Shown piece after piece: positions 1-42,222 of a stretch of DNA of 42,222 nt. Source of the stretch: Chloroflexota bacterium (GTDB lineage Bacteria; Chloroflexota; Limnocylindria; Limnocylindrales; CSP1-4); contig JANMCU010000038.1 in the NCBI GenBank assembly GCA_031361415.1, positions 1-42,222 on the forward strand. Direction: 5' to 3'. Both the position numbers and the translations under genes were made by a program. Under the pieces are notes generated by a model. It saw only the letters and a list, made by a program, of their open reading frames with translations. It was not told where the DNA came from and did no database searches. Each line of letters begins with the position of its first letter. The stretch's first letter is position 1.

Positions 1-90
1 AATCCTTTTCGACTTGAAACGACTTATCTTGCTCTATGACGTGTTTTGATTTATATAATTATTTTTTTATTTATACGGAGAACACAGTGA
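1..90. other. AT-rich terminal stub, compositionally foreign to the rest of the window (junction with a mobile element end, or an assembly or vector chimera)
   Basis: Hand count gives 26 G+C in 90 nt (29%), against a GC-rich remainder. It contains TATAAT (54-59), a direct CGACTT repeat (10-15 and 20-25) and GGAG (77-80). Composition flips within about 10 nt near 88-95, inside an open reading frame. Confidence 0.5.
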
Positions 91-757
91 TCTACACACC
101 TGGTTCGACACCGCTGGGGAACCTCAGGTCGACGTCAACGAGCGCTGGTGCCCAATTCGTGAACGAATCACCCTGATCTGTCGATCGTCCCTCGAACGTC
201 CCGGTCCAGCGCGAGACGCCGTCGCGGAACGGCTCCTCCCGGGCTGGAATGCCTTCGACCGGCTCGCGTCCCCGTCTGCCCGTGATCTGATCGCGATGCT
301 CGATCAGGATCCGCAGCCGCTCGTGGACGTTCTTGAGATGCAGCCCCGAACCCTCATTCACGGAGACCTCAAGCTCGCCAACGTCGGGATTGCAAGGGAT
401 GGTGGGATCGAAACGGTCGATTGGCAGATGGTGAGCATCGCTCCGATTGCCATCGAGATCGGTTGGTTCCTCGTTTCCAACGTTGCCTCGTTGCCGGCCG
501 CCCCCGACGACGTGATCGGCAAGTATCGAACCCATCTTGCCAGGGGCTACCTCGACCCCGACGATGGTTGGGTCGAAGGCAACACGTTCGAGGGTGACGG
601 CATCCACGCCGCGATCCTCGTCGGGCTGCTCCTGCGTGGATGGCGCAAGGGCATGGACGCCGATGCCGGAATCACGCACGCATCGGGCGTCAGCGCGGCC
701 GACGATCTCGCGTGGTGGTGCGAACGTGCCGTCGAGGCCGCCGACCGGCTGTTCTGA
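89..757 (+). pseudogene. 5'-truncated aminoglycoside/choline-kinase-type phosphotransferase (APH family) gene fragment
   Basis: The frame of ORF 296..757 is open upstream to position 59 and reads continuously (WFDTAGEPQVDV...ARDLIAMLDQ). The catalytic loop LIHGDLKLANVG followed by VDWQ is typical of the APH/ChoK kinase C-lobe. The N-terminal nucleotide-binding lobe is missing and the frame runs into the AT-rich stub. Confidence 0.6.
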
Positions 758-760
758 GGC

Positions 761-1430
761 CTACAGGAACACGATCGCGCTGCGAGCGGGCTGGGTACCC
801 GCGCGGAGGGCGCGAAACGTCCCGCGTGAATCGCGGCTGAAGCCGGCGAACGATGCCGGCGCCGCCTCGAGTGCTCGGCGGTTCCGACGGGTGTCGGCGA
901 CGAGCAGGATGAGCACGTCAATCCCGCCATCCCGCTGCTTGCGGTTGAGCCGGCGCTCGAGGGCCTGGAGGTCGTCGAGAACGGTCTCGGCTTCGACGGC
1001 GATCCGCCACCCTCGACCCTCGATGAGCAGGTCCCACGCTCGCAGGTCCCCTCGGATCGGCAGCAGGACCTCGGTTCGGCATCCGAGACTCACATGGACG
1101 CTCGTCCGAAAGCGAGCCAGGAGGCGCTGCTGGCCGGCGTCCCGGATGGGATCGCCGGCTGGAAAGGCGCGCAGGACGAGATCGAGCCCGACCGTTGCAC
1201 ACCAAGCACCGAGATCCTGAATCGGGCAGGTGATCGGTCCTGCCGCGCTCGAACCGAAGAAGCTGCTGATGGGAGGTGCCCGTCGCCCGCGCGACGACTC
1301 GCAGGCTCAAGCCGGCTCCGATGCGGGCGGAACGCAGATCGCGGCCGAGGTGCTGGAAGGCCTCGCTGGCTCGGCGTCGCCCGCGATCCGCCGGCCGCTC
1401 CCTCGTGCTCACCTTTCGATCATGACCCAC
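761..1430 (-). pseudogene. Frameshifted gene for an XRE-type HTH protein with a conserved C-terminal nuclease-like (D..E.E) domain
   Basis: The HTH (LSLRVVARATGTSHQQLLRFERG) lies in the 918..1430 frame. The conserved C-terminal part (DLGAWCATVGLDLVLRAFPAGDPIRDAGQQRLLARF...TEVLLPIRGDLRAWDLLIEGRGWRIAVEAETVLDDLQALERRL...ILLVADTRRNRRAL) lies in the 761..1093 frame, which I translated as open upstream to about 1260. The frames meet near 1236-1245 (ttc gag cgc ggc a gga ccg atc). After that point the HTH frame is R/P/S-rich nonsense. Confidence 0.6.
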
Positions 1431-1663
1431 GGCGATTTGCTGGCGATTATCTGATCAGGCCGATCCTGGTGGTCGGCCGACGCTGGTCCGACCCACGGAC
1501 CAAGCGACAGCCGGGTCGACCGCCCGGGCACGCGTTTGGCTGCCCAACCGTCGTTCGGTCCTCCAGATGGACCGCTGGACCGTGAAACTGCCACATCGGC
1601 GCTCTCCGAGGGACGAGCCGGCATGTCGAGCGTCGCTTGGTCCATGATGCGGACCAGAGACGA

Positions 1664-2278
1664 TCAGGCCGGGGCCAGACGCGCCCAATCCGTTCGTCTG
1701 AGCCGATACAGGACGTGCGGACGAAGCGGGTCGTCCTCCCCCAGCCTCGGGTGGTCGAAGTCATCGGCCGGGTCGCGGGTCATCCCGAGCCGCTCCATGA
1801 CCGCCCGTGAACGCACATTGGCAACGGTCGTGAACGAGACGATCTCGGCGAGCCCGAGGTCCGTGAACCCGAACCGGAGGGCGGCGCGAGCCGCCTCCGT
1901 CGCGTAGCCGTGGCCCCATGCGGCCGGGGCCAGTCGCCAGCCGACCTCGACACACGGCGTGAACGCCGCCTCGAACGATGGCGCGGCCAGCCCGACGAAG
2001 CCGAGGAACGCGCCGTCGTCCCTGCGCTCGACCGCCCACAGGCCGTGACCATCGCTCGCCCATCGAGCCACGATCCGGTCGATGAGGGCGTCGCTCGCGG
2101 CGCGGTCGAGCGGCGCCCCGAGGAACTCCGCGACCCGAGGGTCCGCATTCAGCTCGGCGAACGGCTCGAGATCGGCATCGAGCCACTCGCGCAACAGGAC
2201 GCGAGGCGTGAGCAGCCGCGGAATCGGCCCCTCACGCCGGCGCGGAGCGGCCGGCTCAACTCGGCGCGGCGAGGTCAC
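1664..2278 (-). CDS. GNAT family N-acetyltransferase (RimJ/RimL-like)
   Basis: 204-aa ORF with the typical acetyl-CoA-binding core: VGWRLAPAAWGHGYATEAARAALRFGF, then VANVRSRAVMERLGM. The start is uncertain by a few codons and overlaps the end of the upstream permease gene. Confidence 0.85.
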   Translation of the reverse strand: MTSPRRVEPAAPRRREGPIPRLLTPRVLLREWLDADLEPFAELNADPRVAEFLGAPLDRAASDALIDRIVARWASDGHGLWAVERRDDGAFLGFVGLAAPSFEAAFTPCVEVGWRLAPAAWGHGYATEAARAALRFGFTDLGLAEIVSFTTVANVRSRAVMERLGMTRDPADDFDHPRLGEDDPLRPHVLYRLRRTDWARLAPA

Positions 2279-3059
2279 GGCGCGGGAACACGACGAGGGC
2301 GACGCCGATCGCCACCGCGCCCGCGACCGCCAGGAGCGCGAACCCCCCGACGTCGAGGGTGCCGGTCAGCACGTCGCGCGAAGTGAGGTAGTGGAACAGC
2401 GAGAACTTCTGGAGACCCGCGGCGTCGGGCCAGAGCGAGCCGAGGATGTCGAGGAAGTAGGAGACGACCACGATCGCGACCGTCACCCCGAGCGCCGGTG
2501 ACAGACGGTCGAACGAGACCGATGCAGCCAGGCCGATCGCCGCGAACCCGCCCCACAGGAGCATCCCGTTGAGCCAAAGGGCCGGGAGGCGGGCGATCGG
2601 CAGGTCGGGCAGGACGCCGACGATCGTCGACCCCGCGATCGTCCCGAGCGACGCCGCGATCAGCACGAGGGCGATGAACAGCAGGACCGCCGCCAGGAGC
2701 GTGACGTACAGGCCGATCCGCGACAGCGGCCGGGCGAGGAGCACCTCGAGGGTGCCGCGCTGGCGCTCCCCCGCCACCGCCGAGGTCGAGAATCCGATCG
2801 CGAAGATCGAGACGAGGATGATCGAGATCGGGTGGACGTAGCCGAGCGCAATTGCACCCGCGAGGCTGAACACGTCGCCACCGCCGAAGTTCGTCAGCTG
2901 CTTCGGGATGATCCCGGAGTCGACGAGGGACTTCATCTGGATCCCGAACGAGTGGTAGATCACCGGCAGGAACGCATTCCATGCCGCCATGGCGAGACAG
3001 ACGATCAGGAGCTTCGTCCGCTGCGACCGCCACAGGTGGGCGAAGAGCGTGCGGTTCAT
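2256..3059 (-). CDS. ABC-2 type transporter permease
   Basis: 267-aa polytopic hydrophobic protein. Its start overlaps the stop of the upstream ABC ATPase gene by 4 nt (3056-3059), the typical ABC-2 exporter gene pair arrangement. Confidence 0.75.
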   Translation of the reverse strand: MNRTLFAHLWRSQRTKLLIVCLAMAAWNAFLPVIYHSFGIQMKSLVDSGIIPKQLTNFGGGDVFSLAGAIALGYVHPISIILVSIFAIGFSTSAVAGERQRGTLEVLLARPLSRIGLYVTLLAAVLLFIALVLIAASLGTIAGSTIVGVLPDLPIARLPALWLNGMLLWGGFAAIGLAASVSFDRLSPALGVTVAIVVVSYFLDILGSLWPDAAGLQKFSLFHYLTSRDVLTGTLDVGGFALLAVAGAVAIGVALVVFPRRDLAAPS

Positions 3060-4054
3060 CGGGTCACGCCGGAGCCGCCGACCGGGGCGAGCGCCCGGCC
3101 ACCCTCGTCGTCGGGCTCGGCATCCTCGTACAGCTCCAGGAAGGCCTCCTCGAGGTGGGCCGGCTCGATGGTGAGGTCCAGGACCCGGTGACCCGCGATC
3201 GCGGCCAGGAAGGGCCCGACGTCGCCCTCGAGCTGGCAGGTCAGCCGGCCATCGGCGGTCCGGCCGATCCCGCTGACGCCGGCGACGCCATCGAGGACAG
3301 GCAGGTCACCGTCGGCCGCCCGCAGCTCGACGTTCCGCTTGCGATGCTCGAGCAGGCTGGCGACGTCCTGGAGCGCGACGAGCCGGCCACGCCGGACGAT
3401 CGCGACGCGGTCACACACCCGCTCGACCTCGGACAGGACGTGCGACGAGAAGAAGATCGTCCGGCCGGCCGCCTTGAGGTCGTCGAGGATCGCATAGAAC
3501 GCTCGCTGCATCAGCGGGTCGAGGCCTTCGGTCGGCTCGTCCAGGATTGCGAGCTCGGGGTCGTGCTGGAGGGCCTGGATGATCCCGATCTTCTGGCGCA
3601 TCCCGCGCGAGTAGTCGCGGACCGGCCGACGGAGGGTCCGTGGCGACAACTCCAATCGATCGAGCAGCTCCGCCCGGCGAACCGGCGGCCGGCCCGTCAG
3701 CTCTCCGAGGTAGTCGAGGAGCCGCTCCCCGCTGAGCGAGTCGTACAGCGCGATCCCGCCCGGCAGGTAGCCGACCCGGCTGCGGATCGCGACGCTGTCG
3801 CGGACGATGTCGAGCCCCAGGACAGAGGCCGAGCCGGCGGTCGGGTGGAGATAGCCGAGCAGGAGCCGGATCGTCGTCGACTTGCCGGCCCCGTTCGGCC
3901 CGAGGAAGCCGAAGATCTCGCCCTCTGCGACGGAGATCGTGAGGTCCTCGAGCGCGCGGACCTCACCCCCGCCCCGGGCAGCACCGGGCCGGTGGATCGG
4001 CAGCTCGCGGTGGCCGTAGCGCTTCGTTAGGCCGGTCGTCGTCAGGGCATCCAT
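3056..4054 (-). CDS. ABC transporter ATP-binding protein (ABC-2 exporter partner)
   Basis: Walker A GPNGAGKSTT, Q-loop, signature-like YSRGMRQK, Walker B LAILDEPTEGLD and an H-loop SSHVL. I place the start at MDALTTTGLTKRYG (M90 of the 421-aa ORF). The longer ORF would overlap the divergent RidA gene. Confidence 0.9.
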   Translation of the reverse strand: MDALTTTGLTKRYGHRELPIHRPGAARGGGEVRALEDLTISVAEGEIFGFLGPNGAGKSTTIRLLLGYLHPTAGSASVLGLDIVRDSVAIRSRVGYLPGGIALYDSLSGERLLDYLGELTGRPPVRRAELLDRLELSPRTLRRPVRDYSRGMRQKIGIIQALQHDPELAILDEPTEGLDPLMQRAFYAILDDLKAAGRTIFFSSHVLSEVERVCDRVAIVRRGRLVALQDVASLLEHRKRNVELRAADGDLPVLDGVAGVSGIGRTADGRLTCQLEGDVGPFLAAIAGHRVLDLTIEPAHLEEAFLELYEDAEPDDEGGRALAPVGGSGVTR

Positions 4055-4154
4055 CGCGATGAAGCCTAGCGGAGCCACGCTCGATCCGGCATCCTCATCG
4101 AGAAACGACCTGTCGCCACGCTCGTCGTCCGTTCGGACCAGAGGAGCCTCGTCC

Positions 4155-4535
4155 ATGCCGAAGACCGTCCCCCACCTGCCCGGGCTCGAGCAGGGGTCGC
4201 TGCCGTTCTCCAAGGTCGTCGAGGCGAATGGGTTCGTCTTCCTGGCCGGCCAGATCGGCGACGCGCCGGGCTCGAACGGGCCGGTCCCGGGCGGCATCGA
4301 GGCCGAGACGCGCGCGACCATCGAAAACGTCAGCCGCCTGCTCGCGATCGTCGGACTCGGCTACGCGGACGTCGTCAAGTGCACTGTCTACCTCGTCGAC
4401 TTCGACGAGTTTCCGGCGATGAACGCGATCTATCGCGAGTACTTCCCGACCGACCCGCCGGCGCGCGTGACGTCCGAGGTCAGCCGGCTCGCCCTCGGCG
4501 CGAGGATCGAGATTGACGTGATCGCCGCTCGCTGA
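4155..4535 (+). CDS. RidA/YjgF family reactive-intermediate deaminase
   Basis: MPKTV...FVFLAGQIG...IEAETRATIENVSRLLAIVGLGYADVVKCTVYLVDFDEFPAMNAIYREYF...PARVTSEVSRLALGARIEIDVIAAR matches the YjgF/RidA fold signature. GAGGAG lies 8 nt upstream of the ATG at 4155. Confidence 0.9.
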   Translation: MPKTVPHLPGLEQGSLPFSKVVEANGFVFLAGQIGDAPGSNGPVPGGIEAETRATIENVSRLLAIVGLGYADVVKCTVYLVDFDEFPAMNAIYREYFPTDPPARVTSEVSRLALGARIEIDVIAAR

Positions 4536-4547
4536 CCCGGGCACGCC

Positions 4548-4579
4548 GACGCCCGCTCCGGCAGACCGGAACGGGCGTC
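4548..4579. terminator. Bidirectional stem-loop between convergent genes
   Basis: GACGCCCGCTCCGG-caga-CCGGAACGGGCGTC forms a 14-bp stem with one mismatch. It lies 13 nt after the RidA stop and 33 nt after the stop of the convergent transglycosylase gene. There is no clear U-tract. Confidence 0.5.
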
Positions 4580-4611
4580 GAGCGCCGGGCCTGGGGGAGG
4601 TCCGCGGTGGC

Positions 4612-5478
4612 TTACGTGCCGATGACGAGGTCGTCGATCGCGACCGGCCGGCCGCTGCTCGTGACCACGATCCTGAAGGTGTGATCGCCGGCGGCAAGCG
4701 CCCGCGAGAACAGGACCTTGCGGGCAGCGAAGACCGATCGGCGCAGGTCGACCGTCGCGACCGCCTTCCCGTCGATGTAGATGCGGGCGCTTCCGCGGGT
4801 CGGTCCGACCGGACCGATCCAGGCAACCCCGGTTCCGGTGAACGCGACCGTGGCCGAGGCCCCGGCCCGCGTCGCGTACTTCACCTGGTGGCCGGAATAG
4901 GCCGAGTAGCGAGCCGTCGTCCATGCCAGGCGGTACTGGATCGCGGCGGACGTCTCAGCGAGGCGCGTGTCGTTCGCGCTCATCCACGACGACGATGTCG
5001 ATCTGACCGTGAGGTTGCCCGCGATGTCGCCCGTGGATCCCATGATCGTCATGACCCGCTGAACGTACGAGCGCGAGAACGACGACCACAGGCTCGCACT
5101 CCGTTCGGATGAGCCGGTCAGCCACCAGTGGGCGACCGTCGGCCACGTGTCGAGCCACACACGCAGCGCGGTGGCCTTCCGGTGCGCGACCGTCTCCTGG
5201 TTCGTCGGCGTCTGGGGCGCCGTCGAGCTGCCGAGATAGAGCCTCGCCCAGCCCGCCCAGCTGGCCGGCATGATCTGGTACTTGCCGTAGGCGCCGCTGG
5301 TGGCGTTCCTTGCCGTGTAGCTCCCGCCCGACTCCACCTGGCCGAGCGCGTACAGGAAGCGCTCCAGCCCGGGCGGCGGCGTCGCGGAGTTCACGACCGC
5401 CGGAACGATCGAGACGAAGAGTGCCGCGACCAACAGGGCCACGGGGACCGCGCGACGGCGGCCAGCCACGTCTGGCAA
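4612..5478 (-). CDS. Secreted lytic transglycosylase-like protein with a C-terminal beta-sandwich (carbohydrate-binding-like) domain
   Basis: N-terminal signal/TM segment (RRRAVPVALLVAALFVSIVPAVV). SLT-type catalytic motif GQVESGGSYTARNATSGAYGKYQIMPASW. C-terminal FTGTGVAWIGPVGPTRGSARIYIDGKAV...GDHTFRIVV module. TTG start with GGAAGGAG 5 nt upstream. Confidence 0.75.
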   Translation of the reverse strand: MPDVAGRRRAVPVALLVAALFVSIVPAVVNSATPPPGLERFLYALGQVESGGSYTARNATSGAYGKYQIMPASWAGWARLYLGSSTAPQTPTNQETVAHRKATALRVWLDTWPTVAHWWLTGSSERSASLWSSFSRSYVQRVMTIMGSTGDIAGNLTVRSTSSSWMSANDTRLAETSAAIQYRLAWTTARYSAYSGHQVKYATRAGASATVAFTGTGVAWIGPVGPTRGSARIYIDGKAVATVDLRRSVFAARKVLFSRALAAGDHTFRIVVTSSGRPVAIDDLVIGT

Positions 5479-5724
5479 TGGTGCTCCTTCCTACCGGGTC
5501 GGCGCGGTGAGCGTGCCGAGCGATGGACGGACGAGAGCCGGGCGGAAGAGGGACGCAGGCGCGCGAGTGTTTCGGCGCGGGCGCCGCGGGGGTGAGCTCT
5601 CCGGCGGCAACGTCTTCGGTTCGGCCGTCGGTCTTCCGACCACGACCGCTTGGGGGTGTGGCCCAGCATACGTGCCATGTCCATACCCGGCATTGCAGCC
5701 GGCCCTCACCTCAGCCGAAGGACC

Positions 5725-6267
5725 TCAGGCGCGAGCGAGGAGGAACGCGGCGGTGCGGTCGAGCGCGTCGTCGAGCACGGGCTTCAGGGTGTGACCGAGC
5801 CGCGGATAGGTCACGAGCTCGGCGTCGGCCAGCAGGCCGACCTGGCGACGGAGGAGGTCGAGCTGGGCGAATGGATCCGCCTCGCCGGAGAGGAACAGGA
5901 CCGGACAGCGGATCGCCGGGAAATGCGCCGTTCGTTCTTCCGCCTTGCCGGGCGCGCCCGGCGGATGGAGCGGGAAGCTGAACAGGACGAGTGCCGCGTA
6001 GTCGGTTTCCGGCTCGGCGGCGGCAAGGCTTGCGACCCGACCGCCATACGACTGGCCACCGACCGCAATCGGGTGGCCGTCGGCCCCGTTGGCCGAGGGA
6101 CCGTCGGGCACGATCGCCCGGAATGCAGGGACCGCGGATTCAGCCTTCTTGAGCGGCAGGTCGATCGCCCGCGCGTCGACGCCACGAGCGACCAGACCGC
6201 GGACGTGGGCGGCCATGCTCGCCGCGGAGCCGCTCGCACCGTGGCCGACGTAGAATCGGATCGCCAT
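5725..6267 (-). CDS. Alpha/beta hydrolase family protein (COG3571/dienelactone-hydrolase-like)
   Basis: Nucleophile elbow GGQSYGGRVAS, later FLSGEADPF and GHTL. The start is taken at MAIRFYVGHGASGSA (M40 of the 219-aa ORF). Confidence 0.75.
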   Translation of the reverse strand: MAIRFYVGHGASGSAASMAAHVRGLVARGVDARAIDLPLKKAESAVPAFRAIVPDGPSANGADGHPIAVGGQSYGGRVASLAAAEPETDYAALVLFSFPLHPPGAPGKAEERTAHFPAIRCPVLFLSGEADPFAQLDLLRRQVGLLADAELVTYPRLGHTLKPVLDDALDRTAAFLLARA

Positions 6268-6389
6268 CACGAAAGGGTAGTCGGCGGCCGCCCGGGACAG
6301 CGGTCGCTCCAGCACGCACCGTGCTCGCGTGAGTTCGGCCCCGCCTGACCCGATCGGATGGGATCGCTGGCCCGGTCGGGCCATGGCCG

Positions 6390-7811
6390 GTGCGCGACCG
6401 CACCGTTCATGGTGATCGGACCACAGAGGAACCGATGCTGCTCAGTCCATCGCCCGGTCGCTCCGTCGAGCGTCCTCGCCCCACCGGCTCCCCGCCACCG
6501 CGACCTCCGTCGCGGCGTGCCCGCCGCCGCGGGTTCGGGCTCGTCCTCGCCACGACGCTCTCGCTCGCCCTGTCGGCGCTCGGTCCTGCCGCCCGGATCG
6601 CGACCGTGTCGGCCGACGGCGTGCCCGGCCTGCCGGACCTCACGTTCTACGGACGTGGGTACGGTCATGGCGTCGGGATGTCGCAGTACGGAGCACGCGG
6701 CCGCGCCCTCGCCGGCCAGCTGGCGCCGGAGATCCTCGGCCACTACTACGCGAAGACGACCCTCGGGACGCGGAGCACCGCGGCGGTCGTCCGGGTCCTG
6801 CTTCTGACCGGATTCGCGGCGACGTCCGCCAAGCCGCTGAGGGTCGCCGGACGGGTCGGGCCATTCACGATCGACGGGATCGCGACGATCTTCCCGATCG
6901 ACGCGACCCTGACCCTCGTCCCGACGGCTGCCGGGGCGACGAGCTGGTCGCTCAAGGTCGTCTCGGCGACCGGCGCGCCGCTCAAGACCGCGACGGTCAG
7001 CGGCGACGTCTACGTCCGACCGGCCACCGGTTCGAGCTATCTCCAGCTCCTCTCGAAGGCGACGACGACCAACCTGTATCGCGGCTTCCTGCGGATCCAC
7101 CTGACGAAGACGGCGGCCGTCGTCAACCACGTCACGATCGAACGCTATCTGCGCGGCGTCGTGCCGCTCGAGATGCCGTCGAGCTGGCCGGTCGAGGCGC
7201 TCAAGGCGCAGGCGATCGCCTCACGCTCCTACGCCCTGCGCCGAATCCGCTCGGCGACCTACCTGTTCGACCTCTACGACGACACCCGCTCGCAGGTCTA
7301 TCGCGGGCGGCGGGCAGAGACGACGGCCGGCAATGAGGCGGTGACCGCGACGAGCGGCTTCGTGCTGCTCAGTGGCACGTCTCTCGTCAACGCCCTGTTC
7401 CACTCGGCGGACGGCGGCTGGACCGAGAACAACGAGAACGTCTTCGTCAGCTCGACGGGATCGATGGTGGCGGGCGCGGTCTCGTACCTGCGGGGGTCGA
7501 GCGACCGCGCCCCGGACGGGACCTCGTACGACAAGGCCTCGCCATACGCGACGTGGCACACGGCGACCTACACCGCGGCGGCCCTGAGCGCGATCCTCGC
7601 GACCGACCCGCGCACGGCGGTCGGGATCCTGGCCCAGCTCGACCTGTCGAATCGCGGCGTGTCCGGCCGGCTGATCAGCGTCACGCTCGTCGGCCAGCTG
7701 GGCACGAAGACGGTCTCCGGCGACGTGTTCCGAGCCGTCTTCAACGCGGCCAAGCCGGCGGCCGACCCCGTCCTCCGTGGCACGCTCTTCGACATCGCCC
7801 CCATCCCCTGA
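6390..7811 (+). CDS. SpoIID/LytB domain protein (peptidoglycan-remodelling)
   Basis: FYGRGYGHGVGMSQYGARGRA, YLRGVVPLEMPSSWPVEALKAQAIASRSYA and FHSADGGWTENNENVF are SpoIID/LytB hallmarks. An N-terminal signal/TM segment is present. The start may be a few codons downstream (MLLSPS). Confidence 0.9.
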   Translation: MRDRTVHGDRTTEEPMLLSPSPGRSVERPRPTGSPPPRPPSRRARRRGFGLVLATTLSLALSALGPAARIATVSADGVPGLPDLTFYGRGYGHGVGMSQYGARGRALAGQLAPEILGHYYAKTTLGTRSTAAVVRVLLLTGFAATSAKPLRVAGRVGPFTIDGIATIFPIDATLTLVPTAAGATSWSLKVVSATGAPLKTATVSGDVYVRPATGSSYLQLLSKATTTNLYRGFLRIHLTKTAAVVNHVTIERYLRGVVPLEMPSSWPVEALKAQAIASRSYALRRIRSATYLFDLYDDTRSQVYRGRRAETTAGNEAVTATSGFVLLSGTSLVNALFHSADGGWTENNENVFVSSTGSMVAGAVSYLRGSSDRAPDGTSYDKASPYATWHTATYTAAALSAILATDPRTAVGILAQLDLSNRGVSGRLISVTLVGQLGTKTVSGDVFRAVFNAAKPAADPVLRGTLFDIAPIP

Positions 7812-7828
7812 CGGCGTATCGTCGGAGC

Positions 7829-8458
7829 GTGACCGATCCCGGGTTCGATCCGACCCTGCCCCGCTGCTCGTGGTCGAGCGCGACGAGCGCGCGGCCCGAT
7901 CCGGCGATGGTCCGCTACCACGACGAGGAATGGGGAGCGCCGTGTCACGACGACACGGAGCTGTTCGAACGGCTCACGCTCGAAGCGTTCCAGGCCGGCC
8001 TCAGTTGGTCGACGATCCTCCACAAGCGCGATGCGTTCCGGCTCGCGTTCGGCGGCTTCGATCCGGCGGTCGTCGCCCGGTTCGATGACGCGGACCGGAA
8101 CAGGCTGGTGGCCGATGCGGGGATCGTCCGGAACCGGGCGAAGATCGATTCGACCATCGGCAACGCCGCGGCCTGGCTGGCAACCGGGTCGGAGTTCGGA
8201 TCGGTCGACGTGTACCTCGCGACGATGGTGCCCGGACCGCCGGCCCGGCTCGGCGCCGAGGCTCGAGCGGGCGACATCCCGGCCCGAACCGCGACCTCGG
8301 ACGCACTGTCAGCCGATCTCCGGCGACGCGGGTTCCGGTTCGTCGGATCGACCATCGTGTACGCGCTCATGCAGAGCGTCGGACTCGTCGACGATCACCT
8401 GCCGAGCTGCTTCCGGTATGGCGCTCCCGTGCGCTCGTCAGGTCCTGCTCAGTCGTGA
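7829..8458 (+). CDS. tag: DNA-3-methyladenine glycosylase I
   Basis: RCSW....YHDEEWGAPCHDDTELFERLTLEAFQAGLSWSTILHKRDAFRLAFGGFDP...IVRNRAKI...FRFVGSTIVYALMQSVGLVDDHLPSCFRY matches Tag. GTG at 7829 is preceded by GGAG. The longer ORF would overlap spoIID. Confidence 0.9.
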   Translation: MTDPGFDPTLPRCSWSSATSARPDPAMVRYHDEEWGAPCHDDTELFERLTLEAFQAGLSWSTILHKRDAFRLAFGGFDPAVVARFDDADRNRLVADAGIVRNRAKIDSTIGNAAAWLATGSEFGSVDVYLATMVPGPPARLGAEARAGDIPARTATSDALSADLRRRGFRFVGSTIVYALMQSVGLVDDHLPSCFRYGAPVRSSGPAQS

Positions 8459-8495
8459 CACGCTAGCTGTCACGAACCGCGCGCAGTCTGGCGCC

Positions 8496-8633
8496 ATGAT
8501 CACCATCGAATGCACCTGGTGTGACGCGTCGCTCGTCCTCGACAGCCTCGACGTCCATACCGTCGACTGCCCGGATTGCCGCATCACCGTCGACATCGCC
8601 AGCGACCCGGAGCCGATCGCCATCGCCGCCTGA
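8496..8633 (+). CDS. Small (45 aa) CxxC...CxxC zinc-ribbon-like protein, function unknown
   Basis: MITIECTWCDASLVLDSLDVHTVDCPDCRITVDIASDPEPIAIAA. Third codon positions are almost all G/C, matching the coding bias. No clear SD. Confidence 0.5.
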   Translation: MITIECTWCDASLVLDSLDVHTVDCPDCRITVDIASDPEPIAIAA

Positions 8634-8738
8634 CGCAGCCGCGCTCGCGGTCCCGCCCTGCGCCCGTGCCCGTCGGCGCACGCTTCCACCCCGCCATACT
8701 GCGGCGAGCGCGTGAAGCCTCGTGCACTGGAGGATGGG

Positions 8739-9392
8739 ATGGACGCTCGGAAGTACCTCGCGGAGCTGGTCGGAACGTTCATTCTGGTCGTCGTCGGGTC
8801 GATGACGATCGTCGCCGCCGGCGCGATGGGCAGCCCGATCCAGGTCGTCGTCCCGTTCGGCTTCGGCCTCGGGCTCCTCGCGGCGATCCAGTCAGCGGGT
8901 TACGTTTCGGGCGGACACTTCAACCCGGCTGTCACGCTCGGCGCGCTGCTCGACCGCCGGATCGACCTCATGAATGCGGTCGGCTACTGGGTCGCCCAGG
9001 TGATCGGCGCGATCGCGGCGTCGGCCACCGTGCTGCTCGTGGCCAACCAGGCGGCGGTGCAGTCGACGGCCAGCGGCGCGCCCGCCGGCAAGCTGCTGAA
9101 TGCGTTCGCAGTCGAGGTGCTCCTGACCGCGATCTTCCTGCTCGTCATCCTGACCGTCACGAAGCGCGCCCCGAACCATGCCGCGTTCGCGATCCCGCTG
9201 ACCCTGACCGTGATCCATTTCGCCGGAATCCCGTTCAGCGGCGCCTCGGTCAACCCCGCGCGGTCCCTCGCGCCTGCGCTCGTCGGCGGCACGCTCGACC
9301 AGACGATCATCGTCTGGATCGCCGGTCCGCTGGTCGGTGCGGTGCTCGGATGGGCCGTCTATCGGGCGCTCGAGGATGGGTCAACGCGCTGA
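8739..9392 (+). CDS. MIP family channel (aquaporin/glycerol facilitator type)
   Basis: Two NPA boxes (GGHFNPAVTLG and GASVNPARSLAPA) and six hydrophobic segments. GGAGGA lies 4 nt upstream of the ATG at 8739. An in-frame GTG at 8712 is an alternative start. Confidence 0.9.
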   Translation: MDARKYLAELVGTFILVVVGSMTIVAAGAMGSPIQVVVPFGFGLGLLAAIQSAGYVSGGHFNPAVTLGALLDRRIDLMNAVGYWVAQVIGAIAASATVLLVANQAAVQSTASGAPAGKLLNAFAVEVLLTAIFLLVILTVTKRAPNHAAFAIPLTLTVIHFAGIPFSGASVNPARSLAPALVGGTLDQTIIVWIAGPLVGAVLGWAVYRALEDGSTR

Positions 9393-9781
9393 TCGACGAC
9401 CCACGAGTCCGGCCGGCCGGTCCGCTCCGGTTGACGGGCCCCATCCGTCATGCCGGCACAATCAGAATGCTCGCGCCGCCGCATCCGGCACAACCCAACG
9501 TCGATCCTTCCGCGATCGACGGCTCGATGCTTGAGATCCCGGGCCTCGCGGCCCTCGCCGGCGCCATGGTCATCACCCGCCACGAGATGCGGTCCGGGCT
9601 CCAGCCGGCGACCTGTCGGGAGTGTGCCCACTGCCGAAGCCGCGCCGCCGCGGAGGCGCTCGAGACGGAGCGACTCGCGCGCGAGTGTTCGGCACGGGTC
9701 GGCCTGCCTGACAAGGACGACGACGACCACCGGCGAATCGACGAGCGCGAGCTCGTCGTGATCAGCGGCCAGTGGCCCCGG

Positions 9782-10342
9782 TCAGCGATCGGGGTGGCTG
9801 AACCGGCGGGCATTGCCCATCGCCGGCCACGCCCGGGCCTGCGCGTTCGCGAGCAGCTGCCGGAGGTGGTTGCGGTCGTGGAACACCCACTCGTGGAGCA
9901 GGTTCCGGACCGTGATCCGGCCGACCCGGTCATGGACCGCGAACCGATCGAGATCCTCGTGGGCGAGTCCGGAAACGAGCGCGATGCCCTCGTCGCGGGC
10001 TGACCGGAACTCGTCGAGAATGGCAGCGACCGACCGCTCGTTGTCACGACGCGCCGCGGCGACCACGACCTGGTCCCAGCCCCGCTCGGAGATGCCGTCC
10101 TCGACGAGGATCCGCCTGATCCGGCCCGCGAACCCGCGCAGATCGGCCTCGATGATGTGGCCGAGGCATTCATTGGCGGACCACTCACCGGACGCAGGGC
10201 GCCAGCGAGCCCACTGGTCGCCGAGGGCCAGCAGCTCGGTCTCGATGTGGTCGCGGGCAGCCCGCAGGAGGTCGGCGATCTGGATCGGCGCGAGCGGTTC
10301 CAGGCCGTCCGTCGGGTTGACGTCCGCCGGGTCGAACGGCAT
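9782..10342 (-). CDS. DinB family (DinB_2) metal-dependent protein
   Basis: 186 aa; [15 protein letters not shown] ... [15 protein letters not shown] (His triad pattern of the DinB four-helix bundle). The ATG overlaps the stop of the upstream ATPase gene (TGATG). Confidence 0.75.
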
Positions 10343-11496
10343 CAGGCGTCGAGCGCCGCCGACGCAACGGAGCCGGCGCTCGTCGCGGCAGGGCCGATGC
10401 TCACGGCGGCGGACACCGGGGCCGCGATCCCGGGCTTTACCACCTCGCCGAGATGGTGGGGCGGCAGGACCGGCAACGATCGGCCGCCCTCCGCCAGCCA
10501 GCAGGCGGCCTGATGCCCGGCTCCGACGTCGAACAGCGGCGGCTCCTCGACGCGGCAGCGGTCGAACGCGTACGGGCAGCGCGGATGGAAGCGACATCCG
10601 GTCGGGACGTGGGCGGCATCCGGCGTCTCGCCGACCAGGATCGTCCGCTTCGCGCGCTTGCCCTCGGTCGGCGGGTCGGGCGACGGCGAGACCGACACGA
10701 GCGCCTGGGTGTAGGGGTTGTGCGGCAAGCGGATCACCTGTTCGGCCGGTCCGATCTCGAGGATCTTGCCGAGATACATCACGGCGATGCGGTCGGCGAT
10801 GACCCACGCCAGCGACAGGTCGTGGGTGATGAACAGGTACGTCAGGCCGCGCTCTGCGCGCAGGTCGAGCATCAGCCGGAGCAGCTCGGTCCGGATCGAG
10901 ACGTCGAGCATCGAGACGGGCTCGTCTGCAACGATCAGGTCGGGGCCCATGACGAGGGCTCCCGCGATCACCACGCGCTGGCGCTGACCACCGGACAGCT
11001 CGTGCGGGTAGCGGAACGCGAAATCGGCGGCCGGCCGGAGCCCGGCCGCCTCGAGAGCGCCGAACGCCCGGCGCTGGCGGTCGGCCGCGTCCATGCCGAG
11101 GTTGTTGACGACGAGTGGCTCCATCACGAAGTCGTTGATCGTCTGCTTCGGGTTGAGCGTCTCGTACGGGTCCTGGAAGATCAGCTGGACGCGCCGCCGG
11201 TACTCCCGCAGCCGCCCGACACCCCACAGGTCGGACACATCGGTCCCGTCGAAGGTCATCCGTCCGCCGGTCTGCCGGGTGAGCTTGACGATCACCCGCC
11301 CGGTCGTGGTCTTGCCGCTGCCGGACTCGCCGACGAGGGCCAGCACCTCGCCGCGGCGCAGCGTCAGGTCGATCCCGTCGACGGCCCGGATGACTCCGCG
11401 CGACCGACGGAGCAGCGTATCCCCGAGGCTGCCGCGGATCGGGAAATGGACGCTCAGCCCGTCGATCCGGAACAGGTCGTCGCCCGACGCGGTCAT
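10342..11496 (-). CDS. Peptide ABC transporter ATP-binding protein (OppF/DppF-like)
   Basis: Walker [25 protein letters not shown], Walker [15 protein letters not shown], plus the C-terminal oligopeptide-type Cys-rich extension ([14 protein letters not shown]). The start at M67 of the 450-aa ORF overlaps the upstream stop by 4 nt. Confidence 0.9.
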
Positions 11497-12749
11497 GACG
11501 GCCCCGGCACGATCGGCTCCGCCTCCGACGGCGGCGGAACGAGCGGCATCGTCGCTCCGATCGCGTTCGGCGGCGGCGTCGTGACTGGCCGTCCATCGCT
11601 GCCCGGCGGGTACAAGTGGCAGGCGACGCGAACGCCGCCGAACGTGACCTCGGGCGGAACGACCTCGCTGCAGATGGCCATCGCCGACGTGCAACGCGGC
11701 GCGAAGCGGCAGCCGGGCGGCGGCGTCCGCAGGTCGGGCGGGGCGCCCGGGATGACATCGAGCGTTCGCCGGTCGGCGCGGATGTTCGGGAACGACGAGA
11801 CGAGCTTCTGGGTATACGGGTGGCGCGGCCGGCGGAAGACCTCGTCGACCGAGCCTTCTTCGGCCACCCGGCCGGCATACATCACCAGGACCCGATCGCA
11901 GGTCTCGGCGACCACCGACAGGTCGTGCGTGATCAGGATGAGCGACAGCCCGAGCTTCGTCCGAAGGTCCTCGAGGAGCTCGAGGATCTGGGCCTGGACC
12001 ATGACATCGAGCGCCGTCGTCGGTTCGTCACCGATGACCAGGGCGGGGTCGCAGGCGAGCGCCATCGCGATCATCGCCCGCTGGCGCATGCCGCCTGACA
12101 GCTCGTGGGGGTAGCTGTTCCCGCGCTTGCCCGGAATGCCCACGAGCTCCAGGAGCTCGTGGGCGCGGGCGCGGCTCGCGGGCTTCGACTCGCCGAGCCG
12201 GTGCTCGATCGGCTCGGCGATCTGATCGATCACGCGGCGGACGGGATTGAGCGCGTTCATCGCGCCCTGGAACACGATCGAAACCTCGCGCCAGCGATAA
12301 CGCCGAAGCTGATTCTCACTCTTCTTGACGAGGTCGATCCCCATCAGCCGGATCTCGCCCCCCGCGATCCGCCCGTTCGACGGCAGGATCTGGACGAGCG
12401 AGAGCGCCGTCGTCGTCTTGCCGCACCCGGACTCGCCGACGATCCCGAGGGCCTCGCCGTAGTCGAGCTGGAAGCTGACGCCGTCGACCGCCCGAACGGT
12501 CCCGCTCGCGAGCGAGAAGTACGTCTTGAGGTCGCGGACCTCGAGGAGTGGTGCCTTGGCGTCGGCCTGCTTCGGGAGCGGCCATTTCCGCCGGCCGCGG
12601 ATCGCCATGGCGTGTTCGATCGCCGCCCGGCGCCTCTCGCGGAACCGATCCGTCACAGCGACACCGTTCGCCGCGACAGGGTCGTCTGTCTCGACGGGCT
12701 GGCCGACCGCGTTGTCAGCCGCGACCGACTCGTTCGCTGGCAACGTCAC
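11493..12749 (-). CDS. Peptide ABC transporter ATP-binding protein (OppD/DppD-like)
   Basis: [41 protein letters not shown] and C-terminal CRFAPRC. GTG at 12749 overlaps the permease stop (GTGA). ATG at 12608 (MAIRGRRKW) is an alternative start. Confidence 0.85.
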
Positions 12750-13696
12750 CTTCGCGACCCGATCTTCGGATTCAGGACGTCGTCGAGGGCGTTTCCGACG
12801 AGGGTGAACCCGAGCACCACGAGGACGACGCAGGCCGCCGGCGGTGCGATGTACCACCACGCCCCGAGCCCTGGCGCGCCCGTTGCCTGAGCCGAGTTGA
12901 GGATCTCGCCCCAGGACGGCTGGAACGGATCGCCGAGGCCGATGAACGACAGGGTCGTCTCGGTGAAGACGGCGGTCGCGAATGTCAGGACCGTCTGGGC
13001 GACGATCAGGTTGACGACATTCGGGAAGATGTGGCGGCGCATGATCCGGCCCGGGCCGCTGCCGATCACCCGGGCGCGGTCGACGAACATCCGCTCCTTC
13101 ACCGACAGGACCTGGCTGCGGATGATCCGGGCAGTCGTTGCCCACGACGTCAGACCGATCACGATCACGATGACGAGGAGCGTCGCCCGGATGCCGAAGA
13201 ACTCGGCGTCCGGCCCGATCCCGTCGAGGATGATCGGAGCGAGGATGATCGCGAGCACGAACGTCGGCAGGACCAGGAAGAAGTCGGTCAGCCGCATCAG
13301 GATCGCGTCGGTCCGCCCGCCGATGTAGCCCGCGACGATGCCGATCGTCGCCCCGACGAGGATCGTGATCACGGTCGCGAGGAAACCGATCGTCATCGAG
13401 ATCCGTGCGCCGTGGACGGTCAGGTTGAGCATGTCCCGGCCGAGCTCGTCGGTCCCGAAGGGGTGGCCCGCGCCCGGCGGCTGGAGCGAGCTGCCAGTCG
13501 CGGTCGTCGCGGTCTCGAGCGGACCGACGATCAGCTGCGGTGCCACCGCGAGCAGGCCGAACGCGGTGAGGACGATCAGCCCGATGATGCCATCCCGCCG
13601 CCGGCCGAACTGGCGGACGAACTGGCGTGCGCTGCGGGCCCGGAGCCGCCATGCCTCGCGCCTGGCGTTCGGCTGGACGATCAGCGCGGCGCTCAC
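12746..13696 (-). CDS. Peptide ABC transporter permease (OppC/DppC-like)
   Basis: 316-aa polytopic protein with BPD-transporter core; 4-nt overlaps with both neighbours. Confidence 0.9.
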   Translation of the reverse strand: MSAALIVQPNARREAWRLRARSARQFVRQFGRRRDGIIGLIVLTAFGLLAVAPQLIVGPLETATTATGSSLQPPGAGHPFGTDELGRDMLNLTVHGARISMTIGFLATVITILVGATIGIVAGYIGGRTDAILMRLTDFFLVLPTFVLAIILAPIILDGIGPDAEFFGIRATLLVIVIVIGLTSWATTARIIRSQVLSVKERMFVDRARVIGSGPGRIMRRHIFPNVVNLIVAQTVLTFATAVFTETTLSFIGLGDPFQPSWGEILNSAQATGAPGLGAWWYIAPPAACVVLVVLGFTLVGNALDDVLNPKIGSRR

Positions 13697-14664
13697 GCGT
13701 GGACCCGCGGATCGAGCAGACCGTAGAGGAGGTCGGCCGCCAGGTTCGCGATCACGACCGCAATCGACAGGAGCAGGAAGATCCCCTGCAGGACCGGGTA
13801 GTCACGCTCGTCGAGGGCATTGATCGTCAGCGTCCCGAGACCCGGCCAGTTGAAGACGATCTCGGCCGTGATCGCCCCCGCGACCACGTAGCCGAGGTTG
13901 ATCGCGATGATCGTGACCATCGGCAGCAGGGCGTTCGGGAAGGCATGCGACCGGAGCTGGCGGAAGTCGCTGATCCCCTTCGCTCGGGCCGTCGTCATGT
14001 AATCCTCGGAGCGGGTCTCGAGGATCGCCGAGCGCATGATGATCGAATAGCTCCCGATCAGGCCCAGCGACACCGTCGCGAGCGGCAGGACGAGATGCCG
14101 GCCGATGTCGACGACCTGTCCGACGAAGTCCTTGCTCGACACGCTCACCGAGCTCATCCCCGACGTCGGGAACCAGTGGAGGCCGGCCGCGAAGATGATG
14201 ATCAGGGGCATCCCGATCACGAAATACGGCATGGAGTAGAGGATCAGGCTGGCGCCGCTCCCGACTCGGTCGACCAGGCCGCCGCGTTTCCAGCCGGCAT
14301 ATGCGCCGATCGCGAGCCCGATGATGATCGCGACGATCTCCCCGAGCCCGATCAGCAGGACCGTCGGCCACAGGAAGTCGCTGATCACGTCGACGACCGG
14401 CCGGTTCTGGAACTTGATCGAGTAGCCGAGATCGCCGCTCGCGGTCGACTGGAGGTAGGCGACGAGCTGGTCCGGGATGAGCGGCCTGTCGAGGCCCCAG
14501 CGGCTTCGGAGGGCATCGAGCTGCTCGAGGCTCATGTGGGGGTTGTGGAGGAGGCGCTCGGGCGACCCCGGCATCATCCGGAACAGCATGAAGTTGAGGA
14601 TCACGATTGCGACGATCGTGACGAGGGCGCGCACGACCTGGCGGATCAGATAGCGCGAGCCCAA
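13693..14664 (-). CDS. Peptide ABC transporter permease (OppB/DppB-like)
   Basis: 323 aa with typical OppB N-terminus (YLIRQVVRALVTIVAIVILNFMLFRMMPG) and a BPD core. TTG start with GAGGAGG 7 nt upstream. Confidence 0.9.
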   Translation of the reverse strand: MGSRYLIRQVVRALVTIVAIVILNFMLFRMMPGSPERLLHNPHMSLEQLDALRSRWGLDRPLIPDQLVAYLQSTASGDLGYSIKFQNRPVVDVISDFLWPTVLLIGLGEIVAIIIGLAIGAYAGWKRGGLVDRVGSGASLILYSMPYFVIGMPLIIIFAAGLHWFPTSGMSSVSVSSKDFVGQVVDIGRHLVLPLATVSLGLIGSYSIIMRSAILETRSEDYMTTARAKGISDFRQLRSHAFPNALLPMVTIIAINLGYVVAGAITAEIVFNWPGLGTLTINALDERDYPVLQGIFLLLSIAVVIANLAADLLYGLLDPRVHA

Positions 14665-14713
14665 CGTGATGCCTCCTCAGCCGACCGGATGAGTTCGCGA
14701 CCAGCGACCGATC

Positions 14714-14753
14714 CCCGGGCACGGCCCGCCCCGAGGAGCGAGTCGTGCCCGGG
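14714..14753 (-). promoter_or_regulatory. Intercistronic stem-loop between the binding-protein and permease genes
   Basis: Perfect 10-bp arms CCCGGGCACG / CGTGCCCGGG (14714-14723 and 14744-14753) with a 20-nt loop. It lies in the 96-nt gap after the binding-protein stop. That is the classic position for an mRNA-stabilising or attenuating hairpin in ABC importer operons. Confidence 0.45.
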
Positions 14754-14760
14754 TCGACGG

Positions 14761-16677
14761 TTATTCGTCCTCGGCGGCCGTGCCTCGCCGGCGACCGGCC
14801 ACGATCACGCCCGCAACGATCACGATGACGACGACCACGAGGAGGATCAGGCCGACGCTCGGCCCGCTCGAGCTCGCGTTGCCGCTGTCGACCGGGGCCG
14901 CCGATGCCGCCGGGGTCGATGCCCCGGGGGCGGCGGGCGAGGCCGTGTCGCTGCTGGCGGACGGCGCTGCTGACGGGATCGCGGTCGCGTCCTTCAGGAG
15001 GGTGTAGTTGATCGTCCCGTAGCTGAAGAGCGGGGTGCCGTTCGACGGCATGTTCACCCAGCCGGTGAACCGGTCGGTGCGGTAGGCGACGAGGTTCGCG
15101 TCGTAGTACAGGATGTCGTACGGCGCCTCGTTGTAGATGAGGTTCTGCATCTGGGCGAGGACGGCCTTGCGGGCGTCACCCGAGAGCTTCAGCTGCTGGT
15201 CGTACAGATCGTCGTAGGCCTTGTTGCAATAGAGGCTGTCGGACGTCCCGCCGATCGCATCGCAGCGGAAGATCTGGAGCAGGGCGTTCGGGTCCGGGCT
15301 CCCGGACCAGCCCCACAGCTCGATGTCGTATTTGGCGGTGTTGCCCTTGCCGGCCTCCGGTGGCAGGAGCAGCGAGGTCAGCGCGTCGCTGTCCATGACC
15401 GTCGTGCTGACCTTGATGCCGAGCTGGCCATACCAGTCCTTGATGAACGCCGCCGCCTTCGGATAGTTGGCATCCGAGTTCGGCATGTACATCCGAAGGC
15501 TGATTGGCTTGCCTTCCTTGTCGAGTCGGTTGCCGCTCGCGTCGAGGGGGTAGCCGGCCACGAGGAGCAGCGACTTGGCCTTCTCGATGTCGAAGGTCCG
15601 AGGCTTGTCGGGGGTGACGTGGAATTGGTTCAGGACCGGCGGCACGTTCGTGTCGCCGACGTCGCCGAAACCGCCGAGGATCCGGTCGACGAGGGTCTTC
15701 TTGTCGACCGCGTAGCCGAGCGCGTCACGGAACGCCGGGTCCTGGAGAGCCTTCGTCGAGGCGCCGCCGTTCGGGATCGTCTTGCCCGTCCCGGTTCCGT
15801 AGGTGTTGAAGGCGAGCTGGGTCCAGCCGTTTGCCGACCCGACGACGGTCTTGACGTTCGGCTCCGTCTGCAGGGCCTTGAGCTGGTCCGCGTTCGGATC
15901 TCGGGCGTAATCGATCTCACCGGCCTTCAGGGCCTGGACCATCGTGTCGGGGGTCTTGAAGAACTGAATGACGACCTGGTCCTCGAACCCCTGGGTGCCC
16001 CAGTAGTTCGGGTTCCGGACGAACCGGACGAACTGGCCGGTCTTCCACTCGGCGAGGGTGTACGGGCCGGTGCCGACGAGGGGGGCGGTGAACGTGGCGT
16101 CGCCCATCGTCTTGTACGTCTTCGTGCCCCAGATGTGCTTGGGCAGGATCGGGACGTAGGCCTGATAGACCCGGTCCGACTGGTCGTCGGTCGTCAGGAT
16201 CAACGTCTGGTCGTCGGGGCACTCGGCCTTGGTGACGCCGGCGTCCTTGACGTTCGGGTCGATGTAGCCGAGGCCGATGCTCTTGCCGGCCTTGACCGCG
16301 TCGATGTTCAACTGCCACGAGAAGCAGGCGTCCTGGGCGTTCGCGGGCTGGCCGTCGGACCACTTCATCCCTGTCCGGATGTGGAACTTGACCGAGTGCC
16401 CGTCTGAGGACCGCGCCCACGTGTCGGCGAAACCGGGGACCGGCTCGGCGTTCTCGCCGAAGTCGACGAGGAGGTTGTAGGTCAGGGCGAAGGCTTCGTA
16501 GCCGACCACGAGCGCGGTGTTGTACGGGTTGATGGAATCGAGATCCTGGGTCGTGCCGACATGGAGGACGACGGGGTCGGCGGCCCTCGTCGCGCTGGCC
16601 GCCGGCAGGATCGCCGACAGCGCGAGGGCGAACGCGGCCAGGGCCCGGGCGGCGCGGTCTCGCAGAGGCGAACGCAT
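14761..16677 (-). CDS. ABC transporter substrate-binding protein, family 5 (peptide/nickel), with a C-terminal transmembrane anchor
   Basis: The start at MRSPLRDRAARALAAFALALSAILPAASATRA (signal peptide, no lipobox Cys) has GGAGGAGGAG just upstream. The family-5 SBP body runs VGTTQDLDSINPYN...WKWSDGQP...NPNYWG. The C-terminus is an S/A/P-rich linker, then VGLILLVVVVIVIVAGVIVAG and RRRG. The N-terminal part of the 880-aa ORF is out-of-gene read-through. Confidence 0.85.
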   Translation of the reverse strand: MRSPLRDRAARALAAFALALSAILPAASATRAADPVVLHVGTTQDLDSINPYNTALVVGYEAFALTYNLLVDFGENAEPVPGFADTWARSSDGHSVKFHIRTGMKWSDGQPANAQDACFSWQLNIDAVKAGKSIGLGYIDPNVKDAGVTKAECPDDQTLILTTDDQSDRVYQAYVPILPKHIWGTKTYKTMGDATFTAPLVGTGPYTLAEWKTGQFVRFVRNPNYWGTQGFEDQVVIQFFKTPDTMVQALKAGEIDYARDPNADQLKALQTEPNVKTVVGSANGWTQLAFNTYGTGTGKTIPNGGASTKALQDPAFRDALGYAVDKKTLVDRILGGFGDVGDTNVPPVLNQFHVTPDKPRTFDIEKAKSLLLVAGYPLDASGNRLDKEGKPISLRMYMPNSDANYPKAAAFIKDWYGQLGIKVSTTVMDSDALTSLLLPPEAGKGNTAKYDIELWGWSGSPDPNALLQIFRCDAIGGTSDSLYCNKAYDDLYDQQLKLSGDARKAVLAQMQNLIYNEAPYDILYYDANLVAYRTDRFTGWVNMPSNGTPLFSYGTINYTLLKDATAIPSAAPSASSDTASPAAPGASTPAASAAPVDSGNASSSGPSVGLILLVVVVIVIVAGVIVAGRRRGTAAEDE

Positions 16678-16829
16678 ACGACTCCTCCTCCTCGTGCGCG
16701 GCCCGCACCCTGTGGCGCAAGTCCGCGTGCCACGACCTCCTCCCCGCGAAGGTGCCGGGAGTCTGTCACGGCGGTCGGTCGCGCGGCAAGTGCGGATCGC
16801 ACCGCGCGCCGACAGCCTCGGCAGTTTCG

Positions 16830-17798
16830 TCAATCGGCGGTCACGACCTCCTCCACGATGAGCGTGCCGGTGTCCGCGTCGAGCGTGGCGAGGGCGCCGA
16901 GCGGGACGGTCGCATGGTGCTTGTTGTGGCCGATCGGAAGGCCGAAGACCAGCGGCAGCCCGAGCGGGGCGAGAACCTCCTCGACGATGTCCTCGGCGGA
17001 CAGCTCTGCGATCCCGCCGGACCATTTCGTCTTGATGTCGCCGACGACGATCCCGACCGCGCCATCGAACAGGCCGGCGTTCCGGAGCTGGGTGAGGATC
17101 CCGTCGAGGATGTAGCCCTCGTTGTCGATCTCCTCGAGAACGACGATCCGGCCTCGGAAATCGGGCTGGAGACGGGTTCCGATCGCGCTGCTCAGCAGCC
17201 CCGCACAACCGCCGGTCAGGCGGCCGGTCGCCCGACCGCCGACGATCGTCCGGACGTACGGATCGTCCGGGTTCGGGCCGATCTGGCCGTAGGGCTCGGA
17301 GCTGAACAGGGCGCGTCGGAGGCTCGCCCTGGAGAACTCGGTGACCTCGGGCGCGCCGATGCCGGTGACTCCGTTCGAGTAGAAGCTGACCACGTTGGCC
17401 CACCGCTGCTGGGCGAGATGGAGCGTGGTCAGGTCGCTGTAGCCGCAGATCGCCTTCGGGTTGGCGGCGAACGCGGCCTCGTCGAGGAGCGGGATGAGGC
17501 GGGGCATCCCGTAGCCACCCTGGAGGCAGACGATCGCACGGACCTCGGGATCGGCCAGCGCGGCGTGCAGGTCGGCCGCCCGATCCTCGTCGCGACCGGC
17601 CATGTACCCGTGGCGATCATCGACGTGGGCGCCGAGCTTCACCCGGAGGCCCCACGCCTCGAGGCCGGCCACGCCGCGCAGGAGCTCGCTCCGGTTCTCC
17701 CAGCTGCTGGCGGGGGCGACGACACCGACCGTGTCGCCCTCGTGCAGGCGGCGCGGCTTGCGCGGGACCGCCGTGCGGTCGTCGGCGACGGGGCTCAT
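16830..17798 (-). CDS. ldcA: LD-carboxypeptidase (peptidase S66, muramoyltetrapeptide carboxypeptidase)
   Basis: GDTVGVVAPASS, GYMAGRDEDRAADLHAAL, IVCLQGGYG, nucleophile CGYSDLTTLH and C-terminal GHNKHHATVPLG match the S66 family. Confidence 0.85.
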   Translation of the reverse strand: MSPVADDRTAVPRKPRRLHEGDTVGVVAPASSWENRSELLRGVAGLEAWGLRVKLGAHVDDRHGYMAGRDEDRAADLHAALADPEVRAIVCLQGGYGMPRLIPLLDEAAFAANPKAICGYSDLTTLHLAQQRWANVVSFYSNGVTGIGAPEVTEFSRASLRRALFSSEPYGQIGPNPDDPYVRTIVGGRATGRLTGGCAGLLSSAIGTRLQPDFRGRIVVLEEIDNEGYILDGILTQLRNAGLFDGAVGIVVGDIKTKWSGGIAELSAEDIVEEVLAPLGLPLVFGLPIGHNKHHATVPLGALATLDADTGTLIVEEVVTAD

Positions 17799-17805
17799 CG
17801 ACTTG

Positions 17806-19053
17806 TCATACGAGGAAGCTGGTCGCAGGGTTCGCTTCGAGCAGGATCGGGCGGTCGATCGTGAACCGCTCCAGCTCGCCGGCCGACGGCGTCGAGCCGT
17901 CGACGACGAGCTCGGCCAGGATCCGGCCCAGCACCGACGCGAACTTGAACGCGTGGGCCGCGCCGAGGGCGACCAGGACCCCGGGCACGTCCGGCAGGCG
18001 ATCGACGACGAAGTCGCGATCCGGCGTCAGCGTGTACAGGCACGTCTTCGTCAGGATCTCCGGCCCGACGTGCTCGGGCAGATGGCGTTCGAGGAAGTCG
18101 GTCAGCCGCCGGAAGCCGACCTCGTTGCGCTCGAACGTCCGGGTGGCCGGCGTCACCTCGTCGCCGCCGACGTCCTCGGCCGCCTTGGGTCCTTCTTCGC
18201 CGTAGGTCGGGAAACCGTAGAACGACGGGTCGTCCATCCAGATCCAGATCGGGAACCGTTCGGGGGCGAACCGCGCGGGGTCGGCGACCGCGAAGTACGT
18301 GACCTGAGCCTGGATGATCGTCAGCGGCAGCCGCCGGTCGAACGACGCAAGGAGCTCGTTCGTCCAGGCGTCGGCAGCGAGAACGACGTGCGGGGCGCGG
18401 TGACGGGAGCCATCGGCGAGCTCGACCTCGATGCCCCCGCCGGCGAGCTCGCGGAGCGCGGCGACGGGCGCGTGCTCGAGCAGGGTCGCGCCGTGAGCCC
18501 TGGCGAGGCGCTGATGGGCGGCGTTGCCCAGGTTCGGGTCGGCGATCCCCGCGTCGGCCTGGTACAGCCCGTGGTGTTCGTCGCCGAGACGCCACTGCGG
18601 CCAGCGCCGGCTGATCTCTGGTCCGGCGAGGTGCTCGAACGGGACGCTCTCGGTGGCCATCGCGTGCATGTAGTCGTGGAGCGGGATCGCCGCCTCGCGC
18701 GGCCCGATGTCGAGGCCGCCGGTCGTCGTGACGATCCTGGTCCCGCTTTCGGCCTCGACCTCGGCCCAGCTCTCGTAGGCCCGCCGGGCGAGGCGGATGT
18801 AGTCGGGCCGGTGGTACGACAGCCGGATGATCCGGCTGTGATCCTGGCCCGCGCCGTTGCCGTGGCCGAGCTCGAACTGCTCGAGCCCGAGGACCCGATC
18901 CCCGAGCCGGCGGCTCAGCCAGAATGCCGCCCCGGAGCCGATCGCTCCGAGCCCGACCACGATCGCGTCCCAGTCGTTGCGCACGCCTGCGATCGTAGCC
19001 GGGCGCGTTCGCCGCCCGCCCACCCGTCGCGCGAGATGGTGGCCGCCGGTCAT
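17806..19053 (-). CDS. FAD-dependent monomeric sarcosine oxidase / N-methyl-amino-acid oxidase (MSOX family)
   Basis: Dinucleotide-binding motif DAIVVGLGAIGSGAAFWL. The MSOX-type covalent-flavin Cys context is KTCLYTLTPDRDFVVD, and GAAHAFKFASVLG lies near the C-terminus. The start is uncertain: ATG at 19053 or GTG at 18984. Confidence 0.75.
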   Translation of the reverse strand: MTGGHHLARRVGGRRTRPATIAGVRNDWDAIVVGLGAIGSGAAFWLSRRLGDRVLGLEQFELGHGNGAGQDHSRIIRLSYHRPDYIRLARRAYESWAEVEAESGTRIVTTTGGLDIGPREAAIPLHDYMHAMATESVPFEHLAGPEISRRWPQWRLGDEHHGLYQADAGIADPNLGNAAHQRLARAHGATLLEHAPVAALRELAGGGIEVELADGSRHRAPHVVLAADAWTNELLASFDRRLPLTIIQAQVTYFAVADPARFAPERFPIWIWMDDPSFYGFPTYGEEGPKAAEDVGGDEVTPATRTFERNEVGFRRLTDFLERHLPEHVGPEILTKTCLYTLTPDRDFVVDRLPDVPGVLVALGAAHAFKFASVLGRILAELVVDGSTPSAGELERFTIDRPILLEANPATSFLV

Positions 19054-19082
19054 CCGGCGGGGGTGTTCGCGCGACCTGAATC

Positions 19083-19130
19083 TTGACGTGCGCATCGCTG
19101 TGCGCCAACCTGTGCGCATGAACGTGCGCA
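19083..19130 (+). promoter_or_regulatory. Putative vapBC promoter/operator: four GTGCGC(A/C) boxes at exact 12-bp spacing
   Basis: TTGACG at 19083-19088. GTGCGCA, GTGCGCC, GTGCGCA and GTGCGCA start at 19088, 19100, 19112 and 19124, and the core TGCGCA is palindromic. The array spans the vapB start codon (19118). Confidence 0.55.
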
Positions 19131-19378
19131 CGAACCTGCTGCTGCCCAGGGAGCTCGTCGACGAGGTCGACCATTTCGCGGGTGAGCGCGGCCGGAGCCG
19201 CTACGTCGCGGAGGCGCTCCGGGCGCGCCTCAAGCGCGACCGCCTGAAGGAGGCGATGGAGCGAACGGCGGGAGTGCTCCAAGCCGAGGACTACCCCGAG
19301 TGGTCGACCTCGGAAAAGGTCGTCGAGTGGGTTCGCGCTCGACGCGCCGAAACGACCGATCCGGGACCGGAGGCCTGA
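19118..19378 (+). CDS. vapB: Ribbon-helix-helix (CopG/VapB-type) antitoxin
   Basis: MNVRTNLLLPRELVDEVDHFAGERGRSRYVAEALRARLKRD is a typical RHH N-terminus. The gene ends 1 nt before the PIN toxin gene. Confidence 0.85.
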   Translation: MNVRTNLLLPRELVDEVDHFAGERGRSRYVAEALRARLKRDRLKEAMERTAGVLQAEDYPEWSTSEKVVEWVRARRAETTDPGPEA

Positions 19379-19379
19379 C

Positions 19380-19760
19380 ATGCGGCTCGTGCTTGACTCG
19401 ACCTTCCTGATCGACCATCTGCGCGGCGAACGCGAGGCGGTCGAGATGCTAGCGCGGATCTTCGAGAACGGGCACGACCCGATCGTGACGGAGGTCATCG
19501 TCTGCGAGGTCCGAGCCGGTCTCCTGCCCGAGGCGGAACGCCACCTGGTGGCACTGCTTGAACCGATGGAATTTGTCCAACCCGATCCCGCCACGGCAAT
19601 GCGGGCGGGGCGATGGCGGGCCGAGCTCCATGCCCGAGGCCGAACGCTCAGCCTCGCCGACTCGCTGATCGCCGCGGCGGCCGATTCGATGGGCGCGAGT
19701 GTTCTGACGCGAAACGTCCGCGACTTCTCGCTGACTCCAGTTCCGGTCGAGACCTACTGA
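19380..19760 (+). CDS. vapC: PIN-domain ribonuclease toxin VapC
   Basis: 126 aa: MRLVLDSTFLIDHL (first acidic residue), TEVIVCEV, LSLADSLIAAAA, VLTRNVRDF. This is the canonical PIN acidic quartet layout. Confidence 0.9.
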   Translation: MRLVLDSTFLIDHLRGEREAVEMLARIFENGHDPIVTEVIVCEVRAGLLPEAERHLVALLEPMEFVQPDPATAMRAGRWRAELHARGRTLSLADSLIAAAADSMGASVLTRNVRDFSLTPVPVETY

Positions 19761-20434
19761 GCCAGCACGTACTCGCGGGTCTCGACGAGCTCGACCCGGC
19801 CGCCGATCTCGATCGTGCCGTCGGGCTGCGGCCGGACGAGGATCTCGGACCCGACGCCCTGGCGGATCGTGAGCGGCCGGTCGAGGAGGCCACCCATGAC
19901 GACCGCGGCCGCCCCGGTCGCTTCATCCTCGACGACGCCCAGGTCGATCGCGAAGTAGCGCGAGCGAAGGACGCCAGCGGCTTCGTCGATCCACGCCCAA
20001 ACGTAGCGGCCGGGCTCGCCCACTTGCTGGACCGGGGCGTCTTCGACGGCCTTCGGACTCTCGAGCTTGTCCACGTTGATCCTGTGGACCCAGTCGGGCC
20101 GAGCCTGGATCCACGTTCGTTCCGAGTCGTGGCGGAACGGCACCTCGCCGGCCGGCGGACGGAGGATCGTGGCGGGCGCGCCCGATTCGTGAAGCAGCCA
20201 AGCCGTCCCGACCGTGGGATGACCGGCGAACGGCAGCTCGCGACCGGGCGTGAAGATCCGGATCGCGCCCTCGGAGGCGTCGTCGACGAAGACCGTCTCG
20301 GAAAACCCGAGGTCGATCGTCACCGCCTGGCGCCGGTCCTCCGGGATCGCCGGACCGTCGAGGAAGACCCCGAGCGGATTGCCGCCGCGGCCATCCGGTC
20401 CGGTGAAGACGCGCAGGACGTGGAGCTCGGTCAT
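19754..20434 (-). CDS. PhzF family isomerase-like protein (short form)
   Basis: VFTGPDGRGGNPLGVF, LGFSETVFV, IRIFTPGRELPFAGHPTVGTAWLL and EDEATGAAAVV match the PhzF/DAP-epimerase-like fold. At 226 aa it is shorter than typical. Its 3' end overlaps the vapC 3' end by 7 nt (convergent). Confidence 0.7.
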   Translation of the reverse strand: MTELHVLRVFTGPDGRGGNPLGVFLDGPAIPEDRRQAVTIDLGFSETVFVDDASEGAIRIFTPGRELPFAGHPTVGTAWLLHESGAPATILRPPAGEVPFRHDSERTWIQARPDWVHRINVDKLESPKAVEDAPVQQVGEPGRYVWAWIDEAAGVLRSRYFAIDLGVVEDEATGAAAVVMGGLLDRPLTIRQGVGSEILVRPQPDGTIEIGGRVELVETREYVLAQ

Positions 20435-21030
20435 GAGAGGTCCCTCTCGGTCGGGGGGCCGCCGGTCGCGCGGTCGAGCGCGATCCGCTGGAGGCCCATG
20501 ATTGTCATCGCGTCGGTGATCCGGCCGTCGGTGGTCATCGCGAGCGCTTCGTCGAACGGCACCCAGCGGATGGCGAGCTCCTCGCTCGGCTCTGGAGACG
20601 CGACGCCGAGGCTGGTCGCGTGGGCCGCGAAAATGACGCCGGCCTCATCGCTGATCGAGTTCGACAGGTGGAACCGGATGATCTCCCGCCAGCCGTCGGC
20701 CTCGACCCCGGTTTCCTCGCGGACCTCGCGCCGCGCGCCGTCGAGGGCGGGTTCCTCGTCCGGGACGCCGCCCTCGGGGATCTCCCAGGAGTACGCATCG
20801 AGGGTGTAGCGGTGCTGGCCGACGAGGAGCACGCGGTCGTCGTCGTCGAGGACCACGGCGCCGACAGCAAGGTTCGCGAAATGGACGACCCCGTAGATGC
20901 CGGTGCTGCCGTCGGGCCGGGCGACGTCGTCGTGCCAGACAGTGACCCACGGATTGTCGTACGCGACGCGCCGAGAGCGGCGGGTCCACGGCCCGACGCG
21001 CTCGGCCAGCTCGAAATCGGAATCCGTCAT
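20431..21030 (-). CDS. NUDIX hydrolase (ADP-ribose pyrophosphatase-like)
   Basis: NUDIX box GGVPDEEPALDGARREVREETGV in the C-terminal 199 aa of the 618-aa ORF. The start is at MTDSDFELAERV. There is a 4-nt overlap with the downstream PhzF-like gene. Confidence 0.85.
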   Translation of the reverse strand: MTDSDFELAERVGPWTRRSRRVAYDNPWVTVWHDDVARPDGSTGIYGVVHFANLAVGAVVLDDDDRVLLVGQHRYTLDAYSWEIPEGGVPDEEPALDGARREVREETGVEADGWREIIRFHLSNSISDEAGVIFAAHATSLGVASPEPSEELAIRWVPFDEALAMTTDGRITDAMTIMGLQRIALDRATGGPPTERDLS

Positions 21031-21096
21031 GGCGGCATCGTCGCACGGCCCGGGCGGCCCGGTCGCGGCCGACGGCGGCGCCCCTATGCTCGGCCG

Positions 21097-23208
21097 GTGA
21101 CCGACCCGATCGCCACGATCGACGCGACGGACGCCGAGCGCCTTCGCCCGACGAGCCAGCCGATCCACCGCGTCACGACGCTCCACGATGTCCGGATCCG
21201 GGTCTCGGACGGCCTCGAGCTGTCGGCCAACCTGTGGCTGCCGGAGCCACCCGCGGATGGATCCGGGCCGAGCGTCTTCCCCGCGATCCTCGAGATGATC
21301 CCGTACCGCAAGGACGATTGGCGCGCGGCGAGTGACGAGAGCCGCGGCGAGTGGCTCGCGGCGCGCGGCTTCGCCCTGTGCCGGCTCGACATCCGGGGCA
21401 CGGGCTCGTCGCCCGGGATCGCCCTCGACGAGTACACCGCCCGCGAGACCGAGGATGGATACGACGCCGTCGAGTGGCTGGCCGCGCAACCGTGGTCCAA
21501 CGGCAAGGTCGGGATGTGGGGCATCTCGTACGGCGGATTCAGCGCGATCCAGGTCGCGCTCCTCCACCCGCCGCACCTTGCCGCGATCGTGCCGATGATG
21601 GCCACCGACGACCGTTACACCGACGACGTCCATTACCTCGGCGGTTGTGCAACGGTGTCCGAGCTCTCGCAGTACGCGGTGAGCATGGTCGGGATGAATG
21701 CGCTGCCCCCACGGCCCGAATATCGCGGCGCGGCGTGGCGGGACGAGTGGCGCGACCGCCTCGAACGGACGCCGATCTGGCTCTACGAGTGGCTCCGTCA
21801 GCAGCAGGATGGACCCTATTGGCGGCAGGGCTCGCTCGCGCCGCACTGGGATCGGTTGACGACGCCGATGTTCCTGATCGGCGGCTGGATGGACGAATAC
21901 GTCGATGCCGCGATGCGGATGCTCGAGCGCTGCACGAATGCGCCGCGTCGGGCCCTGATCGGGAACTGGGTCCACGACCTGCCGGACGACGCGTACCCGG
22001 GCCCGAATGTCGACTGGTACCACGAGATGGTCCGATTCTTCGACCACTGGCTGAAGGACGTCGACAACGGCGTCATGGACGAGCCCGCGTTCATCGCCTT
22101 CCGCCACGAGTGGGCCGAGCCCGAGCCGTTCCCCGCGGCGTGGCCGGGTGAGTGGATCGCCGAAGAGCGGTGGCCGCCGGCAGACCTCGGTAGGCGAGTC
22201 CTCCACCTCGCGGCGGGCGAGGATCCGCTGGCCGGCCGTCTGGCCGCAGAGCCATCGGCTGACCCGGCCGTCGAGCGGTTCCGCCACCGCGCGACGATCG
22301 GCACGCGGGCGGGCCTGTCATGGGGCGCGGGCGGCCAGCCGAACGGCGTCGCGCGCGATCTTCGTCCCGACGACGCGCTCTGCCCGACATTCACCTCCGA
22401 GCCGCTCGACGCCGACCTCGACGTGGTCGGGGTCACGTCCGTGGTCCTCCGCTGGGAATCGCCGGTTCCGGTCGCGACCGCCGTCGTCCGGCTCCAGGAC
22501 GTCGCCCCGGACGGGACGCCGTGCCAGGTCAGCGCCGGGATCCTGAACCTGACCCACCGCTCGTCCCACACGGCCCCCGAGCCGCTCGAGCTCGGCGTCG
22601 TCACGGAGGTCCGGATCAACCTTCGCGCGACGGCCCACCGATTCGGGGCGGGCCACCGGATCCGGCTGTCGGTCGCTTCGTCGATGTGGCCGGTCGTCTG
22701 GCCATCGCCGTTCCCGGCCGAGTACGGGCTCCACCTGGGCGGCGACCCGACCACGGGCTCCCGCCTGCTGATCCCGATCATGCCAATCGACCACCTCGGC
22801 GCGACGGTCCCGCCGTTCAAGACGACGTCCGCGGGCCTGCGTGAGGTCGGCTCGTACGTCGGCGACGCGCCGATCTGGCAGGTGATCGAGGACGTGATCG
22901 ACGGCTCGGTGACCGTGCTGACGAGCGAGTTCGGCGAGTCGACGCTGCCCGACGGCCGGACGACCCTGTACACCGGCGAGCGTCTCGAGATGACCGCCCG
23001 CGACGCCGACCCGGCCCACGCCCGGATGCACAACGACGTCGTCTACCGGCTGCGCGATGGCGACTCCGAGATCCTGGTCGAGGCCAGCGGCACGACCCGG
23101 ACCACCGCCACGGACTTCCAGATGGAGGTTGGTCTTCGGGTCAGCCTCGACGGCGCCCTGTTCTTCGAGCGCGACTGGGACGAGACCATCCCCCGCCGCC
23201 TCGTCTAG
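21097..23208 (+). CDS. CocE/NonD family hydrolase (peptidase S15, X-Pro dipeptidyl-peptidase-like)
   Basis: PAILEMIPYRKDD, RGTGSSPG, nucleophile region VGMWGISYGGFSAIQVA and a C-terminal beta-sandwich domain. The first in-frame start after the divergent NUDIX gene is GTG at 21097. Confidence 0.85.
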   Translation: MTDPIATIDATDAERLRPTSQPIHRVTTLHDVRIRVSDGLELSANLWLPEPPADGSGPSVFPAILEMIPYRKDDWRAASDESRGEWLAARGFALCRLDIRGTGSSPGIALDEYTARETEDGYDAVEWLAAQPWSNGKVGMWGISYGGFSAIQVALLHPPHLAAIVPMMATDDRYTDDVHYLGGCATVSELSQYAVSMVGMNALPPRPEYRGAAWRDEWRDRLERTPIWLYEWLRQQQDGPYWRQGSLAPHWDRLTTPMFLIGGWMDEYVDAAMRMLERCTNAPRRALIGNWVHDLPDDAYPGPNVDWYHEMVRFFDHWLKDVDNGVMDEPAFIAFRHEWAEPEPFPAAWPGEWIAEERWPPADLGRRVLHLAAGEDPLAGRLAAEPSADPAVERFRHRATIGTRAGLSWGAGGQPNGVARDLRPDDALCPTFTSEPLDADLDVVGVTSVVLRWESPVPVATAVVRLQDVAPDGTPCQVSAGILNLTHRSSHTAPEPLELGVVTEVRINLRATAHRFGAGHRIRLSVASSMWPVVWPSPFPAEYGLHLGGDPTTGSRLLIPIMPIDHLGATVPPFKTTSAGLREVGSYVGDAPIWQVIEDVIDGSVTVLTSEFGESTLPDGRTTLYTGERLEMTARDADPAHARMHNDVVYRLRDGDSEILVEASGTTRTTATDFQMEVGLRVSLDGALFFERDWDETIPRRLV

Positions 23209-23306
23209 GCCCGGGCCTACCGGCGATCCAGGATCGTCGCATCGGACGGACCGGGCACGAGCAACCAGAGGTCGAGCTTCACGGCCGAGAGCCTACTATT
23301 CGCGCG

Positions 23307-24476
23307 ATGCTCAGGATCAGTCGCAAAGCCGAATCCTTCACCGAGTCCGTGATCCGCGAGATGAACCGCCTCGCGGTCGCGGCCGGCGCGGTCAGCCTCG
23401 CCCAGGGCTTTCCCGACTTCGCCTGCCCGCCCGAGCTCAAGGCCGCCGTCACCGAGGCCGTCAACGCCGACCATAACCAGTACGCGATCACCTTCGGCGC
23501 GAAGCCGCTGCGCGACGCCATCGCCGCCAAGACCGTCCGCTTCCAGCCCGATTGGGTCGTCGATCCGGATACCCAGATCACCGTCGTCAACGGCGCGACC
23601 GAAGGGATGATCGCGGCGATGCTCGGCCTGCTCGACCCCGGCGACGAGGTCGTCGTATTCGAGCCGTTCTACGAAAACTACGGCCCCGACGCGATCCTGA
23701 CCGGAGCGATTCCGCGCTACGTCACCCTCCACGAGCCCGACTGGCGAATCGATCCGGACGAGCTCCGGGCCGCAGTCACGTCTCGGACCCGGGCGATCGT
23801 CGTGAACTCGCCCCACAATCCGACGGGCAAGGTGTTCACCCGCGCCGAGCTGGACCTGATCGCCGATCTGTGCCGCGAACACGACCTGATCGCCTTCACC
23901 GACGACATCTACCAGCACCTGGTGTACGAAGGCGAACACATCCCGCTCGCGACCCTGCCCGGGATGGCCGAGCGGACCGTCTCGATCGACTCGATGTCGA
24001 AGACGTACTCGGTCACGGGCTGGCGGGTCGGCTGGGTGATCGCGTCGCCCGCGTTGACCGTCGGCGTCCGGCGCGTCCATGACTTCCTGACCGTCGGCGC
24101 GGCGGCCCCCCTCCAGCAGGCGGCGGTCGCCGGGCTGACGATGGCCGACGCCTACTACGACGCGCTCCTGGCCGGTTATCGCGAGCGCCGCGACCTGCTC
24201 CTGCCCGCCCTCGCGGCCGCCGGCTTCCGGGCGAGCCCTCCGGCGGGCGCCTACTACGTCATGACCGACATCCGCGACCTGACCGACGAGGACGACGTCA
24301 CCTTCGCGCGCCGGCTCATCGCCGACCTCGGGGTGGCGGCCGTCCCCGGATCCTCGTTCTTCTCACGTCCAGAGCTCGGCCGGACGAAGCTCCGGTTCGC
24401 GTTCCCGAAGCGGCTGGAGACCCTCCGCGCAGCCGCCGACCGGCTGGCGGCGCTGGCGCAGGCGACGCGCGCCTGA
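23307..24476 (+). CDS. Class I/II PLP-dependent aminotransferase (MtnE/YbdL/kynurenine-aminotransferase-like)
   Basis: QGFPDF, NQYAITFG, VVNSPHNPTGKVF and the PLP-lysine motif SMSKTYSVTGWRVGW. Confidence 0.9.
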   Translation: MLRISRKAESFTESVIREMNRLAVAAGAVSLAQGFPDFACPPELKAAVTEAVNADHNQYAITFGAKPLRDAIAAKTVRFQPDWVVDPDTQITVVNGATEGMIAAMLGLLDPGDEVVVFEPFYENYGPDAILTGAIPRYVTLHEPDWRIDPDELRAAVTSRTRAIVVNSPHNPTGKVFTRAELDLIADLCREHDLIAFTDDIYQHLVYEGEHIPLATLPGMAERTVSIDSMSKTYSVTGWRVGWVIASPALTVGVRRVHDFLTVGAAAPLQQAAVAGLTMADAYYDALLAGYRERRDLLLPALAAAGFRASPPAGAYYVMTDIRDLTDEDDVTFARRLIADLGVAAVPGSSFFSRPELGRTKLRFAFPKRLETLRAAADRLAALAQATRA

Positions 24477-24502
24477 CCCTGCGGGTGCAGCGGGCCTCAG
24501 GC
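24471..24502. terminator. Imperfect hairpin spanning both stop codons of convergent genes
   Basis: GCCTGA (24471-24476, includes the aminotransferase TGA) pairs with TCAGGC (24497-24502, includes the DUF3307 gene stop). The inner CCC-TGC/GCA-GGG pairing has a bulge. Confidence 0.35.
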
Positions 24503-25564
24503 GAGGAGGACGCCAAGGGCCGCCCGGCCGATGAGGGCCGTCACGATCGCGACCGACACGCTGGCCAGCGTACCGAGCAGGTAGTACTCGGCGAAATCGC
24601 GATCGTCGAGGAGCCGGAACCGGGCGAGCGTCTTGGCAGCGACGACGAACCCGATCGCGATGTCCGTGCCGGTCAGGACGAAGACGACGATCAGGACCCG
24701 CTCGAGGATGCCGATCGTCGAGCCCACCCGGGCATTGGGGCCGAGGGGTGCCGGCGGCGGCGCGCTCGACCGCACCTCGACCGGAGCGGCCTCGGGCTCG
24801 GCCGTGATCCGCGCGTCGATCGGGCCGAGCCGGATCGACCAGCGCCGCGGCCCGCTTGCGGGCGACAGGGACGGAGGCGCGACCGGGCCGGCCGCGGCAA
24901 ACCCCTCGCCCGCCGCGACTGCCGGCGCGGCCCGGCTACCCCAGCGCTGGTCACCGTCGGCGGAACCCTCCACCGGACGGACGAGGATGCCGACGAACAG
25001 CGACGCGGCCCGGACATTGACGATCAGCAGGATTAGCCCGACGACGAAGACGCTCGCGATCTGGTGGACCGCAGCTCGATCGTGCGTGCCGAGCGCCCAG
25101 TTCACGACATCGACCCAGCCCTGCTGGAGGCTGGCCGCCGGCGGGATCGTCGCCCAGGCGATCCCGATCAGCGCGAGGTGGGCGGCCTGGTCGGCGAGAA
25201 ACAGCGCGGCCGGTCGCGGTGTCCAGGCGCGGCCCAGATGCTCGGGCGGCGGCGGGCTCTCGTGCCGGGAATGGGCCGCGGCGAGGGCGGCCCCGACCGA
25301 CCGCCGGGTCAGGACGACCTTGACCCTGTCGATCACCACGTGCCCGATCGCCACGATCGCGACGAACGTCCAGCCGAAACTGCCGTACGCCAGCCCGATC
25401 GGCGCCGTGCAGACCGCGACGATCAGCCCGTGGGCGACGAGCCCTCCCATGGCCCGGCGGCCGCGTCCTGCCTTCGCGAGCGCCACCCCGCCGGTCTGGA
25501 GGATGAAGTCGGCGGCCACATGGGCGAGGACGAGCCACGCGATGACGAGAACGGGGTCGGCCAT
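24497..25564 (-). CDS. DUF3307-type polytopic membrane protein (long form with a disordered central loop)
   Basis: The start at MADPVLVIAWLVLAHVAADFILQT (typical DUF3307 N-terminus) overlaps the SatD-like stop by 1 nt (TGATG). There are several TM segments and an A/P-rich loop. The conserved C-terminal block is AAKTLARFRLLDDRDFAEYYLLGTLASV. Confidence 0.65.
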   Translation of the reverse strand: MADPVLVIAWLVLAHVAADFILQTGGVALAKAGRGRRAMGGLVAHGLIVAVCTAPIGLAYGSFGWTFVAIVAIGHVVIDRVKVVLTRRSVGAALAAAHSRHESPPPPEHLGRAWTPRPAALFLADQAAHLALIGIAWATIPPAASLQQGWVDVVNWALGTHDRAAVHQIASVFVVGLILLIVNVRAASLFVGILVRPVEGSADGDQRWGSRAAPAVAAGEGFAAAGPVAPPSLSPASGPRRWSIRLGPIDARITAEPEAAPVEVRSSAPPPAPLGPNARVGSTIGILERVLIVVFVLTGTDIAIGFVVAAKTLARFRLLDDRDFAEYYLLGTLASVSVAIVTALIGRAALGVLLA

Positions 25565-26196
25565 CAGGGACGAACCGTGGCCCGCGCGAGCAAAATCCGG
25601 ATGACGCCGGCGAGCTCCCCGATCGAGCGGAGATGGGCCCGGTCGGCCGCGACCGAGATCGTCGCCCGAGTCACCCCAAGCCGCTCGGCGGCCTCGGATC
25701 GGCGCAACCCTTCGACCAGGATCGGCCACGCGATCTCGCGCTGCCGGTCGGTCAGGTCGGCGAGCAGGTCGCCGAGCAGCGGCCCGAGAGGGTCGAGGAG
25801 ATCGTCGGTCGGTGGGTCGCCACTGACGACCGCCAGCCGCTCGCGCCGGGTCGCCGCGATCGCCAGCCGCTCGCGGGCGGTGATGAATGCCGGCCCGCTC
25901 CGTTGCGTCGCCGGGCCGTGGCCCGGGTCGACCTCACCGGCCACGATGACCCAGCGCATCGGCACCGCGTCGGAGTGGAGGCTGGCGCGCAGGATCGCCC
26001 GCATCGGATCCGCCTTCAGCCGGAGCAGGCCCTGGAGCTCGTCGCCCTGGGTGAACTCGAACAGGGCCAGCCGCTCGTCATCCGGGAACGCCTCGGTCAG
26101 GTCCGCCGTCAGCGCCCGCAACCATGCCGTGGCCGCGATCGGTTCGCGACGGGACCGGATGACATCGCCGAACAGCACCAGGGCGGGCACCGCCAA
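25564..26196 (-). CDS. SatD-like protein: N-terminal nucleotide-cyclase-like fold domain plus C-terminal sigma-70 region 4/LuxR-type HTH
   Basis: ALVLFGDVIRSRR at the N-terminus and FTQGDELQGLL recall the SatD family. C-terminal HTH: LTDRQREIAWPILVEGLRRSEAAERLGVTRATISVAADRAHL. TTG start. The family assignment is from memory, not from a search. Confidence 0.55.
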   Translation of the reverse strand: MAVPALVLFGDVIRSRREPIAATAWLRALTADLTEAFPDDERLALFEFTQGDELQGLLRLKADPMRAILRASLHSDAVPMRWVIVAGEVDPGHGPATQRSGPAFITARERLAIAATRRERLAVVSGDPPTDDLLDPLGPLLGDLLADLTDRQREIAWPILVEGLRRSEAAERLGVTRATISVAADRAHLRSIGELAGVIRILLARATVRP

Positions 26197-26213
26197 AGGC
26201 TATCCGACCACGA

Positions 26214-26261
26214 ATTAGCCGTCAATGGCTAATACTCAACCAATTAGCCGTCGACGGCTAG
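26214..26261. promoter_or_regulatory. Twin palindromic operator-like sites upstream of the SatD-like gene
   Basis: Site 1 is ATTAGCC-GTCAAT-GGCTAAT (26214-26233). Site 2 is TAGCCGTCGACGGCTA (26245-26260), a perfect 16-bp palindrome. The sites share AATTAGCCGTC and are offset by 30 bp. They sit in the 61-bp gap between the flavoprotein stop (26258-26260) and the SatD-like start (26196). Confidence 0.6.
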
Positions 26262-27832
26262 CCTAGATCTGTTTCGGCCAGGATCTCGGCGATCCGCGCC
26301 CGGGTGGTCGGCATGTCGAAACGCAACAGGGCGTCCGGTTCGATCGGCCGCTCCTCGACCTTGCCGCCCCGGCGGAGATAGAGGACGGGATAGATCGCAC
26401 CGCTGCCGTCCGCCTCGAGCGTGATCGCGAGCGCATCCGTGTTGCCATCGTCGCCGACCCCGTCGACGAACGCGGCCAGCGGGACCACCCCTTCCTCGCG
26501 CGGCCCGATCGCCGGATCGATCGAGATGACCTTGGCCAGGTAGGCGCGCTGATGCCACAGCTCGGGTGCCGTCGCGAGCTCGTTCAGGATCGCCTCGGCC
26601 AGGCCGGCGGCCGGCAGCGTTCGACGCTCAGGGGCCCCGTCCTGGTCGCCGTGGGTCCGGGCGATATGGCCGGCGAGGACCCGGGCGTTGTAGCGCGCCC
26701 CGTGAACCGCGCCGGAGTTGGCCGGCAGGCCGTGCTTCTTCAACCCGGCCGAGCCCTGCCCGATCGTGCCCGCGAAGAAGATCCCGGGAACGGTCGCGCT
26801 CTCCCAGTACGGGGTCTGGGCCGGGAGCTTTGCCTGCCCGAACGTCGACACGCCGAGCGCCGGCAAATCCAGCAGCGGCGTGACGAACCCGGTCGCGGAG
26901 ATCACCTCGTCGACGTCGATCGCCATCTCCTCGCCGCCATCCGACGGCCGGACGGTCACGACGAATGGCGCCTCGGAGCCGCTCTCGGCGCCGCGCACGA
27001 TCCCCCCGATCGAGGCATCGAGGACGGCCACGCCGCCGCCCAGGACGTGATCCTCGAACGGCTGGACGTAGCGCGCCCGAACGCCGACGAGCGACTTCGT
27101 GTTGACCGACAGCTTGGCGGGCGACGGTGAGCAGAGGACGATCCGACGAGCCCACGGCAGGAGGCCGGTCGCGAGCTCGAAGCCGGAGTTCTGCTTGCCC
27201 ATGATGAACACCCGTCGACCGGCGTACGTCTCGGCCGGCCGCGTGTCTGCGTAGTGGGCCGCGAGCTCGATCCCGGGCGTCGATGGCGCATACGGCTCGG
27301 CGACACCGACGGCGAACACAAGCGCCTTCGCGTGGTACTCGCCATCGGTCGTCTCGAGGACGAAGCGCCCGCCGTCGGGACCGTCCTCGTGACGCGTCGC
27401 CGTCCAGCGGCAGTCGTGCCGGATCCGCGTGCCCGTCCGCGCGACGAACGTCGCGAGGTTCAGCTCCATCTCCGGCCGCGATGGGAAGTACGACGAGCCG
27501 TCCATCAGGTCCGGCATGATCGCGCGCTCGTCCGGGCCATCGCCGAGCAGCGAGTTCCAGTCGTAGCGCTCGTAGGCCGGCGAGTCGCGTTCGACCGGGG
27601 CAAACGGCTTGGTCCACGACAGCAATCGCTGAAAGAACGGCCAGCGCCGGAACATGCCACCGGGCGCCGGGTCGGCCGAGATGAGCGCGTGCGGCACGCC
27701 GCGTCGACCCAGTGAGTACGAGACCTGGATTGCGCCTGCGCCGCTGCCGACGACGACGACCGGGTACTCGCCGGGCGGGAACGGCCGAGGATCGGCCGCG
27801 TCGTTGCCGACGGGCTGGCTCAGCTCCGCCAC
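26258..27832 (-). CDS. FAD/NAD(P)-binding oxidoreductase (flavin-monooxygenase / pyridine nucleotide-disulfide oxidoreductase-like) with a ~120-aa C-terminal extension
   Basis: First dinucleotide motif VVVVGSGAGAIQVSYSL...DPAPGG and second motif RRVFIMGKQNSGFELA; ATGF and FFAGT near the end of the flavin domain. GTG at 27832 is the only sensible in-frame start. It overlaps the upstream cNMP-binding gene by 13 nt, and no strong SD is seen. Confidence 0.75.
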   Translation of the reverse strand: MAELSQPVGNDAADPRPFPPGEYPVVVVGSGAGAIQVSYSLGRRGVPHALISADPAPGGMFRRWPFFQRLLSWTKPFAPVERDSPAYERYDWNSLLGDGPDERAIMPDLMDGSSYFPSRPEMELNLATFVARTGTRIRHDCRWTATRHEDGPDGGRFVLETTDGEYHAKALVFAVGVAEPYAPSTPGIELAAHYADTRPAETYAGRRVFIMGKQNSGFELATGLLPWARRIVLCSPSPAKLSVNTKSLVGVRARYVQPFEDHVLGGGVAVLDASIGGIVRGAESGSEAPFVVTVRPSDGGEEMAIDVDEVISATGFVTPLLDLPALGVSTFGQAKLPAQTPYWESATVPGIFFAGTIGQGSAGLKKHGLPANSGAVHGARYNARVLAGHIARTHGDQDGAPERRTLPAAGLAEAILNELATAPELWHQRAYLAKVISIDPAIGPREEGVVPLAAFVDGVGDDGNTDALAITLEADGSGAIYPVLYLRRGGKVEERPIEPDALLRFDMPTTRARIAEILAETDLG

Positions 27833-28242
27833 CGGTTCGCGTTCCGCAGACGGCGCGCCTGCGCCTGGAGCATCCGGAACATCAGGGGCGGGTTGTCGAG
27901 CAGGACGCCCTTGACCGCCGGGCCTGCCAGGACGAGCGTCCGAAGCGGTCGCGAGGCGACGATGTCCGCACCGGGCGACTCGCCGAGGAGGATCGAGACC
28001 TCGCCGAAGAAGTCGCCCCGGGCGAGGGTCGCCCGCTGCATCCCGTCGATGACGACCTCGGCCTCGCCGTCGAGGATGATGGAGAACGCCGATCCGGACA
28101 GCCCCTGGCGAAGGACCCGGGCGCCGTCGGGGAAGACCTCCTCCTCGAACATGTGGGCGAGCCGCTCGAGCTGTGGCGTGGTCAGGTCGGCGAACAGCGC
28201 GAAGCCGGCGATCTGGTCGACGATCTCGTCGCGGGTGGCCAT
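27820..28242 (-). CDS. Stand-alone cyclic-nucleotide-binding (CNB/CAP effector) domain protein, non-canonical phosphate-binding cassette
   Basis: 140 aa: FALFADLTTPQLERLA...VLRQGLSGSAFSIILDGEAEV...GDFFGEVSILLGESPGADIVA. This is a full beta-barrel CNB domain with no output domain. The PBC reads PGAD where PR(S/T)A is expected. Confidence 0.8.
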   Translation of the reverse strand: MATRDEIVDQIAGFALFADLTTPQLERLAHMFEEEVFPDGARVLRQGLSGSAFSIILDGEAEVVIDGMQRATLARGDFFGEVSILLGESPGADIVASRPLRTLVLAGPAVKGVLLDNPPLMFRMLQAQARRLRNANRWRS

Positions 28243-28297
28243 CGGGCGTGTGTCCTCTCTTCCGATCCCCTCCGGCGCATTCTGCCACCTCTACCCC

Positions 28298-28312
28298 GCG
28301 ACCGACGGTCGC
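28298..28312. promoter_or_regulatory. 15-bp palindrome in the divergent control region of the two CNB genes
   Basis: GCGACCG-A-CGGTCGC (perfect 7-bp arms). It lies in the 145-bp gap between the divergent starts at 28242 and 28388. TTGACG at 28334-28339 and CAGCAT 18 nt later could be the plus-strand promoter. Confidence 0.4.
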
Positions 28313-28387
28313 TGTCGGTGTCCCGCGCCGCGGTTGACGCGAGCCTGATCGAACGCGCAGCATCAACTCCATTCCAGAGGAGGATCC

Positions 28388-28816
28388 GTGACGCTCACCC
28401 AGGACCGTCGGACCGAGCTGCTCGGCGGCTGCCCGCTCTTCGCCGGGGTCGACCGGAACGACCTCGGCGCGATCGGCGAACAGGCGATCGAGGTCGACTT
28501 TCCGGCCGACCACGTGATTGCCCGCCAGGGCGAGATCGGGACCGGGCTGTTCGTCGTGATCGACGGGGCGGTCCGCGTCATCCGCGACGGCACGGAGCTC
28601 GCCCGCCTCGGCGCCGGCGACTTCTTCGGCGAGATGTCGGTGATCGATGGGCTGCCGCGCGTCGCCCAGGTCGTGACGACCGCGCCGACCCGCTGCCTCG
28701 CCCTGGCCAGCTGGGAGTTCGAGCGTCTCGTCCTTGAGCACCCGACGATCGGGCTCGCGATCCTGCGCGGTCTGTCCGCCCGACTGCGGGCGAAGACCGA
28801 TCCCCCGCTCCACTGA
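28388..28816 (+). CDS. Stand-alone cyclic-nucleotide-binding (CNB) domain protein
   Basis: 142 aa: CPLFAGVDRNDLGAIG...IARQGEIGTGLFVVIDGAVRV...GDFFGEMSVIDGLPRVAQVV (the PBC retains Arg). GTG start with AGAGGAGGA 4 nt upstream. No output domain. Confidence 0.85.
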   Translation: MTLTQDRRTELLGGCPLFAGVDRNDLGAIGEQAIEVDFPADHVIARQGEIGTGLFVVIDGAVRVIRDGTELARLGAGDFFGEMSVIDGLPRVAQVVTTAPTRCLALASWEFERLVLEHPTIGLAILRGLSARLRAKTDPPLH

Positions 28817-28847
28817 TCCGGGACGGCCGCGGAACCGACCCGACCCG

Positions 28848-31589
28848 ATGAGCAGCCTTCCGACTGGAACCGTCGCCTTCGTCTTCACCGACATCGAGGG
28901 CTCGACCCACCTCGCTCAGACGCTGCCCGAGGACCGCTGGTCGGCGACGCTCGCCCGGCACCGCGAGCTCGTCCGGGCGGCCGTGGCGGCCCATGGCGGA
29001 GTCGAGGTCTCGACCGAGGGCGACGGCTTCTTCCTCGTCTTCGCCCGGACCGCCGACGCGATCGCGGCCACCGTCGATGCCCAGCGGGCCCTGTCCGGCG
29101 AGCCCTGGCCGGCGGACGCCGTCGTCCGCGTCCGGATGGGCATCCACACCGGCGACGGCCGGCTCGACGCGGACGGCAGCTACATTGGGGCGGACGTCCA
29201 TCGCGCGGCCCGGGTGTCCGCGGCGGGTCACGGCGGGCAGGTGCTCCTGTCAGAGACGACCTCGGGCCTCGTCGCCGACGAGTTGCCGGCCGGCGTCGGG
29301 CTGCGCGGCCTCGGCGAGCATCGCCTCAAGGATCTCCGGCCCGAGCGGATCTGCCAGCTCGTGATCGAGGGCGAGCGGGTCGACTTCCCACCGATCCGCT
29401 CGCTCGATCGCCGGCCGAACAACCTGCCGACCCAGCTCACGAGCTTCGTCGGCCGCGAGAAGCCCCTGGCCGAGGCCGAGGCCCTGCTCCAGACGACGCG
29501 GCTGCTGACCCTGACGGGGCCCGGCGGCACCGGCAAAACCCGACTGTCGCTCCAGCTCGCGGCCAACGTCGCCGAGCGGTTCCCGGACGGGATCTGGTTC
29601 ATTGCCCTCGAACCGGTCCGCGATCCGGGACTCGTCGCTGGCACGATCCTGACGACCCTCGGTCTCGTCGAGGCGGGCGGGCGCTCGGCCCGCGACGTTC
29701 TGGTCGACTGGCTGGCCAATCGACAGATCCTGCTCGTCCTCGACAACTTCGAGCAGGTCATCGAAGGCGCCCCGGTCGTGGCCGACCTCCTCCGGAACGC
29801 GCCCCGCGTGTCGGTCATCGTCACGAGCCGGGCGCCGCTCCGGGTCAGCGGGGAGCAGGAGTACCCGGTGCCCGGCCTGCCGGCTCCGCGCGACGTCCTC
29901 GCCCTGTCCGATCTCGAGAAGATGAACCTGCCGGCGCAGGACAGGCGGCTGGATGCGGCGGCCGCGACCCAGTTCGAGGCTGTTCGCCTGTTCATCGCCC
30001 GCGCCATCGGGGTCCGGCCGGACTTCAAGGTGACGAACGAGAACGCACCCGCGGTCGCGGGCATCGCCGCCCGTCTCCACGGGATGCCGCTCGCGATCGA
30101 GCTGGCAGCGGCGCGAGTCAAGCTCCTCCCGCCCGACGCCATCCTCGAACGTCTCGAGCACCAGCTCGGCATGCTCGCGTCAGGTTCGCGCGACCTGCCC
30201 GAGCGCCAGCAGACCCTGCGCGGGGCGATCGCCTGGAGCCACGACCTGCTCGATGACGGTCAGCGCCGGCTGCTCGCCCGATTGTCGGTCTTCGTCGGCG
30301 GCTGCGAGCTCGACAGCGCGGAGGCCATCTGCGGTCCCGCCTCCGAGCTGGCCGGGCTCGACGTCCTCGACGGCCTGCTGGCCCTCGCCGACCAGAGCCT
30401 CGTCCGGGCCGAGGAGATCGACGGCGAGACGCGCTTCCGGATGCTCGACACGATCCGCGAGTTCGCGGCCGAGCAGCTCACGGCGTCCGGCCAGCGCGAC
30501 GACATCCACCGCCGCCACAGCGACACGTTCGTCGTCCTGGCCGAGTCGCTCACGCCGCTCCTGTCGGGCGACGACCAGCGCCGCTGGCTCGGTCGCCTGG
30601 AGCGCGACCACGACAACATCCGGGCCGTCCTCGATCGGGCCGAGGCGGCCGGCGAGGCCGAGACCGCGATCCGGCTCGGCTTCGCGATGTGGCGCTACTG
30701 GCAGAAGCGCGGCCACCTCGCCGAGGCCCGCCGCCGGCTCCAGGCGATGGCCGACGCGTCATGGTCGCGCGCCGATCCGCGGCTCCGGGCCCGGCTGATG
30801 GAGGCTCTCGGGGGCGTGTGCTGGTGGCAGGCCGACATCCCGGCGATGGGCGTCGCCTATGGAGAGGCGCTCGAGCTCTGGCAGGCGATCGGCGACAAGC
30901 GCGAGATCGCCAATGCCCTGTACAACGACTCGTTCCGGTTTGCCGTGAGCGAGACGGCCGGCGATCGAGATCCCGATCGGATCGGCTTCAACCAGATGGT
31001 TCGGGCCCGGGATCTTGCGACCGAGGTCGGCGACGAGCGTGGCCGGGCGAATGCGTTCTGGGGGATCGGCAACTGGCAGTGGTTCCACGCCGCGGAGGAC
31101 CACGGCATCGCCCATTTCGCTGAGGCGCTCGGCGTGTTCCGGGGCCTCGGCGATCGGACGATGGAGGCCTGGTCGCACCACATGCTCGGGACCGCCCAGA
31201 TCCGCCTCGGGCCGATGGACGAGTCACGACGCAACGTGGAGGCGGCGCTCCGGCTCTTCCACCGCTTCGGCGACGTCGCGGGGATCACGCTGAGCCTCGA
31301 CGACTTCGCGTCGCTTGCGATCGCCACCGGCGACCTGCCACGCGCGGCGCGTCTATGGGGCGCGGCCCGCGCCCTGTCGGCGGCAGGTGGCGTCGGGCTG
31401 GCCGATTTCGTCGACACCCAGTTCGAGTTCCACGGCCGCCCGAATGCCCGCATCGCGATCGACCCGGCCGAGTTGGAGAAATACGCCGTCGAAGGTCGGG
31501 CCATGACCCTTGACGAAAGCGTCGCCTACGCGCTCGAGACGGATATCGACTCGTTGGCGCCGCACGATCACGCGGGCGCCACCCGATGA
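28848..31589 (+). CDS. Class III nucleotidyl cyclase domain fused to a STAND (AAA/NB-ARC-like) NTPase and C-terminal TPR repeats
   Basis: Cyclase: GTVAFVFTDIEGST, STEGDGFFLVF, RVRMGIHTGD, GADVHRAARV. NTPase: Walker A GPGGTGKTRL, Walker B LLVLDNFEQV, VIVTSR, then the winged-helix block GMPLAIELAAARV. About 350 aa of TPR-like helical repeats follow (WRYWQKRGHLAEARR..., NALYNDSF..., FWGIGNWQW...). No LuxR/HTH output domain. Confidence 0.85.
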   Translation: MSSLPTGTVAFVFTDIEGSTHLAQTLPEDRWSATLARHRELVRAAVAAHGGVEVSTEGDGFFLVFARTADAIAATVDAQRALSGEPWPADAVVRVRMGIHTGDGRLDADGSYIGADVHRAARVSAAGHGGQVLLSETTSGLVADELPAGVGLRGLGEHRLKDLRPERICQLVIEGERVDFPPIRSLDRRPNNLPTQLTSFVGREKPLAEAEALLQTTRLLTLTGPGGTGKTRLSLQLAANVAERFPDGIWFIALEPVRDPGLVAGTILTTLGLVEAGGRSARDVLVDWLANRQILLVLDNFEQVIEGAPVVADLLRNAPRVSVIVTSRAPLRVSGEQEYPVPGLPAPRDVLALSDLEKMNLPAQDRRLDAAAATQFEAVRLFIARAIGVRPDFKVTNENAPAVAGIAARLHGMPLAIELAAARVKLLPPDAILERLEHQLGMLASGSRDLPERQQTLRGAIAWSHDLLDDGQRRLLARLSVFVGGCELDSAEAICGPASELAGLDVLDGLLALADQSLVRAEEIDGETRFRMLDTIREFAAEQLTASGQRDDIHRRHSDTFVVLAESLTPLLSGDDQRRWLGRLERDHDNIRAVLDRAEAAGEAETAIRLGFAMWRYWQKRGHLAEARRRLQAMADASWSRADPRLRARLMEALGGVCWWQADIPAMGVAYGEALELWQAIGDKREIANALYNDSFRFAVSETAGDRDPDRIGFNQMVRARDLATEVGDERGRANAFWGIGNWQWFHAAEDHGIAHFAEALGVFRGLGDRTMEAWSHHMLGTAQIRLGPMDESRRNVEAALRLFHRFGDVAGITLSLDDFASLAIATGDLPRAARLWGAARALSAAGGVGLADFVDTQFEFHGRPNARIAIDPAELEKYAVEGRAMTLDESVAYALETDIDSLAPHDHAGATR

Positions 31590-31653
31590 TGGCTGGCGTC
31601 GGCGCCCGTTTGCGCCCGATGAGCACATCCGACGTGTTCGGCGAGGTGGTTGC

Positions 31654-31905
31654 ATGAATTTCGCGCCCGGCGAACCAAATCGGCCGATTCGGGTCGGATT
31701 CGGTCCTGATGACCGGTCACCAACGTCGATCTCGGCGGATGTGCTCACGGGGCGAGAATCGCCGCCGATCCGGCTCCTCGATGATGAGATCGACCCGGGC
31801 ACCGTCGTCTTGACCTGTGCGAACTGCGGCGCCGCGATGGACGAGCGGAAATGCAAGCTGATCTGTCGCTGCGGCTACTTCCTGTCCTGCTCGGACTACT
31901 ACTGA
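31654..31905 (+). CDS. Small (83 aa) protein with a C-terminal Cys-rich zinc-ribbon-like motif, function unknown
   Basis: MNFAPGEPNRPIRVGF...LTCANCGAAMDERKCKLICRCGYFLSCSDYY. GAGGTGG lies 4 nt upstream of the ATG, and the codon third-position bias is coding-like. Confidence 0.55.
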   Translation: MNFAPGEPNRPIRVGFGPDDRSPTSISADVLTGRESPPIRLLDDEIDPGTVVLTCANCGAAMDERKCKLICRCGYFLSCSDYY

Positions 31906-32111
31906 GCTCAGGATCCGCCTGACGTGTGCCCGGCTCACAGGATCCGGCCCGGGCAGGCCCGAGGTCGTAGACTTCGACGATGACCGCCGAGGCGCCCCAG
32001 CCGCCTGCCAGCGAGGGCTCCGCGAACCCGCCGCCAGGCGCCGCCGTGACCGGCGCGCCCGCCCGCGACAAGACCGCGATCCCGAAGAATCCCGGCCGGC
32101 GCGAGCTCGGA

Positions 32112-32897
32112 ATGAAGGCGACCCTGCTGTTCCCGAACAAGGAGATCGTCGAGCAGTACTACGTCCCGCTGATCTATACCGCCTGCCGGACGTGCTACTC
32201 GGAGCTGACCCCGGAGGACATCTTCGACCGCGCCGCGACCGGCAAGATCGAGCAGGCGAAGATGCAGAAGCTGATCTCCGGCGTGATCGAATCCGGCCAC
32301 GGCTCGACGATCGAGCACGTCGTCTTCACCTTCGGGATCAGCGGCGTGTCGCGGACGCTGTCGCATCAGCTGGTCCGCCATCGCGCCGGTGTCGCGTTCG
32401 ACCAGCAGAGCCAGCGCTACGTCACGTTCAAGGGCGCCTCGACGATGCTGCCGGCGACGATCCAGGACGCCGATCCTGAATTGCGTGAGGCCTACGACGA
32501 GCAGATCGCCGGCTCGATGGACCTCTACGGGCAGCTCGTCGGCGCGGGGATCCCGGGCGAGGACGCGCGGTTCGTCTTTCCGAACGCCACCCGCACGAAC
32601 CTCGTGATGACGACGAACCTGCGAGCCCTGATCCACATGTCCGGGCTGCGCCTGTGCACGATGGCTCAATGGGAGATCCGCCGGCTGTTCCAACTGATCC
32701 GCCACGAGATCTTCCAGGTGTCGCCATTCCTTGGCAGCTTCCTCGCCCCCAAGTGCGTCGCCCTCGGCTACTGCGACGAGATGGGCAACCGCGACGAGCA
32801 CTGCCCGATCCGGCCCCACAAGGACAATGTCCTCGGCGCGTGGGCCGAGAAGTCGAAGGCGGCCAAGGCCGCTGGTCGGGAGTTGACCGTCAAATAG
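32112..32897 (+). CDS. thyX: FAD-dependent thymidylate synthase ThyX
   Basis: ThyX signature RHRAGVAFDQQSQRY, preceded by SGHGSTIEHVVFTFGISGVSR. I prefer the start at MKATLLFPNKEIV (32112). The upstream in-frame ATG at 31980 would add a P/A-rich 44-aa extension. Confidence 0.85.
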   Translation: MKATLLFPNKEIVEQYYVPLIYTACRTCYSELTPEDIFDRAATGKIEQAKMQKLISGVIESGHGSTIEHVVFTFGISGVSRTLSHQLVRHRAGVAFDQQSQRYVTFKGASTMLPATIQDADPELREAYDEQIAGSMDLYGQLVGAGIPGEDARFVFPNATRTNLVMTTNLRALIHMSGLRLCTMAQWEIRRLFQLIRHEIFQVSPFLGSFLAPKCVALGYCDEMGNRDEHCPIRPHKDNVLGAWAEKSKAAKAAGRELTVK

Positions 32898-33066
32898 CCG
32901 CGGGCCGACGCCCGCCGGGTCCTGCTTCCTCGCACCTCCGCTCCTGGCAGGCGCGCATCCGGCATGAACGTGCATGGATCACGCTGATTCGCGACGCTTG
33001 ATGCTCGTTCCGCTGCGCGGCCGAACGTGAATATCCCCGAGTCGTTCCAGTCAGGCGCGCCGCTCG

Positions 33067-33951
33067 CTAGCCTGCTCCTGACAGGTCGGCGACGAACCTC
33101 CGGATCACCCGCGCCAGGCGTGGGCCTGCCTCGGCGCCGGCGGCGAGGACCTCCTCGTGGCTGAGCGGCACGCCCGAGTAACCCGCGCCGGCGTTCGTGA
33201 CGAGCGACACGCCGCACACCTCCAGCCCGGCCCAGCGCGCGGCGATGCACTCGAGGACGGTCGACATTCCGACGGCATCGGCGCCGAGACCGCGCAGCAT
33301 CCGGACCTCGGCCGGGGTCTCGTACTGGGGCCCGAGGAGGCCGGCGTAGATCCCTTCCTCGAGCGGCACGCCCTCGGCCTCGCCCGCGGCCCTCAGCGCG
33401 GCGCGCAAGCGCGGGCTCCAGGCATCGGTCAGATCCTGGAACCGCGGGCCGATCGCGTCGGCGTTCGGTCCGTGGAGCGGCGTTCGGCCGGTCAGGTTGA
33501 GATGGTCGGAGATCACCATCAGCGTTCCCGGCCCGAACGACGGGTCGACCCCACCGGCGGCGTTCGTCAGCATGACGATCCCCGCGCCGAGCCGGTGGAA
33601 CAGGAGCACGGGCTGGACGACGAGGCCCGGATCGTTGCCCTCGTAGACGTGGAAGCGGCCCTGGAGCATCACGACCGGCGTCCCACCGAGCCGACCGAGC
33701 CACAGCCGACCGACATGTCCGGGCGCGGTCGCGGCCGGCCAGCCGGGAAGCTCCGCGAACGGGATCGCGACGGCATCCTCGAGATCGTCGGCGAGGCCAC
33801 CGAGCCCCGAGCCGAGGACGATCCCGACCTTCGGCAAGAGATCCGAGCGAGCGCGGACCGCGGCCTCGAGCGCATCGATCCGGGCGGGCTGGTCTGCGGG
33901 GGCGATCGGCTGCGCGCCGTCAACCGAGGCGCGAAGGTCAGGGGCAGTCAC
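33067..33951 (-). CDS. punA: Purine nucleoside phosphorylase (trimeric PNP family)
   Basis: GIVLGSGLGGLAD, GHVGRLWLG, VVMLQGRFHVYEG, MLTNAAGG, GPQYETPAEVRMLRGLGADAVGMSTVLE and LVTNAGAG. GTG start with GGAGG 12 nt upstream. Confidence 0.9.
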   Translation of the reverse strand: MTAPDLRASVDGAQPIAPADQPARIDALEAAVRARSDLLPKVGIVLGSGLGGLADDLEDAVAIPFAELPGWPAATAPGHVGRLWLGRLGGTPVVMLQGRFHVYEGNDPGLVVQPVLLFHRLGAGIVMLTNAAGGVDPSFGPGTLMVISDHLNLTGRTPLHGPNADAIGPRFQDLTDAWSPRLRAALRAAGEAEGVPLEEGIYAGLLGPQYETPAEVRMLRGLGADAVGMSTVLECIAARWAGLEVCGVSLVTNAGAGYSGVPLSHEEVLAAGAEAGPRLARVIRRFVADLSGAG

Positions 33952-34311
33952 GGGCGCGCGGGCCTCCGGTTCACGTCCAGGGGGAAGACGACCGAGGCCC
34001 GCTTCGTCGTGTGCCCGACGGACGTACCGACACCGGGATGCCGGTCGCAGTCCGTCGGGCGGTCATCGCCAGGGCGGAAACGGCCGAAGCCGTCAGGCCC
34101 GGACAACGAAGCGCCCGAAGCGACCGGCGTGGATCAGAGGTCCTTGATGTGATCTCGGTGTCTCCGGTTCCTGACGGCCCCTTCGGGCAAGACGGAAGAT
34201 ACGGCCGGGCCGGCGCCAGGGTCAACGGACTTGTCCACCAACTTCGGCGTCGCACGCCGGCGCGTATCCACGAGTTCTGCACGAATGTGGAAAGCGCGTG
34301 GACAACCCGGT

Positions 34312-34623
34312 CTACATTCCCTTGCCGCGGCGGTCGATCGACCGGAGCGAGTCGTTCATTCGGAAGAGGACCACGACGAACTCGAGGATCACTCGCCAGT
34401 AGAGGTTGCCGAAGAACAGGAGCAACAGCCCGTAGATGGCCGCCCCACCTCCGCCCGCCGCCATGGCGCCGAGCGCGGCGATGGTGATCAACACCGCGCC
34501 GATGACATACACGATGGTGATGATCGTCGGAGTGATCAGGTAGCGGAACGAGATGAATTCCCCGAAGTTGAAGCCTTCGGCAGGAGCGGGGCTGTGTGGC
34601 GGGATCGGGACCTGGGAATCCAT
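34312..34623 (-). CDS. DUF4282-like small membrane protein
   Basis: 103 aa: FNFGEFISFRYLITPTIITIVYVIGAVLITIAAL... followed by a second TM and RVILEFVVVLFRM. The family assignment is from memory. Confidence 0.6.
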   Translation of the reverse strand: MDSQVPIPPHSPAPAEGFNFGEFISFRYLITPTIITIVYVIGAVLITIAALGAMAAGGGGAAIYGLLLLFFGNLYWRVILEFVVVLFRMNDSLRSIDRRGKGM

Positions 34624-34738
34624 GTCGATCACCTCGTGGCCAGCGGGCCATCGATCATCGACAGCAACCGTGCATCGATCATGACGACGCGCGCGTTCGA
34701 TTCCGTCAGACCGAGACCCATCCGTTCGTCGTTCTGCG

Positions 34739-35821
34739 TCAGCCGCCCATCGCGAACATCTCGAGCCGCGGCAGGCTCGACGACGTGGCCTCGGTCCGCT
34801 CCTCGGAATAGCGGTCATCGCGAACCCGCCAGACAGCGGCCACGGCGTCGCGCAGTGCGGCTTCGCCTGCGACGACCGCGACAAGCTCCGGATCCCGGAG
34901 GATCGCCCGGAGGTCGTGGCCCTCGCCGGTGAACAGACACGTGTAGAAGCGTCCCTCGGCGGACAGCCGGGCACGGGTGCAGTCGCCGCAGAACGGCTTC
35001 GTCACCGACGCGATCACGCCCACCTCGCCGACGCCGTCGCGATAGCGCCAGCGGGTCGCGACCTCGCCCCGGTAGCGCGGCGGCTCGGCGACCAGCGGCA
35101 TCTCGGCGTCGACCAGCCCGACCAGCTCGTCCGCTCCGACGACCTCGTCCATCCGCCAGCCGTTCGTGTGCCCGACATCCATGAACTCGATGAACCGAAG
35201 GGTCACACCGGCGTCACGCGCCCAGCGGGCCATCGGCAGGACGCTCGCCTCGTTGATCCCACGCCGGACGACCATGTTGACCTTGATCGGCCCGAGGCCC
35301 GCCTCCTGGGCCGCGCTGATCCCGTCGAGGACCTTGGCGACCGGGAAGTCGACCCCGTTCATGGCGCTGAACACCGCGTCGTCGAGCGAGTCGAGGCTGA
35401 TCGTGACCCGGCCGAGGCCGGCGTCGGCGAGCGGACCGGCAAGCTTGCGCAGGGCCGAGCCGTTCGTCGTCAGGGTGAGGTCGAGCGGGCTTCCATCGGT
35501 CCGTCGGAGGGCCGCCAGCATCGCGACCAGGACCGGCAGGTCGCGCCGGACGAGCGGCTCGCCGCCGGTCAGCCGGAGCTTCTCGACCCCGAGGGAGACG
35601 AACACGCGGGCAACCCGCTCGATCTCCTCGAATGTCAGGACCTCGGAGCGCGGCAGGAACGCGTAGTCGGCTCCGAAGATCTCCTTCGGCATGCAATACG
35701 TGCACCGGAAGTTGCAGCGATCGGTGACCGAGATCCGCAGGTCGTGGAGCGGCCGGCCGAGGAGATCGGCCAGCGCGCTGCCCAACGGAGCCGCAAGGTC
35801 GGAGGCCGGGATCGTGTCCAT
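34739..35821 (-). CDS. moaA: GTP 3',8-cyclase MoaA (radical SAM, molybdenum cofactor biosynthesis)
   Basis: LRISVTDRCNFRCTYCMP (CxxxCxxC cluster), LRLTGGEPLVR, TNG, and C-terminal FCGDCTRARLSAEGRFYTCLF (second cluster). The start is at MDTIPASD (M47 of the 406-aa ORF). Confidence 0.9.
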   Translation of the reverse strand: MDTIPASDLAAPLGSALADLLGRPLHDLRISVTDRCNFRCTYCMPKEIFGADYAFLPRSEVLTFEEIERVARVFVSLGVEKLRLTGGEPLVRRDLPVLVAMLAALRRTDGSPLDLTLTTNGSALRKLAGPLADAGLGRVTISLDSLDDAVFSAMNGVDFPVAKVLDGISAAQEAGLGPIKVNMVVRRGINEASVLPMARWARDAGVTLRFIEFMDVGHTNGWRMDEVVGADELVGLVDAEMPLVAEPPRYRGEVATRWRYRDGVGEVGVIASVTKPFCGDCTRARLSAEGRFYTCLFTGEGHDLRAILRDPELVAVVAGEAALRDAVAAVWRVRDDRYSEERTEATSSSLPRLEMFAMGG

Positions 35822-36071
35822 CGGCGTGATCCTACCGCGGCCCGCCCGAACGCCCGCGCGAGGAATCCTGAGCCGGTGCGCGGCTGTCGCCAAAAACCGG
35901 TTGCCGCCGGTCAACGGTCGAGCCGCGGCGACCATGGTCCGCTCCCCCGCCGGTACCACCGGCTTGCCCCTCTGGTACCTCTAGCGGACTCCATCACACC
36001 CATCCCCGTCGACCACACTGCGGACACGCCCTGGATCCCCTGACAGCGCGCACCTGGAGAGGCAACGACGC

Positions 36072-37652
36072 ATGGCCCAGACCGACGCCAAAGCCGGTTT
36101 CCGGCTCCCCTGGAGCTCCGACCGCCAGTCGAGCGAGACGCTCGAGGGTGATTCGGCGACCGACTCGCAGGCTGCCGCCACTGGCGGCTGGCCGAGCGAG
36201 GACAGCGCGCAGTTCAACGGAACCGCCGCGGTTGCCCCCGACGCAGCCACCACCGTTGATCCGTTGACGAGCCCGATGGTCGACCCGGAGCCGGCCCCCG
36301 CGCCGAGCGCTCCGACCCCCCCGCCGGCCGGTCGCAAGCCGACCAGGTTCATGGCCGACCTCACCAAGGCGATGCAGGCCGCGGCCGAGGACGCCCGATC
36401 GCGGGCGATCGGCCAGCTCCAGGCCGACGCGAAGACCCACGTCGAAACGATCCACGGTCGTTCGTCAACCGAGGCAGCCGGCCTGCGCCGAGCCGCCGAC
36501 GACGATGTCGCCGCCGTCCGCGAGTGGTCGAAGGCCGAGATCGCCCGGATCCGCGAAGAGACCGAGTCGAGGATCACCGACCGCAAGGCCCGCCTCGAGA
36601 GCGAGATCGACGAGCACGCCGCCCTGATCGAGCGCGAGATCGACGCCGTCCAGAAGACGGTCGCCGCGTTCGAGGATGAGATGGCCGCGTTCTTCGAGCG
36701 CCTGCTCGGCGAAGAGGACCCGAGCCGCTTCGCCACCATGGCCGAGAACCTGCCCGAGGCTCCCGCGTTCGAGGGCATCCTGGCCAGCCCGGCTGTCGAC
36801 CCGACGAACGACGAGGCCGACGCGGAGACCAGCACCGCCGCTGCCGCGGACGCGGTTCTCGAGACCGTCGCCGACGACGCGACCGACGACACGACCGAGA
36901 CCGAGACCGAAGCCGAAGCCGCGGCCGAGACCGGCGAGACCACCGAGACCACCGACCCCGAGTCGCCGACCGGCGAGCTCGAGGCCATGACCGGCAGCGC
37001 AAGCGACGCGCACAGCGCGTCGTCCGTCGGATCGACCGACGGTAGCGAGGGTGGCGACGGCGAGCTCGACCGCGAGGCCGCATTCGCCGCGATCCAGGCC
37101 GCCGCCGAGGCCGCCGCGAGCGCCGAGGTCGCGGCCGACGCCGCCGCCCGCGCCGAGGCCGTCGCCGACGTCGCGATCGAGATCATGGGTAACCACGAGG
37201 ACGAGGGCGAGGCTGATCCGCGCTTCGCGGCCCTCGGCCTGTCGCCCGATTACGACGCCGCAGAGGCCGAGGCGCTGGCCGCGGCCGACTCGTCGGACGA
37301 TGAGATCCCCGAGATCGGCGACGACGCGCTCGCCGCCCGCCTGGCGGGTCTCGTCCCCGGCAAGAACAAGGGCAACCCGGCCGACACGACCACGACCCAG
37401 GTGGTCGTGGTGGGGCTCGTGAGCGTCGCCAGCATCGCAAGCTTCAAGCGCCATCTTGGCCGCGTGACCGGCGTTCAGTCGGTCGGCGTCTCGTCCGGTC
37501 CTGACGGTGAGTTCATCTTCGCGGTCAACCACGGCGGGGATGTCGTTCTGCGCGACGCGATCCCGTCCCTGCCGAGCTTCCAGGCCCGCGTCACCGGCTC
37601 GTCCGACGGCGTGGTCCATGTGACCGCGCACGATCCAGAGGCGGACGCGTAA
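36072..37652 (+). CDS. Hyper-acidic protein: N-terminal GFRLPW peptide, coiled-coil segment, long D/E/A/T-rich disordered region, small C-terminal alpha/beta domain; function unknown
   Basis: 526 aa. MAQTDAKAGFRLPWSSDR at the N-terminus. Heptad-like AEDARSRAIGQLQADAKTHVE...EIARIREETESRITDRKARLESEIDEHAALIEREIDAVQKTVAAFEDEMAAFFERLL. The acidic tract TETETEAEAAAETGETTETTD is encoded by imperfect GAGACC/GAAGCC hexamer repeats (about 36881-36957). C-terminal QVVVVGLVSVASIASFKRHLGRVTGVQSVGVSSGPDGEFIFAVNH...VVHVTAHD. Confidence 0.7.
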   Translation: MAQTDAKAGFRLPWSSDRQSSETLEGDSATDSQAAATGGWPSEDSAQFNGTAAVAPDAATTVDPLTSPMVDPEPAPAPSAPTPPPAGRKPTRFMADLTKAMQAAAEDARSRAIGQLQADAKTHVETIHGRSSTEAAGLRRAADDDVAAVREWSKAEIARIREETESRITDRKARLESEIDEHAALIEREIDAVQKTVAAFEDEMAAFFERLLGEEDPSRFATMAENLPEAPAFEGILASPAVDPTNDEADAETSTAAAADAVLETVADDATDDTTETETEAEAAAETGETTETTDPESPTGELEAMTGSASDAHSASSVGSTDGSEGGDGELDREAAFAAIQAAAEAAASAEVAADAAARAEAVADVAIEIMGNHEDEGEADPRFAALGLSPDYDAAEAEALAAADSSDDEIPEIGDDALAARLAGLVPGKNKGNPADTTTTQVVVVGLVSVASIASFKRHLGRVTGVQSVGVSSGPDGEFIFAVNHGGDVVLRDAIPSLPSFQARVTGSSDGVVHVTAHDPEADA

Positions 37653-37713
37653 CCGGCCGGCCTGGCCCACACGCGTCCACCTCACCAACGCCGAGACCCG
37701 GGGAACCAAGATC

Positions 37714-38958
37714 GTGGCCCGACCAGCGATCGTCATCGCGCTTCCGCCGGCCGAACGCGGGCTTGTCATCGACGAGCTCCGGGGAGCCGGCTTCGAGGCG
37801 ATTGCCATCGGGACGCCCGATGAGCTCGACGCCCTCCTGACCTCGCGCCACGACATCGCGATCGCGATCCTCGACGGCGAGACCGACTTCGACACGTCGC
37901 TCGAGTATTACGGGCTGCTCCACGAAGGCGGCCGGACCATCCCCGCCTTGATGGTCATGTCGCCGCAGGCGATCGACAAGATGTTCAACCCGTCGTCGGC
38001 TGACGAGTTCTTCAGCCGGCCGTATACCGCCGACTCGATCCGCTGGCGGGTCGAGGCGATGTGCATCCGCTCGGTCACGGTCGACGACGGCTCCGGGCCG
38101 ATCATCCAGGGCGGCTCGATGGAGATGGGCGACTGGTCGCGTCGGGCGACCGTGATCGCGATCTTCAACCCGAAGGGCGGCGTCGGAAAGACGACGATCG
38201 CGACCAACCTCGCCTCTGCCTTCCAGCTTCACCAGGGCCAGAAGGTGCTCCTGATCGACGCCGACACGGTCACCGGCCACGTCACGACATCGCTCGGGCT
38301 CGAGCAGGTCCGGACCGTCGCCGACAGCTGGCGCGAGCAGATGGACGACGGGATCACCGAGTCGCTGACTGCGCTCGCCGCGCCCCATCCGTCGGGGTTG
38401 TCGGTCGTGTCGCTCACGTCAACGCCGCTGAACACCGAGATCCTCGATCCGGTCCGGATCGCCGACGCGATCACCAGCTCGCGCCCGACCTATGACTTCA
38501 TCGTCGTCGACCTCCATCCGTCGTACAGCGCCCTCAACCGGGCCATCTTCCAGAAGGCCGACAAGATCCTTGTCCCGGTCACGCCCGACGTCCCCGCCCT
38601 GCGCGCCGCGGTCCAGCTTCGCGAGGTCGCGATCGAGCTCAACGTCCAGGATCGGCTGGCCCTGGTCGTCAACCGGGCGAACAGCGGTGTCTCGGTCGCG
38701 GACATGGAGAAGACGGTCGGGATGCCGGCCCTCGCCTTGATCCGGTCCGGCGGCCTGCTCTTCGTCCGGGCCGCGAACGAGGGCCGGACCGTTATCGAGA
38801 TGTATCCGAACGAACGGATCACCGAGGACTTCGATGCCCTCGCCGAACGGCTCGTCCGGACGTTCCAGACAGTGGTCAAGCCGGCACCGGTCGCCCCGCC
38901 GAAGACGGGCGGTTTCCGCCTTCCGTTCGGTCGCTCGAAGGAACCCGCCCGGGCCTGA
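37714..38958 (+). CDS. Pseudo-receiver domain fused to a ParA/MinD-type P-loop ATPase (TadZ/CpaE-like architecture)
   Basis: The N-terminal REC-like fold lacks the acidic pocket (AIVIALPP in place of the DD pair). Deviant Walker A FNPKGGVGKTTIATNLA, Walker A' LLIDADTVTG and Walker B FIVVDLHP. The C-terminal tail is PPKTGGFRLPFGRSKEP. No other tad/cpa pilus genes are in the window. Confidence 0.8.
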   Translation: MARPAIVIALPPAERGLVIDELRGAGFEAIAIGTPDELDALLTSRHDIAIAILDGETDFDTSLEYYGLLHEGGRTIPALMVMSPQAIDKMFNPSSADEFFSRPYTADSIRWRVEAMCIRSVTVDDGSGPIIQGGSMEMGDWSRRATVIAIFNPKGGVGKTTIATNLASAFQLHQGQKVLLIDADTVTGHVTTSLGLEQVRTVADSWREQMDDGITESLTALAAPHPSGLSVVSLTSTPLNTEILDPVRIADAITSSRPTYDFIVVDLHPSYSALNRAIFQKADKILVPVTPDVPALRAAVQLREVAIELNVQDRLALVVNRANSGVSVADMEKTVGMPALALIRSGGLLFVRAANEGRTVIEMYPNERITEDFDALAERLVRTFQTVVKPAPVAPPKTGGFRLPFGRSKEPARA

Positions 38959-39183
38959 CGCGCCGGCGCGGCTCGCCGCGCGCCCCGTCGACCAACTTGA
39001 TTCCCACGGGCCAGGTGTCAGTCCCTCCCGGCCACCGGAAATGACGAGCGCGTCGAACCGTGCCATCGCCTCGCGGTCAGGGGGAACCAACGCTCGGGCG
39101 GCATGTCGTCCAACGCCGAAGCTGTCGAGCTCGACCCGCTCGGCCGGCAGGTCCAGGAGGTGGCTCGAGCTCCTCCTCCGGGG

Positions 39184-39423
39184 TTGAGTCGCCACGCGAC
39201 TCAAGTTGGCCGGCAGTGAGCGCGGTGTCGCCGGAATTGCGACCGACCGCCTCGTGCTGTTGGCGATTGGGAGTCGCCTGACGACTCGCGGCCGGGCTTC
39301 CACCCCTATGTCCTGGCCCGGTGCGCATGTCGCCGGCGTGCCGACCGGTCGTTCGAGTCGTGTCGTGACTCACCATCGGGATCCATCGATCCTCGTGATC
39401 TGACTCAGCTCACCCGGCGAGTC
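39184..39423. repeat. Three related GAGTCG...CGACTC hairpins spaced ~84 bp, plus further GANTC palindromes, in a 504-bp convergent intergenic region
   Basis: TTGAGTCGC-cac-GCGACTCAA (39184-39204), GAGTCG-cctga-CGACTC (39271-39287), GAGTC-gtgtcgt-GACTC (39355-39371), CTGACTCAG (39400-39408) and GAGTC (39419-39423). The flanks of units 1 and 2 also resemble each other (GTGTCGCCGGAATTGCGACCGACCG vs ATGTCGCCGGCGTGCCGACCGGTCG). Confidence 0.55.
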
Positions 39424-39462
39424 CGGGCCAACTTCGTGAGCCGAGCTTGCCCGGCATGTCGG

Positions 39463-40113
39463 CTATGACCTGTCTTGCCACGTAATTCCGCCCAGCGGTG
39501 CCCCGGGCAGCTTCTGCGCCTTGAGCCCGGTCCGCTTGTCGACCTGCTCGACACCCCGCAGGTAGAAGCGGTTCACGAGGACCGTGTCGACGTCGGGATC
39601 GCCCACCCGCACCTCGCCGAACGTTGCCACCGCCTCGACGACCGGGACGAACATCTCGGTCGACCGATCGAGCAGGCGATCCGGCTCCGATCCCGGATGG
39701 AGGTAGACCGTACCGACGATCCGGAACGGCGGAGCCTCGAGGGCAACGTCGTAGGCGACCTTGTGGACGCGATGGGCGGCTCGTTCGGTGTCGGTCAGCT
39801 CCGGCAGCGAGCCCTCGCCCGCGAGGACCAGGATCAGGTCGTATGGATCGACGCTCTTGAGCCCGGGTGCGTCGACGAGCGGAGCAGAACCGTCGATCGG
39901 GGCCCATTGGACGTCGTGGATCGCGACTGACTCGCGCTTGTTCAATGCGTCCGACAGGCGGCCGATGACATCCATCCGGCCGACGAGTCGCCACTCCTCG
40001 GTCACCCCGTCGAATGCGACGCCGGTCCGGACGGCACGGAGCCCGCTGCTCGGCGCCTCGACCGGCGCGGTGCCGGCCGCGGCCTTCTTTCGACGGAGGA
40101 AGTTCAGGGGCAC
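39463..40113 (-). CDS. Hypothetical protein built from two tandem copies of a ~75-aa module
   Basis: 216 aa. WRLVGRMDVIGRLSDALNKRESVAIHDVQWAPIDG... aligns by eye with FRIVGTVYLHPGSEPDRLLDRSTEMFVPVVEAVATFG.... It starts 6 nt downstream of the acs stop on the same strand, with coding-like third-position bias. Confidence 0.6.
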   Translation of the reverse strand: MPLNFLRRKKAAAGTAPVEAPSSGLRAVRTGVAFDGVTEEWRLVGRMDVIGRLSDALNKRESVAIHDVQWAPIDGSAPLVDAPGLKSVDPYDLILVLAGEGSLPELTDTERAAHRVHKVAYDVALEAPPFRIVGTVYLHPGSEPDRLLDRSTEMFVPVVEAVATFGEVRVGDPDVDTVLVNRFYLRGVEQVDKRTGLKAQKLPGAPLGGITWQDRS

Positions 40114-40119
40114 GTCCGG

Positions 40120-42084
40120 TCAGTCCTCGGACTTGAAGCTGTTCTCGCGAATGGTCTCGACGACCGCCGCGTCGGCCAGGGTCGTGGTGTCGCCGAGCGA
40201 CCGGCCCTGGGCAATGTCGCGGAGGAGGCGGCGCATGATCTTGCCGCTCCGCGTCTTCGGCAGGTCCGGGGTGAACATCAGGGCCTTCGGCTTGGCGATC
40301 GGGCTGATCTTGGTCGCGACATGGCGGCGCAGCTCGTCACCGAGCTCCGGGGTCGGCTCGAACCCCAGCCGGAGGATGACGAAGGCGTTGATCGCCTCGC
40401 CGGTCACCGGATCGGGGCCGCCCACGACGGCGGCCTCGGCCACCGCCGGATGCGACACGAGCGCGCTCTCGATCTCGGTGGTCGACAGGCGGTGGCCCGA
40501 CACGTTCATCACGTCGTCGACCCGGCCGAGCAGCCAGTAGTAGCCGTCGTCGTCGCGCTTCGCTCCGTCGCCGGCGAAGTACATGCCCGGGAACCGGCTC
40601 CAGTACGTCTGCCGGTAGCGCTCGGGGTCGCCGTAGATCCCGCGCAGCATCGCCGGCCACGGGCGCTTCAGGACGAGATAGCCGCCGCCTCCGTTCGGGA
40701 CCGATTTCCCGTCGCCGTCGACGATGTCGGCCTCGATCCCCGGAAAAGGGAACGTGGCGCTGCCAGGCTTGGTGGTCGTCACCCCGGGCAGCGGCGTGAT
40801 CAGGATCTGGCCGGTCTCCGTCTGCCACCACGTGTCGACGACCGGCGTCGTGCCGCCACCGATGTGCTCGCGGTACCAGAGCCAGGCTTCGGGGTTGATC
40901 GGCTCGCCGACGGAGCCGAGGACGCGCAGCGACGACAGGTCGTGGCCGGCCGGATGCTGGGCGCCCTGCTTCATGAACGCCCGGATCGCGGTCGGGGCGC
41001 AGTACAGGATCGTGACCTTGTACTCCTCGATGATCGACCACCAGCGATCCCAGCCCGGCGTGTCGGGCGAACCCTCTTACAGGATCCCGGTCGTCGCGTT
41101 GGCGAGCGGCCCATAGACGATGTAGCTATGGCCGGTCACCCAGCCGATGTCCGCCGCGCACCAGTACACGTCGTCGGGCTTGATGTCGAAGATCTGCCTG
41201 TGGCTGTAGGACGTGCCGACGAGGTAGCCGGCCGTCGTGTGGGTGATCCCCTTCGGCTTGGCGGTGGAGCCCGAGGTGTAGAGCAGGTAGAGCATGTGCT
41301 CGCTGTCGAGCGGGACCGGCGGGCACTCCGCGTCCTGGCGCTCGACGATGTCGTGCCACCAGACGTCGCGGCCCTCGACCAACATCGTGTCGGGCGCGGC
41401 ATCGCCGAGGCGGCGAACGACCAGGACGTGCTCGACGGTGGGGCTCGACGCGACGGCCTCGTCGACCGCGGCCTTGAGCGGCATCGCCTTGCCGCGGCGA
41501 TAGCTGCCGTCGGCGGTGATGATGATCTTCGCCTCCGCGTCGTTGATCCGGCCCGACAGCGCCTCGGCCGAGAAGCCGGCGAAGACGACCGTATGCGGCG
41601 CACCGATCCGGGCGCAGGCGAGCATCGCGATCGGCAGCTCCGGGATCATCGGCATGTAGATCGCGACCCGGTCGCCCACCCCGACGCCGAGCTCGCGCAG
41701 GGCGTTGGCCGCCTTCGACACCTCGAGGAGCAGGTCGGCGTAGGTGATCGTGCGCGTCTCGCCGGGCTCGCCGATCCAGTGGTAGGCGACCTTGTTGCCG
41801 AGGCCGTTCGCGACGTGCCGGTCGACGCAGTTCTCGCTCATGTTCAGCTTGCCGCCGACGAACCACTTCGCGAACGGCAGGTCCCATTCGAGCGTCGTCG
41901 TGAACGGCTCGTTCCAGGTCACGGTTTCGCGGGCGATCTTCGCCCAGAATGCCTCCGGATCGTGGGCCGCTTCCTCGTACAGGGCGGCCTGAGCGTTGGC
42001 CTGGGCCGTAAAAGCCGGGTCAGGCGGGAACACCCGCTCCTCGAGCAGCAGGTTCTCGATCTCGGGACGCTGGTCGACGCTCAC
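40120..42084 (-). pseudogene. acs: Acetyl-CoA synthetase (AMP-forming) interrupted by a single in-frame TAA
   Basis: ORFs 41077..42084 (N-terminal 335 aa: [42 protein letters not shown]) and 40120..40974 (C-terminal part: [40 protein letters not shown]) are in the same frame. The only break is TAA at 41077-41079. Translation resumes immediately as [34 protein letters not shown]. Confidence 0.85.
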
Positions 42085-42222
42085 GGGCCGCTCCTGCCGA
42101 TGGTCGGGCGCGCACGAACGAATTGGGCTGAGCGGACATTCTACGCGGGCTGGCCGGGCGTGGCCGCCGGTCGTCCCCGGTCCGGCGGGCGGCGAGCGAG
42201 CAGCCCGTGCTCGTTGCGTCGC

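Follow-up and report, generated by a model that had tools for sequence, protein, structure and literature searches.

The 42,222-nucleotide stretch of soil Chloroflexota DNA analysed here (the window) carries a cyclic-nucleotide signalling module which is real and apparently undescribed, and whose output is probably a flavoenzyme. Our preferred reading, which we judge to be evenly poised between right and wrong, is that of a chromosomal, vertically inherited module with a conserved core in which a class III cyclase operates with a small protein of cyclic-nucleotide-binding (CNB) fold; translation of this protein is coupled to that of an NAD(P)H/FAD oxidoreductase, its probable binding partner. 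We call the two CNB proteins CNBp and CNBm after their coding strand (plus or minus). The features discussed below are the following:

24497-25564, minus strand: DUF3307 membrane protein, accessory (Pfam DUF3307, E=1e-13)
25564-26196, minus strand: HTH protein, accessory, 210 aa, with a C-terminal sigma70 region 4 / KorA-like HTH
26258-27832, minus strand: flavoprotein, 524 aa (Pfam Pyr_redox_3, E=7e-20, and Pyr_redox_2)
27820-27832, minus strand: CNBm/flavoprotein overlap, 13 nt from the CNBm stop to the flavoprotein GTG start, GTGGCGGAGCTGA
27820-28242, minus strand: CNBm, 140 aa (Pfam cNMP_binding PF00027, E=7e-10)
28243-28387, no strand: intergenic region between the divergent operons, with a conserved promoter-like motif for each
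28388-28816, plus strand: CNBp, 142 aa, first gene of the cyclase operon (cNMP_binding PF00027, E=9e-19)
28848-31589, plus strand: cyclase-STAND-TPR protein, 913 aa (Pfam Guanylate_cyc, E=1.5e-8)
31654-31905, plus strand: small zinc-ribbon protein, accessory, 83 aa from ATG 31654

All five open reading frames of the first-pass annotation were found where it had placed them, and both the 13-nt CNBm/flavoprotein overlap and the 31-nt gap between CNBp and the cyclase gene are real in the window sequence. Its domain assignments were checked with HMMs: the PF00027 (both CNB proteins) and Guanylate_cyc models matched above cut-off, Pyr_redox_3 matched with E=7e-20, and Pyr_redox_2 matched as well. 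The four large genes have a GC3 of 0.90-0.94, which is the coding signature of this 70% GC genome. The source is a Limnocylindria-type Chloroflexota MAG and not an actinobacterium; the MAGs most closely related to it bear the names Candidatus Limnocylindrales or Chloroflexota. An Rfam scan of the whole window gave no match. The proposed extent of the unit, 26258-31905, was right for the five genes, but on the minus strand the unit of this genome probably continues past 26258 into the HTH gene, located 61 nt downstream of the flavoprotein gene (Pfam KORA, E=2e-7, and a weak NCBIfam sigma70-ECF match), and into the DUF3307 gene, whose ATG overlaps the HTH stop codon (TGATG). The HTH gene was present downstream in 20/67 related loci, and the DUF3307 gene was present in 19/67. 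Alignment of 15 related intergenic regions revealed TTGACG (28334-28339) and CAGCAT (28358-28363), separated by 18 nt, upstream of CNBp, and GCATTCTGCCAC (28277-28288; minus-strand reading TGGCAGAAT) upstream of CNBm. Both motifs may serve as promoters. The GTG start of CNBp is preceded by a GGAGGA Shine-Dalgarno sequence.

The zinc-ribbon open reading frame proved real, but its start had been set at TTG 31510 and is likelier ATG 31654, which is preceded by GAGGTGG and aligned with the start in the related locus L003. Its GC3 is weak (0.76) and conservation is limited to the last 33 codons (31804-31902), VVLTCANCGAAMDERKCKLICRCGYFLSCSDYY. There, protein identity is 97-100% and the DNA varies solely by synonymous changes at third positions. 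The frame encodes a real small protein. A match of this core to the HVO_2523 zinc finger was too weak to be retained (17 bits for a cut-off of 60). The gene lies downstream of the cyclase gene in 24/65 related loci and is absent from locus L002.

The order cyclase, STAND NTPase and TPR given in the first-pass annotation is correct. The class III cyclase domain (about aa 1-180) is followed by a STAND/NB-ARC-like NTPase (about aa 195-330, Walker A GPGGTGKT) with a winged helix and by a TPR region (about aa 560-850). Guanylate_cyc matched above the Pfam cut-off, while AAA_16, AAA_22, NB-ARC, nSTAND1/3 and TPR_12 matched below theirs. Pfam gave no match to a C-terminal LuxR/GerE HTH, the C-terminal region being TPR only. 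The closest solved cyclase was Ma1120 (E=5e-18, residues 4-138). The window protein carries the motifs FTDIEGST, EGDGF and AAR, and both metal-binding aspartates, the arginine and the Walker A lysine are conserved in 80/80 related loci. At the position of the transition-state asparagine, the window protein and 20/80 loci carry a histidine and 60/80 an asparagine. The base-specifying positions, variable among orthologues, are Ser/Ser in the window cyclase, which has neither the Lys/Asp (adenine) nor a Glu/Cys-type (guanine) specificity pair. Conservation of the metal-binding and transition-state residues of catalysis, together with the adenine-specifying Lys/Asp of the cyclases found at this position in other lineages, allows synthesis of a cyclic nucleotide, most likely cAMP, to be predicted.

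The two CNB proteins had been regarded as equivalent receptors, a view that their sequences do not sustain. They share 29% identity, and both score above the PF00027 cut-off of 27.5 bits (67.7 for CNBp and 39.1 for CNBm). CNBp has a canonical phosphate-binding cassette with its glutamate and arginine, FGEMSVIDGLPRVAQV, and this PRxA cassette (FGE...PRVA) was kept, Glu and Arg included, in 74/74 orthologues. The CNBm cassette is atypical, its arginine being replaced by proline, FGEVSILLGESPGADIV. The same P-x-A-D cassette lacking arginine was seen in every readable case in both phyla that carry the pair (Chloroflexota and Actinomycetota, Gaiellaceae and locus L098 included); since the phosphate-binding arginine is missing wherever the cassette was read, canonical cyclic-nucleotide binding by CNBm is doubtful. 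PF00027 is the only domain of these 140-142 aa proteins, which have no TIR, transmembrane or nuclease part. Among NCBIfam models, the CNB part of the acetyltransferase Pat ranked first for CNBm and second for CNBp.

The flavoprotein adopts a TrxR-like fold with two dinucleotide-binding domains for FAD and NAD(P)H, according to Pfam and to an AF2 model (pLDDT 79, pTM 0.83). The best Foldseek TM-scores were obtained with YpdA/Bdr (7a76, 0.77) and SMFMO (4c5o, 0.71). A family-specific C-terminal domain of about 135 aa (residues 390-524 approximately), modelled alone with a pLDDT of 86.7, returned no significant fold match in the PDB. The protein scored far below the cut-offs of the YpdA family TIGR04018 (28 bits vs 339.9) and of the ArsO / type II flavin monooxygenase family NF040505 (51 bits vs 425). 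An exact look-up showed that the sequence is not on record; its relatives form more than 120 clusters at 73-99% identity. JGI names these relatives 'thioredoxin reductase', although the window protein contains no CxxC.

Conservation of the linkage was assessed in 80 species-level Limnocylindria-type genomes, the closest loci returned by a seven-sequence alignment and all of one class. CNBm lies directly upstream of the flavoprotein gene in 78/78 loci and the cyclase-STAND-TPR gene adjoins this pair in 68/68, and the cyclase-CNBm-flavoprotein core was found in every related locus whose sequence was long enough to be judged. CNBp is present and divergent in 62/68 loci, CNBm being the sole CNB protein beside the cyclase in the other six. 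The same 13-nt overlap junction recurs unchanged in at least 53 of the 86 loci examined, the window counted among them. In locus L021 the cyclase, CNBm and flavoprotein genes follow each other in that order on one strand, between flanks that differ from those of the window. The window flanks contain thyX, a purine-nucleoside-phosphorylase-type gene, moaA, an aminotransferase and a peptidase, in a synteny kept across the class; because these housekeeping flanks are conserved as well, linkage inside Limnocylindria could partly reflect inherited synteny. The co-occurrence analysis called for in the first-pass annotation thus found the gene families linked in related genomes, in a syntenic housekeeping context and not in the defence islands that had been considered. 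The proposal of a functionally linked unit is also strengthened, as the linkage seen in 68/68 to 78/78 relatives outlasts both rearrangement and, elsewhere, a swap of cyclase architecture.

Look-ups of P0246, P0251, P0387 and P0248, together with a metagenome scan, supplied more distant contexts. In Gaiellaceae (Actinomycetota) the overlapping CNBm-flavoprotein pair is retained in three different contexts (overlaps of 7-10 nt in L084 and L085 and of 59 nt, as called, in L086), with no cyclase within 10 kb. In L091-L093 the pair adjoins a TPR-cyclase of reversed domain order, devoid of NTPase and carrying the canonical Lys/Asp, and in L098, where CNBm is the sole CNB protein, its neighbour is a canonical membrane adenylyl cyclase. 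L090 encodes a DUF4062-cyclase-like-STAND-TPR protein with 34% identity to the window cyclase protein over 829 aa; its gene runs 4 nt into the start of the flavoprotein gene, and no CNB protein is encoded between the two. The genetic coupling of CNBm to the flavoprotein, conserved as an overlapping gene pair in two phyla, bears out the suggestion that a CNB-only protein is the dedicated partner of this enzyme; a physical interaction, and control by a ligand, would be in keeping with this arrangement. Four apparent CNB-flavoprotein fusions were rejected. In P0308 and P0329, alignment showed stretches of Arg/Pro/Ser-rich junk, which typify frameshifted long-read assemblies; in P0262 and P0288 the two parts are collinear with the overlapping gene pair, alignment being confined to P0308 and P0329. 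All that the four show is the position of a CNB gene immediately before the flavoprotein gene.

On these grounds we propose the following mechanism, drawn from domain order, motifs and general knowledge of the families. The TPR region would sense a ligand or a protein, and the STAND NTPase would then oligomerise and bring the cyclase domains together; active sites of class III cyclases form at the dimer interface. The product would be a 3',5'-cyclic nucleotide, most likely cAMP, which CNBp may bind through its canonical cassette. CNBm would act as a dedicated regulatory subunit of the flavoenzyme, coupling the signal to it directly or through CNBp. The output would be physiological, probably a redox reaction or the oxidation of a small molecule, and not cell killing. 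Weighing against this scheme are the missing arginine of CNBm, the Gaiellaceae pairs without cyclase, and the Ser/Ser and His residues of the window cyclase.

Two of these points also fit a rather unlikely alternative, in which two separate units happen to be neighbours, one made of the cyclase and its receptor CNBp, the other of the flavoenzyme and a CNBm that has lost cyclic-nucleotide binding. CNBm would then have another ligand, or be a constitutive structural or regulatory subunit, leaving the flavoenzyme outside cyclic-nucleotide control. This would account for the proline at the CNBm arginine position wherever the cassette was read and for the Gaiellaceae pairs with no nearby cyclase, and it agrees with the mere 29% identity between the CNB proteins and with the separate conserved promoter-like motif of each operon. 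However, in four lineages the pair has neighbouring cyclases of four architectures, which occur on both sides of it and on both strands; this would be hard to account for if there were no functional tie. Moreover, in L098 and in the six Limnocylindria-type loci lacking CNBp, CNBm is the only CNB protein beside the cyclase.

The direction of signalling could also be reversed, an arrangement that we consider improbable: the flavoenzyme would act upstream of the cyclase, making, destroying or modifying a metabolite or redox signal sensed by the TPR/STAND part, or would act on a dedicated small molecule, or as a tailoring oxygenase for a product under cyclic-nucleotide regulation. Its FMO-like fold is compatible with such roles, as is L090, where the STAND-TPR protein is coupled straight to the flavoprotein and where a BBE-type FAD oxidase and a SARP-type regulator lie upstream. 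A remote flavoprotein relative (30% identity) is likewise found inside a RiPP-like cluster with radical-SAM/SPASM and ABC-transporter genes. Yet neither the window nor the 80 related genomes have biosynthetic genes alongside the module, and the tight coupling to CNBm suggests that regulation acts on the enzyme.

Very improbable is a role in antiviral defence or abortive infection, with the cyclase switched on by the STAND sensor and its signal relayed to a toxic effector by the CNB proteins. The effector-NTPase-TPR logic does resemble Avs/NLR-type proteins: a STAND NTPase core with a C-terminal repeat sensor is present (sub-cut-off Pfam matches, Walker A lysine in 80/80 loci), one relative, L090, has an additional N-terminal DUF4062 domain, and the CNB domains matched, weakly, the CNB part of the Pycsar effector models in PADLOC. 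But the N-terminal domain is a cyclase and not a cell-killing effector, the CNB proteins have no killing part, and the distribution is not patchy: the 68/68 related loci show housekeeping synteny, with the cyclase-CNBm-flavoprotein core in all of them, and no mobile or defence genes occur across the 42 kb. The Pycsar-like reading of the first-pass annotation fared no better, as PADLOC matched nothing beyond the CNB domain apart from weak TPR and P-loop matches; the cyclase matched neither PycC nor any Avs model. Sequence identity of the module among relatives is that of its core neighbours (medians 57-67% vs 56-81%). Phage collections contained no flavoprotein homologue and plasmid collections no close one, the two remote matches, at just 28-33% identity, lying on two actinomycete mega-replicons; the one examined, from Nonomuraea, had no CNB or cyclase gene nearby. 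The module thus has the appearance of housekeeping, a second-messenger circuit directed at a redox enzyme, and not of antiviral defence.

Returning to the module with a flavoenzyme output, a more specific version, possible though tentative, makes CNBm a detachable, ligand-controlled subunit of the flavoenzyme, reminiscent of the regulatory/catalytic split of PKA. It would define a new class of cAMP output in Chloroflexota and Actinomycetota, driven by a STAND-gated cyclase in Limnocylindria; if true, this NLR-like cyclase would serve physiology and not immunity. The cAMP outputs known from bacteria comprise, for the most part, CRP-type transcription factors, a protein acetyltransferase, channels, universal stress proteins and antiviral effectors, to which a free-standing CNB adaptor for a flavoenzyme would add an enzyme-level, redox-linked output. 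The CNB-flavoenzyme pair recurs beside cyclases of several architectures, in two phyla of soil and freshwater bacteria that are abundant and uncultured, and here an effector-NTPase-TPR layout often read as immune serves in a core, vertically inherited housekeeping context. Since it is compact, with three or four genes, the module is directly testable in vitro. The first-pass annotation knew of no description of the combination, and our literature searches agree: they returned no relevant association of CNB with flavin monooxygenases or thioredoxin reductases, and nothing relevant on Limnocylindria cyclases or on stand-alone CNB proteins with STAND/TPR cyclases. This combination is also absent from an eLife survey of NTP-dependent conflict systems.

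Several known systems share parts of this design. Multidomain class III cyclases of Actinobacteria have been surveyed (PMC2447327). The minimal adenylyl cyclase Ma1120 (class III, Mycobacterium avium; PDB 4wp3 and related entries) has the FTDIE.ST, GDGF and AAR motifs in common with the window protein; it is a stand-alone domain with Lys/Asp, whereas the window cyclase has Ser/Ser, a histidine at the asparagine position and a fusion to STAND-TPR. Proteins of the Mycobacterium tuberculosis Rv0386, Rv1358 and Rv2488c type start with a class III cyclase domain, which a P-loop NTPase of the STAND type and helical repeats follow, and the base-specifying residues of Rv0386 are non-canonical. They resemble the window protein in domain order, in these residues and in being chromosomal signalling genes, but possess a C-terminal LuxR-type HTH, which Pfam did not detect here. 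We know of no conserved neighbourhood of CNB-only genes and a flavoprotein around the mycobacterial cyclase-ATPase genes. Pycsar associates a pyrimidine cyclase with a cyclic-pyrimidine receptor/effector (PMC11224242). As in the window, its cyclase gene adjoins that of a CNB-domain protein; the module differs by a cyclase without PycC match, CNB proteins without TIR or transmembrane killing domain, and a core, housekeeping-flanked location. The bacillithiol disulfide reductase YpdA/Bdr and the SMFMO type II flavin monooxygenases, TrxR-like ferredoxin-NADP reductases included, are the best structural matches of the flavoprotein (residues 1 to about 395, TM 0.71-0.77), with which they share two Rossmann-type dinucleotide-binding domains and the lack of CxxC; unlike them, the flavoprotein has an extra C-terminal domain, an obligate CNB-fold partner gene and sequence scores below the family cut-offs. 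Finally, the mycobacterial protein acetyltransferase Pat/KATmt is a cAMP-regulated enzyme with a fused CNB domain. There, as proposed for the module, CNB controls an enzyme and not DNA binding, but in the module the CNB protein is a separate polypeptide and the enzyme a flavoprotein.

The five ORFs proposed in the first-pass annotation were all found where it had placed them in the window, a complete contig of 42,222 bp with about 70% G+C, and the closest relatives of the window proteins belong to MAGs named Candidatus Limnocylindrales or Chloroflexota, so the source is not actinobacterial. GC3 lies between 0.90 and 0.94 in four of the five ORFs and drops sharply in alternative upstream extensions. 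The features concerned are the following.

24497-26196, minus strand: HTH and DUF3307 genes, 3' of the flavoprotein gene
26258-27832, minus strand: flavoprotein, 524 aa; Pfam Pyr_redox_3 and Pyr_redox_2
26261-26665, minus strand: modelled C-terminal alpha/beta domain of the flavoprotein, residues 390-524 (about 135 aa)
27820-28242, minus strand: CNBm, the CNB-fold protein paired with the flavoprotein, 140 aa; Pfam cNMP_binding
28388-28816, plus strand: CNBp, the CNB-fold protein preceding the cyclase protein, 142 aa; Pfam cNMP_binding
28848-31589, plus strand: cyclase protein, 913 aa; Pfam Guanylate_cyc, with AAA_16, AAA_22, NB-ARC, nSTAND and TPR_12 below cut-off
31654-31905 (core 31804-31902), plus strand: small zinc-ribbon protein with conserved last 33 residues, VVLTCANCGAAMDERKCKLICRCGYFLSCSDYY

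The other window genes are ordinary housekeeping genes, encoding an Opp/Dpp-type ABC transporter, an LD-carboxypeptidase, an S15 peptidase and an aminotransferase, together with thyX, a nucleoside phosphorylase, moaA, a ParA-like ATPase and an acetyl-CoA synthetase. A Rfam search of the window gave no match. The HTH gene product (210 aa) carries a C-terminal sigma70-region-4/KorA-like HTH after its N-terminal 140 aa, and its stop codon is overlapped by the ATG of the following DUF3307 membrane protein gene (TGATG); the pair is present 3' of the flavoprotein gene in only about 30% of related genomes (HTH 20/67, DUF3307 19/67 judgeable loci). The divergent intergenic region (28243-28387) contains two conserved blocks: TTGACG, 18 nt and CAGCAT 5' of CNBp, and GCATTCTGCCAC 5' of CNBm, an extended -10-like TGGCAGAAT on the minus strand. 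No operator common to both divergent units was seen there.

For the flavoprotein and the cyclase protein alike, more than 120 database clusters were found, with identities of 71-100%. A locus scan of one genome per GTDB species gave 405 loci with a flavoprotein relative, the best 80 of which (61-83% identity) all come from Limnocylindria-type MAGs. The window proteins were mapped onto these best 80 loci, each denominator counting the loci whose flanks were long enough for a judgement. CNBm is directly 5' of the flavoprotein in 78/78 loci, a cyclase-STAND-TPR gene is at most 2.5 kb away in 68/68 and CNBp is present in divergent orientation in 62/68, so that the linkage of these gene families is indeed conserved in related genomes. 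The 13-nt CNBm/flavoprotein overlap, GTGGCGGAGCTGA, recurs unchanged in at least 53 of 86 loci, window counted. Median identities to the window proteins (flavoprotein 64%, CNBm 67%, CNBp 60%, cyclase 57%), compared with those of the core neighbours (ThyX 81%, aminotransferase 79%, phosphorylase 78%, MoaA 69%, S15 peptidase 56%), indicate that the module evolves like core genes.

Linkage within the class is weak evidence when taken alone, because the housekeeping flanks are also syntenic, and a rival reading is that two independent units merely adjoin. The case for linkage beyond inherited synteny is carried by five non-standard arrangements. In the first, L021, the cyclase-STAND-TPR, CNBm and flavoprotein genes follow one another on a single strand; there is no CNBp, and the surroundings are different, with an MscS channel and acetyl-CoA synthetase at one end and IclR and aminotransferases at the other. 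In Gaiellaceae (Actinomycetota), where the flavoprotein and CNBm are 43-45% and 57-60% identical to the window proteins, the flavoprotein start is overlapped by a CNB gene of 137-157 aa in each of three distinct genomic settings, and no cyclase gene is found within 10 kb of the pairs. The metagenomic loci L091-L093 (flavoprotein 50-52% identical) have the pair flanked by a second, divergent CNB gene and by a TPR-cyclase (532-656 aa) in convergent orientation, with reversed domain order and no NTPase, whose cyclase domain is of the same subfamily as that of the window and has the canonical Lys and Asp. As His takes the place of the phosphate-binding Arg in this second CNB protein (GATHSARV; L092:540-962, minus strand), it is not a simple CNBp orthologue. 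L098 (52% identical) has a divergent gene for a canonical membrane adenylyl cyclase beside a CNBm-type gene and the flavoprotein, with no second CNB gene; the cyclase motifs KTIGDCYM and YDLWGDAVNTASRME are readable despite assembly frameshifts that split the cyclase gene. Finally, L090 (45% identical) has no CNB gene whatever: a 1039-aa protein with an N-terminal DUF4062, a degenerate cyclase domain, STAND and TPR, 34% identical to the window cyclase protein over 829 aa, overlaps the flavoprotein start by 4 nt. These arrangements point to the flavoprotein and CNBm as the conserved core, with the cyclase recurrent but replaceable. The pair is also kept in L095 and L096 (flavoprotein 55% identical); neither a second CNB nor a cyclase was detected in the upstream flank of L095, whose downstream flank is cut, and L096 is too short to show flanks. 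Both partners are missing beside more remote flavoprotein relatives (28-33% identity), one of which lies on a chromosome-sized Nonomuraea replicon.

Several side observations were made at these loci. Between the flavoprotein and TPR-cyclase genes, L092 (2902-3303) and L093 (2093-2494) each contain on the minus strand an ORF of 133 aa whose N-terminus is rich in His (HAHxHxHG). The two ORFs share 51% identity, are unmatched in Pfam and may be either genuine small genes or antisense ORFs arising from GC-rich DNA. Upstream of the 1039-aa protein (L090:1-6004, the single such contig seen) lie genes for a BBE-type FAD oxidase and a SARP/BTAD-AAA_16 regulator. In L087-L089, another of the remote flavoprotein relatives (30% identity) is clustered with a radical-SAM/SPASM enzyme, a 71-aa ORF, a 2OG-Fe(II) oxygenase and a MacB-type ABC transporter, without CNB or cyclase genes, in what looks like a peptide natural-product cluster. 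The database proteins P0262, P0288, P0308 and P0329 were rejected as CNB-flavoprotein fusions since they look like artefacts: the P0329 and P0308 alignment contains Arg/Pro/Ser-rich junk segments from frameshifted long-read assemblies, and entries of this type can mimic Rosetta-stone fusions.

The two CNB proteins share 29% identity. The canonical phosphate-binding cassette FGE...PR.A is kept in 74/74 CNBp orthologues, whereas CNBm has FGE(V/I)S.L...P.AD, with Pro aligned to Arg, wherever it was read, including Gaiellaceae, L092, L093 and L098. CNBp is therefore a credible nucleotide receptor; CNBm would have either a different binding mode or a different ligand. Of the two receptors initially proposed, only CNBp retains the canonical cassette. 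CNBm is the sole CNB protein beside the cyclase in L098 and six Limnocylindria-type loci.

Cyclase-ATPase-TPR proteins are common; the 913-aa protein lacks a LuxR-type HTH according to Pfam. The closest solved structure to its cyclase domain is Ma1120, a minimal mycobacterial cyclase. Catalysis is plausible, since 80/80 orthologues retain the two metal-binding Asp residues, the transition-state Arg and the Walker A Lys; at the transition-state Asn position, 60 carry Asn and 20 carry His, the window among the latter. The residues at the base-specifying positions vary (the window has Ser/Ser), so the product cannot be read from sequence.

The flavoprotein contains no CxxC, so that one source's label of "thioredoxin reductase" is unsupported. 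Among solved structures it is matched remotely by a TrxR-like protein (2zbw) and by type II flavin monooxygenases, and it scores far below the cut-offs of the NCBIfam ArsO and YpdA models. The best TM-scores of its AlphaFold2 model (pLDDT 79, pTM 0.83) were obtained with the bacillithiol disulfide reductase YpdA/Bdr (0.77) and SMFMO (0.71). Modelled alone, the C-terminal domain is confident (pLDDT 86.7, pTM 0.81) and had no significant match in a PDB fold search (best E 0.14). Relatives at 45% identity (P0246, P0251) align through this domain; for those at 30%, large insertions are needed.

Coding statistics are weak for the zinc-ribbon ORF (GC3 0.76). Over its last 33 codons, however, relatives show 97-100% identity, with all DNA differences there being synonymous third-position changes, and its N-terminus varies freely. 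Judged on this pattern it is a genuine small protein, whose most likely start is ATG 31654 (83 aa); the HVO_2523 zinc-finger model matches it weakly. The gene is 3' of the cyclase gene in 24/65 judgeable loci and missing in others such as L002, where an insertion carrying Band_7/flotillin and TelA genes separates the cyclase gene from thyX (L002:1117-3889, contig shared with L010).

We propose that a signal sensed by the TPR region would cause STAND oligomerisation, which would bring the cyclase domains into the dimer required for catalysis. The cNMP product, probably cAMP because Lys/Asp cyclases occupy the equivalent position elsewhere, would be read by CNBp, and CNBm would pass the signal to the flavoenzyme. 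That CNBm is coupled to the flavoprotein gene has been established at the genetic, not the biochemical, level, and the flavoenzyme might instead be a tailoring enzyme or act upstream of the cyclase. For the putative CNB-flavoprotein-cyclase module itself the comparative evidence is solid. The component families are each already known. We found in the full-text literature no description of a conserved pairing of a free-standing CNB-fold protein with this flavoprotein family, nor of the recurrent association of a cyclase with such a pair.

The antiviral role suggested initially is highly improbable, and a variable, defence-island context is contradicted: the cyclase-CNBm-flavoprotein core is in every judgeable related locus, syntenic, housekeeping-flanked and slowly diverging, the 42,222 bp contain neither an integrase nor any phage or known defence gene, and no phage record and effectively no plasmid carries the flavoprotein. 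With regard to known systems, no Avs model of PADLOC matched the window cyclase protein. The module differs from Pycsar in that the PycC models did not match this protein and Pfam finds no killing domain in the CNB proteins, but it resembles Pycsar in the CNB domain, the only part of the effector models to be matched by the window proteins.

Follow-up and report, generated by a model that had tools for sequence, protein, structure and literature searches.

The locus lies in a 42,222-nt stretch of Chloroflexota DNA (the window) and consists of two genes on the + strand, with opposite-strand genes on both sides. The ORF listing of the window gave a 526-aa frame with an ATG start (36072..37652) and a 414-aa frame with a GTG start (37714..38958), 61 nt apart, exactly the two frames and the spacing reported in the initial annotation. 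The first gene encodes a hyper-acidic protein, here called the partner, and the second an ATPase. The partner gene is separated from moaA (− strand, ends 35959) by a divergent intergenic region of 112 nt, which contains the GGAGAGG sequence; a consensus scan upstream of the partner found no sigma-70-like promoter.

36056..36062, + strand: ribosome-binding site GGAGAGG, 9 nt before the partner ATG, from direct sequence reading
36072..37652, + strand: partner gene, hyper-acidic 526-aa protein, "hypothetical protein" in every source
37653..37713, + strand: inter-gene spacer, 61 nt (−4 to 98 nt at orthologous loci)
37714..38958, + strand: ATPase gene, 414 aa, TadZ/CpaE-type architecture

The gene pair is conserved across uncultured Limnocylindria (Chloroflexota). 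The initial annotation had set synteny elsewhere as a test of its proposal, and of the 64 species-level genomes with enough downstream sequence (Limnocylindria/Chloroflexota MAGs), 63 have the two genes side by side, −4 to 98 nt apart; some orthologous pairs overlap by 4 nt. Counted by loci of different species, the ATPase gene lay directly 3' of the partner gene on the same strand in 63/67, and three of the other four end at a contig edge. Gene order is shared throughout the class for the entire neighbourhood (thyX, PNP, moaA, the pair, orf216, acs), so this adjacency is on its own weak support for a functional link.

The partner has 104 D+E against 36 K+R residues, a net charge of about −68. 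Profile searches assigned it to no Pfam or NCBIfam family and found no ParB, HTH or other domain; the sole Pfam signal was weak and Apolipoprotein-like. A profile of the partner matched at least 1239 clusters (50% identity clusters). The protein begins ...KAGFRLPWSSDR, the longer reading of the start being MAQTDAKAGFRLPWSSDRQ, and is divided as follows.

36072-36125, + strand: whole N-terminal peptide, residues 1-18, consensus M-A-x-T-[DE]-x-[KR]-x-G-F-R-L-P-W
36096..36113, + strand: GFRLPW core, codons G9-F-R-L-P-W14, from conservation over 46 species
36126..36335, + strand: linker 1, residues 19-88, variable, acidic, Pro/Ala/Thr-rich, predicted disordered
36336..36770, + strand: helical domain, residues 89-233, conserved, with the invariant block REWSKAEIARIR
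36771..37061, + strand: linker 2, residues 234-330, variable, hyper-acidic, predicted disordered
37062..37352, + strand: Ala-rich helix (residues 331-373), then the short segments DPRFAALGLSPDYDAAEAEA and EIPEIGDDALAARLAGL, all conserved
37386..37649, + strand: C-terminal ferredoxin-like (beta-alpha-beta-beta-alpha-beta) domain, residues 439-526, from AF2

Basic residues are almost absent from the two long linkers (10 acidic and 1 basic in linker 1, 27 acidic and 0 basic in linker 2), and linker 1 carries a semi-conserved mini-motif, GWP[ST][DE], near residues 39-44. The AF2 models of both proteins were of modest quality (pLDDT ~63), with low confidence in the peptide and tail regions. In the partner model, residues 92-213 formed one long helix (pLDDT >90), presumed to be a coiled coil or scaffold, and residues 439-520 were modelled as beta-alpha-beta-beta-(alpha)-beta-beta (pLDDT 70-86). 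This C-terminal domain is strongly conserved among orthologues and showed only weak, HMA/ACT-like Foldseek matches (E of at least 0.02). Model and conservation agree with the layout first described for the partner, namely a peptide, a disordered acidic linker, a long helix (first read as a coiled-coil block) and a small alpha/beta domain.

No part of the partner is better conserved than the N-terminal GFRLPW. Over 46 species (36-75% identity), G9, F10, R11, P13 and W14 were at least 98% conserved and L12 at least 90%, and the patch was kept down to 36% identity. Of the 150 best cluster representatives, 106 contain exact GFRLPW, the rest being mostly N-terminally truncated. Next to this patch the linker is hypervariable across orthologues, a contrast that marks a specific short linear motif carried on a tether. 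ParB, MinE, ParG and PomX use their N-terminal peptides to contact or stimulate the ATPase, and McdB is placed in the same class. In general, activators of ParA/MinD ATPases work through a short peptide at the N-terminus in which basic residues are essential (PMC7993993). The residues 1-18 peptide, with its invariant R11, conserved K/R7 and a gene adjoining that of the ATPase, has the features of this activator class, with a content of basic residues (3/18) below that of classical activator peptides. By its conservation and by analogy, we propose GFRLPW as a putative ATPase-contact element. In one subclade the partner is present and the ATPase absent at the locus; among the ATPase-less loci, L048, L068 and L071 keep GFRLPW, and L073 and the P0406 contig have an altered motif. 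In this subclade, either the ATPase has been relocated or the peptide has another target.

The second protein is a ParA/MinD superfamily ATPase with a deviant Walker A P-loop, behind an atypical receiver domain and in front of a basic tail.

37714..38076, + strand: pseudo-receiver (atypical receiver) domain, residues 1-121, from the (beta-alpha)5 fold in AF2 and orthologue conservation
38149..38868, + strand: ParA/MinD P-loop core, residues 146 to ~385, from Pfam and PDB sequence matches
38173-38193, + strand: deviant Walker A KGGVGKT, K154-T160, inside NPKGGVGKTT
38896..38955, + strand: basic C-terminal tail, residues 395-414, net +4 (rest of the protein acidic, net −12)
38911-38928, + strand: GFRLPF core of the tail in the window ATPase, residues 400-405

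NPKGGVGKTT with its signature lysine, D182-x-D184 and the Walker B D266 were invariant in 52 orthologues (44-85% identity), and from these motifs the ATPase is predicted to be catalytically intact. In Pfam, AAA_31 gave 81.6 bits (cut-off 27), and CbiA, ParA and MipZ also scored above their cut-offs; PDB sequence matches were 3ea0, Soj and MinD. The best Foldseek match was 3fkq, the two-domain E. rectale TadZ, over 405 columns and both domains, followed by 3ea0, Soj, MinD, McdA and FlhG (>250 matches at E <=0.001). NCBIfam placed the ATPase in the MinD/ParA class, yet under every equivalog cut-off. MinD proper (TIGR01968) was rejected at 64 bits against a cut-off of 212.9, the neighbours being moaA and orf216, not minC/minE. 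A ParABS ParA (NF041546 ParA_partition) was likewise rejected (87.2 bits, cut-off 180; partner without a ParB/HTH domain), as was an actinobacterial CpaE/Ssd (TIGR03815), which gave 80.7 bits against a cut-off of 154.45 over profile positions 108-309 only.

In the AF2 model, residues 5-121 form a (beta-alpha)5 receiver fold. The invariant L10-P11 stands in place of the DD acidic pair. D54, the phospho-site Asp, does not vary among orthologues, and the K-P pair has become R102-P103, with an invariant R102. At least 70% of orthologues have Ser at position 83, and all keep helix alpha5 (RWRVEAMxIR). A canonical response-regulator receiver is ruled out, as the acidic pair is absent, Lys is replaced by R102, and the Pfam search gave no match to Response_reg (PF00072) in the ATPase, even at E = 5. 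The 3fkq match and the modelled fold bear out the TadZ/CpaE domain layout read earlier from the sequence, and L10-P11 the receiver lacking an acidic pocket.

The ATPase ends ...GGFRLPFGRSKEPARA (longer reading of the end, PPKTGGFRLPFGRSKEPARA). The tail is basic in 51 of 51 orthologues (net charge +2 to +6) on an otherwise acidic protein, with its composition and an F-x-R core kept; written more fully, the conserved core is hydrophobic-x-L-F-x-R. Conservation over the 52 orthologues is otherwise low, F405 (at least 70%) and R407 (at least 98%) alone persisting; many tails still end in A-R-[AV]. Placed on the ATPase tree, the tails form a series of steps from LKNLFGRK through MRLFGR and GFRLFGR to GFRLPFGR, so exact GFRLP is a late state confined to the window's own subclade. 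Of the motif conservation anticipated in the initial annotation, the part that concerns GFRLPW of the partner stood, and the part that concerns GFRLPF of the ATPase did not, as this sequence is not family-wide in the 52 orthologues. The C-terminal membrane-targeting sequence of B. subtilis MinD is KGMMAKIKSFFGVRS (PMC13537761), and MinD attaches to the membrane via such a C-terminal amphipathic sequence (PMC8155659). The older tails (LKNLFGRK, MRLFGRP and a further one of this type, PFGLFNRAK) resemble this membrane helix, and the tail looks like a MinD-type basic/hydrophobic membrane tail. Its helical hydrophobic moment was in the top 5% of its own protein in 24/51 orthologues. The window tail contains Pro and, with a moment of 0.33 (~37th percentile of its own 11-mers), is not a notably amphipathic helix.

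GFRLP plus an aromatic residue was read directly at opposite termini of the two proteins, as claimed at the outset. The loose pattern [GA][FWY]R[LIVMF]P?[FWY] matched twice in the six frames of the 42-kb window, and both matches are these termini. A 5-mer common to the first 25 and last 25 residues appeared in 23 of 20000 shuffles of the two proteins (~0.001); in whole-protein shuffles, a 5-mer was shared somewhere in 120/300. The GFRLP codons differ at 3/5 positions (ggt ttc cgg ctc ccc vs ggt ttc cgc ctt ccg), so the likeness is at protein level and is not repeated DNA. Among orthologue pairs, 10/39 share a 4-mer or longer between peptide and tail, and many show a shared template, [KR]-x-x-aromatic/hydrophobic-x-L-(P)-aromatic. 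In L035 the two have the 7-mer AKAGFRL in common, and in L011 and L055 the peptide AKPGFRLPW is found with the tail AKPAFGLFN; the L054 lineage has no N-terminal peptide and an atypical tail. No covariation between peptide variants and tail variants was found in the orthologue pairs.

One explanation of this likeness is peptide mimicry, in which the tail and GFRLPW would compete for one pocket on the ATPase or its pseudo-receiver, and the partner would displace an autoinhibitory tail (or a hand-over would occur). If true, this would be a built-in decoy in a Tad-independent TadZ-like system, with the partner switching the ATPase on; to our knowledge, such pseudo-partner autoinhibition has not been described for ParA/MinD ATPases. 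The template common to many pairs, the shared 4-mers, the shuffle probability, the likeness at protein level despite synonymous codon differences, and the atypical tail of L054, which lacks the peptide, all speak for it, and on the tree the tail nears the invariant partner peptide step by step, the last step, insertion of a Pro, giving GFRLP followed by an aromatic. Nevertheless we consider mimicry unlikely. The tail is much less constrained than the partner peptide, the variants of the two do not covary, and the shared template also describes ordinary MinD membrane tails. Deep-branching orthologues pair GFRLPW with the tails LLKNLFGRK or FLGNLLSRPQ, therefore matching is not required for the system. 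The AF2 monomer showed no docking of the tail onto the ATPase, in a region of low confidence. Because the older tails resemble the MinD membrane-targeting sequence, a membrane anchor is at least as likely as an autoinhibitory mimic. A further explanation is that GFRLPW and the tail are both anchors which insert into the membrane, where the proteins meet and make contact via other regions. Both peptides combine Phe/Trp/Leu with flanking Lys/Arg at extreme termini with flexible linkers adjoining, both resemble the MinD tail KGMMAKIKSFFGVRS, and the persistence of the partner motif in the subclade without an adjacent ATPase fits an ATPase-independent role. Drift of the kind seen in the ATPase tail is usual for membrane-targeting sequences; GFRLPW, in contrast, is near-invariant in >100 clusters (50% identity), which points to stereospecific recognition. 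The peptide also offers just three hydrophobic residues, with a Pro at its centre, and a partner with a net charge of about −68 is expected to be repelled by anionic lipids. We regard two anchors as a rather improbable reading.

The best structural match, which covers both domains, suggests another possibility, that the ATPase is a genuine TadZ/CpaE serving a Tad pilus encoded elsewhere, with the acidic partner as a polar landmark, as in PodJ-CpaE and RomR-TadZA. The atypical receivers of TadZ have been proposed to act in polar localisation via protein contacts, and CpaE needs the landmark PodJ (bioRxiv 10.64898/2026.07.08.737194). Against this, the same preprint describes TadZ from Tad systems; here, Pfam scans of the 42-kb window found no T2SSE/TadA, TadB/C, Flp or secretin domains, and no tad/cpa genes (tadA/cpaF, tadB/C, flp, secretin) stood beside the 67 related loci, where the gene order is constant (PNP, moaA, the pair, orf216, acs). 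The early observation that no tad/cpa genes are nearby is thereby extended to the relatives, within a scope of 42 kb of this genome and ~13 kb around each relative's locus, a span that leaves room for a Tad pilus encoded elsewhere. The NCBIfam CpaE/Ssd score, which falls well under its cut-off and covers the ATPase core only, also argues against a genuine TadZ, and we regard this reading as distinctly unlikely. The least probable explanation, and a very doubtful one, is coincidence: the genes would be neighbours through frozen gene order, and the GFRLP match would be a chance product of a drifting basic/hydrophobic tail. Synteny throughout the thyX-to-acs block, restriction of the exact match to the window's subclade, the frequency of shared 5-mers in whole-protein shuffles, and the subclade with the partner and without the ATPase at its locus are in line with it. 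The terminus-to-terminus 5-mer, however, is rare in shuffles (~0.001), and the wider peptide/tail template recurs in many lineages. The two genes are also close or overlapping on the same strand between opposite-strand neighbours, and ParA/MinD ATPases are nearly always paired with an adjacent partner (PMC7993993).

Our preferred reading, which we hold tentatively and would call quite possible rather than probable, is that a new partner family and a membrane-associating, Tad-independent TadZ-like ATPase form a bicistronic positioning module, in which the N-terminal peptide of the partner contacts the ATPase. The pair would act as such a module in the class Limnocylindria, with the partner as the cognate scaffold or adaptor of the ATPase. 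The ATPase tail would most likely serve as a MinD-like membrane-targeting sequence and engage the membrane upon ATP-driven dimerisation. The invariant GFRLPW, with its invariant Arg on a long disordered acidic tether, would bind either the ATPase dimer or the pseudo-receiver and, by analogy with known activators, may stimulate ATP hydrolysis. The long helix of the partner probably mediates self-association, and the ferredoxin-like domain probably binds cargo or oligomerises. On this reading the pair would position or localise some structure at the membrane; a pole, an envelope complex or a division site are examples. The gene pair, its domain layouts, its conservation and its synteny are observations, from which membrane binding by the tail, contact between peptide and ATPase, and the positioning function are inferred. 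It is probably a new variant of the systems that place structures inside bacterial cells.

Several known systems share parts of this design. With TadZ/CpaE, the window ATPase shares an atypical receiver without the acidic pair, presumed to work via protein contacts, ahead of a deviant Walker A ATPase; unlike them, it has no tad/cpa neighbours, scores under the NCBIfam CpaE/Ssd cut-off, and comes with an acidic coiled-coil partner and a basic C-terminal tail. Ssd (Rv3660c, septum site-determining protein, TIGR03815) was the second-best NCBIfam match of the ATPase core (E = 1e-22), with a score half of the family cut-off and for the ATPase core only. Ssd sits in a tad-like locus, and the window gene does not. 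MinD resembles the window ATPase in its deviant Walker A ATPase and short C-terminal basic/hydrophobic tail (orthologue tails LKNLFGRK, GFRLFGRAK), and its partner, MinE, bears a functional N-terminal peptide, as is putative here. MinD differs in having no receiver domain; the window gene has no adjoining minC/minE, its partner is unrelated to MinE, and its tail is Pro-containing and weakly amphipathic.

PopZ and HubP/FimV are strongly acidic, mostly disordered scaffolds that combine short conserved interaction motifs at their termini with an oligomerisation domain, and work with ParA/MinD-family ATPases. HubP/FimV are anchored in the membrane and contain a LysM domain; PopZ is far smaller than the window partner. 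The likeness to these proteins, an acidic disordered scaffold with a ParA/MinD-family ATPase, is one of general description, with no homology detected. PomXYZ of Myxococcus xanthus likewise showed no detectable sequence homology and has two partners where a single one is found here; PomZ is a DNA-binding protein that lacks both a receiver domain and a membrane tail, and the window partner, unlike PomX, is hyper-acidic and ends in a ferredoxin-like domain. PomX carries a conserved N-terminal peptide of ~20 residues with essential basic residues, a long unstructured region and a coiled-coil scaffold, and the peptide alone activates the ATPase (PMC7993993). The architecture of the window partner matches that of PomX as so described.

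The two open reading frames of the initial annotation were recovered exactly in the ORF list, both on the + strand with 61 nt between them. A GGAGAGG ribosome-binding site precedes the ATG of the first gene at 9 nt. By the source names of the homologues, the window belongs to Candidatus Limnocylindrales / Chloroflexota. The pair and its neighbours in this window (G+C ~70%) are as follows.

34739-35959, opposite strand, moaA
36072-37652, + strand, hyper-acidic protein of 526 aa (the partner)
37714-38958, + strand, TadZ/CpaE-like ATPase of 414 aa
38959-39462, non-coding stretch of 504 nt
39463-40113, - strand, convergent 216-aa ORF (orf216)
40120-42084, acetyl-CoA synthetase gene (acs)

As moaA lies upstream on the opposite strand and orf216 is convergent downstream, the pair forms a self-contained + strand unit. 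The gap between the ATPase gene and orf216 measures ~100 to 800 nt in related loci. No terminator-like site was found in the 504-nt stretch, and a search there for a small gene or RNA gave no high-GC3 ORF, no conservation in related loci, and no Rfam match. Consensus scans for promoters and terminators near the two genes found none, a negative that is uninformative for this phylum. The window's own sequence was present in DNA metagenomes only, and RNA runs gave short contigs of relatives, 85–90% alike. These contigs cover parts of both genes. Many stack over the sequence that encodes Walker A, and no contig crosses the spacer.

The first assignment of the ATPase to the TadZ/CpaE layout, an atypical receiver joined to a ParA/MinD ATPase, was borne out by fold and by sequence. 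Pfam AAA_31, CbiA, ParA, and MipZ matched residues 146–325, and the ATPase carries the defining features of the ParA/MinD superfamily. Its top NCBIfam models were ParA_partition, Ssd/CpaE_hom_Actino, and MinD, all far under their curated cut-offs, and its gene context is not that of TadZ/CpaE. The best PDB sequence match was 3ea0, a Chlorobium ParA-family ATPase. An AF2 model (pLDDT 63, shallow alignment) showed a (βα)5 domain at residues 5–121 that a disordered linker joins to a ParA core. Foldseek placed the two-domain E. rectale TadZ (3fkq) first, with 405 columns aligned, followed by 3ea0, ParA/Soj, MinD, McdA, and FlhG. Among 52 orthologues (44–85% identity), the deviant Walker A NPKGGVGKTT, D182-x-D184, and D266 were invariant, so the ATPase should bind and hydrolyse ATP. 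In the receiver-like domain of the same orthologues an invariant L10-P11 replaced the acidic pair, the phospho-site D54 and helix α5 (RWRVEAMxIR) were invariant, and R102-P103 stood in place of K-P. Pfam Response_reg gave no match to the ATPase even at E = 5.

No pilus gene was seen in the ~30 scanned ORFs, which account for most of the 42-kb window, in agreement with the first reading. These ORFs encode ABC transporters, SpoIID, LD-carboxypeptidase, PepX, an aminotransferase, cNMP-binding proteins, a cyclase, ThyX, PNP, and MoaA. The cNMP-binding proteins are small and divergently encoded (27820-28290, - strand; 28349-28816, + strand), beside a protein of 970 aa that begins with an adenylate/guanylate cyclase domain; 27820-31589 is a possible cyclic-nucleotide signalling cluster. 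Between PNP and moaA lies a DUF4282-domain ORF (34312-34974, - strand) with no tblastn match in the 67 related loci described below; in several of them (comparison with L068–L072) the gene at the same place is annotated RDD domain (PF06271). Within acs, an in-frame TAA stop at 41077-41079 (- strand codon) gives ...GIL*EG..., and orthologues have Tyr (...MYEG...). Contigs of three public metagenome runs carry G, not T, at 41077, which restores the Tyr codon TAC, so the stop is either a nonsense change particular to this strain or a mistake of the assembly.

The partner is labelled hypothetical in every source. Pfam, NCBIfam, and PDB sequence searches with the whole protein and with each domain gave no meaningful match; the candidates were compositional noise (Apolipoprotein, ClfB) and one PDB sequence match at E = 0.83. 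Orthologue alignments (first 15 sequences, later 46) and an AF2 model gave the layout below, which agrees with the architecture described at the outset, namely an N-terminal peptide, a coiled-coil block, a very long acidic disordered region, and a compact C-terminal domain.

Layout of the partner protein
Residues 1-18, invariant N-terminal peptide
Residues 19-88, hypervariable acidic linker
Residues 89-233, conserved helical domain, with one helix at 92-213 (pLDDT above 90)
Residues 234-330, second hypervariable linker (27 acidic residues, 0 basic)
Residues 331-427, Ala-rich helix plus two short segments, all conserved
Residues 439-526, ferredoxin-like domain

In total the partner has 104 acidic and 36 basic residues. 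Foldseek returned weak, generic ferredoxin-like (HMA/ACT) matches (E 0.02 or worse), and no SepF, DivIVA, or ParB-like match. A profile of the partner searched against 1.84 billion cluster representatives matched at least 1239 clusters at E ≤ 0.001. With so many matching clusters and no annotation, the partner represents a large unannotated family, and by these searches it belongs to no described one. A second mini-motif, G-W-P-[ST]-[DE]-[DE] (window 36186-36203, partner residues ~39–44), lies within the hypervariable first acidic linker and is present in most partner orthologues of at least 60% identity.

A scan of one genome per species gave 67 related loci, nearly all labelled Limnocylindrales, Chloroflexota, or Chloroflexia. 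The ATPase gene stood immediately downstream of the partner gene on the same strand in 63 of them, as synteny of the pair would demand, and a contig edge ended three of the other four. The gap between the two genes ranged from −4 to 98 nt, with 4-nt overlaps in two loci (L042, L044). orf216 was kept convergently downstream in 53/67 loci; its annotation is function-less, with a faint DUF6812 match only, and its N-terminus is basic (MPLNFLRRKK). Gene order is shared throughout the class for the entire block (thyX, PNP, moaA, the pair, orf216, acs), and the conserved adjacency of the pair is therefore weaker evidence than usual. Coincidence, with the two genes being mere neighbours within a frozen gene order, nevertheless appears highly improbable.

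The initial annotation had drawn attention to a GFRLP stretch with an aromatic residue after it, found near the N-terminus of the partner (GFRLPW) and near the C-terminus of the ATPase, in its basic tail (GFRLPF). Even a loose version of the motif had no further occurrence in the six-frame translation of the window, and a terminal 5-mer common to both proteins arose in ~0.1% of shuffles. The GFRLP codons of the two genes differ at 3/5 wobble positions, and recent DNA duplication was rejected on this ground as the origin of both motifs. From its uniqueness, the shuffle rate, and the differing codons, the observed match is sound.

Conservation across orthologues held for the partner and failed for the tail. 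In 46 species, down to 36% overall identity, G9, F10, R11, P13, and W14 of the partner were at least 98% conserved. Exact GFRLPW occurred in 106 of the best 150 cluster representatives, most others being truncated, and the rare variants were GFKLPW, GFRFPW, GLRLPW, SLRLPW, AFRLPW, GFHLPW, and GFRPPW. The tail keeps only F405 (≥70%), R407 (≥98%), a net positive charge, and the C-terminal A-R-[AV]. The alignments thus indicate very different evolutionary behaviour of the two peptides. The extreme A-R-[AV]-COOH end (residues 412–414, window 38947-38955) is more persistent than GFRLP, and is kept in deep-branching orthologues with a changed GFRL-like core (...PQPARA, ...AAVRA, ...GVRA). Tail states were placed on a neighbour-joining tree built from the ATPase sequences.

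ATPase tail forms by position on the tree
Deepest branches: LLKNLFGRK; FLGNLLSRPQ; S[LM]RLFGR
Crown group: GFRLF[GAS]R, PFGLFNR, or [LV]RGLFGR
Window's own subclade: GFRLPFGR, with one Pro inserted

The older forms look like the membrane-targeting sequence of MinD, which is KGMMAKIKSFFGVRS in B. subtilis (PMC13537761); once dimerised, MinD binds the membrane through its C-terminal sequence (PMC8155659). Helical hydrophobic moments failed to discriminate membrane-targeting tails, as genuine MinD tails reach only ~0.4.

A template [KR]-x-x-hydrophobic-x-L-(P)-aromatic recurred in both peptides in many lineages, so the resemblance extends beyond the window. One locus (L035) has the 7-mer AKAGFRL in both peptide and tail, and two others (L011, L055) have AKPGFRLPW in the partner against AKPAFGLFN in the tail. 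The resemblance is not required by the system. The initial annotation had proposed that the tail copies the partner peptide for competitive or autoinhibitory regulation. The tail does approach the partner sequence stepwise, but it is poorly constrained and the two peptides do not covary, and we consider mimicry with autoinhibition quite unlikely.

Three independent assemblies (L048, L068, L071) have the partner gene followed directly by the convergent orf216 homologue, with no ATPase at the locus. Their partner N-terminus is still MDTTEQRAGFRLPW.

Partner genes of the ATPase-less subclade, GFRLPW mostly intact
L048, 5998-7383
L068, 4001-5311
L071, 3575-4945
L073, 274-1701

Besides L048, L068, and L071, two ATPase-less contigs, of which L073 is one, carry GLRLPW and GSGLPW instead of GFRLPW, as motif decay might leave; GLRLPW, SLRLPW, AFRLPW, and GFHLPW likewise occur with the ATPase present. 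The ATPase is present in the slightly more distant L069 and L070, and orf216 is retained in the ATPase-less subclade. Given that this subclade keeps the motif, the partner peptide may have an additional or different target. The ATPase-less subclade also fits a role of both peptides as membrane anchors; such a role is unlikely, though, with GFRLPW near-invariant and a partner net charge of ~−68. In a divergent lineage (L054, 5989-9393) two tandem partner paralogues have neither the N-terminal peptide nor the acidic linkers. The 213-aa copy consists of the helical domain only, whereas the 309-aa copy also has the C-terminal domain. The ATPase that comes after them is 474 aa long, carries a (GGQI)n repeat in its inter-domain linker, and has the atypical tail GFIGTFSHISNTSVRAS.

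We tentatively favour a composite picture in which a Tad-independent, TadZ-like ParA/MinD ATPase with a membrane tail works with a scaffold or adaptor that acts through its N-terminal peptide. The basic/hydrophobic tail would probably tether the ATP-bound ATPase dimer to the membrane. The conserved peptide, long unstructured tether, and long helical scaffold domain of the partner would suit a scaffold or adaptor of the ATPase, and R11 inside GFRLPW is the obvious candidate for an essential basic residue. Alternatively, the partner peptide could dock on the conserved α5 face of the pseudo-receiver. From the 42 kb of the genome inspected, it seems very unlikely that the ATPase is a true TadZ for a Tad pilus whose genes lie elsewhere, the partner then being a landmark like PodJ or RomR. 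The pair is thus read as a putative ParA/MinD positioning module, combining a new partner family with an orphan TadZ-like ATPase.

ParA/MinD ATPases place chromosomes, division rings, flagella, pili, chemoreceptor arrays, and carboxysomes. To our knowledge, every newly found type of partner has brought new cargo or new ATPase regulation, and receiver-bearing TadZ-type ATPases are, as far as we know, regarded as Tad-pilus-specific. Here the TadZ architecture is fixed beyond pilus loci, throughout a class of Chloroflexota that are abundant in soil and freshwater and uncultured, and is tied to an unannotated partner family of >1000 sequence clusters. The near-invariant six-residue partner peptide offers a precise experimental handle. 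A literature search found no published account of the module or of cell organisation in Limnocylindria. Should the module turn out to position a polar structure or the site of division, it would give a first view of how cells are organised in a lineage where nothing of this is known; if the tail truly mimics the partner peptide, it would present a new regulatory principle for ParA/MinD ATPases.

TadZ is described as a Tad-system component whose atypical receiver is proposed to make protein contacts for polar localisation (bioRxiv 10.64898/2026.07.08.737194). The window ATPase has the same atypical receiver and ParA/MinD layout, but no pilus locus surrounds its gene, and it is paired with an unannotated protein. 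In PomX, a 22-residue N-terminal peptide alone activates PomZ, two basic residues being essential, and ParB, MinE, and ParG follow the same principle (PMC7993993). Like PomX, the partner begins with a conserved peptide, which a long unstructured tether links to a helical scaffold domain, and its predicted function most resembles that of PomX-type activators or acidic hub proteins.
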